DNA of 63,883 nt, filler included, from Parasitella parasitica NRRL 2501 (lineage: Eukaryota; Fungi; Mucoromycota): NCBI GenBank assembly GCA_025201805.1. It is 7 parts of 7 records of this genome, joined end to end, with 100 filler letters (N's around TTAATTAATTAA, not from the genome) between each part and the next. Parts side by side here need not be neighbours in the genome. Positions count along the whole stretch, not along the records: positions 44,791 to 53,368 come from MU619473.1; 6 more parts are not named here. The stretch is one strand, 5' to 3'. Both the position numbers and the translations under genes were made by a program. The notes under the pieces were generated by a model. It was given only the letters and a program-made list of their open reading frames with translations. It had not been told where the DNA came from and made no database searches. Of this stretch, positions 1 to 63,883 are shown one piece after another; position 1 is the stretch's first letter, and each line of letters opens with the position of its first letter.

Positions 1-854
1 ATTCAAATGGAATTGTATAAAGACTTTTAGAAACCAGGACCAGAGCAATCCTGGCTTCCTTTTCAATCTTTAATAAAGACCCTACGTTCTCCGTGATATA
101 ATCGCTTGTAGTCTCTTTATTTAATTGTCTTTGGAAATAATCGTTATTCATATAACTCTCAGTGTGAAGGAAAACACTCCTGATCAAAGTGCTTTCCCTT
201 ACACAATAGACATTCAGAATAAGAATAATAATGACAAAGATATCAATTATGGCAGCTCGTCATTCAATGAGTTTTTCCCATCATTCTAGATAAGGATATC
301 TTTAACAGAATAACTAAAGTATGACGATAGCCATCCTAACATGGCCAACCAATGTTACGCAAATCTCCATCCATGGTGAAAGCATTCAGCATAATCTGCT
401 TCTCTTTAAAACCTAAAATTAAACAACGACAAATTAACGCATTGACTCTAATGTGATGGAGTACAATTATCTAGTAGTAAGGCGGGTAGAACGATGTACT
501 GTGTTAATGGACGGTTGGTGTATCTAATTGTTGACATTGCTATCAGGGTTATTACTTACTATATAATATATGTAGATATTATTGGACAAGAAGTAATTGA
601 CAGCAATGCGGCGATGTTTATATGAACTATAAACTTATATGTAAACAACGATCGGTAGTGACAGATCAGGTTTGCAGTCATAAGGATGATTTACAGATAA
701 TAGATTTGCTAGTATATGAGAAATGTTTATGGTAATAAACTATAATAGCTATTACAGATATTTTCACTCGTGTTCCAATATCTGGTAAAGGTTGAACCTA
801 TTTATAACAATTGGATGTTTCATGTAAAATGAGACATCATGTAATGTGAATCAT

Positions 855-1270
855 TGTTGGATCAAAAAGATAATAAAATAACCAAAGGTTAACGAGATAC
901 GAAAACTAAAGATACTTTATTTAAGATCGAAATTGCATCTGCTATTTATACTTTTTACAACTACATAAATTTATGGTGACTTATTTAGATTACTAATTGA
1001 CAAGACTAATTCACAGTGACAATCTACTTGACAGGGTACGATATGAGGTTATACAGCAAGGGCTACACGTCTTTGATTTGACAGAGCCTTAAACTTTATC
1101 CTGGTGCTCAGATCTGTTGTGTTACTTACAGGAATAACCTTCTTGATTTGAAACAGAGACTTTATTCTCCAATTTACACAAGCGTATCACATCACATCAT
1201 TATTGGACAATCTTCAATCTTCAATTGAAGTACATTGCCATGATCTCCTATCTATAATTATGGCAGATCA
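855..1270 (-). mobile_element. Solo LTR, family A (416 bp), with 5-bp TSD ATCAT
   Basis: TG...CA ends (tgttgg...gatca), ATCAT at 850-854 and 1271-1275, TATAAA and AATAAA on the minus strand. Related copies at 27300-28220, 49168-49578 and 50129-50560. Confidence 0.9.
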
Positions 1271-1297
1271 ATCATTACATCTAGGATCAATGCTTCA

Positions 1298-1846
1298 TTC
1301 GCAAGAAAAGGGAAATAAACTTGACTCTAACTACATAATAGGCTTATACAAAGTAAAAAGGATCACAAAAGGAGGATCATATGTTCTAGAAAATGAAAAG
1401 GGACAATTAGAACCCAAGAACTTTGCTCCATCTTTACTTAAAGTGGTATCCGAAGATCCAATTATTCAATCGACACATGAATTTTATGATTGATGTATCA
1501 ATTCTAAAACCGGATGTCAATATAATATAAACTCATACTGAAGAGTAAAACATCAGATCATAAAATAATATGACATGACATTTGGGATAGATACAATCTA
1601 CCCTATCTCCCGGATCTCATCACTAAAACCTTTATCCTCACATCGCTTCCCTCAGTTCATAGAAAGTATATAAACCCTCTATTTTTGAATGTAATAAACG
1701 GATCTTTACCTGATTAATGTCTACTTGAACTTTTCTGATAAATCAATGATGTTGAAGCAATAGTAGCTCACAAAAAAGAGAATGGAAAATATCTATATAA
1801 TGTAAAATGGAAAGTTGACCATGATGAATACACATGGGAACCGCAG
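1298..1846 (+). pseudogene. Ty3/Gypsy (chromovirus) integrase C-terminus plus chromodomain, interrupted by LTR insertions
   Basis: GPY/F-like IGLYKVKRITKGGSYVL...FAPSLLK. After removing the 1491-1745 insertion it reads EFYDVEAIVAHKKENGKYLYNVKWK...YTWEP, a chromodomain signature. Confidence 0.8.
1491..1745 (+). mobile_element. Solo LTR, family B (255 bp), with 5-bp TSD ATGAT
   Basis: TG...CA, ATGAT at 1486-1490 and 1746-1750, internal TATATAAA and AATAAA. Inverted copy at 45454-45715. Confidence 0.9.
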
Positions 1847-2071
1847 TGTTATAATATCAATAACATGGCAAGGTCTCACATCAGGATCTCAGATCAGTCC
1901 CAGGGTCTTACAGTAAATCATGGGTAGTCATGATTTACATTATGCAGCTAGACAGTAGAACCCTAGTGTAATGAATGTGTATATAATACATTGAGAGATG
2001 TATTATGAATAAAGGTGTAATTCTTTGGCAGATTTATTTTATCAGACTTTTGACATAACATATGCGTGACA
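1847..2071. mobile_element. Probable further LTR inserted in the chromodomain, truncated by a gap
   Basis: The chromodomain frame stops abruptly after TWEP at a TGTTA start; AT-rich non-coding sequence runs into the N gap. Confidence 0.4.
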
Positions 2072-3046
2072 NNNNNNNNNNNNNNNNNNNNNNNNNNNNN
2101 NNNNNNNNNNNNNNNNNNNNNNNNNNNNNNNNNNNNNNNNNNNNNNNNNNNNNNNNNNNNNNNNNNNNNNNNNNNNNNNNNNNNNNNNNNNNNNNNNNNN
2201 NNNNNNNNNNNNNNNNNNNNNNNNNNNNNNNNNNNNNNNNNNNNNNNNNNNNNNNNNNNNNNNNNNNNNNNNNNNNNNNNNNNNNNNNNNNNNNNNNNNN
2301 NNNNNNNNNNNNNNNNNNNNNNNNNNNNNNNNNNNNNNNNNNNNNNNNNNNNNNNNNNNNNNNNNNNNNNNNNNNNNNNNNNNNNNNNNNNNNNNNNNNN
2401 NNNNNNNNNNNNNNNNNNNNNNNNNNNNNNNNNNNNNNNNNNNNNNNNNNNNNNNNNNNNNNNNNNNNNNNNNNNNNNNNNNNNNNNNNNNNNNNNNNNN
2501 NNNNNNNNNNNNNNNNNNNNNNNNNNNNNNNNNNNNNNNNNNNNNNNNNNNNNNNNNNNNNNNNNNNNNNNNNNNNNNNNNNNNNNNNNNNNNNNNNNNN
2601 NNNNNNNNNNNNNNNNNNNNNNNNNNNNNNNNNNNNNNNNNNNNNNNNNNNNNNNNNNNNNNNNNNNNNNNNNNNNNNNNNNNNNNNNNNNNNNNNNNNN
2701 NNNNNNNNNNNNNNNNNNNNNNNNNNNNNNNNNNNNNNNNNNNNNNNNNNNNNNNNNNNNNNNNNNNNNNNNNNNNNNNNNNNNNNNNNNNNNNNNNNNN
2801 NNNNNNNNNNNNNNNNNNNNNNNNNNNNNNNNNNNNNNNNNNNNNNNNNNNNNNNNNNNNNNNNNNNNNNNNNNNNNNNNNNNNNNNNNNNNNNNNNNNN
2901 NNNNNNNNNNNNNNNNNNNNNNNNNNNNNNNNNNNNNNNNNNNNNNNNNNNNNNNNNNNNNNNNNNNNNNNNNNNNNNNNNNNNNNNNNNNNNNNNNNNN
3001 NNNNNNNNNNNNNNNNNNNNNNNNNNNNNNNNNNNNNNNNNNNNNN

Positions 3047-3250
3047 TTTTTTTCCGTGAATCCATATAACAATTTATACCGATTCCACAGATAGCTTTGA
3101 TTTTCCTTGTGTCCATTGAAACACTATTTCTTCCAATATGAATTCCCAAAAAATCTACTTCGGTTTTGTCAAACTCGCACTTTTCAGCTTTTATGTATAG
3201 CTCTGCATCTAAGAGTTCTTTCAAAATAGACAATTATCTTTGGATCTCAA
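3047..3250 (-). pseudogene. Ty3/Gypsy reverse transcriptase fragment
   Basis: LYIKAEKCEFDKTEVDFLGIHIGRNSVSMDTRKIKAI matches the RT domain 6-7 pattern (KC.F....V.FLG). Confidence 0.8.
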
Positions 3251-3704
3251 ATGTGTCATCTTCATTGCCTCAAAGACTCTTATAGGGTAAAGTCTTTTCC
3301 AATTCATCCAAAATTTATGACCCCCTATGCCTTCTCACGAGGTGATATGTGGTATGTTTATACACCCACGACCAACCGATTCGGTACCCAAGATTTCGAG
3401 ATCACCCGGTTCAAGAACCCAGGTATCTCCTCCCGCGTTGACCACGACAGTCGTCTCATTTATCTCGATGATGAGATGTATTGTCGCGTCACACCATGGC
3501 GAAAGAAAGCGTTAAATTTAACAGTCGAGCTAATCGCTAACGTTGCATTTACCAGTCTAGCGTTAAATCAAGCTCCAGAGATAATTTAACCGTTAAGCGA
3601 TAAACTAAACGTGAGAGCTTAGGGTAACGGGTTAGCGATAAATGCAACGATGGTATTTAAACAAGCTATAAAGCGCTAGATTTAACGATATCATTAAAAA
3701 GGAT

Positions 3705-3818
3705 CTACAACGATGGATTTAGCGATAGTATTAAAACAAGCTCTACGGCGATGGATTTAGCGATAGCATTTAAACAAGCTCTACGGCGATGGATTTAGCG
3801 ACAGCATTAAAACAAGCT
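3705..3818. repeat. ~38-bp tandem repeat, about 3 copies, with degenerate copies upstream
   Basis: Unit ctacggcgatggatttagcgatagcattaaaacaagct repeated head to tail. Confidence 0.85.
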
Positions 3819-4114
3819 TGATGTGTCAATTTCCCAACCGGAAGTCAAACTCAAGTAAACTCAATCCTGAACACAATTCAGGAACATATCCCAATGGATC
3901 ATGTTCCTTATTTATAACTCAACATGACATGTTCATGGATAATAGATACGATCTATATCGTTCCATTCTCTAAATCACACCATGTCTCACACTTGTATCT
4001 TATCCTCCCATCAGTCCACTTAGATTCACTAGTATATAAACCATCATTTTTCCATGTAATAAACGAGATCTTTACCTGATTAATTCACAACCGTTTTATT
4101 TGAATAATTTCTCA
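3819..4114 (+). mobile_element. LTR, family C (related to family B)
   Basis: TG...CA. Shares accgga.gtcaa, gtatataaacc and tgtaataaacg.gatctttacctgattaat with family B. Truncated second copy at 58238-58440. Confidence 0.75.
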
Positions 4115-4262
4115 TTNNNNNNNNNNNNNNNNNNNNNNNNNNNNNNNNNNNNNNNNNNNNTTAATTAATTAANNNNNNNNNNNNNNNNNNNNNNNNNNNN
4201 NNNNNNNNNNNNNNNNTAAAAAAAAAAAAAAAAAAAAATAGTGCAAGCAGAGTGTTTCTTTA

Positions 4263-6146
4263 TTAACTGTGGTATATGGGCTCAAAACAAGACACAGTAG
4301 GGCGAACATGGGGCTTGTAGAGATCCCAGATGCTTTCACAATCGTGATCTTCCACTTTCAGAAGCGAATTCAACATTTGGTCCTATATATTTATAAACAA
4401 CATGTCAGTAATTTAGCTACGAACTTACTTTCAAGAAATCATTTCATATTTACCTTGAATTTATTGATGACTTCTAATGCAATATCCATATGTACATAAG
4501 TGTGATATGTAGTAGGCAAAGTGAAGGATTGTTCCTCATGATACATGTATACACCGTTTTCAAGATCCATTTGCATCTGCAGTAATATGACCATTGTACC
4601 TTGCACGAGAATACCAAATGTCACTGCTTCATACTCTTTTTTGGCACGGCAGAGGCGTAGATGCAATTGACGTTTCATCATTTCCAATACACGCATTTTG
4701 TCTTTGTCAAGTAGGGCTTGGGAAGCTCCCGGCTTCTTCACTTCTCCACAACCTATTTCCACAACCTCTTCTTGCTGCTGAAAATAGAAAATGATGTCAG
4801 GACGTAAACTCTCAATTTCAATATCATCTTGCTGTTTGAAGACCCAAGAAGTGTTGTCAAACTCAACTTGGACTTGATCGTGAGCAGAGAACAACGGACA
4901 CAAAAAGGTAGACACAGATAATGCAACTTGGCTTAGTTCCGATCCTTTGCATTTAACTCTTGGTTTACCATGCAGTAAATAAGTGGAGGTGATGATGTTA
5001 TCGAAAGCCATTTGCTTCAAGGTTGTGTATGGATGTGGTTGAATATACAGTGTCCGTCTTTGCATAGCTCGTTTAAAGGCGTGAATATTTTTGTAGATGT
5101 TCTCCGGCAAACCATTACTATCATTATCATCACCATCGCTCAACAAGAAAGGGCCATCAGTCTTAAAAATGGTAGAGGCATGCAAACGGGTTAGACAATC
5201 TGTAGGGAACAATTGGCTTTCATCACATTTTTCCTTTGCACTAGCTACCAAGGCAGCAAATTGAGAATTGCGAATGGGTAGAGGAGTATGGGAAAAATCT
5301 CCAAGCTCGCATATCTCAATTCTGCAAGTATAGCCAACTGGTGTATCCATTAGATCAGATGGAAAGAACGAAGATGGTGAAGAAGTGGTATTACTGTTGG
5401 TATCCTGTATGCCATGAAAGAAAAATTAGCAGAGAAGCTTCAACAAAATATGGCACTGTACTTACATGATCAGAAATTATTTCAGAAGATACAAAGTTTT
5501 TGTCTGTGGCAGATCTGCAATTTCTTTTTCCTCGCGTTAAGGTAGAGGGTTGCTCAGATGTTGGAATTGAAGGTTGTTCAGGTGTTTGTTCCCTGGAGCG
5601 TTTCTATGCATCAACATAAATGTATGTCAGATAAGCGTTGCAAACAATATGGAACCATTAATATTGGTTACCTGGCCGGATGAACCTTTATCCTGCGTTA
5701 TTATACTCTGTTTATTATCCTATGCGAAATCAATTACTACCACAATGTGAACGTCTGTCCTGGAATCTAACTCACTTGTACAATGTTCAATTGCTCGATA
5801 GTGTTGTCTGAAATGTAGTTATTGTAGATGTTTGATTGAGGACTGCCGTTGCTACTTTGAGATGTTTTTTGAATTAATCCAATCAGTTCTGCATCCTATT
5901 CGAAATAACTATTAGTAGCAGTTGTAACATCTCAAGTAACCGTAGTAGACTTACTTTGTACGATGTCTTTAAACGTCTAGCCGCTTGGTCTTGCTGTTTT
6001 TGGAGCATTTTAACATCGTTGATATATTCCTGCAAGATCGCACGCACTGAAGCTAACGAATCTTTAGGCCAGTTTTCATGTGTCATCTTGAAATAATTCT
6101 CAAAGCTTGCATCGTTTTGACTTTTAAAGAACTCTGAAGTGTTCAT
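4263..6146 (-). CDS. Multi-exon protein with a C-terminal PD-(D/E)XK (restriction-endonuclease-like) domain
   Basis: ORFs 5883-6146 and 4439-5350 joined by GT-AG introns; last exon DQMLNSLL...PIYHS*. Motif LRPDII...EIGCGEVKK followed by TFGILVQG. Confidence 0.6.
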
Positions 6147-6314
6147 TATTAAATAAAGACGTATTTAAAGAAGGGGGTTTTCAGCTTTTTTTTTTTCGAG
6201 TGTGAACACTTACCTTCGTTGACTCTACTCCGACTTCCAATGTTATACTGGCTTTTTTTAATATCATAGACTTACATCAACAACCACAACCGTTCTTCCC
6301 ATCATTAGTTCCCA

Positions 6315-7320
6315 TTGCTTTTTCCTGTTGCACACCAGCAGTTCGCAAGAAAACGACGAGTAAATATTTTTGATTTGATGTATAAATCTGTCGACGTGCT
6401 CCCAAGAAACTATGACAACGTAGTGATCAATCTGCCCACTAGTCCTACGCTCCCTCTATCAACCGTCATATATTCCAGCCATCAAAGTGGTGTCAAACGG
6501 CCCAAGAAAATCCATTCAATGACTGTTGCGGACAAGTACGTCCAACCCGCCATTTCCTACACTGGAAGAATCCCTCAGATCCTTCACTTACCGTGTGGAA
6601 CAAGGCACCTAGACAATTGATTCAGGGCATTTCCACTGGCTCCTACCGGCTACAACCTTTCTTTCTCCCTTTGTGTACTCCCTCTGCTTCTCCTCCTCCA
6701 CCACCCTCCAGTCCTTCATTGCGCCCATTTTTTGCTTGCCTCACAATTGACAATGATCTCGCAATGATTCCAATTGGATGTAGCTCCAAATCGTTTCAGC
6801 AGGCATGCTTTTCTGCTTCAGTTGTTCCAAAGCAGTTGGCTGCCATTCCCTCTTCTCGATAGTCCTTCTTCTGGTCTCTCTTTTGGACCATGATAAAAAT
6901 AAATGTCGTCTATCGGTTTATCAACTGTTGTATCCCACATCAAATTCCTGTTGCATCGCATTTTTCCCTCTGTCTACTTGTGCCCAATATGCGCGGTGTG
7001 CTCATTCCATCAACCACTTCCTCTTTGAATACCCGGCCAAGGCAGAGGTTTGGCAGGACGCCATCTTCGAGTTCCTCTGGCCCACGGTGACCATCGATGA
7101 TATCCGCCATTCCTTCCTCACTCTCGATTTCTCTAAAATTTGATATAGTCAACGGCCACGTGCCTCTTTCCAACACATAGTCATCAATGCTAACATTTAG
7201 AAGGCTCATTATCGTCTTATCTTCAACCAAACTCCCTTTGCTTCCGTCGCTGTGCTGAATAGTATCCGACTCGACATCCAAAAGATAATCGATGAAGACA
7301 TCATTCATGACAGCCTATAA
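6315..7320 (+). pseudogene. Degenerate L1-like LINE ORF2 C-terminal fragment (zf-RVT region)
   Basis: C..C..SINHFLFEYPAKAEVW resembles the LINE C-terminal CCHC zinc region; broken by stops and frameshifts. Confidence 0.6.
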
Positions 7321-7499
7321 TTTTCCTTCTTTTTGCATTTTAAATAGTATACCATATATTTGTCTCAATTTGTAATATAACAGAAAATCGCGCCCGCCGC
7401 TTGATTACAGTCATGCTAACTATACCGTATTTTACGCGGAGCAAGTAATAAAAACCTTTAAGAAAAATATAATAAATTTGTTTCCTTTCTTCCCTATAT

Positions 7500-8230
7500 C
7501 TTTCTAAGCCGCACATCGACCGATAATCCCGTAAATGATGTACAGAGAAAATACACCGAACAAGAAGTATTTGAATTACTTGGACGTTTTAAGATTGAGG
7601 AACAAGTAACAGCTCAACGAATTAGAAAAGAACGAGAATTACCATTGGAAATCATTCCCACTTTGGACGAAGTTACGAAGCAACAACATCAAGAAAATTT
7701 TAAACGTTACAAACGAGAAATTAGTAAATACCATTATGAATATTGAACTGTGGCAGAAGAGATCAGCAAATATTTCCTACCCAAACTCAAACAGTTTACA
7801 GTTGAGAATACCCAAGTCGTCACCGCACACTACAAAGAAGCAGAGAATAGCCTTTTACACGGGAGAGCAGCAGCCGAAATTTTTGAACAGCTCCTTACCA
7901 TCAGATCAGGAGAACTTTCAGCAGACAAAGCCAACCGACTTTTGGATGAAGCCAGGAGGTTTGCAATTCATGCCTTGGTTTAAGATAAACAACATGACGA
8001 AGATGTAAAAGAATACGACATTAGGGCACTTAGATTACCCCCCCAAGTCTTAAACACTTGGAAGCCAAGGAATTAAGAAATAAACGCGAAGCTTTTAGCG
8101 AAAAGTTTATTGAAAAGTGCAATGAAGCTAACTACCAGCTTCGAGTAGTCAGAGCAGCCATAACCAGTACACCAGGTGAAAGAGGTTGTGGAGAAAATCA
8201 AACGACTTCATCACTCTGGCAACGTTGGTA
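7500..8230 (+). pseudogene. Degenerate retroelement ORF1/gag-like remnant, probably DIRS-type
   Basis: Stop-interrupted frame ELPLEII...FLPKLKQF...GRAAAEIFEQL...ARRFA...ALRLP. Family assignment is from recalled similarity, not a search. Confidence 0.4.
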
Positions 8231-8372
8231 CAACAGTGGGATCAAGTATGTTATAAGAAAAAATAATAGAGGCCATTGACTAATAATATATATTTTGTAT
8301 GATGATGAATTTATATGCATTGAATGCCTGTGAAAAACAGAATAACTACCCAAGGTATTGGCATCGCCAAAA

Positions 8373-8808
8373 AACGGACTAGGCGGCGTGGCTATCTTTT
8401 TAGCTGCAACGTGACACCCTTCCACCTCCATAGCTGAAGGATTTAAGGAAGGCTATGGACCTGGTCGTCCGTAATAATTCCAGGAGCTTGATGGCTATCC
8501 TTGCCTTGACACCCCTCTGCCCTCGATTGTGTGGTGCTGTACTATTACGGTGCTGCCTCTTGACCGCTGCAAATGGAATTATGAGATGCCAGATGAAGAA
8601 CGGACTAGGCGGCGTGGCTATCTTTTTAGCTGCAACGTGACACCCTTCCACCTCCATAGCTGAAGGATTTAAGGAAGGCTATGGACCTGGTCGTCCGTAA
8701 TAATTCCAGGAGCTTGATGGCTATCCTTGCCTTGACACCCCTCTGCCCTCGATTGTGTGGTGCTGTACTATTACGGTGCTGCCTCTTGACCGCTGCAAAT
8801 GGAATTAT
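8373..8808. repeat. Tandem duplication: two identical 210-bp units, period 226 bp
   Basis: 8373-8582 equals 8599-8808, with a 16-bp spacer. Confidence 0.95.
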
Positions 8809-8809
8809 T

Positions 8810-10950
8810 TTTGCTTCATCATCAGACTGGGATGCTTCAAGCTTAAACTAAACCATAGTTGGAGAAAGACCAGCAATTGCAATAAACTTCAACATGGCCC
8901 TGTGCATGGCAACATCTGAATACTTCTTTGATCTGACTTACTAAAAGCTCGGACGCAGACTGTCTTGGTTCGATAAACTATCTCGTTTATTTTGCTATAA
9001 ATCTCAAACGGTTTCTACAATCTAAAAAAAAAGCCAATCTTGGATAGTTTACACGCTGCACATTAATTTGAGACAACCAAAGTCTATAATAAAACTTTTC
9101 AATTAAAAGGACTAGCATGAATAAATGATCTTTACATCATTTGTGTTTACTAGAGTTATATAAAGGATAAACTGCGTATATTTGAGACATACACCCAATA
9201 ATGCTAATATCAACAACTTTATACTATGAACTTTGACTTTAGCTGGCTCATCGGCCCTTGGCTAAGCTCTACTACGCATCATTTGTGTGTGTAAAGCAGC
9301 TTCATCTTCACTTTGTTCCTTCCACTTGCTGTCAAAAAGACAACGACTACTCTCCCAAACCCTCTCAGCATTATGTTTTGGAGGCTTGTTTAAAACTAAA
9401 AAAAAGGGTCGCACCCTCAAGTGCCTCCATGATGCAGCAAAATGGTGAAGCCTTCAAAATATCCAGTAAGCTCTTCCAGTGTTATTCCCAATGAAGATGA
9501 AGGATGCTCATTGAAGTAAAAAATGAGAAAACAAATATCCTCAAGAAATATCTTTTTTGGTGTTCCTTAGTTCAACTTCTTCTTTGAAGACCCTTCCTTG
9601 GTAAAACAGTACCATTACCCAGCGTTAAAGTCAGAAAATAGTTGTACACTGAACTACGGTTATTCATACATCTTTAGGCAGCCACAACAAGTGAAATCCC
9701 TGCTTTAACGAAGCGGCGAATTTGCTCAGGGCCGCACTTGGTCTTTTTGTCTTTTAAAATAGAAACAACACTTAATTTATTGAGAATGTCCTCGACATCT
9801 TCATGCTCTCCTTCATTCGAATGTCATGAGCAGGCTATGAAAACCTGCTAATGTGTTGTTGCCTCCGTACTCGAAAACTAGTTCCATGCTGTCAGTTTCA
9901 GTTCACGAATAATAGTCCTTTAATTTTTTGTAGCTTTGTAAAGGGAATCAAATATGAATGACAGGAGGAAAAGATGCTACTAGGTTTAATTCACAGCGCT
10001 CAACTATATTTTAATTAATAGAATCATAATGTTTTATAGTCATCGCAACACTTCATTTGATTTGTAGTTAAAGTTAGCTTAACGCAATTTATATAATCTG
10101 ATGTTTGGGATGAAAGCAAAGGTCATAAAGATCACTAAACCAAACGTCAGCACATGCATCACCAATTCCAGAAGATAATGTCTCTTCTTTCATCAAACGA
10201 CAGTGGTTCGATTTTCCTTTCACTAAAACCCAGTACTGTTCAGTAGGATTTAACTCGGGCGAGTAAAAGTGGGGGGACAGACGGTAATCTGCATAATATT
10301 CCTCAAATGATGATTAAGCTGTAACTTTGATATAGAAAAGTCCTGGAATTCTTTACTTCATTTTTCTATAATTTCATCAGCAAAGAGCCAAGAATCATCA
10401 TGTATCATATTCTTAATATGGTCTTCATTTTTCGCAGTGAAAGATTTTTTATAAGGTACTTCTCCCATCTTTTGTATGTTTTCCGCCATCTTCCTGCAGT
10501 AAGTGGGTTAATCAAGAGCTCTTTGGAAATTTTAGTGATATTTCCTTTCTCTTCAGGGTTTCCAATCAGTGTATCAAAAAAAAACCCCTCTCTTGCTTGT
10601 CTGTAATGTAAACTGCTAACTTGGCAGACTTATCGTCTAAAGTTTGCGTTTCTTTAGCTTCTTTCATTACAATATTTTCTATGGCAGGTTGATTAGCTAA
10701 ATGACTCTTGTTATTGTTTCAAGTACAACGTTTGGATCTGTTATTTCTATCAAGACATCTCCCATGAGATCATAAACTCTTTCACCATGCTCATCGAAAA
10801 GGCTATCCATTCCATCTTCGAAATAAAAAGTATTGTCATTGTAGAGATCTCAGTTAATTGCTTGCCCCAGACTACTTTTAATTTTATTAATACCAATCAA
10901 TTCTTTTGTATACGACGCTCTGACAGCACTAGGTCTATATTACCTTAATA
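8810..10950 (-). pseudogene. Decayed coding remnant; the 5' part resembles a Tc1/IS630-type transposase N-terminus (HTH)
   Basis: Fragments FYFEDGMDSLFDEHGE and ELLINPLTAGRWRKTY on the minus strand; many stops. Confidence 0.35.
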
Positions 10951-11050
10951 AGGTAAGAAGTTCGGCAGAAAATCGATTTATTTTTATAAGCACAAATTGC
11001 ATGATTGTCATACACGAAATCAAATATTTATATTTTTTTTACTTGGTTAA

Positions 11051-12152
11051 TTAAAAGAATGAAGTATTAGGGTTATTGAACGTGGCAAACTGTTGCTGTT
11101 GTTGCTGTTGTTGCTGCTTCTGCTCCTGCATCATTTCTAATAGACTCTTTTGTCCTTGACGGTCGTTTGAAGGTGTCGTGTTGGCTTGTCCGAACGGGTT
11201 TCGGCTATTTTGTTGTGCAAAAGGCTAGAGTTGAAGAATTAGCAATGATCAAGTACAACAAATCAAGACACGCATGCATACCTGAGGTGACGATGAACTG
11301 CCATCAGTGATACTTAGGATATCATTGTTCTTGGGCTGGAATGGCAATGAATTGGCAAAACCTGTACCTCTACGGCAAATTGATAAATCCACCTGAAAGT
11401 GATTTTTTAAATCTCTAACTTACTGTGGGATACGAAGATTTCCTCGATTGCCAAAACTGTCAAGACCATCACTATAAAATGAACCGATAAATTAAACTGA
11501 ACCCCCCTCTACTTGTGATCAAACGTAAGCCAACTTACTCATTATTAGCTAATAAAGCATTCAATTTTGAATATTTGGAATCCTGCTGTGTAGGCTCAAG
11601 TGAGTTGTTGACGGTGGCGTTATGAGACATGTATGGCGACGATGAATTGAATACGCTCGTAGTTGTAGTTGTTTCTGTAAAAGCTGTAGGCGATGAAGTA
11701 GCGACTTTAAGGTTGAATGCATTTGAACCAAAATTAGGTGTATTGGAGCCTAATACAGGCGAAGCGTGCTGTGTTTGTTGAGGTTGAGGAGGATCACGAT
11801 TACCAAACACTAAATCACTGTAATCATGCTCTACATTAACTTGTTGTTGAGGCACCTGTTGACTAAGTTGAGAAAAGGGGTTGGTGCCAGTAACCATATT
11901 CGTTTGGAAGGGAGGCGATTGCTGGGGGAATCCAGTCATTTGAGCTTGAAGACCGTTTGAGCCAGTGGCCATATTTATTTGGAAGGCAGGCTGCTGTTGA
12001 GGGAATCCAGTCATTTGAGCTTGAAGACCGTTTGTGTTGAATTGGTTTGCTTGAGGATAGGGGTGTGGCGCCTGCTGCTGTTGGTAAGGGTTATTTTGAT
12101 AAGGCTCTGAAAATTGCATAGCAGATTGTGTCCAATCCAATTGCAAAGCTGC

Positions 12153-12196
<44 letters not shown>

Positions 12197-13274
12197 ATGG
12201 GTTGTTCATTGTCGAATTGAACGCTTGTTGCTGGGGAAATGTCTGGAAAGTGGAGGATCCAGATCCAAACAAATTTTCAGCATTTTCCCTTTCGAGTCTC
12301 TCTCTATCCTTTTTTTCTTTTTCTGATGCTTCCTGCTGGCTTAATTGAAGTGCCTTTTCGAGATCATCGTCACCTTGGCGGCGATTCCTTTCTTCCTCTG
12401 CAGCAATTCGTTTGCTTTCGGCTAATGCCTTCTTTAGTTCACTTTCATCATCCCAACGTCCATCAGCACTAGATACACCGCCATTATATTGCCTTACGCT
12501 CTCGTTTAAATAGTCGCCCACGTTTGCCATTCTATCCCTCATGCCTTGTCTTTGACGTCTCTCTTCTTTAAGGCGATTGTCATCTTGCAGCAAATTCGTG
12601 ATATCTTTTGCTTTTTGGCGTACTATCTCGCCGTTTAAATCATCTACGGCCACCATAAGCAAACATGTAACTTACCATTAGCGCCAACATCCTTTCCATT
12701 CTCTTCCACGTGTTGAAATTCTTTCAAAGTCTTCACTACATATATGTTTTCCCTGGCGTACAAAACTACATTTTCAGATCCCACATGCAGGCAGTAATCT
12801 AATAAGAGAAGAGCCTGACCCGAGGAACTTCAGTTGACTAAACACAAAGAACAAAGCTCTCTTTTACCTTGAATACATGACGCCAATTCTTTCCTTTGTC
12901 ATTCAATCTTTTATCAATCATGTCCATAATCTCGATAAAGTCGGACCTTAATAAGGAAATTATGATGTAAGGAGGGAGCAAATGATAGAGAGAAAGAGAA
13001 AAGAAAACGATGAGTGAAAAAGGGAGAATGGTCCTTTGTTAAATATCTATTACTCGTTAAAAGTGAGTTGAGCGATCTCGTTCATCAGAGTGCCACTAGG
13101 TCCCCAAGGATCGTTTGAAGTGGCCTCACGCACTTTAATCTGGACATCGCTGAAGCCTTTTGCAATGTTTTTTCTGTTCCACCATTAGCAATCAATACAT
13201 GGCCATAAACCCCCCCCCATCTCCACATAAAAACATTATACGTACATACTACGAAGAGCGCCTTTTCCAGCCAT
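11051..13274 (-). CDS. ENT1: Epsin (ENTH domain, two UIMs, QxTG repeats, NPF motifs)
   Basis: Spliced N-terminus MAGKGALR...VREATSNDPWGPSG...NWRHVFKALLLLDY; UIMs ELKKALAESK and DLEKALQLSQ; NPF motifs; ends NPNTSFF*. Confidence 0.92.
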
Positions 13275-13492
13275 GTGTGTACAAAGAAGAAATAGGGAAA
13301 GAGAAAAAGAGGAAGAAGAGCCAAAAAAAAAAAGGGAACTCTGAACAATAAAGGAACAGAAATCCGATTGCACGAGTCGTTGATCCCCATCAAGGAGACT
13401 CGAGTAACAACTAACCCTAATCACAACGGTCACATCGGTTCAAGAAAAGTGCCAGAAACATCCATTTCCATTCTCTTCATTGTGTATGACTC

Positions 13493-14994
13493 ATGTCAAA
13501 GATAGAAGCAGAAAAACACAAGGCAAACGGTAGGAGAATGGCTGTACGCCACTCGCTTGAATTTTCATCTCATTTTATTTTGTTGGTCTTAGGAAATAAG
13601 CTCTTTGCAGACAAACGATTCGAAGACGCCATCAAAGAATATACATCAGCTATTGTACGAACTATTATGTTAACTGCGGACCCTCCAACTGATACATAAA
13701 TGCATGCATGAATAGATTAAAGATTCATCTGTGGGCGTCTACTATACAAACAGGGCCCTGTGCTATTCCAAGGTTTGACTCTCTTGACTCTTCTTGATGC
13801 TCAGCTAATTCATTTACAATGACCACAGCTGGAACAATACGACCAGGTCATTACAGATTGTAGACGAGCAATTGAAATTGATCCATCTTTGGGTAAATAA
13901 TGCTTGCTTTTCTTTACTCATTTATTAATCAATTTTGATGGCTATCCATAGTGAAGGCATACTATCTGGTAAGATTTTCAGGTTGATGTCCTCGAGAATC
14001 GTCGTTTCTTATTCATGATGAATGTGTAGATTGGACAAGCTTTGATCGAAAATAAGCAACACACTGAAGGTACAATCTTATTTAATATCTCTACTCCTTT
14101 CTCTCATTTCGTTACATTAGCATTGAAGAAATTAAAGACAGGTACAACAATAGATTTCATGCACCCAATTCATTTTTAAGAAAACTTCTGACAATGAATT
14201 TGTAGGTTATGAATTAGCTATTTTACAAAAGGTTAAATACATAAATGAAATCCTTCAAGCTTTGCTCTTTGCCAGAAAAAGGGTACGTAGGGAGGCAGAG
14301 GAAAATATATTAGGATTTCAAGTTAATCTGTTTGATTTATTCAAGAAATGGGATGATGATGAAGCAATTCGACTTGAGAAAGAAAATGAATTGTTGCGTT
14401 ACGTCAAAGGATTGATTGAGAAAGACAGAGAACAACAAATTGCTGCCGCTAACACCAGTGGTGACGAAGTCATTGACACTATTAATTACAATATCGTAGG
14501 CACATGTAATACAAGTATTAAGCGTCATGAGACTAACCATTCTGCACTATTGAAAAAAAAAAATTAGGAAGAACGTCTTTCTAAAGTTCAAGCTGTTTTT
14601 GTTCAATCCAAAGACAATGCATCGGTATAGTATGAAAATCAGAAATATGCCTTGAAACTTTAATCTTAATTCTATGGAACTACAGAGACGTGAGATCCCT
14701 GACGCCTATTTAGACAAAATATCCTTCAACATCATGCATGATCCTGTTTTCACCCCAGACGGCATCACTTTTGAACGACAATCTTTGCTGGACCATTTTA
14801 ATCGAAACGGCTACTTTGATCCTATTTCAAGAAAACCATGTACAGAGAAGCAACTTATTCCTAATTTATCACTTCGTGAAGCTATTGAAGATTTTTTAAA
14901 GGACAATGGATGGGCTGCAGGTACGATTTTGTGATTTGATTTGATTGTTTTATCATGTCTGCTCACAATTAACTGTTGATGTCTAGACTATTAG
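13493..14994 (+). CDS. STUB1: CHIP/STUB1 TPR + U-box E3 ubiquitin ligase, about 12 exons
   Basis: TPR (GNKLF...AIKEYTSAI, YYTNRALCY); U-box IPDAYLDKISFNIMHDPV.TPDGITFER...LIPNLSL; ends GWAADY* in an 8-nt last exon. Confidence 0.92.
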
Positions 14995-15301
14995 GAATGT
15001 GTATATTGTAATTGTAAAAAGTTATTTTGTATAGTTCATCACAAAATTGTAGACTGTGTGTAGTAATCAACTAGTTCAATTATAACACGTCAAAACTTTT
15101 CTTCCTGCCGTACTTTTTAAGATTTGTTTGATCGAGTGAGTTTATATTCAAGAAATGTATGAGTATTATACTGCGGGTTATGCTTATTGGATACGAATAT
15201 GCTACGGCAAGATACCAAGTTTAATAATTTGATTATTTTAAACACACACGCTAACAATGTTAAAATAACTAGAGGCAAATTTATTGGCAAATATGAGAGA
15301 T

Positions 15302-18167
15302 TTACTGTATTTCCTTACTAACAGTAGGAGTAACTATGATGCTTTCGTTCAAAGCTTCCGTGATGATTTCATCATACCAAGAGGCGTATACTTTTCGATG
15401 ATGATGAGCCAATCTCTGTATCTTCAACGAAATAGATTGTAAATGACTTCTAACGTGCTCCAGCCCGTTACTCGACAGGACAGCGTCTGTAACAAATGCG
15501 TTGTTATGGACTGTGCTCTTAATAACCAAAGCCACACGCCGCGAAAGTAACGTATAGACAGTGTCGTTATGAGACACTGTCTTGTCCACCATGGTCTTCA
15601 CCATTTCTCTTCTTTCGGGTTTGACATTGACCGACAGTTCTATTTCAGAGACCAAGTTGTCGATTGTCGTTGAGCCATCTTCCAGTATAGTAAACAGCTT
15701 GACGGCTAAATCAGACAGTGTCTGGGGACTTGCAGAGCCAAAGTTCCTAGCCAACATAATCAGAGCCGCTACCATGGTTGTTGCTTGCACTTCATTTTGG
15801 AAATCAGCCATGCGTTTAGCATCCAAGGCCAATGTTTCTGGCACCTGCTCAATCCGATCAATGGGTTGAGGCTGACAGAGCAGAGAAACAAATGCGTCTT
15901 CAAAAATGGCATCGTGCGATGGCTTGTTGTTCTTTTGAGGTTGGATACCTTCGGGGTTGCGTTGGGCTGCTACTTGACATAATCTATCTGTTGATTGGGA
16001 AAGCCAAGTCTTTGTGCGTACAAGCTGAATAGTGCCATCATTTAGCATGGATGCGAACTTGTCTCTTTCGTATTCGACAGCCATAGACATGAGGTGCGGA
16101 CGCAGTGATCTTAGCCTAAAATTGGAAAGATCCAAGCTCATGTTCTCCAAAATTTCAATCACTTGCTTGATTTGTTCAGTCATGCTTTCGCTAGATGCGC
16201 GAACCTTTTGAATTTCCTCGTCACGTACGGGAGCGCACATGCTTGCCATCGTGTCCAAGACGTAATGAATCATCGACTGAATATTGAACGAGTTTAACTG
16301 TAACTGCTGCTCGATGATTGTCAGATCAATCGCATCATTAATGCTATTGTGCATGGAAGTGCCAGGACGAACCAAAGACAATAAGCGCTGGAATCAAGAA
16401 TGTTCAGTTTGATACTTTTNNNNNNNNNNNNNNNNNNNNNNNNNTAAATGATTCAACTCACATTTTTCACATCCTTGATTAACGCGGGTAGCGATAGCTG
16501 AGCTGTGCCTTGCTCGATATCCTGCGCAATCTTGTCAAAGAATGCCTTTTCGGCCATCATGCGGACACGTTTTTCCAATTCGTTACTTGGCTCATATCTT
16601 TGCAGCTTGAATTCAGGATCCATAATCAATTCGTGAGCCAACTGCTCGTTTTTCAGGCCTGAGGAAGGTGTGTAGCTGTTCAAAAGTTGGGCTAGTTGTT
16701 TTGGGTTTGCACTGTTGTTGGTTGCATTTCGCTGAGTCTCGTACTCGCCATCCATTTCAGGGGAACGAGGAGTATTCTTTTGTTGCTGCTTTCTTCTTCC
16801 AGTGGATGTGGACGAGGCGGATGCTTCCAATGCTCTCTGCAATATTTCAAGGGCATCGCTTCCGCCTATCTTTTCAAGCTTGGTCTTGACTTGCTGCAGT
16901 TGCTGCTTCAATTGCTCTCCTACAGACTCATCGCCGTTTTGTTGAGCAATGACGGTTTGTCGCAGTGTCGAGAGCTCGACGTAGTAGCTAATCATGTTCC
17001 GTACTAGTTGATCGCAATCTCTGGACTTCCAGGTTTCAAACAACAAGTTATAATCGTTCCAGGCGTCTACAAAGGCAAGTCTGGCAGTTGTAGCGCCTGG
17101 ACGGCCATGCGCACGAAGCCAGGTCTCAAAAAGCTGCAGCATGTTCTTGGATGCGGCATGCAACCTCTGCAATGGATCTTTAGTGGCATGGACTACATCA
17201 TAGCAAAAACTCGTACCTTTTCCTCGGCGCCATTGACGTCCTGCAATACTTCTTTAGGACACATGAGAGTCATGTAAGAAGTCAGGAGGACACGTGCACG
17301 ATGTCTGCTGTCCTCGTCAGTCAGTTTAAGAGCTGTATTCAACACCTTTGTAGTGACGACAATGACTTTAGCCTGATGTAGCAACTGGCCGAGTGAATTG
17401 AACTCGAGCCATGTATTGGGCTGCGAAGGCAAAGGCAACCCCAAATCCCGGAAGGCTCGCAAGATAATTGACCATGATGAAGGCTTCTTCTTGGGAAGCT
17501 GTAGTGCTGGAGACAAGGAAGAGTTTTTGGCAACGGCAGAAGTACTTGGCATAACTACTGTTTTTGTTGCAGGCAAAGAAGAAGAATGATCGACTTTCTT
17601 TGTATTTTCCTGCGCTTTATATCTGCTCAAATGGGCCAATCGTCTTGCTTCTGTCTTTTGCAATCTGCTTTCGAGTTCAGCACGACGTCTCTCTGTAGTA
17701 AAATGACAAATTAAAATTCTCTGGTCTTCCATGTCTTTCTTTTTCACATTACCTTGCTCCTGTTCTGATCTAAGCTGGTTTTGGAGTACAATGCATTTGG
17801 CTCTCTCGACCGTCTTTTTCGAGTTGGCTCGTCGCTGTTCAATGTAGAGATTTCGATTGGTCTCAGCTACTTGCATTGATCTAGACAGTACATTGATTTT
17901 ATCCTGCTGGCGATCCTTGGCTTCTTTAGCGATTCGCTTGACCTTGAGGAAATTCTGATTTAGTCTATTCCGGCGTTCTTCCAAAATAGCCTCTCGTTTG
18001 ATTTCTACTTGGTTCTTCTTATGGTTGCTGCAGTTGGGAGCATTGGAAATGTTGAGATCCCGCTTGAACCTCTTTTCCAGATGATGGGGCTTCTTGGACG
18101 ATTGGTGAAGAGAAACAGCATCCACGGTGTAGAAACCATTCCTCGTTTCGCTTGAGTTTTTGTCCAT
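15302..18167 (-). CDS. T-complex 11 (TCP11/SOK1) family protein
   Basis: NEQLAHELIMDPEFKL, MAEKAFFD, MCAPVRDEEI, MSLDLSNFRL, VEYER and PETLALD motifs across three ORFs joined by introns. Confidence 0.88.
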
Positions 18168-18378
18168 TTTGTAGTGTAGAAGAGTGAAAAAAAAAAAAAA
18201 AAAAAAAGAAACAAGCTACCGTTGATCAAAGGAAACCTCATTTATTGAACGAGCGAGATTTCAGAGACTAAAAACCCTGTGACTATACACGTGTGTCAGT
18301 GCAATGGTCTCTTGTACCCTCCATCCCAAACCTCCTTTCTTTTTTTGTTGCGTATTCCGTTCAGTATAAAAATAGATC

Positions 18379-19593
18379 ATGCCGCAGTGTAGGAACCGCA
18401 TTCTGCTTGTTGGGCAGTTATACCAAGATACTATACTACATGTTGGTCGATTTCCAGACCAAGATACCAAGATTAGAGCAAAGGATGTCCAGCAAAGAAC
18501 GGGAGGCAACACATGCAACACAGCAAAAGTACTGGCTCAATTTGGGGATATCAATGTATGCTACATGTCTGCTGCCGGATCCCGTGAATCATCCAGGTAA
18601 GTAAATAAAAAACCACCAGGATACACACATCATTCAGCAGCTGTCGTACATTTGCAAGTCATATTTTTGAATCACTGCAAGAGCAGCACATCGAGACCAA
18701 TGGCACCATCATATACAGAAAAGACAAAATGCTGCCATTCTCTGTAATTATTCACAACGAGGAGTCTGGATCACGAACCATCGTATCCAGTAACGAGTAA
18801 TTAACATATTAAAAATGATAAATTGTTTGTTTATTTGTGTACATTAATCTATTTAAAGTTTGCCAGATTTGACCTGCGAGGAATTTGTGCAAGTATTCAC
18901 CAAGATCAATAAACACAACCAGTGGTGGGTTCATTTCGAAGGTCGGAACATTGATGAAACCGTCAAGCAAATTGACTGGCTAGACAGGAAAGCGTCAGAA
19001 GAACGCTGGAGGAATGACTTGACAATATCAGTCGAAGTGGAGAAGCCCGAGAGAGAAAATATTGATTTACTCATTGAAAGGGTGCACTACATGCCAACAA
19101 AATGCATAATGACATGCTACTTATATGTTGTAAATAGGGAGACGTCGTCTTTTTTTCCAAGCTATATGCTCAGCATCATCAATTCACCGATGCTCTTTCA
19201 TTTTTAAGCGAATCACCATTACTACAGCTGAAGCTGAAGCCGAGGTAAATTATTTTCGAAGCTTGAAAGCCCATTTTAACTATTGCTTCATTATTCTTAT
19301 AAAATAGTGCAATTGCATTCTGTACCGACGGATCCAAAGGTGCTTCTGCATTATATAACCAAACAAAGCAAGCCTATCAAACCATCCCTCCATTTATGGA
19401 AAAAGTGGTAGATACAGTGGGCGCAGGAGACACTTTTAATGCTGGCATCATTCTGCACCTGTCACAGAATACTTTGCAAATTGAGGATGCGTTAAAGTTT
19501 GCATGCCGTTTGGCAACAAGAAAGGTGGCACAACAAGGCTTCGAACATTTAGTCACTAACTGCAGTGATCACGACACATCACTTGATGCTTGA
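18379..19593 (+). CDS. pfkB-family carbohydrate kinase, ketohexokinase-like
   Basis: RTGGNTCNT, SGSRTIV, WVHFEGRN, ISVEVEKP, and VVDTVGAGDTFNAG (pfkB signature); multi-exon. Confidence 0.88.
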
Positions 19594-20676
19594 AAAGTAT
19601 CACAAATGATGTCGTTCCTTCTGCTTACCAGATATGCAGTAGTAGCTTGGACAGTTAGTAAGTGTCACAAGGCAATTTAACCATAAAAAAAAACATCCAA
19701 ATGTGTGTCATGTTCTTTGCTGAGAACGCTGTTCAATTTGTCATATTCAATATTTTTACGCTGCTTTGACGCAATAAAATGAACAAAGTAATCCGCAATG
19801 TTTGTAGATAGCTTTTTGTCTAATAAAACTTCTCTGCATCAGGTAGAGTTTTTATTTTTATTTTTATTCACTAGGAACCAGACTTGAAAATTGCAATCGA
19901 CGTGTCAGATCAAAAATGTTGTATCGAATATCTATTTAAAACATCGACAGTGCCCCCTGGATCAAGATTGTGTGTACCACGGAAGAGAAATATTCAGAGT
20001 GAAAGAATGAATATCCTGCTACGCATGCTTGCCAAGCAACTTTCACGTAGTTTTTTATCAGTACCCTTAGCATTTCTAACCGGTTGAAGCAGGATTCGGA
20101 GCTCTTTGAGGGTATATCAGTCTCTCAACATATAAAGATTACAACCTTGTAATAATATCTTGAACTGCGTCGTTTTGTTTTTCTTTCATTTGTGCAGTAC
20201 ACCATTTGCTAAAATCTTGTCCAGCAATGTCTAGAACAATTTTGTGCTTCTAAAACACCGAGTATATAATTTATAAGGCCTGTGAAAGCTTGTTTCCGTC
20301 AGAGTAAAAATTAGCAATGTCTTGGTATATGATTGATACCATACCAAACTTTACAAGATCAAGCGGAAATGAATAAACTGATGAGCGCAATACTAATTAC
20401 ACAGCCGCTCATCTTTTTCTAACCAAGCATTAAAAGGAAGATAAGAATTCGGATAACAACAAGTTCTTGAAGAGAGCTTATCTATATTTGAACCCTTATA
20501 CAGTAAAACACAAATGTTATCTATATTTATATATTTATTAATATCACGCTATCAAGTAAATTACAGTTATATAGTATAAGGCTGAAGAAGGATATAATTG
20601 GAACTTTGAAAAACAAACAAACCGACAATGCAGCATTGGCAGTAGCAACGGTAAAAGAGGTTGAGGGTAGTTGTCA

Positions 20677-21759
20677 TTAGGAAAAAGTAGATTTAACTGA
20701 TGAAGATGATGGGGATGGGGATGGGGATGGTAATGGTGATGGTGATGGTGGAGCGGATCTTGAGGGGGAACCCATTCTTGAAAAAAGAGAAGGTATGTCT
20801 TCGAACAAAGTTGGGATTGTTGTGCTTGATGAGGGTGCTTTTGATGCTTGTTCTGATGCTTTTGCTGTGTTTTTACGGTTAACATTTGCAACAATCTCCA
20901 GCATTATTAATGATGTTAATAAACTTTTTTCAGAGCTGCCGTTATAGATGCTTGAAGCGCTGGCACTTTTCCCTTGCAGGTCCATGATTGTCATAACAGA
21001 CTCTACAGTTTTCAGTATTTCTTTTGTTTGTGATAGCAACTGCGTAATGTGCTCAAGTTCTTTTGCGAGTTTATCTCTATGAGCCTCCAAATTTTGTTGG
21101 AATGAGTCTGGCTCTAGAATTAGATTGGATAAAACAGAGGCAATGGGCGGTAATCCAGATAGAGATAAAGTTGAAATGTCACTTTTTACTGCAGTGCTTG
21201 CTCCAAGGCTAATTAGTGATCGAATTGTATCAAGAATGATTTGCTGATTTTTTGCATTTACATGATTGCAATGAATGGAGTCGTTCTCTTTTGGTGCTGA
21301 TAACGTACTGCACTTTCGTTTGAGTGATTCTAGTTGAGAATGACTACGATATCGCTGATGACAATTTTGCTGATATATATTTAGGTTAAGCTGCTGCTTT
21401 ATTTGCTTCTGCTCCATGGTCTCTGTATCCATATCGGACAATGCAGGAGATGACGGAGACGGATTTTCTGCTACTATCGATTGCTGATGAAGACTATTGA
21501 ATCTTTTGCGTCGTTTGATAACATTCCTTTTCATCGTAATAGGCCTTTGAACATTATGTAGCTTGTAATATAATCCACAAGCATTGCAAATTGTATTTCC
21601 AGTTTCATCTCTTCGCCAAAGCGGAGTTGCCGTAGTTTCACAATTGTAACATTTTACGGTAGGAGAATTCCAGCGAATGCTGCTATGCTGCCAACATTGA
21701 CGGCAACCTTGACAGCTTTCTTTCAAGTGTTGGTCTGATGCAGTATGCTGTCCTTCCAT
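20677..21759 (-). CDS. GATA zinc-finger transcription factor
   Basis: [37 protein letters not shown]...IKRRKR; single exon. Confidence 0.92.
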
Positions 21760-22106
21760 TATTGACTATTTTTTGATGTAATGATGGATATATAGTAAAA
21801 AGAAATGTAATCTGTAGTATTTATACTTTATCAGACACGTTGAGATACAATTCTGTTTACCGTTGTATACAAATAAGAAAAAAAAAAAATAGATAACCCA
21901 TCCTTGATAAGATATTGACAATTTGAGGGGTTTATCATATCATTTTTAATGTATGAAGCTGATAATTTGGAGCTGCTTCCCCGCAAAGCCGTTTCTGATA
22001 GAGGATTGTGTAACTGGTATCTATCCTTTCGTTTCAAGGCGTGTGACTTTTTGGATATACACCCTTATCTATTTACTATGTTTAATCTTGCTTCGTTCTT
22101 CATAAT

Positions 22107-23938
22107 ATGCCTATTATTCTTTATTTGTTGCTGATCTGGTCCATTCATTTGCTGGTTGCCAAGATACATTGCATTGATTCCCAGCAACAACACCAGCAAC
22201 AGGTGCTGGCAAGGAATATGTCGTCCCTTAAAAAGAACTATCGCATTCGCGTGAAACAACCAATATCATCGTGCGAAAATGCTACTCAAGTAAACTACTA
22301 CCACATGGACATGTGCCGTTGAAAATTAAGCGAATTTTTGTATTGAAATAGTATTCTGGCTATATAGATAATTTGGAAACAGATGAGCATGTGTTTTTTT
22401 TGTTTTTGCCGTCTAGCTTTTCGCCTAAAACTGATCCTGTCGTTCTAATGTTGCATGGCGAATTTGATTGCTCTTCCATAATGGATTCTTGGTTCCAAAC
22501 CGGGTATGTTCTTGATGATAATAGCCCAGTGCAATTGCTAAAAAAAAATGGCATTTATATTTTTTTTTTATAGACTTTGTCTGATAAAAAAGTCATCTGG
22601 CATCGAGACCAATCCATTTAGTTTCAATCATATTGGTAATTTGTTGTACATTGAACTGGTAAAACACTATGCAGACTTCCAGTAGAACAAGTCTAACATG
22701 AAAACATAGCCGAGCAACGTTGGATTTAGCCATAGATCAAAAGGCAAATCAACGACGAACAATGCACATATTGTGGAGAGCATCTATCAATTCCTCCAGT
22801 CTTTTTTCACAGAATTTCACGAATTTTCACTGAACGATTTTCATATGTCTGGCAGTGCCTATGGTATTTTTTTCGAACATGAAAGCTATACTTGTGTACT
22901 GAGCGTACTGTATTGAACCAGGCACTCAGTATATCCCACCACTGGCGACCCGTATTATCCGTGAAAATAGATATGCCGAGTCCAGAAACAAAATACCCAT
23001 TCAACTAAACTCAATTATTCTTGGAAATGGCCTAATCAACCCGCGTGTTCAGGATTTATCGTATGTTGATTATGCCTGTGATAACGATGATGAGCAATGC
23101 AAGTACCAAAACAAGGGACGAAACTCACGCTGACATTTCTGCCGATAGATAAGCCAATTTATGACAAAATCACTTGTCAGACGATGCTGAATAATCGCAG
23201 GAAGTGCGATTATTTGCTAGACCATTGCAAAACCGCGATACAGCCATCCGCATCATGCATTCCTGTTTCTATTTTTTGCAGCAAAACTCAACTAGACCCG
23301 TTTACGAAAACTGGTTTAAATCCTTACGATATCCGTAGAAAGTGCACTTATCAATCTCAGCGTCCTGAAGCCATTCCAAAATACTGCTATCCGGACATTG
23401 CTTCTATTGAAAACCATTTAAATCAGCAGAAAATTAGAACAGAGTATGGCATAGATTTTGAAGCTGGTAACAGAAATTCAGAGTATGTAGACCATTTTGG
23501 ATAATAATATGTATGGTACACTCATACATAAAGGGCTTAGATTTAAGTCAACTATGCTTGATATAGAAAAAATACTAGCTACCCCAGTGAGAGTTTTAGT
23601 GTACGTTGGTGATATGAACTACAAGTACAATTGGCGTGGTCAGAAGACATGGCTATCACAACTCGATTGGGTAGGCCAAGCTGAATTTAACAAAGCAAGT
23701 GATAAGGATTGGATAAGCTATGTGTCTGGCACAAAAGCGGGCACAGTCAAGACGTGGCAAAACATTGCCTTTGTAAAAGTATTTGAGGCAGGTCAATTTG
23801 TAAGTACACACTTTTTTAAAAAGAGAAAAAACATTATGATTGATTTATTATTGTGCGTATTAGGCGATCTATGACCAACCAGCAAATATGATTGATTTGT
23901 ATTCAAGGTGGATGCTAAATATGTCATTGAGCTATTAA
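22107..23938 (+). CDS. Secreted serine carboxypeptidase S10 homologue, predicted catalytically inactive
   Basis: Signal peptide; S10 landmarks DPVVL.L.G..CSS, P.NVGFS, IILGNGL, NPYDIR, VLVYVGD, AG.F..YDQP; triad residues substituted (see findings). Confidence 0.8.
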
Positions 23939-24624
23939 ACTAGAATAAAGCTTAAACCAATGACAACAATCGTAATTATGATACGGAACACAGGCACCAA
24001 TGCTGCTGCCTTGTTGATGCCTTTAGGGAATCTTCCAGCGGAGATTTGGTTGTTAAGGCTTCCAGGTGTCTTTGGATCAGGCACAACTGGAATGTAAGCA
24101 TTTAGCACAAATTTAAATGAGCATAACAAATGTGCACTTACTTGAAGACGCTCCAATAATTCTTAAATTGCCAGATTGACAGGACTCAGGAGCCTTCCCT
24201 AAAGTCATGTAATAAGCATTTGAAGGAACTAGTGTCCTTGGCAATTCCACTTCTATATGACCTAGGGAAGTCGATACGTTCGTTGCGATTATTATAGGTG
24301 TTGTTACACCGTCTGATTGAACCAAATATATACTTGGGAACACAGTTGCATGAGAATTAGCCCTATTGTTCACTGCTCTTTAAATTTCATATTCTAATCA
24401 GTCTAGTCATTGCTGTTACCACATAATCTTCATTTTTTCTCCAGCTGTTACAATAGTATTGCCGATTGGATTTATCACTAATTTTTTTTTTTTTTTTTTC
24501 ACGATGAGACCAACAATTGTGTTGTCAGCTGATTCCCTGCTTTACCTGTGCAGCCTCCTACAGCATTGCTCACCAATGCATTAGCTAAAGCTGTCAGTAA
24601 GGCTAGAAAAAAAAGTATCTTCAT
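23935..24624 (-). CDS. Small secreted, probably GPI-anchored protein (Kre9/Ser-Thr-GPI-like Ig fold)
   Basis: Signal peptide MKILFFLALLTALANA, a beta-rich middle, and a hydrophobic C-terminus (VFRIIITIVVIGLSFILV*); GT-AG introns. Confidence 0.7.
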
Positions 24625-25170
24625 AAAATCAAACCGCAAAGAAAAAAAAGAAGCCGAAAATGCCATTGCAGAAGCACAATTTATAATAAAAAAATGCGAA
24701 GGAATAAACATGGAAATTTATTTTTTTGGTTTTATTTTGCTTCAATGAGTTTGACTTGAGCAGAAAAAAATACCTTGGATTCTTGATAATGCTTTTATTA
24801 GAAAATAGTCGGTTGATTGTGCGTTAAACGAGATTGCATCCACACTGACACACCGTCTCGTTGGATGTCATATTGATACCTTTCTGAGCAGAGAACAATT
24901 GCATAATCAAATTGACAAACAAACATCGGAAATTGCCCTAGACAACTCATTGCGATAATAGCTCACATATGGCTTTATATATGCACGACTGACTCTGCTC
25001 ACAAGATTATATTGGCTTGGCCATGATCCAGTATTCACTTTTCACTTTTCAGAGCTGTTTGCATCGCTCGAACGCCATGAAAAATGGTCACGAAGCCTGG
25101 GATAGTTACCCAACTGAAGTTTTGGTTTGACAAAGATTAAGAGCTTGTTTATCTATTCTTTCGTTCGATA

Positions 25171-26383
25171 ATGTTTAGGAGAAATCTAGAAACCTTGAAC
25201 AGATCCAAAGGAAATGAGAACGCTGAAGAAGACATCTCTGCTGTAAAAAGCAACAAACAGTTCGGTCCATCTACAGCCAATAAATCCCTCACTCGCGGCA
25301 GCAGCAACAACGACAAAGAGTTTTCTGCACTCAAGCTTAAATCAAACAACCAAAAAAGCGAGCAATTTAGCAAGAACTCAAACGAGAAACAGAGTATATA
25401 ATGCTGAAAAACGTTTAGTAAGAGAGTATTAATTCAAAACATATCTAGAATTACAAGTTTTCAATGAGAAGACAACCAAATCAAATGAACGTTCCAATAT
25501 CCCACTCAAAAGAGGAGAATCAGCCATTGGTACGATACCTTGTCATGTAACGCGTGGAAAAAGAACATTTGTTCACGACCTTTTTTAACATGACATAGGC
25601 CAAATTCAACACTCTCAAACCAAAAAGCAGGATATTCGAGCGGTACGCACTTATCGCCATAAAGAAGAAGGTAAAATTACTTGAACCGCATTGTTGATCA
25701 TAGTTTAACGATGATTAATATAGAGCAAGATTGGGAGCCACAGGGATTTAATCTTGACTTCAGCGCATTTGATGATACAGCACAAGAATCCAGTTATGAT
25801 GTAAAAAAGGAATTGCTTGGAGATGATGTCAAAATTGAATCATTCCCATTTATTGAACGACAATTCACTGTAAAGAGCAGCACCGACATCGAAGATCCTG
25901 AGCAACCTGAAATTGAACATGATACTTCTACTGTAGAATACTGTCCGCCCAAAGAGCCTGGTAACATACAAGAATACATTAATATAATGTCGATATAATG
26001 ATCCTAATATCAGTAAATGAATAGAAATCCCTTACCAACCTGATGAAAGCTGCATTGTTGATACAAAAAATTTCACGCCTTACGCTGATTTGGATGCTTA
26101 TGAATATATTAGTTTGAGTAGCAACCATGAAGATTTTAGTTTATATCGAGATCCTGATGCATTGAAGCAAGACATGAACTATCCCATCAACGACGAGGCT
26201 TTGGGTAAGTAAAAAGTATGTTTTAAACAGAAGTATAAAGTACTAAAGGTTTCTGTTATAGAATTTGAATATGATTCTGAAAGCATCGATCAGGAATCTG
26301 ATTTATCGAATGGCCTTGATTTCTCCTCAATTCCCTACAACGATCATATATTTGATGTCGATCATTTCATTCAGTACAACTAA
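25171..26383 (+). CDS. Disordered protein with basic N-terminus and acidic C-terminus, possible securin (Pds1-like)
   Basis: Multi-exon; N-terminal RxxL (RRNL); spliced VEYCPPKEPEIPYQPD motif. Confidence 0.5.
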
Positions 26384-27299
26384 CTTCTTTCCGCTCATTA
26401 TTCCCTTATTATTATTTCTACATAAAAACTCCAATACATACGCCTTTTACATGAAAAAAAAAGTATATGAGGTTTGAGGTTCAAAAATGATGAGATATAA
26501 GTTAGGCAAATATGTTTTGGAATGGCCCAAAAGAAGTAGAGTTGGGCTAAAGGATGTGTTTTCATCGCTTGGTAGTTTGGACACAACAAATTATTCCGAG
26601 ATTATGTAGCGTTTATTTCATTCAAAAAAGAAAATTGAAGCTGAGTGAAAACAAAGTGTTTTCAGTATATCAATGAGTTTTGTATTGAACCATGGATATT
26701 ATTTCTAGCTTTTGACGTGCCAGATTAAAACCACTTATATAATAGGTCTTGCTCCAACTAATGCTTTGTTATAGTCATAATTGACAATTAATGTTAAACA
26801 TCAACTAATTGTATTCAAAGACTGACTCATGTGGATTCAATCTAATCAATAACATTATTAGTTTTATATCTGGAAAGTTGCCAGTCCTTATTACTTCATC
26901 ATTTCTGTTGACAACTTAACTTTATCGACAAATTTTTTATGGATAAAAATACTATTTATTCAATAGTGTTGAATTGTCGCTATTTTTTCCAGGATCGATC
27001 GCGATTTTGCGGTTTCTTTGGCAGAAGTTATGAGCAAATATTTGACACTAGGAAAACCAAACTAGTTTCTGTAAATAACTGCAATAAAATGATACATTCA
27101 ATTATTAAATCTCTATCCACGGTAAAATAGATTCCATGTTCTGCTATTTTGCCACTAACATAAGCTAATAATGATTTGATATTTAGTTCAAGGGCTTTTG
27201 AGGATTATCAATGATGATTCAACCATTGTCATCTCAGCTTTCAAAGTGTCATATTAGACCTCGTTAATTAAAAGCCAAAGTAAATATTTATAGTGCTTC

Positions 27300-28220
27300 T
27301 GATCTGCCATAATTATAGACAGGAGATCATGGCAATGTACTTCAATTGAAGATTGAAGATTGTCCAATGATGTGATGTGATNNNNNNNNNNNNNNNNNNN
27401 NNNNNNNNNNNNNNNNNNNNNNNNNNNNNNNNNNNNNNNNNNNNNNNNNNNNNNNNNNNNNNNNNNNNNNNNNNNNNNNNNNNNNNNNNNNNNNNNNNNN
27501 NNNNNNNNNNNNNNNNNNNNNNNNNNNNNNNNNNNNNNNNNNNNNNNNNNNNNNNNNNNNNNNNNNNNNNNNNNNNNNNNNNNNNNNNNNNNNNNNNNNN
27601 NNNNNNNNNNNNNNNNNNNNNNNNNNNNNNNNNNNNNNNNNNNNNNNNNNNNNNNNNNNNNNNNNNNNNNNNNNNNNNNNNNNNNNNNNNNNNNNNNNNN
27701 NNNNNNNNNNNNNNNNNNNNNNNNNNNNNNNNNNNNNNNNNNNNNNNNNNNNNNNNNNNNNNNNNNNNNNNNNNNNNNNNNNNNNNNNNNNNNNNNNNNN
27801 NNNNNNNNNNNNNNNNNNNNNNNNNNNNNNNNNNNNNNNNNNNNNNNNNNNNNNNNNNNNNNNNNNNNNNNNNNNNNNNNNNNNNNNNNNNNNNNNNNNN
27901 NNNNNNNNNNNNNNNNNNNNNNNNNNNNNNNNNNNNNNNNNNNNNNNNNNNNNNNNNNNNNNNNNNNNNNNNNNNNNNNNNNNNNNNNNNNNNNNNNNNN
28001 NNNNNNNNNNNNNNNNNNNNNNNNNNNNNNNNNNNNNNNNNNNNNNNNNNNNNNNNNNNNNTTGTCACTGTGAATTAGTTTTGTCAATTAGTAATCTAAA
28101 TAAGTCACCATAAATTTATGTAGTTGTAAAAAGTATAAATAGCAGATGCAATTTCGGTCTTAAAAAAAGTATCTTTAAGTTTTCGTATCTCGTTAACATT
28201 TGGTTTTTATTATCTTTTTT
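27300..28220 (+). mobile_element. Family A LTR spanning a gap, 3' end disrupted
   Basis: Both sides of the gap match the reverse complement of 855-1270. Confidence 0.8.
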
Positions 28221-28224
28221 ACCC

Positions 28225-28573
28225 TGTAATGAAATGGCACCTATTATATGGCACCAAAATTACATCAGAATATAATCCAGATGGATCATGGCTGATCCAT
28301 CCAAGAAAGAAATACATGAATAGCACAAGTAAACATTAACAAGTGTAGGTAGAAGCTTGCACTCCTGATTAAAGTACAATCTCCTACAACCCTGGCACAT
28401 GCTAATGTTGAACAACGCTGCTCATAATCACAAAGAAACAAATTCCAAACATGTATAAACAATGCAATTGTTAAAACAATTGCAATAATTCTAGATGCCA
28501 GAAATGGCTTGTTTATTACACAATAAGGAAAGCTCAGTTGCATTAGAAATGATCAGGATCCTCAAATATTACA
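28225..28573. mobile_element. Solo LTR, family D (349 bp), 4-bp TSD ACCC
   Basis: Inverted ends TGTAAT...ATTACA; ACCC at 28221-28224 and 28574-28577. Confidence 0.7.
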
Positions 28574-29625
28574 ACCCTACCCAAAACCATAGTATCAATT
28601 CCAATACCAACATATCGCCATCTCAATTACAATACAAGTGAGAGAATGTCAACAAAAGTCATTCTTCAAATAAACTGTAAAATAAGCATTCTCACTGTAC
28701 TGAGGCAATTTTACAAGTATTATAAATACAAGCTCTTTTAAAGAGCATGTATATTTTCTTCAGTTTTCTTTTAATCGAAAATAAAGGTGGAAAGACTATA
28801 GTTGTTTTTCTCTGGCTTTATTTTTTTACTTTTTTTTTATTTTCACATAAAATTGATCCCAATTTTATTGCATAACCCAACAGCTTCAATACAATATTCA
28901 AGTACAGAAACCACGTGACATTATATTTCAAACTCCGATACGAAAAACAAAAAAACGTTTGATAGAGACATCACCCAGTAAAAATCAAGTTATGCTCAGA
29001 TAGCGATGATCATGCCTGTACTTATGGCGCATAAGACAGTGTTTATTTTGCTGTTTATCGAAGCGTATGATGGATTATATGCAATTCTGATATGTAAATA
29101 TGTGATATCATCTGATAACTTTATAGATATTGGTGAAAACATGGATACCAATGTTGTTTATGGGTAGCGCCAAGTCAATGCTAAGTTTTCCAAGTTAGAT
29201 CTCGGTTTTACTGTCATTTTAGCACAAGTTATGAGCAAATGTGTGATATTCATGATAAATTATGAAAAATAAAACTGTTTTTGCNNNNNNNNNNNNNNNN
29301 NNNNNNNNNNNNNNNNNNNNNNNNNNNNTTAATTAATTAANNNNNNNNNNNNNNNNNNNNNNNNNNNNNNNNNNNNNNNNNNNNTCATCAGAAATAAAGA
29401 TTTGCTATCAGAAAGCCCAACAATTATTATCACCATCGCCATGATCTTTATCATTTAGTTGAACTTTTTTTTTCAGAAACGATAAAAAAAACTGTATAAT
29501 GTTCAGAAAAAAAAAAATGGATTTGTTTATTTTTTTTTTCCATAATTGTTGATAATGTTCAAACGAGGCTTATATTTTTTTTTTTTTAACGGTGAAAGAA
29601 ATGCTCAACAAAAATTATAGCAAAT

Positions 29626-30769
29626 TTAAGCGCCCAAGTTAGGGAAAGCCTTTGAGTCGGACAAGTTGACGGAATCTTGACCACGACCATTGCTCTTGTT
29701 ACCACCACGACCACCACGACCACCACGACCACCGCGACCACCGCGACCACCGCGACGATCCTCACTGCTACGATGAGGAGGTTGATCAATGTCAATGAAA
29801 ACCTTTTCCTTCTTGTTCTTGGGTTTTAAGCTGGTTTCGCTTTTCTACGTATATCGAAATGCTTGAATTAACAGAAAAATCATGAGAAATAGATTTCTGG
29901 GATATATACCTTGCCAACAAAGAAGACGTCCTCTTCCTTTTCAAGGACAACAGCTCCCTTCCATTGATCATTGTCGACACCCTCGTTGGCCTTACGAGCC
30001 TCGTTGCGACGGAAAGATTGGCCGCTATTCTTCTCTGCGAGATATTCGTCCAAAGTTTTGGTATTGTCTGGCTCTTCTTCGGCGCGAGAATTGCGAGGTT
30101 CAGCGGCATCTGGATCATTGGGGTTCAATACGTCATGGGCACTAACAAAATGGTTTATTTTTAGTGAAAAAAATAAAATAAAAAAAAAAAAGAGGATTAC
30201 AGTTAGTTAATATCAACAGCTTACCCTTGGAATTCGGCAGTGCCAGGTTCACCCCAGCCCTGTTTCACCTTCTTCTCATTATCACTATATTGGTTGAATG
30301 TTCAGAACACGCATACAATTAACATTTTCGCAACAGAAAGTACTCACTAAATGCCGGTTCCACTGTGACGATCAAACTGACGGCCACGACCAAATTGCTC
30401 TTTACGGCCACTTCTTTCCTGTTTTGATGGGCCATTGTCAATGGAGGAGACTGGAGTGGGTTCAGAGACGTCTTTACGGTCTCCACGTGCACGTCTTGAA
30501 GGGGGAGAGACTGAATACGGAAATGACAATCGGTTATTCAAGAGGTTGACATTTGGGCATGAAGGAATTGAGGACGCGATTCTTCATGCTAAACGTCTCG
30601 AAAGAGATGACTTACCTGCAGGCTGTCTAAAGCCAGTGCGACGTTGTTCACGTCTGTTAGGGGGTGAAGCATCACCCTTCTTCTCGACGGGCTTAATGTT
30701 ACCAAGCTTATCCATTTCAGTTTCTTCCTCGCCTAAGAGGGCACCAAAACGATTCTGTGTGAATGACAT
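29626..30769 (-). CDS. Stm1/SERBP1 (HABP4_PAI-RBP1) family RNA- and ribosome-binding protein
   Basis: NRFGAL start, RQFDRHSGTG, KQGWG, KTLDEYL, RGG repeats, C-terminal AFPNLGA*. Confidence 0.88.
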
Positions 30770-30904
30770 GACTTGTATATGTGTATATCTTTTTCCTTTC
30801 TTTATTTTTTTTCAAAATTATAAAAGACAAAAAAAAAAAAGAAGTGAAAGAAAGAGGAAAAGAATATGAGGCAAGGGCGTTTTTATTTTATTCATGGCTT
30901 TTTT

Positions 30905-30927
30905 GTGTGTGTGTGTGTGTGTGTGTG
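30905..30927. repeat. (GT)n microsatellite
   Basis: Direct reading. Confidence 0.95.
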
Positions 30928-33208
30928 TTTTATGCCGTTTTGTTGGCCAATTAGATCTATAATAAAAGTTTACGTTATGAGCGTTTCATAGTCAAGACAT
31001 TCATCAAAGAGCACTTGTGTTTTAATAATGCATGAATTTCTTGGAAAATGTGCAAGGTATTTTATATATGTTGCCTGAGGGCAACTGACGATGTTGCCTG
31101 TCAATGTACGTCTATATCGCTGCTTATTTTCGAGAGTCAATTTTAAAGAGTGGAGAGATTAAATTGTTGTCTGCATTCTCATAACCGGAACCAGACTTTA
31201 AATATAGCAGCTTTAATTTGTAGCAAAAGTGATCACTGTACCATTGAATTTCGACAAAATCCAGTCGTTTGAAGCGAAGCAGTGTTATAATCGCATTCAA
31301 CATGCGTTTAGCATTAGAGTGACACGTTGCACATGCATGTTCAATTCCAGATTGTTAAATGTTTCAAACCTGGTTATCCAGCAGCAAATATCATTGGTAG
31401 TGAATGCTTGGGATAACGACGTTTCTGTCAATGCCTTGCCAGTGAATAATTGCACATATTCATCGTTTGAGCTCGAATATAATTTTAAACAGCTGCGGGA
31501 AAAATACTGAATTACCTTAAAGACGATGTCATTCGACGTTTTTGTGCAAAACACGATAAATCAATTGGGACATTCTATAATATATCAATATTAGTGTAGC
31601 AAATGGAAGTACATCATAGTTCTGCTGAAGCGCATCATTACTACAGTACATATAGCAAGTGGCATTCAGATTTGCATTTTGGGTCCCTAATGTCAACCTT
31701 TTTCAAGAAATCTACCATACAAATATGCAGGTAGCGGTAGAAGGCTGTATAAAATAAATGGAACGTTCACAAAGGATTTAAGGCAAGATTTCCTAACAAA
31801 AATGCTTGTACAAACATGCATGTGTAACCGTTTTAACCCAATAAATGCGCTATGATTGATATTAATCTTGAGTGATCAAAGATACAAAGAGATTGATAAA
31901 CTGTGCACAAGAGCATCATCATTGTACAAAACGAATAGTTCAATGACCTCATTTCATTTACCGTAAGCTCTATTTGACGCACAGAAGCATAGCAGATGAT
32001 TGGCCATCTTCGATAAGCACAGTCTAGCGGATTTTCATCGACCTTGATGTCATCTCCATTTTGGACCATTTTCAGTCGAGGGGTAGCAAGGGAAATTGAC
32101 CAATTTGTCCTTCAGGACAGTGCCAGATGCAAAGTCGCACTGGTAGCGTACAGTCGCGGGCCGCATAGGTGAAAAACTTCGGTGGGATAACAAACATAAC
32201 TATCCCCGCTGTGAACACAATCTTGAAGTCTATTGGGTCTGAAGAAGCCTGGTAGTTTGTGCTGGGACAAACACTCCCTTCGTTTACGTTGCAATCAGTT
32301 TCTAGGTATATATCTTGCAAGTCACTTTGTCACATACACTTGTCTCGTATTTAATACATTTAAGCATTATTTATAATAAATTTAATATTATCCACAAAAA
32401 AAAAAAAAATTGACCAATTTGATCAAATTCGGCTTTTTGACCTGGAAAACGAAGCTTTTTGCTAAAGTACTTGTTAGTGTGAAATGAACCCTGAGGCTAC
32501 ATCTGTCATCTAAAGATTTTGCTGTTCAAAGTACATTTCGGATTTTTGGTTTTTCCGCGATTAACTGTTTTTAAGATTAACTCGAGCTGTTCTTGAAGCA
32601 AAATCAAATGAAAAAAAAGCTGATATAATAGCCCATATAAAATAACACTTATATCAGTTAATAACAAGGGAATATTGTTGTATAAAAATGTAGAGTAATA
32701 AATCTTTAAAGGGCACAGTTTTTTCCTTGAAAGCATTTTTGAATAAAATTGGCCAATCTGTCATTAGCATATTCAAACCCCGTATGACTTCACAAATTGC
32801 ACCAGAAAGCTTCAAAACTACCAGATTTTGGATGAATAAGAGGGCCATTTAGACTAAATTAGTTTTGATAAATTAAGAAAGAATATTGGAATGAAAAAAA
32901 AAACACCTATTTTGTGTTTAGATGTTTTAAAACAAGTAAAGTATTGATTAAATCAAATTTTTTCGACCAACGAATGTACTGAATATGATCAAAACGATCT
33001 TTGTCCCAGAGATCGACATCACAAGTTCCAAAAAACTATATGCTATGTTCACAAACGTTCAACAAGTCAAATGAATCTCCTTAGATATTGATATTATATG
33101 CAAGGAATATTTATTTTTATTGGCTGTAGCAAAAAAGAAAAGTCGCTTGAAAAAAAAAAAGGTTACGAGGTGTAAACTAATTTAGCTGGTGTATCTGCAC
33201 ACAGCTGC

Positions 33209-33213
<5 letters not shown>

Positions 33214-33245
<32 letters not shown>

Positions 33246-33312
33246 ACTCACTCACTCACTCTCATTCTTAAAAAAAAGAGTCCTTTCAAAACCCGTAGTT
33301 CCCGGTCATACC

Positions 33313-33348
<36 letters not shown>
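33214..33348. repeat. Compound microsatellites (CT)n, (CACT)n and (CAA)n in the F-box gene leader
   Basis: Direct reading. Confidence 0.95.
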
Positions 33349-33349
<1 letters not shown>

Positions 33350-33353
33350 GCAA

Positions 33354-35799
33354 ATGCATAAAATTCCTGACGAGATACTCTTGCGTATATTCACAGTGCT
33401 TGTAAATGATGTAGAATCGTTGATCAGAGCAGGCCAAGTCAGCAAACGATTCCACAGGTAAGTTTCACATGGACAGCTCCAGACAGTGATTACTCACAAT
33501 TACCCATCCTGTTGTTGATGACACCAGACTCATCGATGACCCAAAATTATGGTACAATGCGTTTTTATCCAGATATCCCGTCTGGGGAAGTCGAGTTGAA
33601 TATTCGTTCAATTCGAAAAAACTAATCGACTGGAAAGATTTCATGATTCACCTAGTGAAACAGCAAAAGGCAACGAAAAATTTCAGCTTTGAATTCGTTC
33701 AGGAACAATTACTCAAAAGTCGCAAAAGACGGCATGAGGAGGAAACGATCGAAGACGCAAACGAGGAACAGGAAGCACCCTTTTGGATCCAAGATCCTCT
33801 TGTTGTGGATATCGACCGCATCGACAAAACCGGTATTGTGGCTACTGGCAAACATCGTAAACACACACGCAACAGGATATCCCAGCACAAAATCTTATTT
33901 TGGGAATACCCATCCTGGAAACTAATTAGGTCCTTTGAGCTGAATTTGGCTCCTTCGAACATCACCTGTCAGATTATTGGCATCCAGTCTATTCGTATGC
34001 CAACGGCTAACGGTACAGGTGTTCAAAAAGTTCGCTTCTTTACGTTGGCTGTCGGTATTGCATTTTTGAATGGGCTGGATCAGCAGCAGCAGCAGCAGCA
34101 ACAACAACAACAGCAACAACAACAACAACAACAGCAGCAGCAGCAGCAGAACTTGGATGAATTTGAAGACAGAGTGGACATTTGGAAAGCCATATTTGTC
34201 TACCGATTGTTTGATGACGGATCAACACAATGCGTAGCGCATATAAAAGTGGAAGATTTGTTTTTGGGCAGAGAAGTGTTTCTATTTTCAGATACGTCTT
34301 GGTGCCAATCAAACGATGGCGACTGCAATACTGTAAATCAAGAGGCCTCTCGCTTAGCGGACTGGATGAAGATAGTATGCCCAGCACACTCACCAGAGAA
34401 AGATGATTCTCGTTTCACGGTTTACATGCTGGCAATTGGCCCTATTTTTGAACGAAACATCACTGGCTGTGTACAGCTGGCTAAATTTGACATACGTGGA
34501 CAGCGCAGCATACTAGATCCGTCTATTACGTCTGTTGTCTGGGACACTATGTTAAATCAGCTTGTGCCAGTGCCGAAAAAATACCACTTTTTTCTCGGTT
34601 ACGGCTTATCCAGCACGTCTGAAAGACTCTCATTTGGAAGCGCTACAGAGATGATTACATGCATTCGACTGGGAACAGATGTCAGCTGTATGATTCATTT
34701 TAAATATCCACCTTATCTCAACCATTTGATATGTACAGGAAGTTACCAAGACGACGAGCTGTCTGTCTACGATTGGAGATTTGGCCTCAAGGTCGGCACC
34801 CTTCCATGGAAAACCACGCAGGATGCTACGGCGATACGGCGAACAGCGAGTACCGCAAGCGCTGCTGCTCATCCCAACATTCAGGCAGAGGAGGATATAC
34901 TCCCACAGTTGGACTTGAATGGAGAACGGCCAGAAAACGAAGATAACGACGATGCTGACACGGTTGAAGTGCCTGTTGATGTCCGCCCCTGGGGTTTGGA
35001 GTCAACACTGGTACTACCGCCTTACTGGATGTCCTGTGACACTAAGAAGCCTGTCGAGTACAGCCGAGATGATCTTGCGCATCATGGATTTCGACTGATT
35101 GCAGTGGGGGACAACCGCAGTGACAACCAGCGAGATAAACTAGAGATCAAAGTTTGGGATATTTCATATCTGCTACAAGTAAAGTGGGATCCTTTAATCG
35201 ACAGCAGGCTACATGACGACAGCGAGAGCATTTCAGAAAGCCTCTTGCTGGAATTAGCACAAAGCTTTCCATGGTGGCCAAGGAGAACACGAGAACTATC
35301 ACGGTTAGCCATTCAGATGGTGCTAGAGCAACACAACCAGGCTCGGCTATTATCTCAGCAGCACGAGTTTTCTATTGACATAACCAACCTACAGCATGAT
35401 ACCAATATCCATCAACAGCAGCAACCATATACCAGCAAGAAAACACACCCACAGCAACCCTTACTGCCCTATTCACCACCCATCGGCTTGCAATCCATGC
35501 TCTTGTCTCATACCTTTGATAAAGACGAAGAGCAACAGCCACAAGATATACCAGTCAAATACACAGCCTATAATGTATTATATACATCACTGTTTCTGTT
35601 GACGGAAGACGGCAAAGTTACTGTGATGGATATTGAAACAGGCAAGATTACTGGAACTGTAGCGAATGTTGCACAGGCAGAGGCAAAAGGGGGCTCGCAG
35701 GGTACCCAGCAAGTAAGAGGTATTGATGTGAATGTTATTGGTGGTAGAGAGGTTGTTGTTACCAGCAAAGAAGGGCTATTACGAGGCGTTGTCTCTTGA
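33354..35799 (+). CDS. F-box protein with a polyQ tract and probable degenerate beta-propeller
   Basis: MHKIPDEILLRIF...AGQVSKRFHR|LIDDPKLW F-box, one intron, long second exon with WD-like pieces (LSVYDW, IKVWDI). Confidence 0.82.
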
Positions 35800-36136
35800 T
35801 TCGTTGATTCACTTGCAATCAATAAAATTTACATGTATTTATGTTGCATCTGTACCTTACGTCATGTTTCCTATATGGACTGATCTTGGAAAGAAAAAAA
35901 AAAGAGTTTCAGCTTGAAAAATCGACATGTAATAATCGATAATACTATTTTAAAAGTTGGCATTTTAGGGCGTTTGATCTGCATATAGTAAATGGGTGTC
36001 AGGAGTCATTATTTCCCGATACGGAAGTCCTTTTTTTTTTTTTGGTAGGACCGAGTAAGATAAAGATCGAGACATTTGCAAAACGATCCTGCAAAATGTT
36101 CTTTCTTCTTCGCTCACCCTTTTTATATTTAAAGCG

Positions 36137-38226
36137 ATGATGAGTAACTCAATGTGTTTAGATACCCTCTCAGCCTCTAAAGTCAATCGCATAGCAAATG
36201 TCGATGCGAGCCCGCCTCTCGCAGGCGTATATTCCAACACTGGCTTTGATATGATCAACGTCTTGTCACGGCTTATAAATCGACCAAACCCTCAAATTCA
36301 GTTAGGCCCTATTGACTTGTCGTGCTCTTTTGTTGTGTCCGACGCAAACCAATTTGACTGTCCTGTCATCTACTGCTCTCCTGCTTTTGAACGGCTGACA
36401 GGATACTCCAATGCAGAAATTGTTGGCAAAAATTGCAGATTCCTACAAAGCCCTGATGGCCAGGTTACTTGCGGATCGAGACGCCAGCATACTGACAATC
36501 AAGCCGTCTACCATTTGAAGGATCATTTGAATCAAAAAAAGGAGCTCCAGGCTAGCATCATCAACTATCGCAAGGGAGGCCAGGTAATACATCATAATTT
36601 CAGCTGTATGACACATTTATATAAACTCTTTTTACGTTATACGCAATAAGCCGTTTGTTAACTTGGTTACCGTGATACCTATCCTTAATGATAACGGTCA
36701 AGTGGATTACTTTGTTGGTTTGCAGGTGGACTTGGTGGAGCAGCCCAACTCAATTTTAGAAAAGATGAAAGGTAAGAATGCGCAGCGTACAACATGACTC
36801 TAGTCGTCGTTTTGACTGCAATGCGTAGATGGCACTTATATGATAAACTATCATCAAAACGCAAGCGTTGTACCGACTGATTTCTCAAGTAAGTAGAATG
36901 CTGTGTATCACTAAAAGGAGACGTCGTCTTTAACACTTGTCACCATATAGACATCGGTAGCAACCCGCTGGTAGCGCCCAATCATAGTTCTATGGACGAT
37001 TATTTCCGTGAAATCCCCTCGACGTCCACGACTACCGACATCATAAACCTACTAGACGCTGCCCGTATTGATCATGACGATCCAGCATTCAACGAGCAGC
37101 AAATACAAAAGGAATGGAACCAGCTTTTACTGGATCAAACCTGCGATTTTATTCACGTACTGTCGTTAAAGGGCGTATTCATGTATGCTTCCAAATCAAG
37201 TTTGTCCATGCTGGAATATGAGCCGTCTGAATTACTTGGAAACTCACTCAGCTCCGTTTGCCATCCCTCTGATATTGTACCCGTTATGAGGGAAATCAAA
37301 GAAGCCACGTCAGACCCGGACAAGATGGTCAATCTGCTGTTTAGAATAAGAAAGAAAAACTCGGGTTACGCATGGATCGACTGTTGCGGCAAACTGCACA
37401 TGGACCAAAATAAAAGCAGAAAGTGCCTGGTGCTATCAGGCCGAGAAAGGCCGGTGTATCAACTATCGCAAAGTCAAATACTGCAGCACCAACTAGGGGA
37501 AGAGGGTCAAAGTGACGAGTACTGGGCAAAGCTGTCTTTGGGAGGCTTATATCTACATGTTACCCACACCTGCAAAGATGTAGTCGGCTTCACGAGCGAC
37601 TCTTTGGAGCAAGAGTCCATCTATCAGTATCTTGAGAACGACTCAATCACGGAAATCACAAATGCGTTAGACGTAGTCAAGGAAGGCAGAGGCATACCCA
37701 GCGTAACGCACACAATACTCAATTCGAAAGGCAGCTACATTCCCGTTACAAGCACATTTTACTCTGGTGACAACAGTTCCCAACCTTCGTTTATACTGTT
37801 GCAGATAAAGCTATTGCCGGCGTCAGTATACAGCGGCCAAATACTCCCCCACATTAGCATCGCAACTCGCATAGAAAGCGATAATCTGTTTGCTGAATTG
37901 GATTCCTCAAGGACCACCAACTGGCAGTATGAACTGCATCAATTACAACAATCAAACAAGCGGCTACGGGACCAGTTAGAGATGTACAATAATCCGAGTA
38001 GGCAGAAAAGAAAGGTGAGTGCATATATGTCTCGCGTGACAAGCACCCCCTTATTAACGCATTTGTCCAACAGAACAAGTCGAAAAGCAGTGAATACGAA
38101 GGCCCCAAAATATGTGCTATCTGCCAACGAACGGACTCTCCAGAATGGCGTAGAGGCCCCAATGGACCTAAAGAACTCTGCAATGCATGTGGTTTGCGAT
38201 ATGCAAAATCATTAATACGTAAATAA
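36137..38226 (+). CDS. wc-1: White collar-1 blue-light photoreceptor (LOV-PAS-PAS-GATA zinc finger)
   Basis: [10 protein letters not shown]...[13 protein letters not shown] motif [11 protein letters not shown] domains, NWQYELHQL, and a spliced finger [32 protein letters not shown]. Confidence 0.95.
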
Positions 38227-38880
38227 ATATCCAAAGCTCAAAAATACATCATTTTAAAAAAGAAACAACTCGAGCCAAAACGCTCTCAACTGCTGAGACA
38301 AGATGGATTAGCATGGCATTGTTTAAAAAGATATCGTCTAGACCCAAACTTCCTAAATTTCCCACAATGCAACCGTAAAATGAAACGCGGCACAGTCAGA
38401 AATAATATAGGCTTTCACATGGAGGACCCCATCTTCTTTTGATGGCATGATCACAAATATACGAGTCTTTCCGAAATACGGTATTTTGATTTTTTTTTCA
38501 AGTCGACCGCCTTTTTGTGCAACCTGCTTACCCCGCAATATTATAATTCATTGTTGGCCATATCGTATGATGTATAGCATACGTCTCAATAGGCTGCTTG
38601 ATGAGCAACGATAGAGCATCGATCAAGATTTTAGTGAGACAGGCACATATTGGAAATGTGAGCTTGGCTAGGGCAAGCTCTGTTGTACCGGTATTGTGTA
38701 CCAAGGCAAGATCAAAAATAGAGGCCTACCAGTTAAAAGAGAACAAATGCTCGTTCTTCCTGGATTTGAGTTTACAAGTCAGCTCACTATTTCTTGTCTT
38801 TCTTCTGGGAAGCTTTTCTTTCTTTCTTCTTTTCTTTCTCCCTTTTTGTTGTATGATCACCCAATTCAATCTATTCAAAA

Positions 38881-40606
<1,726 letters not shown>

Positions 40607-41446
40607 AAGAATAGTGTGATAGTGCACTGTTATTGCTGAAATCATCATCATCAACTCAGTTATCTCATATGAATTTGGGAAAATATCATTGTGTTTAAAT
40701 AACGATGTATTTGATCTGCTTGTACATGAGCTAAAAAAAAAAAGAGAGAGAGACTATTAGAATAACATTTCCTGTTCCTCAAGCATGTCGCGAATAGCAA
40801 CGAGTGCAGTTAGGAAAATTACGCCAAACACCTCCTGGTGCACAAACGTGCTAAACGGCAAAAATCATCCTGAAGTAAACATCCCCAGTCTTTATGTCTC
40901 TGATATCCCTAAAAGCAGCAGCAGCACTGCTGAAACGCTTTTATGGAAGCCGAAGCAGCCATACAAAAAAAAAGGATAACGTTGTTTTGTGAAGAGGCTT
41001 GATAATACTCGACATTCAGAACTATACAACCTGGGTCATGCTTCATAAGCTGGTTCTGAATGAACAGGCGGCTGCTGCTTTTGCCGGCAGCTTTATTATC
41101 GTTCGATGTCAGTATAAAAGTGGCAGCATCGTATTACTCGACTATTTCAAACATATACATTGGGGCCACTTCTACTATTGTTTAAATAGCAAACTTGAAA
41201 GTGGATACAGATGACTTATAATTTTGGAATTGAATCAAATTTCATCGATTTATAATAATGATTAGAGAATATAGTTTTTTTTTTTTTTTTTAAAAAAAAG
41301 AAAAAAGAAAAAAAAGGCTCTCATAATAGCAAGGTGAATACGAGCGTAAGTATGAACGTATAAAAGAAAAGTGTGTGTATATACATATAAATGATTGGCA
41401 TGGTTGTTTGTTGTTGAACTTGGGGCTCCTAAAAATAAGGATCGCT

Positions 41447-42922
41447 CTAAGATAGTAAGGACACATGTCGCAAGATATCAATATCTTTGTACACAGCTTG
41501 TCGGCCATGACAATGCGACTGAAATGAAATTACAGCAGATCGTGTGTCTTTTTGTATATCAGTGTGCAGGCTGTCAGCGCCAGAAGCGCAAATCATAAAG
41601 AACGGCAGTTTTAGTTTTTGCTGTGGTTTAGCAGAAATTGATGATTGTGATTGATTTCTGCCGACAAGATTACGAATTTGGACATGCTTTGTTTTGAGAA
41701 TATGTAGGTTGGCACAGTTTAGAAAACAAGAGTGTATCACAAACACAAAAAGCAAAACTTACCTTTTCTAGCTTACTGTTGACTGAACTACGCAGCATCT
41801 GGAGGGACCCCAGCAATTGCCTTGAGCGAAGCTACATGTAAGATGGTGGAGCTGTTTAGAAACACCACTCGGGTTGCGCCACACGTAGAATACAACTCAC
41901 CTCCTCTGCTTTGATTAGGTTCAGCAGCTCTGATCTATCTTGATCTTTGTTGTGCTGTCTGTAACAATCTGGGATTCCAAGCCATTTAATCACTTTTTTA
42001 TCCTTGGCAATGATGTTCATTGCCATCAGCACATTCAATGCGTCATATACACGACGACGGATATTCTTTTGGTCATACGCCTGTTTCTACATATTCGAAG
42101 AGTGTTAGTTGATCAATTGCGACGCTGCTAATAATAACTACACAGTACTTGCTGTCCATCCGCTGTAGCATGTTGTTGGATATCGAATGTTAATTCATCT
42201 GCAACCTCGTTGTAGGTCGTGATGCCTTTTTTAGCAACTTTGTCACACACTTGTTTGCTGAAATGGCGTAGACCTTTTGCTGCACGCGTAGATTCATTGC
42301 GAGCCATAGTATTTGATACTGGGGATCGACAGGCCTGTTTAACACAGTCCAAGGTATCAATGCGCTGCTTTTTATGGGCAACAACTATATCATCGATAGG
42401 GACTGCAGACGACGGTCTTGGTCTTTTCGAGGAGTAGTTGTCAAAGAAATGAGATTGGTAGTTGCATTTACTCTCTTCTTCATCGAGCTGCTTCAACTCA
42501 GGGTCTGAGTTGAGTAATAAAGCGATCGAGCCCTTTCTACGACTAGACGAATTCAACAGATCCTCTTCGTCGGAAACAGAAGGTGTGGATGGTGATTCGA
42601 TAGAGGATGCTGGAGAAGACGAGTAATAACAGCTGGAGGGTGGAGATGAAGGACTGGATGTGGGCGTATTCAAGAATACTACATTTTGGATAGGTGGCAA
42701 GCAGCATTCGTCTTGCTGTTGATATAATAATGGCCGCAATTCGTTTGTGGAACCAATGTTGGAAACCAGGCTGCGATTACAACACTTTGATGATGGCGAA
42801 GGGGCTCGGTCCAACATGAAAGCTGGCATCTTACTGGTCGATTGGCGATTTGAGATGGGTGGCGATGGCAAGGACGATATCATCGCTGCATTATTATTGT
42901 TGCTGAATACTGATGAAGTCAT
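41447..42922 (-). CDS. DP-family (E2F dimerisation partner) transcription factor
   Basis: [14 protein letters not shown]...[34 protein letters not shown], and a C-terminal DP domain (NLVGRN, LPF, DIDIL). Confidence 0.92.
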
Positions 42923-43336
42923 ATTTTGTTATTTAATACTGTGAATGGCTACAATAAGAACAATTTCGATGAGAAGAGAACCTTTTTTTTTTTTACTTTT
43001 GTATTATTAAACAGTATACACATACACTGTAGATGATGCTAAATAAAAAAGACTGCTTGAAAACGAAGGGTGGGGTTTTTTTAGTAAGGAAAGTAGTGGG
43101 TAGAGCGCTCGTAAATGAGTGTTAAAGGTGAATCTTTGTAGACAAAAAATAAACAAATAAAGGATAGTTGGATAAAGAGAAGGAAGAGAGAAGAAGAAGA
43201 AAAAAGTAAAACAAGAGAGGCTATACTACCATAATAAATATAAGGTTGTTGCATGTAGTCTGTAAACAGTAAATATCAGCAAGCTATGTGAGTTCCCTCG
43301 TTATAACATGGCTAATGCTGTAGCGCTTCTTTTTTA

Positions 43337-44690
43337 TCTCTTATATTAAAATGATAGAAATCGTAAAAAACAGTCCTCAGCGCTTAAAATTGAATCGTAA
43401 AAAACAGTCCTCAGCGCTTAAAAATGAATCGTAAAAAACAGTCATACTCTTAAAAAAAAAAAATAATAGACGTTTTAACGTCTAACAATTTCTTTTAAAA
43501 CAAAAAAACAAACATCGAACAATCTCTATATTTTTTATTTTCGAACCAATATAAGTGGTATGGAATAGGGGGGGGGGGGGGTTTTTTCGAAAAGCTAATT
43601 CAAAGCAGATTAAACTTTCTTAGATTTCGTAATTTTGATCATAATGAGTGAAACCAATGTTGTATTTTGTGCCTCATGTAATGAACCAGGACATTCACGT
43701 CGATCTTCACGCCTTTGCAGGCTTAACCCAAACAACGAAACAACAAATGAAGATGTCATAATGGAAGAAGCTCACGGATTGCGATGTGCTTCATGCAATG
43801 AGACAGGGCATCTCAGACGATCTTCACGCTTTTGCAGGCTTAACCCAAACAACGATACAACAAGTGAAGATGTCATAATGGAAGAAGCTCATGGATTGCG
43901 ATGTGCTTCGTGCAATGAGACAGGGCATCTCCGACGATCATCTAGGCAATGCCGACTTAATCCTGCGTTTGGAGGCAATGACAACACATTAAGATCCACG
44001 TTGAACATCGCGAAGAACCCTGATGCAGTGCAATCTGTTCGAGATGATCAAGGTCTAATGGAGCATTCGTGTACCCATTGCGGCGCTCTCATGTGGATTA
44101 ACGAAAGGACTGGAAAATCGTCTGTTTCTTCTCCCTTATTTCATTTATGTTGCAACTCGGGCGAAACTATTTTAGGACCATGGAAAGCAACTCCACCAGA
44201 GATTTCTAACTTGCTTTGTGGAAATGATGCTCTGTCGAAAGAGTTTAGAAAAAACATAAGGTCGTACAATAGTTCCTTAAGTTTTACTTCTCTGGGTGTT
44301 AATCTTGATCTCAACTTGGCCAACCAAAGAAATGGATCTTACACTTTTCGTATTCAAGGAAGTGCTTATCATTTGATTGGATCTGCATTGCCCCAAAACG
44401 GAGAGAGACCGAAATTCGCTCAGATTTATATTTATGACGCTGCAGAGGAATTAAGTAACAGACATGCCGTAGCTCCACATCTGTCTAGCACAACTCTAGA
44501 TTGTTTACAACGTATGATGCACAGATTGAATCCTCATGTGCAACATTTTAAGAGTATGATTGAAATCGCCAATGAACAAAGGGGAAGAGCAGCCAATCAA
44601 GCGGGAACCAGCATTGATGACCTTGAGGAGATTAAGATGGTATTTAGAGCTGAAGGATTACCAGATCGTAGACGATACAATAGACCGACG
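43337..44690 (+). mobile_element. Helitron 5' portion (RepHel N-terminus), truncated by a gap
   Basis: A|TC start (tctcttatatt), 34-bp subterminal tandem repeat. ORF 43635-44690 has CTHCGALMW..ER, LCCNSG, IRSYNSSLSFTSLG, FRIQG and PKFAQIYIYD. Confidence 0.9.
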
Positions 44691-45453
44691 NNNNNNNNNN
44701 NNNNNNNNNNNNNNNNNNNNNNNNNNNNNNNNNNTTAATTAATTAANNNNNNNNNNNNNNNNNNNNNNNNNNNNNNNNNNNNNNNNNNNNATCTGATTTG
44801 TTTTTTTTTGGCGCTCCCATACCGTTAGCAATTAGCAGAAAGTACGGTGTTGATGTGGAGGCTATTAATATCTCTAGAAGAATAATGGGTGATGGAGATC
44901 AAGATGAATAATAAGTAACGAAATAAAATTACTAGTCGCGGCAGTTGTACTCAAAGTCTACCAACTTCAACAAGGCAAAAAAAAAAAAAGACCAGGCCGC
45001 CCGCCAGGGCAAACTACACTTTATAAATTATTGCTTCTTAAACTCATATCCATGGTATAATATAATCCCGACCTTTTGCTTTTTGGTAGAATTCAATAAA
45101 ACAAATCATACAAAGCGTCTGTGAAGTAATATAGCTATCATAATGTTTGTATTTTAAATGCTGACGTCTTGTAACTATATATATTCTTGTATAGCAATTA
45201 TTCGTATATATCATGACATCAATAAAACTCTTTCCTTGCGTATTACTAGCTGACAGATTTTTTCCTCTAACAAAAAACAGATACACGACAGGGATATCCC
45301 CTCGTCGTTATTTTTCCTCTTGTTTTTTGGCAGGTTAACTACGTGTTTTATTAAACATCTGGCTGTTTTAATTACCAGAAGCCATTTCATAATAATAACT
45401 GATCTGAATTCATTGATATAGAATTTTTTTTGAGTATTTTCCTATCCAAGTGA

Positions 45454-45715
45454 TGATTTATCAGAAAAGTTTAATAGAAATTAATCAGGTAAAGATCCGC
45501 TTATTACATTCAAAAATGGAGTGTTTATATACTTTCTATAAAAACTGAGGAAAGTAATGTGAAGATAGAGGTTTTAGTGATGAGATCTGGGAGATAATAG
45601 GCTAGATTGTATCTATCCCAAATGTCATGTCATATTATTTTATTATGATCTGATGTTTTATTCTTCTGTATGAGTTTATATTATATTGACATCCGGTTTT
45701 AGATTTGATACATCA
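45454..45715 (-). mobile_element. Solo LTR, family B
   Basis: Reverse complement of 1491-1745; flanks AGTGA/ATTGG match only partly. Confidence 0.85.
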
Positions 45716-45969
45716 ATTGGTGTTGAATCATATTATTGCTGATATGTCGATAATTTTGCGGATATAAATATATTTAAGATTATATATTTGGGTCATCTTT
45801 AAAAAGTGAAACTGTATTTACACTTGTTTACTTGATATTTCAATAAGAACTAAATGAAAGAATCTTCCTTTACCAAGCGCATCAAAGATGTGGAACCATA
45901 GTGGATGTCAATGCTCTGCTGTTACATAACATAGATCAAAATGCTAGTCGAACTGAAAGTATGAATGTT

Positions 45970-46620
45970 CTTTACTCGCCTAAGCACCCACCTATAGCGC
46001 CTTCGAATATGGCTGCGGAAGGCGACTTGTTTTCGGGTTCCATTAAAAAACGGGTGGTTATTCCATGAGTTTCTATTTTCTCTTTACTAACACCTGAAAA
46101 CATCTACAAGAACGTGACTAAAGGACCGGCTATGCATGTGTACAGATCCAACCTGGTTACTCGGAGTCGGCTCCCTTGTAAAGCTAACCCTTGAAATAAT
46201 GTGAAGCAGTGTTTGTCCAACACAAACATCGGGTGAAAGGCTCTGCCCTACCATCCGAGTAACCTTATGCTCACATTTTTCGAACATTATAGGGTTTAGG
46301 GGAAGATCTACCGCTCGTGTTCTGTCTGCCAGCCGGAAAAAACTCGAGGGAAATGAAGGTAGGCTTTTCCCTGGAGACATATGGCTCGCAGATTGGAGCT
46401 GATGTTAGTAAATGCACTTAAGTAGGCGGGCAGCACTAGTACTAGTTAGGGTTTACTAAAAAGAACAATTCAACTTGTTCCACTCCTAACGTTAGATAGA
46501 TAGCGCGTTTGGTCCTCCATGTCGGTAAATGTGGGAAGTAATTACCCTTTGCAGCTGGTGTTTTGAGTTCTGGGGGCTGCAATCAGATGTGCACTCACCT
46601 TCTCGCGGTTGATTGTGTTA
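45970..46620 (+). ncRNA. Candidate large structured RNA with nested helices and two pseudoknots, identity unknown
   Basis: More than ten complementary segment pairs; G-U pairs consistently favour the + strand; higher GC than the flanks; no credible ORF. Confidence 0.55.
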
Positions 46621-46851
46621 GTATTATGGTACATGTACTATAAGAACTAAGAAGTGCATAGTTATGTAGTTTTATACTGTTGCTTTATATTAATAAAGAT
46701 TGTATTTTTTTTAACTGTAAAAACAAAATTGAAGTGAATAGCTCACCAAAGATAACCTTGAGACCATTTCTGAAATACAGTATAATATGATATATCAGGC
46801 ATACAATCAGACATATAATCTTCAGCGGATGTCACATAGCAAATAAATCAA

Positions 46852-46930
46852 ATAATTAAATACATTATATTCATCATGTTGAGACACTCAGATAATTAGA
46901 TACATTATATTCATCATATTGAGACACTCA
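46852..46930. repeat. 40-bp tandem repeat x2
   Basis: ataattaratacattatattcatcatrttgagacactca occurs twice. Confidence 0.9.
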
Positions 46931-47049
46931 ATACAACAGCTGTAGTATCAACTGCTTTCAATGTACTTCATTTGAGCAGCAATTTACTGTAAAATAAACT
47001 CATTCCGATAAAATGTGTAGTCTATAGGCATGTTTAACTAACAATTGCG

Positions 47050-49167
47050 TATCTTACGTTGTTTCCATGTGCTTTTTTTTTTTTTTTTTTTTAATCACCA
47101 ACTCTTTAACTGGCCAATATCCATTTCTTCCAGAGGTCTTTGACTGAGGATATTTCACGAGCCATTGTGTAAATAGAAACACCGCCAGCAGTGTACTGAA
47201 GATGGTCTGGCAGAGTTGCGGTTGGGATAGCACAAGGTGATAAACATGGGCTGGTGATTGGTACGTTGTTGCCGCTGACGATATCCAGAATGCGTTGCTG
47301 GAATAGCTGGGCTTCCTTGTGTGCAGCTTTTTGCTTCTCACTAATTTCAGTCATTCCAGCATTGATTAGCCTTTTGATTTCTTCAAGCTGCTGCAGAATC
47401 TCGAGGGCAACGCCACTGATGTTCAGAGAGTCCGGCTCTTTATCAGCATCTAAATGAGCATCCACTTTTCTGTAGGAAGAGAACATTTTAGATGCAGGAT
47501 CTCGGAAAGCAACTATCATAAAAACTTGCTTTTTAAAATCAGCAAACAGTTGCGTCTCAAAGATCTCGTGCCTCCAGATTGGATGGTCGGGTATCAGGTT
47601 CATCATAGCAGCCGCGTTGTCTTGAAGCATTTTATAAGCATTAGGAATTTTACTGCCGAGCCAGAGCTTTGTTTGACTGAATCGGTGGAGACCAGCTCAG
47701 ACCAGTAGTCAGCCATCGGGAAAACCAAGTCTCTCAACTCTTGGCTGGGCTCCTCAATAGCCCTTGGTATATGATAGGCGGCATCGTTGTCAAACCTGGC
47801 AATGGCTCTCATGAACTGGCAAGGTATTGTGTTTAGATATGACTTTGTCATGACATCAGTGCCCCACTTGCCCATTCTTTGGATTTGCGCCGCAGGAATA
47901 CCAAAGAGATCAGCCATTTGCGTGGCACAAATAGGAGGAGCGTGCGTAACCTTTCCTGCAATAAAGACACCAGCACGGTGAAAAGCCTCTCTCATGAACC
48001 TAGTTTGAGTGGCACTTGAGATTGGTGTTTCCCAGTGGCTACTGTACACTCTTCTTAGTAGTTGCGTTCGTCGCTAGAAGAGTCATATTCAACATCTTCA
48101 GTAGTAGCATCAATGTTGATAATTGTGAATTCAACCTATACAGTGCGTTGTAACGTTACCTTTTACAGTTGCTGACTGTAGCTTCGCGCCATGGGTTACC
48201 TTAATGTTGAACCAGTCTTTGCTGCTATCCATGTTTGGAAAGTCTTCTTTTTCGTGATGCCATCTCCAGAAAAACTGGAAACTGAGGGCCATGAAAGGAC
48301 AAATATCGACCATTTTATTCCGCATACAAGCGCCAGACTTGGTCTTGCCATCCTTGTTGCGCTTACCCTGATTGAAGATAAAGACAATAGAAGGGTATGT
48401 ACCCACAGCGTTTACCTTGTGAAGTTCCATATATTGTAGATCCGAGAACTCCAGGTTCTTTATGGATTCTCCGCGAAGCAGCAAGAAACGTTGCAGCAGA
48501 AATGAAGTTGCATTTGTAAACCGAAGCTTGTAGTTTTGCTGAGAATTATTGTGCATTCATCGAGCTATCAACGCAACTTTCATGTTGGTCGAGTAACCGT
48601 TCGATAGATAGTTAGCTGCGCGGTCCATATAATTGTCTCTATTTTCCTTTGATTGTCTTTGTCGAACCCACTTAAGAAACTGAGAAACTGTTTTCGTTCT
48701 GGGAGATTCATTGGTATTGCTGCCCAAAAGTCGTTGATAGTCCATGTTGACGATTGCAGAGATCTATACATTGCAAGTGCTGTGGGAAAGCTTTTTGTTT
48801 GTGGAAGAAATCGCATTCTCCAAGATCTCCGTATTCACTGCTGATTCTTTGTTTGATTCGTCGATATAGGTTTTTCCAGCTTTACAAAGTGTACGTTCTA
48901 CCACCTTTAATAGCATAAAACATCATTAGCTGCGTGTATACGCATATCATTCATATTTACCGATTCCAAAAGAAATGCAAGTAGCTTTCCACCCGTAACT
49001 TGAAAATGAGAGACAAGCGGATGAACAACGTAGACTTTTTTATAAAACAAAAGGAACTCTACCAGCTTATTGCAATAGGCTAAAGAGGTATTGATTCCAC
49101 GAGCTTTCTGGATTTCTCTGTATGCCAATTTGCTAATGCTAGCTTCATATTCAGCTATCATAGACTC
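47050..49167 (-). mobile_element. Decayed Crypton-type tyrosine-recombinase transposon (Ndc10-II-like YR plus GCR1_C domain)
   Basis: LLRGESI, QGKRN, CMRNK.VDICP..AL, KVTHA...MGKW...M..SYL..IP..FMR.IA.F, YTMAREISSVKDLWKKW; frameshifts and stops. Confidence 0.85.
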
Positions 49168-49578
49168 TGTTGGATCAAAAAAAAAGATAATGAAACCAAA
49201 TGTTAACGAGATACGAAACTTAACAATACTTTATTTAAGACCGAAATTGCATCTGCTATTTATACTTTTTACAGCTACATAAATTTATGGTGACTTAATT
49301 AGATTATTAATTGACAAGACTAACTCACAGTGACAATCTACTTGACAAGGCACGATATGAGGTTATACAGCAAGGGCTACACGTCTTTGATCTGACAGTG
49401 TTTTGACCTTCATTCTGGTGCTCAGATCTGTCTTACTTACAGGAATAACCTTCTTGATTTGAAACAGAGACTTTATTCTCCAATTTACACAAGCGTATCA
49501 CATCACACCATTGAACAATCTTCAATCTTCAATTGAAGTACATTGCCATGATCTTCTGTCTATAATTATGGCAGATCA
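49168..49578 (-). mobile_element. Solo LTR, family A, non-matching flanks
   Basis: Close copy of 855-1270; flanks GACTC and TTTTT. Confidence 0.9.
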
Positions 49579-52500
49579 TTTTTCATTTTTGATTACGCAT
49601 ATATATTTGCAAAAAACCCTCGGTATACGAGAACAACAAAGCGTGTTTATTTAGTATATATGAAGTGTATAAGAGCAAAGTTAACAAGAATAAACGCGAG
49701 AAAAAGATGGCAGCAAAAGAGGACACAACACAATAGCAGACGAAAGGCATACAAGATAAAGGCAGCATAAAAATGAAGGTGCATCATAAAGGTAGTGCAC
49801 ATTTTACAAGTTAATAATACTACCAGCATTTTTTGACATGTCCTGATCAAAACCATGGTAGTTACCAATTACATTAAAGTCAAGCTCATTTGACAATGAT
49901 TGCACCAGACCAACTTGCAAAGTGATATCATCAACTGCAATGACCCCATATTTGGGATCAATAATTGGATTTGCTCCAGCTGCGAATTGTTAACTGATTG
50001 GTTTGTTCATGCGAACCAAAGGAATGGATGAATCGTGCGCTGCTGCACGGTGCTGCTTCATCACTTTAACAAATGCCAAAAAGTACGTGTTGTTATTGTA
50101 TTCGTGTTCAAAAAAGAAAAGAACACTTTGTTGAGATCTGCAAGATCGAAATAAGAAAAGTATAATATAAAACGTTGAATTAACGAGATACGAAAACTTG
50201 AGATTACTTTATTGAAGATTCAACTTTGCATCTGCTATTTATACTTTTTGCAACAACATAAATTTTTGGTGACTTATTTAAAATACTAGTCGATAGTAAT
50301 CGATAAGAATAATTTGCAAGCAACATCATATCCTTAACAGGGTACGATATATTATTATACTACAAGGTTATTGATCTTTGATCTGACAGTACCTTATTGT
50401 TTGTCAATCATACAGATCTGTGTTACAGATAACCTTCCTGATTTGAAACAAAGACTTTATTCTCCTGTTTCGACCAGTATAACAACACATCATTGGACAA
50501 TCTCCAATCTTTAATTGAAGTACACTATCATGATCTCCTAACCTACATTATGGCAGATCACACTTCCAACAAATCAACATGAAACTATCTGATTGACGAA
50601 ATTTATGTGATTGCTGTTGAACATCACATGGCGGTTGCCTCGACGATATTCATGGATTTTATCTCTGTATCCTTCTGATACAATAAGAGACGATCTCAGC
50701 AAAACGCGATGAGCAGTGGTGAAATTCAGGCTGATTGGTGGATAGGCAGGCTCTAATCGATTCACAGAATAAATTCGACAGTAGAATTTGGTGATTGCTC
50801 TTTTGATTTTTGGTAATGGCACATTTTGCAGGCTATCTTCAAGACTTCTTCCATCAGCGACGCCAAATGGCGCAAATGGTTCCCACAACTGAGTGCTTGT
50901 TACAGATTGCGGGTGATCCCTATACGAATTATCCGAATATGGTCTTGGTCTTACCCCTTGCAAGAATTCATTCGCATCAAAAGTTCTTTTCAGATGGTTT
51001 CGAATAACCACGACTTCGATCAAATTGGACGCTTGCGCATTGGTACGTACTTTGGCAGTTATAAGATCTCCAAACTTGCCAATACATCTGAATTAATTGT
51101 GTTTTAGTAGAGTCAACTAATGCATGCTCTAGTATGTTTTGTGGCTCACCTCTCCAAGCTTCTTGATAAATACGCTGTGATAGGACCAATTTTACGAATC
51201 ATCCAGGTTACATAGATAATGCTGGACTGGTCGGAAAACAGAAACAAATAGTTGCTTGGCAGCTATTTTTCTTTTGCAATAGTCGTGGAAGGATTGTAAA
51301 CATTCATCAGTTTCGTTCAGACTTCGCTCCGTAAACTCCCATTGCAACGAGAGGCAGATACCTCTGGTCAATTTCATGATGGCTTTTGCTGCTTGTGGAT
51401 CACTTAATTTAGGGAGAAAGAGAGTAGGGATTATATACTGCAAACGAAGTAAATAAGTTTCTAACTGGATTCTTTTTTTTAAATATGAAAAACATACCAA
51501 TGCAATGTCGAGGTAATCAACTGCTCGTGTACCTCTCACTTTTTGTATGACATCTTGAAATGCTCCATGGAATGCCACAGGAATAAACTGCCTTGGTTTT
51601 TCAATCTGTTGCCCAATTTCTTTCAGCTTCAGCTTTGGAATGTAGAAAGGATAGCTTTCAACTTCGAAATCACCACTTTCGTATTTGTGAAAAAACTTTG
51701 TGTTGCTTGTTGAAAGGTCTACCGTCAGCATTTGCAGCAATTGAGAAGAGACACCTCTACAAAGTAAATGCGTCTCTTCAAGAGAGAACATCTGTGGTCC
51801 AGAGAAAGTAGAGAATTGAGTAAATAAGCTCACGCCGTTATATTCAAGGCTCGAGCTTGCTTCACTATAATCCTCGAGGGTTCTCATTGATGCATTTGAG
51901 TCTGGAAATTAAAGGCCATGGGGCCTCTTATCTGGGTGGACTCCTCGACTGTAACATATTCTACAGCCGTATTCCTAAGAATGGTATGCACAACGACTCC
52001 AATCAAAAACAGCTAAAGGTATCAAAAGTGAAGGAATTAATACAGTAACCTGCAGATACAGTTGAGCGTTGGTTCTGACTAGTATTACCTGGAATATCCC
52101 CACCAGCAATTAGACAATGTGCGCGCAATCTAATCTCCATGTTATCCGGTGTTTTCACAGCCATTGGATTTCAGCCAAGATTACAGATAGGTAAGAGGAA
52201 AAAGAAGCAGGTTCTTCTTGCCTGGAAGAATGTAAAGCTGAATAGAATATTCATTTTTAAAGCGATTGTTGGTATTGTAATTCAAAATCAGAACATGAAT
52301 CATGCTGAAAAGTCTTGAGTCACGCTTATCAATAACAAATCCATCCTTTTGAATACATAGGCCAATATCGTACTCGTTTGTGAAATGCTTAGCTCTAAGA
52401 TTTTGATAATCTTGGCCATCAAACACATCTCGAATGATGACTCGATCTAATGGATCTTCCGGTTGCTCGTCTTCTTCATGTTCAGCACCAAAATTATGTC

Positions 52501-53366
52501 TATATCTCAGTTCTTCTCGGGTCACAGGATTTGCTATCAAACGAGAAAGGACGTCGCCAATAGACATAATTTTCATCGTCGAAAATGGCTTATTGGAATT
52601 TCGGCTGTCAAAGCGATCATGGGAGCAATGGCGGCATTCAGTATCATCGTCCTCCAAATTGTAGAGTTTACAGCCATTTTCACATACATCGTATGAATGA
52701 CCGCTCAAAGTGGACTGCTGCTGCATCATACGCTCAACCTGAGGACCATGAAGGACCTGAGGGTCGCTTTCTAATAAACGAAATTGCTGTTGGTAAGTAT
52801 ACTGCATATATTTACATCCTGTGGTTTTTCTTAACCATACCTCTTGCTAATTTGTCATTGTCCCGGATTGTAGTATTCATCAGTCTTACTATTTTTCGGT
52901 AAGCATCTCTTGGAATACTGAAATATTTGATCTAATCATACAGCTCAATGGAGATTAATTCTGATGTGGAATACCTGTTTGGACCAATATTCTCAATTGA
53001 TCTGCAATCATACACACAAGCTAAATCATCAGAACCATCTTCAATGACACCACTTGTTTTGTATTTTGTATCAACCACCATGGCCAACTTGAGTGATAAA
53101 ATCCTAACTACTGGTGATGCTTTAGCAACTAGGTGTCCAAAATAAGCACCAGTGATTAGATTTTACACACAAAATGTAGAACTCAATCACTCAAACATCG
53201 TAAGCTTCAATTAGAACTCCCTTTTAGTTTTCGCGAACCATTTTCCATTGACGTTATGCTCAAAAAATTGCGATCAGACGTTTATTCATCACTAAACTTT
53301 AAAAACAATCACTAAAAATAGAATAAGTGATTGATTCATCACCAAGCATTTAAGAATATCACTGTG
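49579..53366 (-). mobile_element. Decayed CACTA/CMC-superfamily DNA transposon (Tnp2/transposase_21-like)
   Basis: YDVCENGCKLY...C.HC...RF, IRDVFDG..Y, GDIP, LEETHLL, HYL. Terminus CACAGTG at 53366 with subterminal ATCACTAA-type repeats. Confidence 0.8.
50129..50560 (-). mobile_element. Solo LTR, diverged family A, 5-bp TSD CACTT, inserted in the transposase
   Basis: CACTT at 50124-50128 and 50561-50565; removing the LTR restores FVGSVLFFFEH. Confidence 0.9.
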
Positions 53367-53468
53367 AANNNNNNNNNNNNNNNNNNNNNNNNNNNNNNNN
53401 NNNNNNNNNNNNTTAATTAATTAANNNNNNNNNNNNNNNNNNNNNNNNNNNNNNNNNNNNNNNNNNNN

Positions 53469-54532
53469 ATTGAGTTACTGAGGGCATTTTGTATTGACTG
53501 AATCATTTCGCTGCCAATGCGGTTGATAAAGTCCTTTGGGGACTCTGTAACCTCAAAATGTAAGTCATTAGCCGAGTTGATGCGGTTATTGATCTCTACA
53601 GCTTTCGCCTGCTGGTTCAATTCAGCAGCAGTTGTTGGAAAACCATTTGGGAATAGAGCTTGTTGATGTGCCAAAAAGTGCTTAACTTCTTGATGCAAAC
53701 TGAATATATTGCTATAAAAGGTTTTACGATATAAGTCGTAAATTTCCTTCTCGTTCAAGCGTTGCAAGTTCCACAATCGGCGTGTATGAGTCAATGTAGG
53801 AGACAGTAGCTGAGGTTGGTGTTGAAGTTTAAACGAGAACTGCACTAGATGATGATCTGAATTGAGGTTCAAATCGCTTTCTATAGATAGTACAGGATTA
53901 TCCGAGAAGATGCTGCGTGGTGACACCGCAAAATCAATAATGCTAGTACCTCGATTGTTTTCAAAAGTAGGTTGGCCAAATGTGCAGATACGGTTCCATA
54001 AATTAACTTGATGAATAGTAAGCCAATTAAGGAGGTAATTGCTACGATGACTAGTTGATCGAGTATCACCAGTATAGGTACCAAGTCGAGTGTTGAAGTC
54101 TCCCAGGCATATGACTGATGATGTTGTATTAAAGTCAACACTGCTTAGAACATTCTGATAGTTTGTAATAGGCAATGTTGGGGGTAGATAGAAACCGTGG
54201 ATTGTAAGTGTGTTACCAATGACAATACTCAGTTTGGTGTGTTGGTTTGTGGTGGAGTCAGTAATGCGGTGAACATAATATGGGAAATTAGGTCTAACAA
54301 GAAAAGTCAAACCGCCTTTGCCTTTATATGCATCACCTGTGACAGTAGCATACTGATGATGTTGAGTCCAATTTGTAAATAAATCCCCCTTCAGTAGAAA
54401 GGTTTCCGTTAATAGTAAGATGTCGATATTGTGCGTTTCTAGATATTGTATAACCAAATCAAGAGAGGTGGAAATACCAGAAACGTTAAGCATTGCAAGA
54501 TTGATAGATTGTGATGAGTCTATCATAATCAT
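53469..54532 (-). CDS. Non-LTR retrotransposon ORF2, APE endonuclease domain (truncated by a gap)
   Basis: MLNVSGI, LLLTETF, FYLPP, LGDFNTR, TF...GTSIIDF, SDHH. Confidence 0.92.
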
Positions 54533-56336
54533 TAATTTGTATCCATAGGTCTGATCCCGGCGTTTCCTGGAAAGACATTCGTTTCAGAGTCAGGTATGGT
54601 CAAATGAGAGGCATCAGTAGAAGAGGTTGTAGCCGGCTGCAACAAGGAATCAAAGAGCTTAGTAGCATCAAAGCCTTTGAGAACAGTGTTGACTGTATTT
54701 GCCCCTTTGATCTTGCGAACAGCAGTTGGCTTCAGTTTGAGGAATTGCTCAACAATTACATCAGGGATTGCATGGCTATCAGTGCTATCTTTAGTATTGA
54801 AATATTTAAGAATAGTAAGACCGAGGCGAGGATCACGGAGTTGAGCTGCAGCTTGTAACATACGGTTGTAGTAGATAGCCTTAGCTTTATCGTTGAGCTG
54901 TAGCTCATTAAGTGATTCAAGCAGCTTGGGATCACCTAAATTTGTACCAGCAATAGGATTGAAGTCAGTGATAAGGTGAATACCCTCTGTAGCACAGATA
55001 TTCAGAATTTCTTGTGCATATCCAGTGTGTACCAAAAGGGATACAATGTTTTTGGCGGGACGCTGGATAGCGTAGATTCTGTTGAGATTGATCTTGAGAA
55101 TTCTCAATTTTTCTCGCAATTCTGTATGTTTGGTCTTGCGATTAATTGGCAAGTAAATGCAAGTGTATCCAACAGGGGCAGCAGGTGGTTGGAATCCATC
55201 AGCTCCAGTACTGGGAACAGTAGCCTTAGGCTCCTTAGGAGTGAAGAGGCGCAATGCCAGCTTCTTGGCATCTTCTGGGTTGGTGCTCCAATTGGTGGAC
55301 TTTTTGGCTGTTGATTTTGCCTTGGGCTTCTTAATATCAGCCTTAGTGTTGGTGGTGGGCATAGATTTCTTTAATCCAGAGGCCTGAAGGCTGGGAAAGT
55401 CCTTTTCGGATGCATAACGAGATGCAGATGTTCCAGACTTAGATCTGGCAAAGTTGAGATTGGGCTTCAGATTAAGCTTGTTGGGGTGGGAGTGGTAGTG
55501 GCACTAGAACCAATTGTAACACGTTCTAAAAGACGGGTAAGAGTACGATTTTGCTCTTGTAAGCTAACGACAAGATCAACCAATTGAGCTTGAGATAAAT
55601 CATTGAAATAATCGCGGCCAGCAACGTCTTGCATCGTTGTATCACGGCGGCGCTTATTAGCATTGGTGGACTTCGAGGAACCTATGCCAGGTCCCGAGTT
55701 TAAGTCGATGGTTGAAGTCCAATTTGGCTTTGGTGCTTCAAAAGTGGCAGGTGCTACAGCCAAAGAGTTCGGAGAAGCTGAATTCAGATTCGGCGAATCT
55801 GCTGTCATGGCGGAAAAGGAAAAGTAGATAAGGTTTGGATTAAAGGGGGTAATAAAAGCGGGAAAANNNNNNNNNNTAGTGTTGGTGGTGGGCATAGATT
55901 TCTTTAATCCAGAGGCCTGAAGGCTGGGAAAGTCCTTTTCGGATGCATAACGAGATGCAGATGTTCCAGACTTAGATCTGGCAAAGTTGAGATTGGGCTT
56001 CAGATTAAGCTTGGGATTGGTGGTAGTGGCACTGGAACCAATTGTAGCACGTTCTAAAAGACGGGTAAGAGTACGATTTTGCTCTTGTAAGCTAACGACA
56101 AGATCAACCAATTGAGCTTGAGATAAATCATTGAAATAATCGCGGCCAGCAACGTCTTGCATCGTTGTATCACGGCGGCGCTTATTAGCATTGGTGGACT
56201 TCGAGGAACCTATGCCAGGTCCCGAGTTTAAGTCGATGGTTGAAGTCCAATTTGGCTTTGGTGCTTCAAAAGTGGCAGGTGCTACAGCCAAAGAGTTCGG
56301 AGAAGCTGAATTCAGATTCGGCGAATCTGCTGTCAT
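54532..56336 (-). CDS. Non-LTR retrotransposon ORF1, 5' part present twice around a small gap, one copy frameshifted
   Basis: Lies directly upstream of the endonuclease with a TAATG overlap; YLP...LR..L.I...RI..I..PA.NIVSLLVH..Y motif; MTADSPNL segment duplicated. Confidence 0.8.
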
Positions 56337-56653
56337 GGCGGAAAAGGAAAAGTAGATAAGGTTTGGATTAAAGGGGGTAATAAAAGCGGGAAAATAAGGT
56401 TAATTTGGCAAGAGGTTTTTCCGAAAAAGTATATAAGAGGGTCAATTTGCAACGCGCGAGAAACTACCTATACTTCTCTTCGGTAGTATAATTTAAACTT
56501 TATTGGTTTTAATGCAGTTATAAGGATCTTCGCTGATTTAGCCATTTGATCAACTACAGTGATTTAAAGTAGATTATGATAAAATATAAAAACTAGACTA
56601 TAAAAGCTAGAAAAAAAAGAAGATAATGAATAAAATATAAATAAAGGGATTAA

Positions 56654-57862
56654 TCAAAGACTAATATCCTGAGAGCTACTTTCGGTATTGGCGCCAGGAA
56701 CAAATACTATTTGACCATGAGGTGGTTCAGGATCAAAGATTGCGGAAGGGTGAGAATATGTGTCAAGTTGAAAAAGAATTTGATTGAGCACGGGCCATGT
56801 GTGACACCAATGCTGTTCTTTAAAATGGCTGAAATTACCAGGAAGTTGGTTCAAAAGATAATCAATTTCGGTGGCAGGTAATTGTGGGCGAGTGTAATTT
56901 TTGACATGTGTTTTGAGAAGCAAATCTAACAGTTCGAGATTGCTGTGGAGGAGAGGACAGGAGAGAAAGAAGTGTTTTTTGGATATAATACTCGTATTAT
57001 CACAGGGACAGGCAACTGGTGTTGATGATCTGGGTATGAGCCAGCCCATACGCCATTTAATGAGGCGATGGCGTTCTTTTGAGGTGCAAGGGATAAACAA
57101 GATAGGGTCTGTGCGAGGGGTGGTGTTAACCGCACGACGGCATTGTTTTATAAGTTGGAGATTAGGCGCGTCTTGACGTTGGTGGTGTTGATCTTGTTTA
57201 TATTGCTTATTAATTTTATAGATCTCCGTTGGCCGTGGCGGGTCTATATTAATGTTTGTGATCGTGGTGGTTGTGAGTAGTTTTGTCCATAGTGTGTTCT
57301 TTTTCAACATGGTCTTCCAGTATTTGTGCAATGTTCCTTTACCTAGGCAGCTATTCAAAATATTAGCAGTGAGTAATCCAGGTGGTAATGAATGTATTCT
57401 AACTAAAAATCTAAACTGCAAAAGTTGATGTCGAGTTGTCATTTTAGGCATAGTGGTGATATGTTCGATGATTGAAGTTGGCGGCTTAGCTGTGTTTTTG
57501 AAATTAAGAGTCTTTTTAATACAGAGTGTCTGAGCTTGCTGCAATTTCGTTTTTTGTTTAAAATTCAAATCTAAAAGACAAATACCGAATTCCAAGATGG
57601 GTCGAATGAACTGTGAATAAGCTGATGTCGCGATTAATAGTCCAAGACTGTACATGTGAACGCCAAAGTAACGTAGCTGTTGCATTTGAAGAGTCGCTTT
57701 GTTGATATTTTGTTGTAATAGGGCGTCGTGTTGAATTCCAAATTCGTTGAACGGTATACCTAAATATTTGAAAAAAGGAGCAATTGTTAATGACTGATCA
57801 TATAGAGAATACCTGAAAGAAGATGAAGGATTGACGATGACAGACTTGGAAGGATGCCAGTT
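56654..57862 (-). CDS. Non-LTR retrotransposon ORF2 C-terminus (end of RT, thumb, Cys/His region)
   Basis: WHPSKS, FKYLGIPF, YSQFIRPILEFG, DPILFIP, RLIKWRMGWL, CPC...H...CP. Confidence 0.9.
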   Translation of the reverse strand, partial: NWHPSKSVIVNPSSSFRYSLYDQSLTIAPFFKYLGIPFNEFGIQHDALLQQNINKATLQMQQLRYFGVHMYSLGLLIATSAYSQFIRPILEFGICLLDLNFKQKTKLQQAQTLCIKKTLNFKNTAKPPTSIIEHITTMPKMTTRHQLLQFRFLVRIHSLPPGLLTANILNSCLGKGTLHKYWKTMLKKNTLWTKLLTTTTITNINIDPPRPTEIYKINKQYKQDQHHQRQDAPNLQLIKQCRRAVNTTPRTDPILFIPCTSKERHRLIKWRMGWLIPRSSTPVACPCDNTSIISKKHFFLSCPLLHSNLELLDLLLKTHVKNYTRPQLPATEIDYLLNQLPGNFSHFKEQHWCHTWPVLNQILFQLDTYSHPSAIFDPEPPHGQIVFVPGANTESSSQDISL

Positions 57863-57998
57863 NNNNNNNNNNNNNNNNNNNNNNNNNNNNNNNNNNNNNN
57901 NNNNNNTTAATTAATTAANNNNNNNNNNNNNNNNNNNNNNNNNNNNNNNNNNNNNNNNNNNNACAGCCGGGACACTGAATTATACGGACTCCAATAAC

Positions 57999-60595
57999 CA
58001 TTTTTATACACCTTCATTTTTGGATGATGAAGTATTATATAACACCAAATCAAAGATATAACTGTTTTCCACGCTTATTAAAAGCGTCATTTTTAATTAC
58101 TACTAACTTTACAAAACTATCGTGAGATGGAGACACAACTTTCAACCAAAATATTTTCCGTTTGAACTATTCTTCAACATATCCAAATCTGAAGTATCTC
58201 TGAACATCATTCAGATTTTGCTATCTTTGGACCCCACTGATTTGTTAATTTCCCAGCCGGAAGTCAAACTCAAGTAAACTCAATCCTGAGCACAATTCAG
58301 GAACATATACCAATGGATCATGGTCCTTATTTAGAACTCAACATGACATGTTCATGGACAATAGATACAATCTATTGTTCCATTCTCTAAATCACACCAT
58401 GTCTCACACTTGTATCTTATCCTCCCATCAGTCCGCTTAGTTTGATGCAGAATTCAAAGGCTGCCAAAAAACATTTAAAAAAAATATGCATTCTTATATT
58501 TACTTATTATTTCTGGAGATAGAGTATTAGCGCAAGTTGCAATAATGGTAACATATTTCTGAGCTTGAATTTACCAATGTGAATATAGGCCATTAGTAGT
58601 GAAGCAGCTATTTCAATTGAGGAGCAAAACATGAACTCTATAAGAAATCTGGTTATGTATAAATATGAATCAATGGCCAAGATGCTGTAAAATATGACTT
58701 TAATAGTTATTTTTATGTATCTTTATGTTTTGGTTAAAATAAATGCTACCTAATTATGACCATCACCTTTTTCCCCGCTTAAAAGCATAATCTACAATCT
58801 TTGATATCTTTGCATACTATTAAGCGATAGAGACACAACCTTCAGCCAAAATCGTCTTTTTTTGCAGCATTTTACAATATATCCGAGTTTTATGCATGTA
58901 TGGCCATGTTTCAGATTTAGCTATGTTTGGACCCTAAACCTCATATATTCGATTTTCAGTTTTCAACTTTGGGTCAACCTTCAGGGTCATTTTTAGGTTC
59001 GGATTTGGGGTCCAACAAGGCAAGTATACATCCAAGTACTGGTATGATAACTGTACATAGCCACGTCTTCTGATTCTCGATATCTATCTTTGCTGTTAAG
59101 ATATTGCCAAAACCAAATTTTGCAAATTTTTCAAATTTTACAGCATATGTTCCTATAACAATTACCAAATTGTACAATTAAATCATGCTCGAGTTCCTAA
59201 GTAAAGTAATAAAGCACGTTTTGGTACATCTGCTGGTAATAAACATGTCGTATTTAAGCTCGAATTCAACAAGCTTGGGTCAATTTTGTCTTTTTAGGTT
59301 AAATTTTGTTCCCCTGTTTCTCAAAAAACTACTATGACACTTTGGCTTGAGTGATTATTAAAATCTTTTTGAAACCTGATCCTCTACTAGATTTATTAGT
59401 TTTTACATATACATGTACAGAAAAATATTTTTTCATATGCTTTTAGCAAAAGCTTAATTTATTTTCGTAACTTACAAAGCAATAAATGATACATAACGAT
59501 ACATGATATAGCAATACAAAAATAAAGCTACAACATAGCTAAGGAAAGGTTTTTGTTTGGTCAAAAAATACCAATTTCTGAGAGAGAAAATTTCGAAAAA
59601 CGGAATTGATTTTTACCCTTTTGAATGGCTTCATTTTGGCCCTCTAAGTATAGGACCGAAAAATTGTAGATGCATTTTGGTCGAGACAAAATTTGGATTT
59701 TTGGCAGATATAACTTAGCTACAGTTATAAACAAGATATTGATGTGTAGGTATTGACATGATGGTTTGGTTGATCAACTTTATAGAGCTGAATGTGCTCA
59801 AAATATGCTTGATTTTACTCAAAAACTATCAAAAAAGGCGTTTTTTGAATATTTGAAAAGTGGTAATAAGAAAAGATGCTTCTATACCCTTGCAATCTAT
59901 ATGGTTGGATGCAGAATTTATTTCTTGTCATAAAACACTTAGTAAGCTCATCCGATATACCTATTGCGTTTATGAGATATCTAGCAATGAACCATGTGCA
60001 AAAAGCTCGAAATTTGGTTTGGGTCAAATGGAAACACAGTGCTGAGATTCAATCTACGGCCTTTTTTTTCGCTGTAAATGAGTCCAACACCTATTTTCAA
60101 TTGAAGAGCAAAGCATGATTCTAATAGGCACCTTGCGTATGTCTCCATATGAATCGATAACTGAGATACTGCATAATACGGGCTAAAACCATTTTTGTAT
60201 ACCTTTATTTTTGGATGAAATAAATACCATCAAATCTGAAGTATTACTTCTTTTTCTGCTTAAAAGACATAATTTGCAATTACTGATATCTTTACAAACT
60301 ATTAAGCGATGAAAACATAAATTTCAGCCAAAATATCTCTCGTATAAACTATTCTACAACATATCCAATTCTCAAATATCTCTGACCATGATTCGGATTT
60401 TGGGATGTTTGGACCCCAAACCTCTTATTCAATTTTCAACTTTGGGTAAACCTTCAGGGTATTTTTAGGTACAGATTTGGGTGCCAAGGAAGGTATACAT
60501 TCTTATACTAGTACAACAGCTGTATCTCTACACCACGCTTTCCGAATTCCAATATTTATTTTAGTTGTCGAGATACTGCCAAAACAAAATCTTGC
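57999..60595. repeat. Three diverged direct copies of a ~240-400-bp non-coding unit (~57999-58237, ~58775-59125, ~60187-60595)
   Basis: Shared blocks ttcarccaaaat, atatcc, gattt..ttggaccc and ttttcaactttgggt.aaccttcagggt. Confidence 0.75.
58238..58440 (+). mobile_element. Truncated family C LTR
   Basis: Closely matches 3819-4023. Confidence 0.85.
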
Positions 60596-62429
60596 TGATT
60601 TTATAGCAAGTTATGTGGATAATGATTGATCAAGCCTTACGTCTATAAAAGCCCTCCAGTTGTGTATTTGGAGCATTATTTAGAAAGTCTTTATTATTAC
60701 GTTAAAATAACACATTTGCGCAACATTTATAATGCTGTGCATTTTATATTGGGAAAACGGTGAGATGATCTTCCATATACATACAGTAAAAAGAACCCAT
60801 TCCAAATTATAAGGGAAAACGGATGTTCTCTTAAAAGAGCTTATATATAATTACAATATGGTTGCTTTGTTAAACTCAAACTCAAGATCAACTCAATCTC
60901 TATCAATAGGGGAAAAAAGCATTTGGTATGTAGTAGTTTACCCGACCTTTAAAAAGGGTCCTTGTGATTACTGATATACTTTGTTGTTTTTCCTCCCTTC
61001 GATCAATGAACTGAGCAAAATGTTCAGTTAAAATGTAAGGACACTGCTAACAACCTAGAGAATACTGCATATTATCTATTAGCCGTAGAAGTATGTCATC
61101 CGCAACTTTTGTTTATGCATTAAACTATAAAAAATCAGAGATTTGGGCCAAAAATAAAAAAAAAAAGAAACATAATTTTTTCGGTTTTTCGGTTTTATCC
61201 ATTATTTTTCAATGCAATTCACTTTAATCTTGGCATAGTTAGATAAAGCACCATTTTTTGTATCAATATGTTGTATTATGCTTGGAGACTTTGTGTTGAA
61301 TTTGGCATCAAATATGCAATCAAAGTGTTTCGAAATGGGGGGGTTTCTCTTTGGCTAACTGAATCATTCAGAACAGAAAAATGCGCCGGTTTTTTTAAAT
61401 TCAGCTACGTGCTCAATCAAAGGCTCTTGAGGTATAGCTGGTAACTATATCATGACAAATCAGTATCAAATCGTCTCTCTTTTGAGAAAGCAGCACTGAA
61501 GATAGATCAGAATCTCCATATATTTGAATACAATACCAATAAAAAGCAAAGCACATCTTAAAACCGTAATATTTCAAAATGATACTGCTACATGTCGCAG
61601 ATTTCGCATTTTCGGTTGCTTGTATATTGAGCAGTTTAGGAACAAGAGAAATTACCCACATGTCAGTTGTAATACACCATTCGAATGCTACAATGCATTA
61701 AAACATGGCTGTCATTACTAAAATTCTAGAGAAAAACTATGAGACTTGAAATAACTGTTTTTCTCATTTTGTCCTCTTTTCATCAANNNNNNNNNNNNNN
61801 NNNNNNNNNNNNNNNNNNNNNNNNNNNNNNTTAATTAATTAANNNNNNNNNNNNNNNNNNNNNNNNNNNNNNNNNNNNNNNNNNNNTACATATAACATTG
61901 TCAAGCAGCATGGCGAAAAGGCTATATCCAGCCTTGGTATAATTTTGAGTTCTCTTTGGGTTCTTTTGTTGAAGTAAGGGCCTATTTTTTCTAAGATTGC
62001 TACTTCGATTTTAATCGTACCACACAAAAGAACAGCTCTCTTTAATAGGTCCCGTATAATATATTCGACTTTTTGATTAGTCGATCATTTAATCAAATGT
62101 AAAAATGGTCCTTAGAAATAAAACATTTACAATGCTATATATTGTTATGTACTTTATAGTGCCTTATAATAACATATATTACTCGAACTATTAAAACTAT
62201 TTTTACAAATAAAAAAATAAAAAATAAAAAATTTGACAAAAGAAAAATAGAGTTTGGCTTTTGAGAGGTACTTGTGTTGACGTCGTTAGAACAGTTTACA
62301 ATTAAACTTGATGATATGATATACCTACTTTAGTATATAAGTGGGAATTCTCGCGAACGATCCATGGATCCATCCTTGATAACTTGAATAACCGATATAT
62401 CAAAGCTCGAGGATTCAGGTTCTTTCAGT

Positions 62430-63760
62430 TCAGCTTCATCTTGTTTTGTCACACAACATCTCGTTCAAAATACTTTATATAAGGAAATTTTTTTTCTATT
62501 TGTAAACATATCAACTTTTTGAATTGACTTTGGGAACGAGATTTCAAGTACTTCTACCATGGTGTAAAATGAGCTATCTGGCATTTTTTGAGTGGTGTAA
62601 ACTCTAAAATTGTATCCTTATAAAGAGATAGTTTAAAAACTTAGTATAAAAATGGTAGGTCACACAACACAATAACCGGGATTTATGTCATTTGCCATGG
62701 ATCTGGAAAACAAGAATAGAACGTGTTTTGGATTCTCCAACAGTCTTGGCAATCACAAACGCTAATGTCAAGGGGCCGTTGGCTAAACCTGCAATATTCG
62801 GTTTTGGCTCTACTATTTTGGCTTCACCATAACCAATTGTGCAACCCTAACTAAGCTGATCGATTTCACAGATCATTGCATCAGGCTGTACGCGAATTAT
62901 CTCACTTGTATAATCTTTTTCAGGCACATATTAGCGCCTGTTTTATTAAATCATGCAAAAAGAAAATAGTAACCATCTAAGCAATCTGTCACGGTCAGGG
63001 TCAGAGAACAATGTTGTGAGAATGGGATCAAATACACTGCTCCACAATTCTGTTTCGCGAATGGTTATGGCAGACAAGAGATTTTGGGATGGAAGTTTTT
63101 TGTATCCTAAATGATCGCAAATATTAGTATCATATTACTAATATATAACAATAATACAAAATGAATTTACAAGTTTGCTAAATTAATTAAAACCTGTGCT
63201 TCATAATCCTCTTTTCCGACGCTCATGGCGGCCAACTTTTGAACAGCATCGCGTGTCTTGATCCTCCTTTTTTGCAGATTCTATTGTTTGTTAACGATTT
63301 TATTAGTGGCTATAACAAGAACGTTTATCCTTCATATGCATACATAAATCACATCATCAAGAGAGCTGGAAATATCTCGAGCTTCTTTTTCTACATCAAC
63401 AATCAGATTACTCAAGATGCTCTTGTGCCATTCATTTAGAACTTCGTCATTAAAATGATCACGTGTGTGTCTGCTAAAATTGAGAAGGTGTGAGGAGCAT
63501 GATATTGGTTAAAGCACTATAAAGAGAGTTGGTTATGAATCATCAACATGTTTACATAAGCTCTGATATATCTGTTTCCAGGCTGAAATCAGCCCCTCTA
63601 GCAGCATCGTACATGACCTTCTGCTTATAAGCTCTAAACTTTTCATTTGCGGTCTGTTGCTGGTTTGGCCGTTTTGTTGGTTTCTAAACAACAGTGCTTA
63701 TTAGTGCCACACATCACCAAAGTCTTAATCAAAACATATAAATAATTTGGGAGATACTTA
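62430..63760 (-). pseudogene. Decayed PD-(D/E)XK-like gene
   Basis: QPDAMICEIDQLS*GCTIGYGEAK, then across a frameshift ILVFQIHG; same motif layout as 4263-6146. Confidence 0.5.
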
Positions 63761-63883
63761 CTGTTGTGATTTCTTAATCTTCTTTTTGCTTTCTTTTTGG
63801 TGCATACTATTTGGAAGTTAGAACAAAGTTTTTTATCAAGTAGTTTCCAAATGGTGTCATAAACATAAAAATGGATATCTACC

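Follow-up and report, generated by a model that had tools for sequence, protein, structure and literature searches.

A probable non-coding transcription unit, dispersed and multi-copy, with a highly conserved core in Parasitella parasitica

To our knowledge, almost no non-coding RNAs have been characterised in early-diverging fungi. The described systems closest to the locus analysed here are the dispersed U1/U2 snRNA and 5S gene families, the CORE-SINE and V-SINE retroposons, which carry a conserved central domain, and telomerase RNA. We examined positions 45970-46620 of a window of 63,883 nucleotides (the whole stretch of DNA that was analysed) from the Parasitella parasitica assembly GCA_025201805.1. 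Our main reading, to which we give a probability of about 0.6, is that this segment is the highly conserved core of a ~0.9-kb dispersed multi-copy non-protein-coding transcription unit. With the snRNA and 5S families the unit shares scattered copies that sit in flanks of their own, a transcribed part that is near-identical where the flanks diverge, an apparently abundant RNA and a conversion-like homogenisation of two of its copies (L002 and L003, below). It differs from them in matching no snRNA, snoRNA, SRP, RNase P or RNase MRP model, in being ~550 nt long, in having no recognisable promoter type and in having been found in Parasitella only. CORE-SINE and V-SINE retroposons resemble it as dispersed, transcribed, lineage-specific families with a conserved middle and variable ends, but the unit has no tRNA-, 5S- or 7SL-like head, no 3' poly(A) or simple-repeat tail in the sense orientation, no target-site duplications (TSDs) and no LINE partner.

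The unit spans ~45840-46715 of the window (~0.9-1.0 kb) and is present in at least four copies, each in an unrelated gene neighbourhood; in an earlier reading, made from the window sequence alone, one hypothesis (a retroelement module) had predicted many copies. The three further loci, in the same assembly, were reached through the contigs of proteins matching ORF97, a reading frame discussed below. The first (L001) adjoins genes for a UCH peptidase and an Orc1/Cdc6-like protein, the second (L002) lies between a kinesin gene and a histone deacetylase (HDAC) gene, and the third (L003) adjoins a WD40 gene on the same contig as L002, 115 kb from it. By blastn, homology between the window and the other copies is limited to ~45714/45838 through 46708/46850; the window and L002 have a further 183 bp of homology downstream (46902-47084), which ends in a T-run. 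L002 and L003 show 98% identity over just 945 bp, which is the unit alone, and L001 and L003 have ~1 kb of additional upstream sequence in common. Extents that vary in this way from pair to pair look like the outcome of segmental duplication and gene conversion rather than of a transposon with fixed ends, and we found no TSDs, terminal repeats or sharp boundaries common to the four copies that would define how the unit moves. Within the A+T-rich piece 44791-53368, it coincides with an island of ~45% G+C at ~45900-46650, flanked by DNA of 27-30% G+C. L003 also contains a 551-nt inverted repeat (6035-6585 and 6664-7214 of that locus; 96% identity, 78-nt spacer), which lies ~340 bp upstream of the unit and has one arm in common with L001.

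Aligning the window copy with L001, L002 and L003 divided the unit into parts that differ in conservation. The core, at ~46095-46640 (~550 nt), is 98-99% identical between copies, with 0-3 differences per 60 nt for any pair. In contrast, the part of the unit upstream of it (45840-46060) and the tail beyond 46610 show 5-25 differences per 60 nt, with indels, so that the unit's own upstream ~250 bp and its 3' tail are diverged by 8-20% between copies. The upstream part, common to all four copies at this 8-20% divergence, occupies 45838-46094 and is a possible promoter or leader; the three other copies have a (CTTTTT)n microsatellite at ~46083, exactly at the start of the core. Most of the RNA helices proposed earlier for this DNA fall inside the core (46095-46640), which has no Rfam match and whose ORFs have no Pfam match. 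Its most uniform and most abundant part is 46138-46329, covered in sequencing run X7 by a single contig with one mismatch and a depth of 1325. The less conserved tail (46641-46715) carries AATAAA at 46692-46697 and a T8 run at 46705-46712, and similarity to L001 is lost just past these two elements. Homology extends through 46716-47092, in L003 to ~46755 and beyond that only in L002. The uniformity of the core may reflect purifying selection, gene conversion or both; alternatively, four near-identical copies may have spread recently.

Several small features were seen in or beside the window copy. Just downstream of the unit lies a 40-bp tandem duplication with 93% identity (46848-46927). A T20 run at 47073-47092, 13 nt from the stop codon of an opposite-strand NDC10_II ORF, marks where homology with L002 stops; the corresponding run in L002 is T13. 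Inside the core, positions 46345-46346 of the window read C,G and form a CTCGAG site, whereas L001-L003 and all contigs of four sequencing runs read A,C; the window's C,G may be due to an assembly error or to a difference between strains.

We used contigs from these runs, whose depth is a rough measure and neither a true copy number nor an expression level, to gauge the size and activity of the family. A contig specific to the upstream part of the window copy (45886-46118, no mismatches) has single-copy depth in the DNA runs (X6, 30; X2, 22; X1, 158). Because the summed depth over the core, from contigs 85-100% identical, is 7-16 times that of this single-copy contig in the three DNA runs, the data suggest a family of roughly 5-15 related copies, some of them with whole segments deleted: in variant contigs the segments 46193-46288 and 46330-46398 are missing, as is ~46417-46490 in run X7.

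Run X7, whose label as RNA is only a guess, behaves differently. Its contigs reach a depth of 557-1601 over the core, compared with 0-12 over 46989-49029, a stretch that spans the neighbouring NDC10_II gene, which makes the core ~100 times deeper than neighbouring sequence; contigs next to 46138-46329 have depths of 12-26. In the DNA runs a repeat at 49187-49500 exceeds the core in depth ~100-fold, but in X7 it is 3-8 times shallower, and this inversion indicates that X7 is not plain DNA. No X7 contig covers 45733-46137, and one contig runs into Illumina adapter ~7 nt past 46682, a junction that suggests a defined molecule end. X7 contigs contain no spliced joint in the unit. These observations lead us to infer that the unit yields an unspliced and abundant RNA, roughly 550 nt long (~46138-46690), which could come from either strand: the adapter orientation points to + if the library was made with dUTP, the JGI gene models lie on -, and neither is decisive. 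Since none of the four runs contains the window's allele at 46345-46, the evidence for expression applies to the family and not to this particular copy. The sequence-only reading of the region as an RNA is supported in so far as it is non-coding, strongly conserved and apparently abundantly transcribed, given the ~100-fold excess in X7 (again, an RNA run by guess) and the lack of a conserved ORF.

The annotation tells another story. ORF97 (46087-46380, - strand, 97 aa), the longest ORF in the island, is annotated in two of the P. parasitica copies as a hypothetical protein, and the unit could accordingly be a small - strand protein-coding gene for the annotated 91-92-aa hypothetical proteins. 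Besides the annotation of those two copies in GCA_025201805.1, the splice-like words GTGAGT and TACTAAC on the - strand speak for such a gene. However, a word-based search with ORF97 returned only two P. parasitica hypothetical proteins (96% and 85% identity), and phmmer against 1.8 billion representatives returned only Parasitella proteins and two translated satellite repeats; satellites aside, there is no homologue beyond Parasitella in 5.8 billion or 1.8 billion proteins. Between copies, 8 codon changes are nonsynonymous and 3 are synonymous, and L002/L003 carry a frameshift, a pattern in which ORF97 appears to evolve neutrally, like non-coding DNA. Conservation is as high outside ORF97 as within it, no ORF of the island has a Pfam domain, and spliced-gene readings on both strands were rejected when run X7 gave no spliced joint. 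We consider a protein-coding gene highly improbable.

Searches for known RNA genes agree with the earlier statement that the sequence matches no known RNA family. At gathering thresholds, Rfam gave no matches in the piece 44791-53368 or in L001-L003. When E values up to 10 were admitted, the sole match was to the HDV-like ribozyme family (RF02682), at 46579-46659 (cmscan); the likeness is confined to a weak match on a 7-bp stem, its 16.6 bits are far below the gathering score of 44, and at E = 3.2 it is at chance level and was rejected. ARAGORN found no tRNA in the unit, and promoter and terminator scans gave nothing useful. For the earlier suggestion of a new class of non-coding RNA, conservation and abundance count in favour, and nothing further supports it.

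A more specific claim had been that the segment folds, on the + strand, into five nested helices and two pseudoknots, a structured RNA of a new class. The pairings and local hairpins of that model are all present in the sequence. The nested set includes 45975-82/46423-30 (8 bp, one G-U), 46083-92/46403-12 (10 bp, perfect; TTTACTAACA/TGTTAGTAAA), 46109-17/46315-23 (9 bp, two G-U) and 46144-48/46305-09, together with a stem in which CTAACCCT at 46184-91 is complementary to AGGGTTTAG at 46291-99. The pseudoknots are a perfect 11-bp pairing of 46155-65 with 46254-64 (GGTTACTCGGA/TCCGAGTAACC) and 46126-31/46331-36, with an AGCCGG arm at 46331-36; farther downstream lies 46445-50/46485-90. To gauge what chance would produce, we made 300 dinucleotide-preserving shuffles. 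The segment has 3 perfect inverted 10-mers, against a mean of 0.29 in the shuffles, 3% of which reach 3. The longest perfect complement is 11, compared with a shuffle mean of 8.7, and 7% of the shuffles reach this length (~1% inside the conserved core). Long perfect complements are therefore only modestly enriched (p ~0.01-0.07).

Folding energies are likewise close to those of shuffled controls. Minimum free energy (MFE) z values are -1.27 (+) and -2.68 (-) for 45970-46620, -2.0 (+) and -1.5 (-) for 46109-46403, +0.9 (+) and -2.3 (-) for 46404-46700, and -1.2 (+) and -0.75 (-) for 46138-46329. This signal is weak and does not favour the + strand, and the values for the whole segment do not support an RNA fold beyond chance. 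The 11-bp pairing is absent from both the + strand MFE structure and the alifold consensus, and is used in the - strand MFE structure.

Comparison of the four copies bears directly on the model. An alifold covariation check found no compensatory changes in either orientation (0 of 187 pairs on + and 0 of 171 on -), although its power is low with copies that are 98-99% identical. The two outermost helices are not maintained. In 46083-92/46403-12, one or two pairs are lost in the three other copies, so that the perfect form is specific to the window; TTTACTAACA becomes TTTACCAACA or TTTACC-ACG there and the partner arm is invariant. The two arms pair the branch-point consensus TACTAAC with its own reverse complement GTTAGTA, a 5' splice-site-like word. 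The helix 45975-82/46423-30 loses one to three pairs in the other copies, and the hairpins 46343-76 and 46551-80 have mismatches in them. All other helices apart from two are invariant across the four copies and hence uninformative. Of those two, the 11-bp pairing has two single substitutions in other copies that read as G-U on + and would be A-C on -, and 46198-208/46268-77 has one change that stays G-U on + and one that breaks the pair on + and would be G-U on -. G-U wobbles within the window copy had been taken as a sign of selection on a + strand RNA; at 3:1 in favour of +, the informative substitutions are not significant. The hairpin at 45998-46024 has a perfect 7-bp stem in the window only, the other three copies having A.A mismatches at two positions, and the fact that four substitutions perfect this hairpin suggests templated mutation rather than RNA selection.

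Expressed paralogues provide a further comparison. The 46193-46288 deletion takes out the 3' arm of the 11-bp pairing, the 46330-46398 deletion removes the AGCCGG pseudoknot arm, and the ~46417-46490 deletion removes the 46445-90 domain; as arms are missing in variants that are expressed, those elements are dispensable for expression. None of the data on the unit requires the nested-helix and pseudoknot model, five helices and two pseudoknots that are present as words but show no compensatory change and lose two outer helices and two hairpins in the copies. We regard a new class of + strand RNA folded roughly in this way as unlikely. In its favour are the complementary segments themselves, with their mild enrichment of long perfect ones, the three of four informative substitutions that keep pairing as G-U on +, an extremely conserved and abundant core, and the 46193-46288 deletion, which would leave the CTAACCCT/AGGGTTTAG stem closed, presumably, by a short loop. 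These points are outweighed by z values no better on + than on -, by the absence of compensatory changes among the four copies, by the helices and hairpins that break in the other copies, by expressed paralogues without 46330-46398 or ~46417-46490 and a 46193-46288 variant without the 3' arm of the 11-bp pairing, and by the fact that TTTACTAACA/TGTTAGTAAA sets a branch-point word against its own reverse complement in the window copy only.

The core is also enriched in telomere-like words, which raises the question of a telomerase RNA. Mucor telomeres are reported to consist of TTAGGG repeats (PMC11258239), and no Mucorales telomerase RNA is described in the literature searched. On the + strand, CTAACCCT (CUAACCCU, 46184-46191) is an 8-nt match to a TTAGGG-repeat template and is invariant in all four copies. 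On the - strand, 46445-46453 carries a 9-nt telomere-repeat match, AACCCTAAC (AACCCUAAC, read from 46453 to 46445), which is GTTAGGGTT on +. Further such words are TAGGGTTTAGGGG (46290-46302), GTTAGGGTTT and CCTAAC (46485-90). By our own arithmetic, a template match of 8-9 nt would arise by chance with a probability of a few percent per strand.

On this basis the unit could comprise one or more telomerase RNA genes, with CUAACCCU (+) or AACCCUAAC (-) as the template. It resembles the telomerase RNAs of fungi and vertebrates in being non-coding, several hundred nucleotides long and equipped with 8-9-nt matches to a TTAGGG template; the invariance of template-length matches in four copies, the TTAGGG repeats reported for Mucor, the lack of a Mucorales telomerase RNA in the literature searched and an abundant, non-coding RNA without a family all fit. 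It differs in being multi-copy, with at least four dispersed copies and probably 5-15, and non-syntenic, being absent from the syntenic sites tested. The template matches have the few-percent chance per strand given above, the + strand candidate is paired in predicted folds, and the - strand motif lies in a region that expressed paralogues delete. Rfam telomerase models gave no match at E up to 10, a weak negative as these models are clade-specific, and the four near-identical copies, with no compensatory change among them, gave no demonstrable pseudoknot with a triple helix or three-way junction of the CR4/5 type. The sequence-only reading had offered telomerase RNA as a hypothesis that a single-copy, syntenic gene would support; the motif fits TTAGGG, but copy number and lack of synteny count against it by that standard, and we judge it very unlikely. 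Somewhat more probable, though still doubtful, is a broader idea: that the family, with ~ten gene copies, makes an abundant ~550-nt RNA of an undescribed class which may be linked to telomere biology, for instance as an amplified telomerase RNA or as the RNA of another RNP, with words that resemble telomere-repeat template and anti-template.

Dispersal in repeat-rich DNA could also mean that the unit is a mobile element, non-autonomous, or that it belongs to a retroelement as one of its modules; the core would then be required for it to be transcribed or for a mobilising enzyme to recognise it. The order of Sel1/NAT, Orc1/Cdc6 and UCH genes around L001 is kept in Mucor circinelloides, M. hiemalis and Thamnidium elegans, and neither nhmmer (--max) nor blastn found the unit at the corresponding site in these three species. 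The copy at L001 is therefore lineage-specific and has arrived in DNA rich in repeats. The unit's absence from the UCH-Cdc6 site of the three species, like the multi-copy, dispersed distribution, counts in favour of such an element; a family whose central domain is conserved and whose ends vary also recalls SINEs of the CORE type. The L002 neighbourhood is less informative. In the other P. parasitica assembly, the kinesin neighbourhood (L007) stays collinear until 213 bp short of the extended homology that contains the unit; from there the contig passes into an insertion that bears an integrase, and it breaks off without reaching the relevant position. The kinesin region of three other Mucorales gave no homologue, the sequences being too short or not collinear. 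Where they can be aligned, L002 1-4150 and L007 3843-8000 (GCA_025201805.1 and GCA_000938895.1) are collinear with only 81% identity over 4.2 kb of genes and spacers; on this comparison, the two assemblies labelled Parasitella parasitica represent strongly diverged lineages. Scans of metagenomes for patterns of core motifs gave no matches.

The structure of the copies argues against a mobile element. At all four loci, ORFs for RT, APE or transposase are missing from the flanks, and neither ARAGORN nor Rfam detected a tRNA-like head. There is no sense-strand poly(A) tail, TSD or terminal repeat (the end runs are poly(T) on +, that is, poly(A) at the 5' end in the - sense), and the extent of homology varies by copy. 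Homologous flanks are far more diverged than the core, a difference that a single burst of insertion leaves unexplained. Earlier, the spacer or IRES between ORF1 and ORF2 of an L1-like element had been put forward; its expectation of many copies was right, but no RT, APE or other retroelement ORF lies beside any of the four loci. The likeness to such a spacer is that of a multi-copy non-coding sequence in a mucoralean genome, from which the unit departs in having no ORF1, APE or RT ORFs on either side at the four loci and, in the window, an opposite-strand NDC10_II (tyrosine-recombinase-like) gene as its neighbour, which the other copies do not have. A mobile element or retroelement module thus seems to us unlikely, on a par with the + strand fold.

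The surroundings of the window copy contain repeats and remnants of their own. NDC10_II is a tyrosine-recombinase-like domain, as found in Crypton-type elements. It is encoded at 47106-48556 (-) by three ORF pieces in different frames, and the gene looks broken; the region has ~3-8 times single-copy depth in the DNA runs, and the RNA-like run contains an 87%-identical paralogue. Short repeats of very high copy number lie at 45419-45732 (summed depth roughly 100 times single copy) and at 49187-49578 and 50180-50560 (roughly 1000 times), the latter two being 73-85% alike and ~980 bp apart. Contig joints link the 45.5-kb and 49.2-kb repeats, neither of which occurs in L001-L003 or the other loci compared.

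One likeness to a described fungal RNA was also followed up. Rhizopus microsporus 'lncRNA4' is conserved and essential, and a guide and homology arm for it have been published (bioRxiv 10.1101/2025.10.01.679568 supplement). About 17 nt of the window at 46207-46222 resemble this guide/homology arm. We set kinship aside: the resemblance is probably due to chance, as the flanks are unlike and both sequences are GU/AC palindromes.

Read most economically, the unit is a lineage-specific transcribed repeat or non-coding RNA gene family. In the model that we propose, each copy would carry its own promoter, in the conserved upstream part, and its own end signal, formed by AATAAA and the T-run, and would give rise to an abundant unspliced RNA of roughly 550 nt (~46138-46690). 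Duplication or ectopic recombination would have carried copies into intergenic DNA rich in repeats, and purifying selection, gene conversion or both would keep the transcribed core uniform. For the reading of single genomes, the case illustrates that long complementary words in one sequence are not evidence of RNA structure. For Parasitella, it would mean that a conserved, abundant, multi-copy non-coding transcript is mislabelled 'hypothetical protein' by current annotation.
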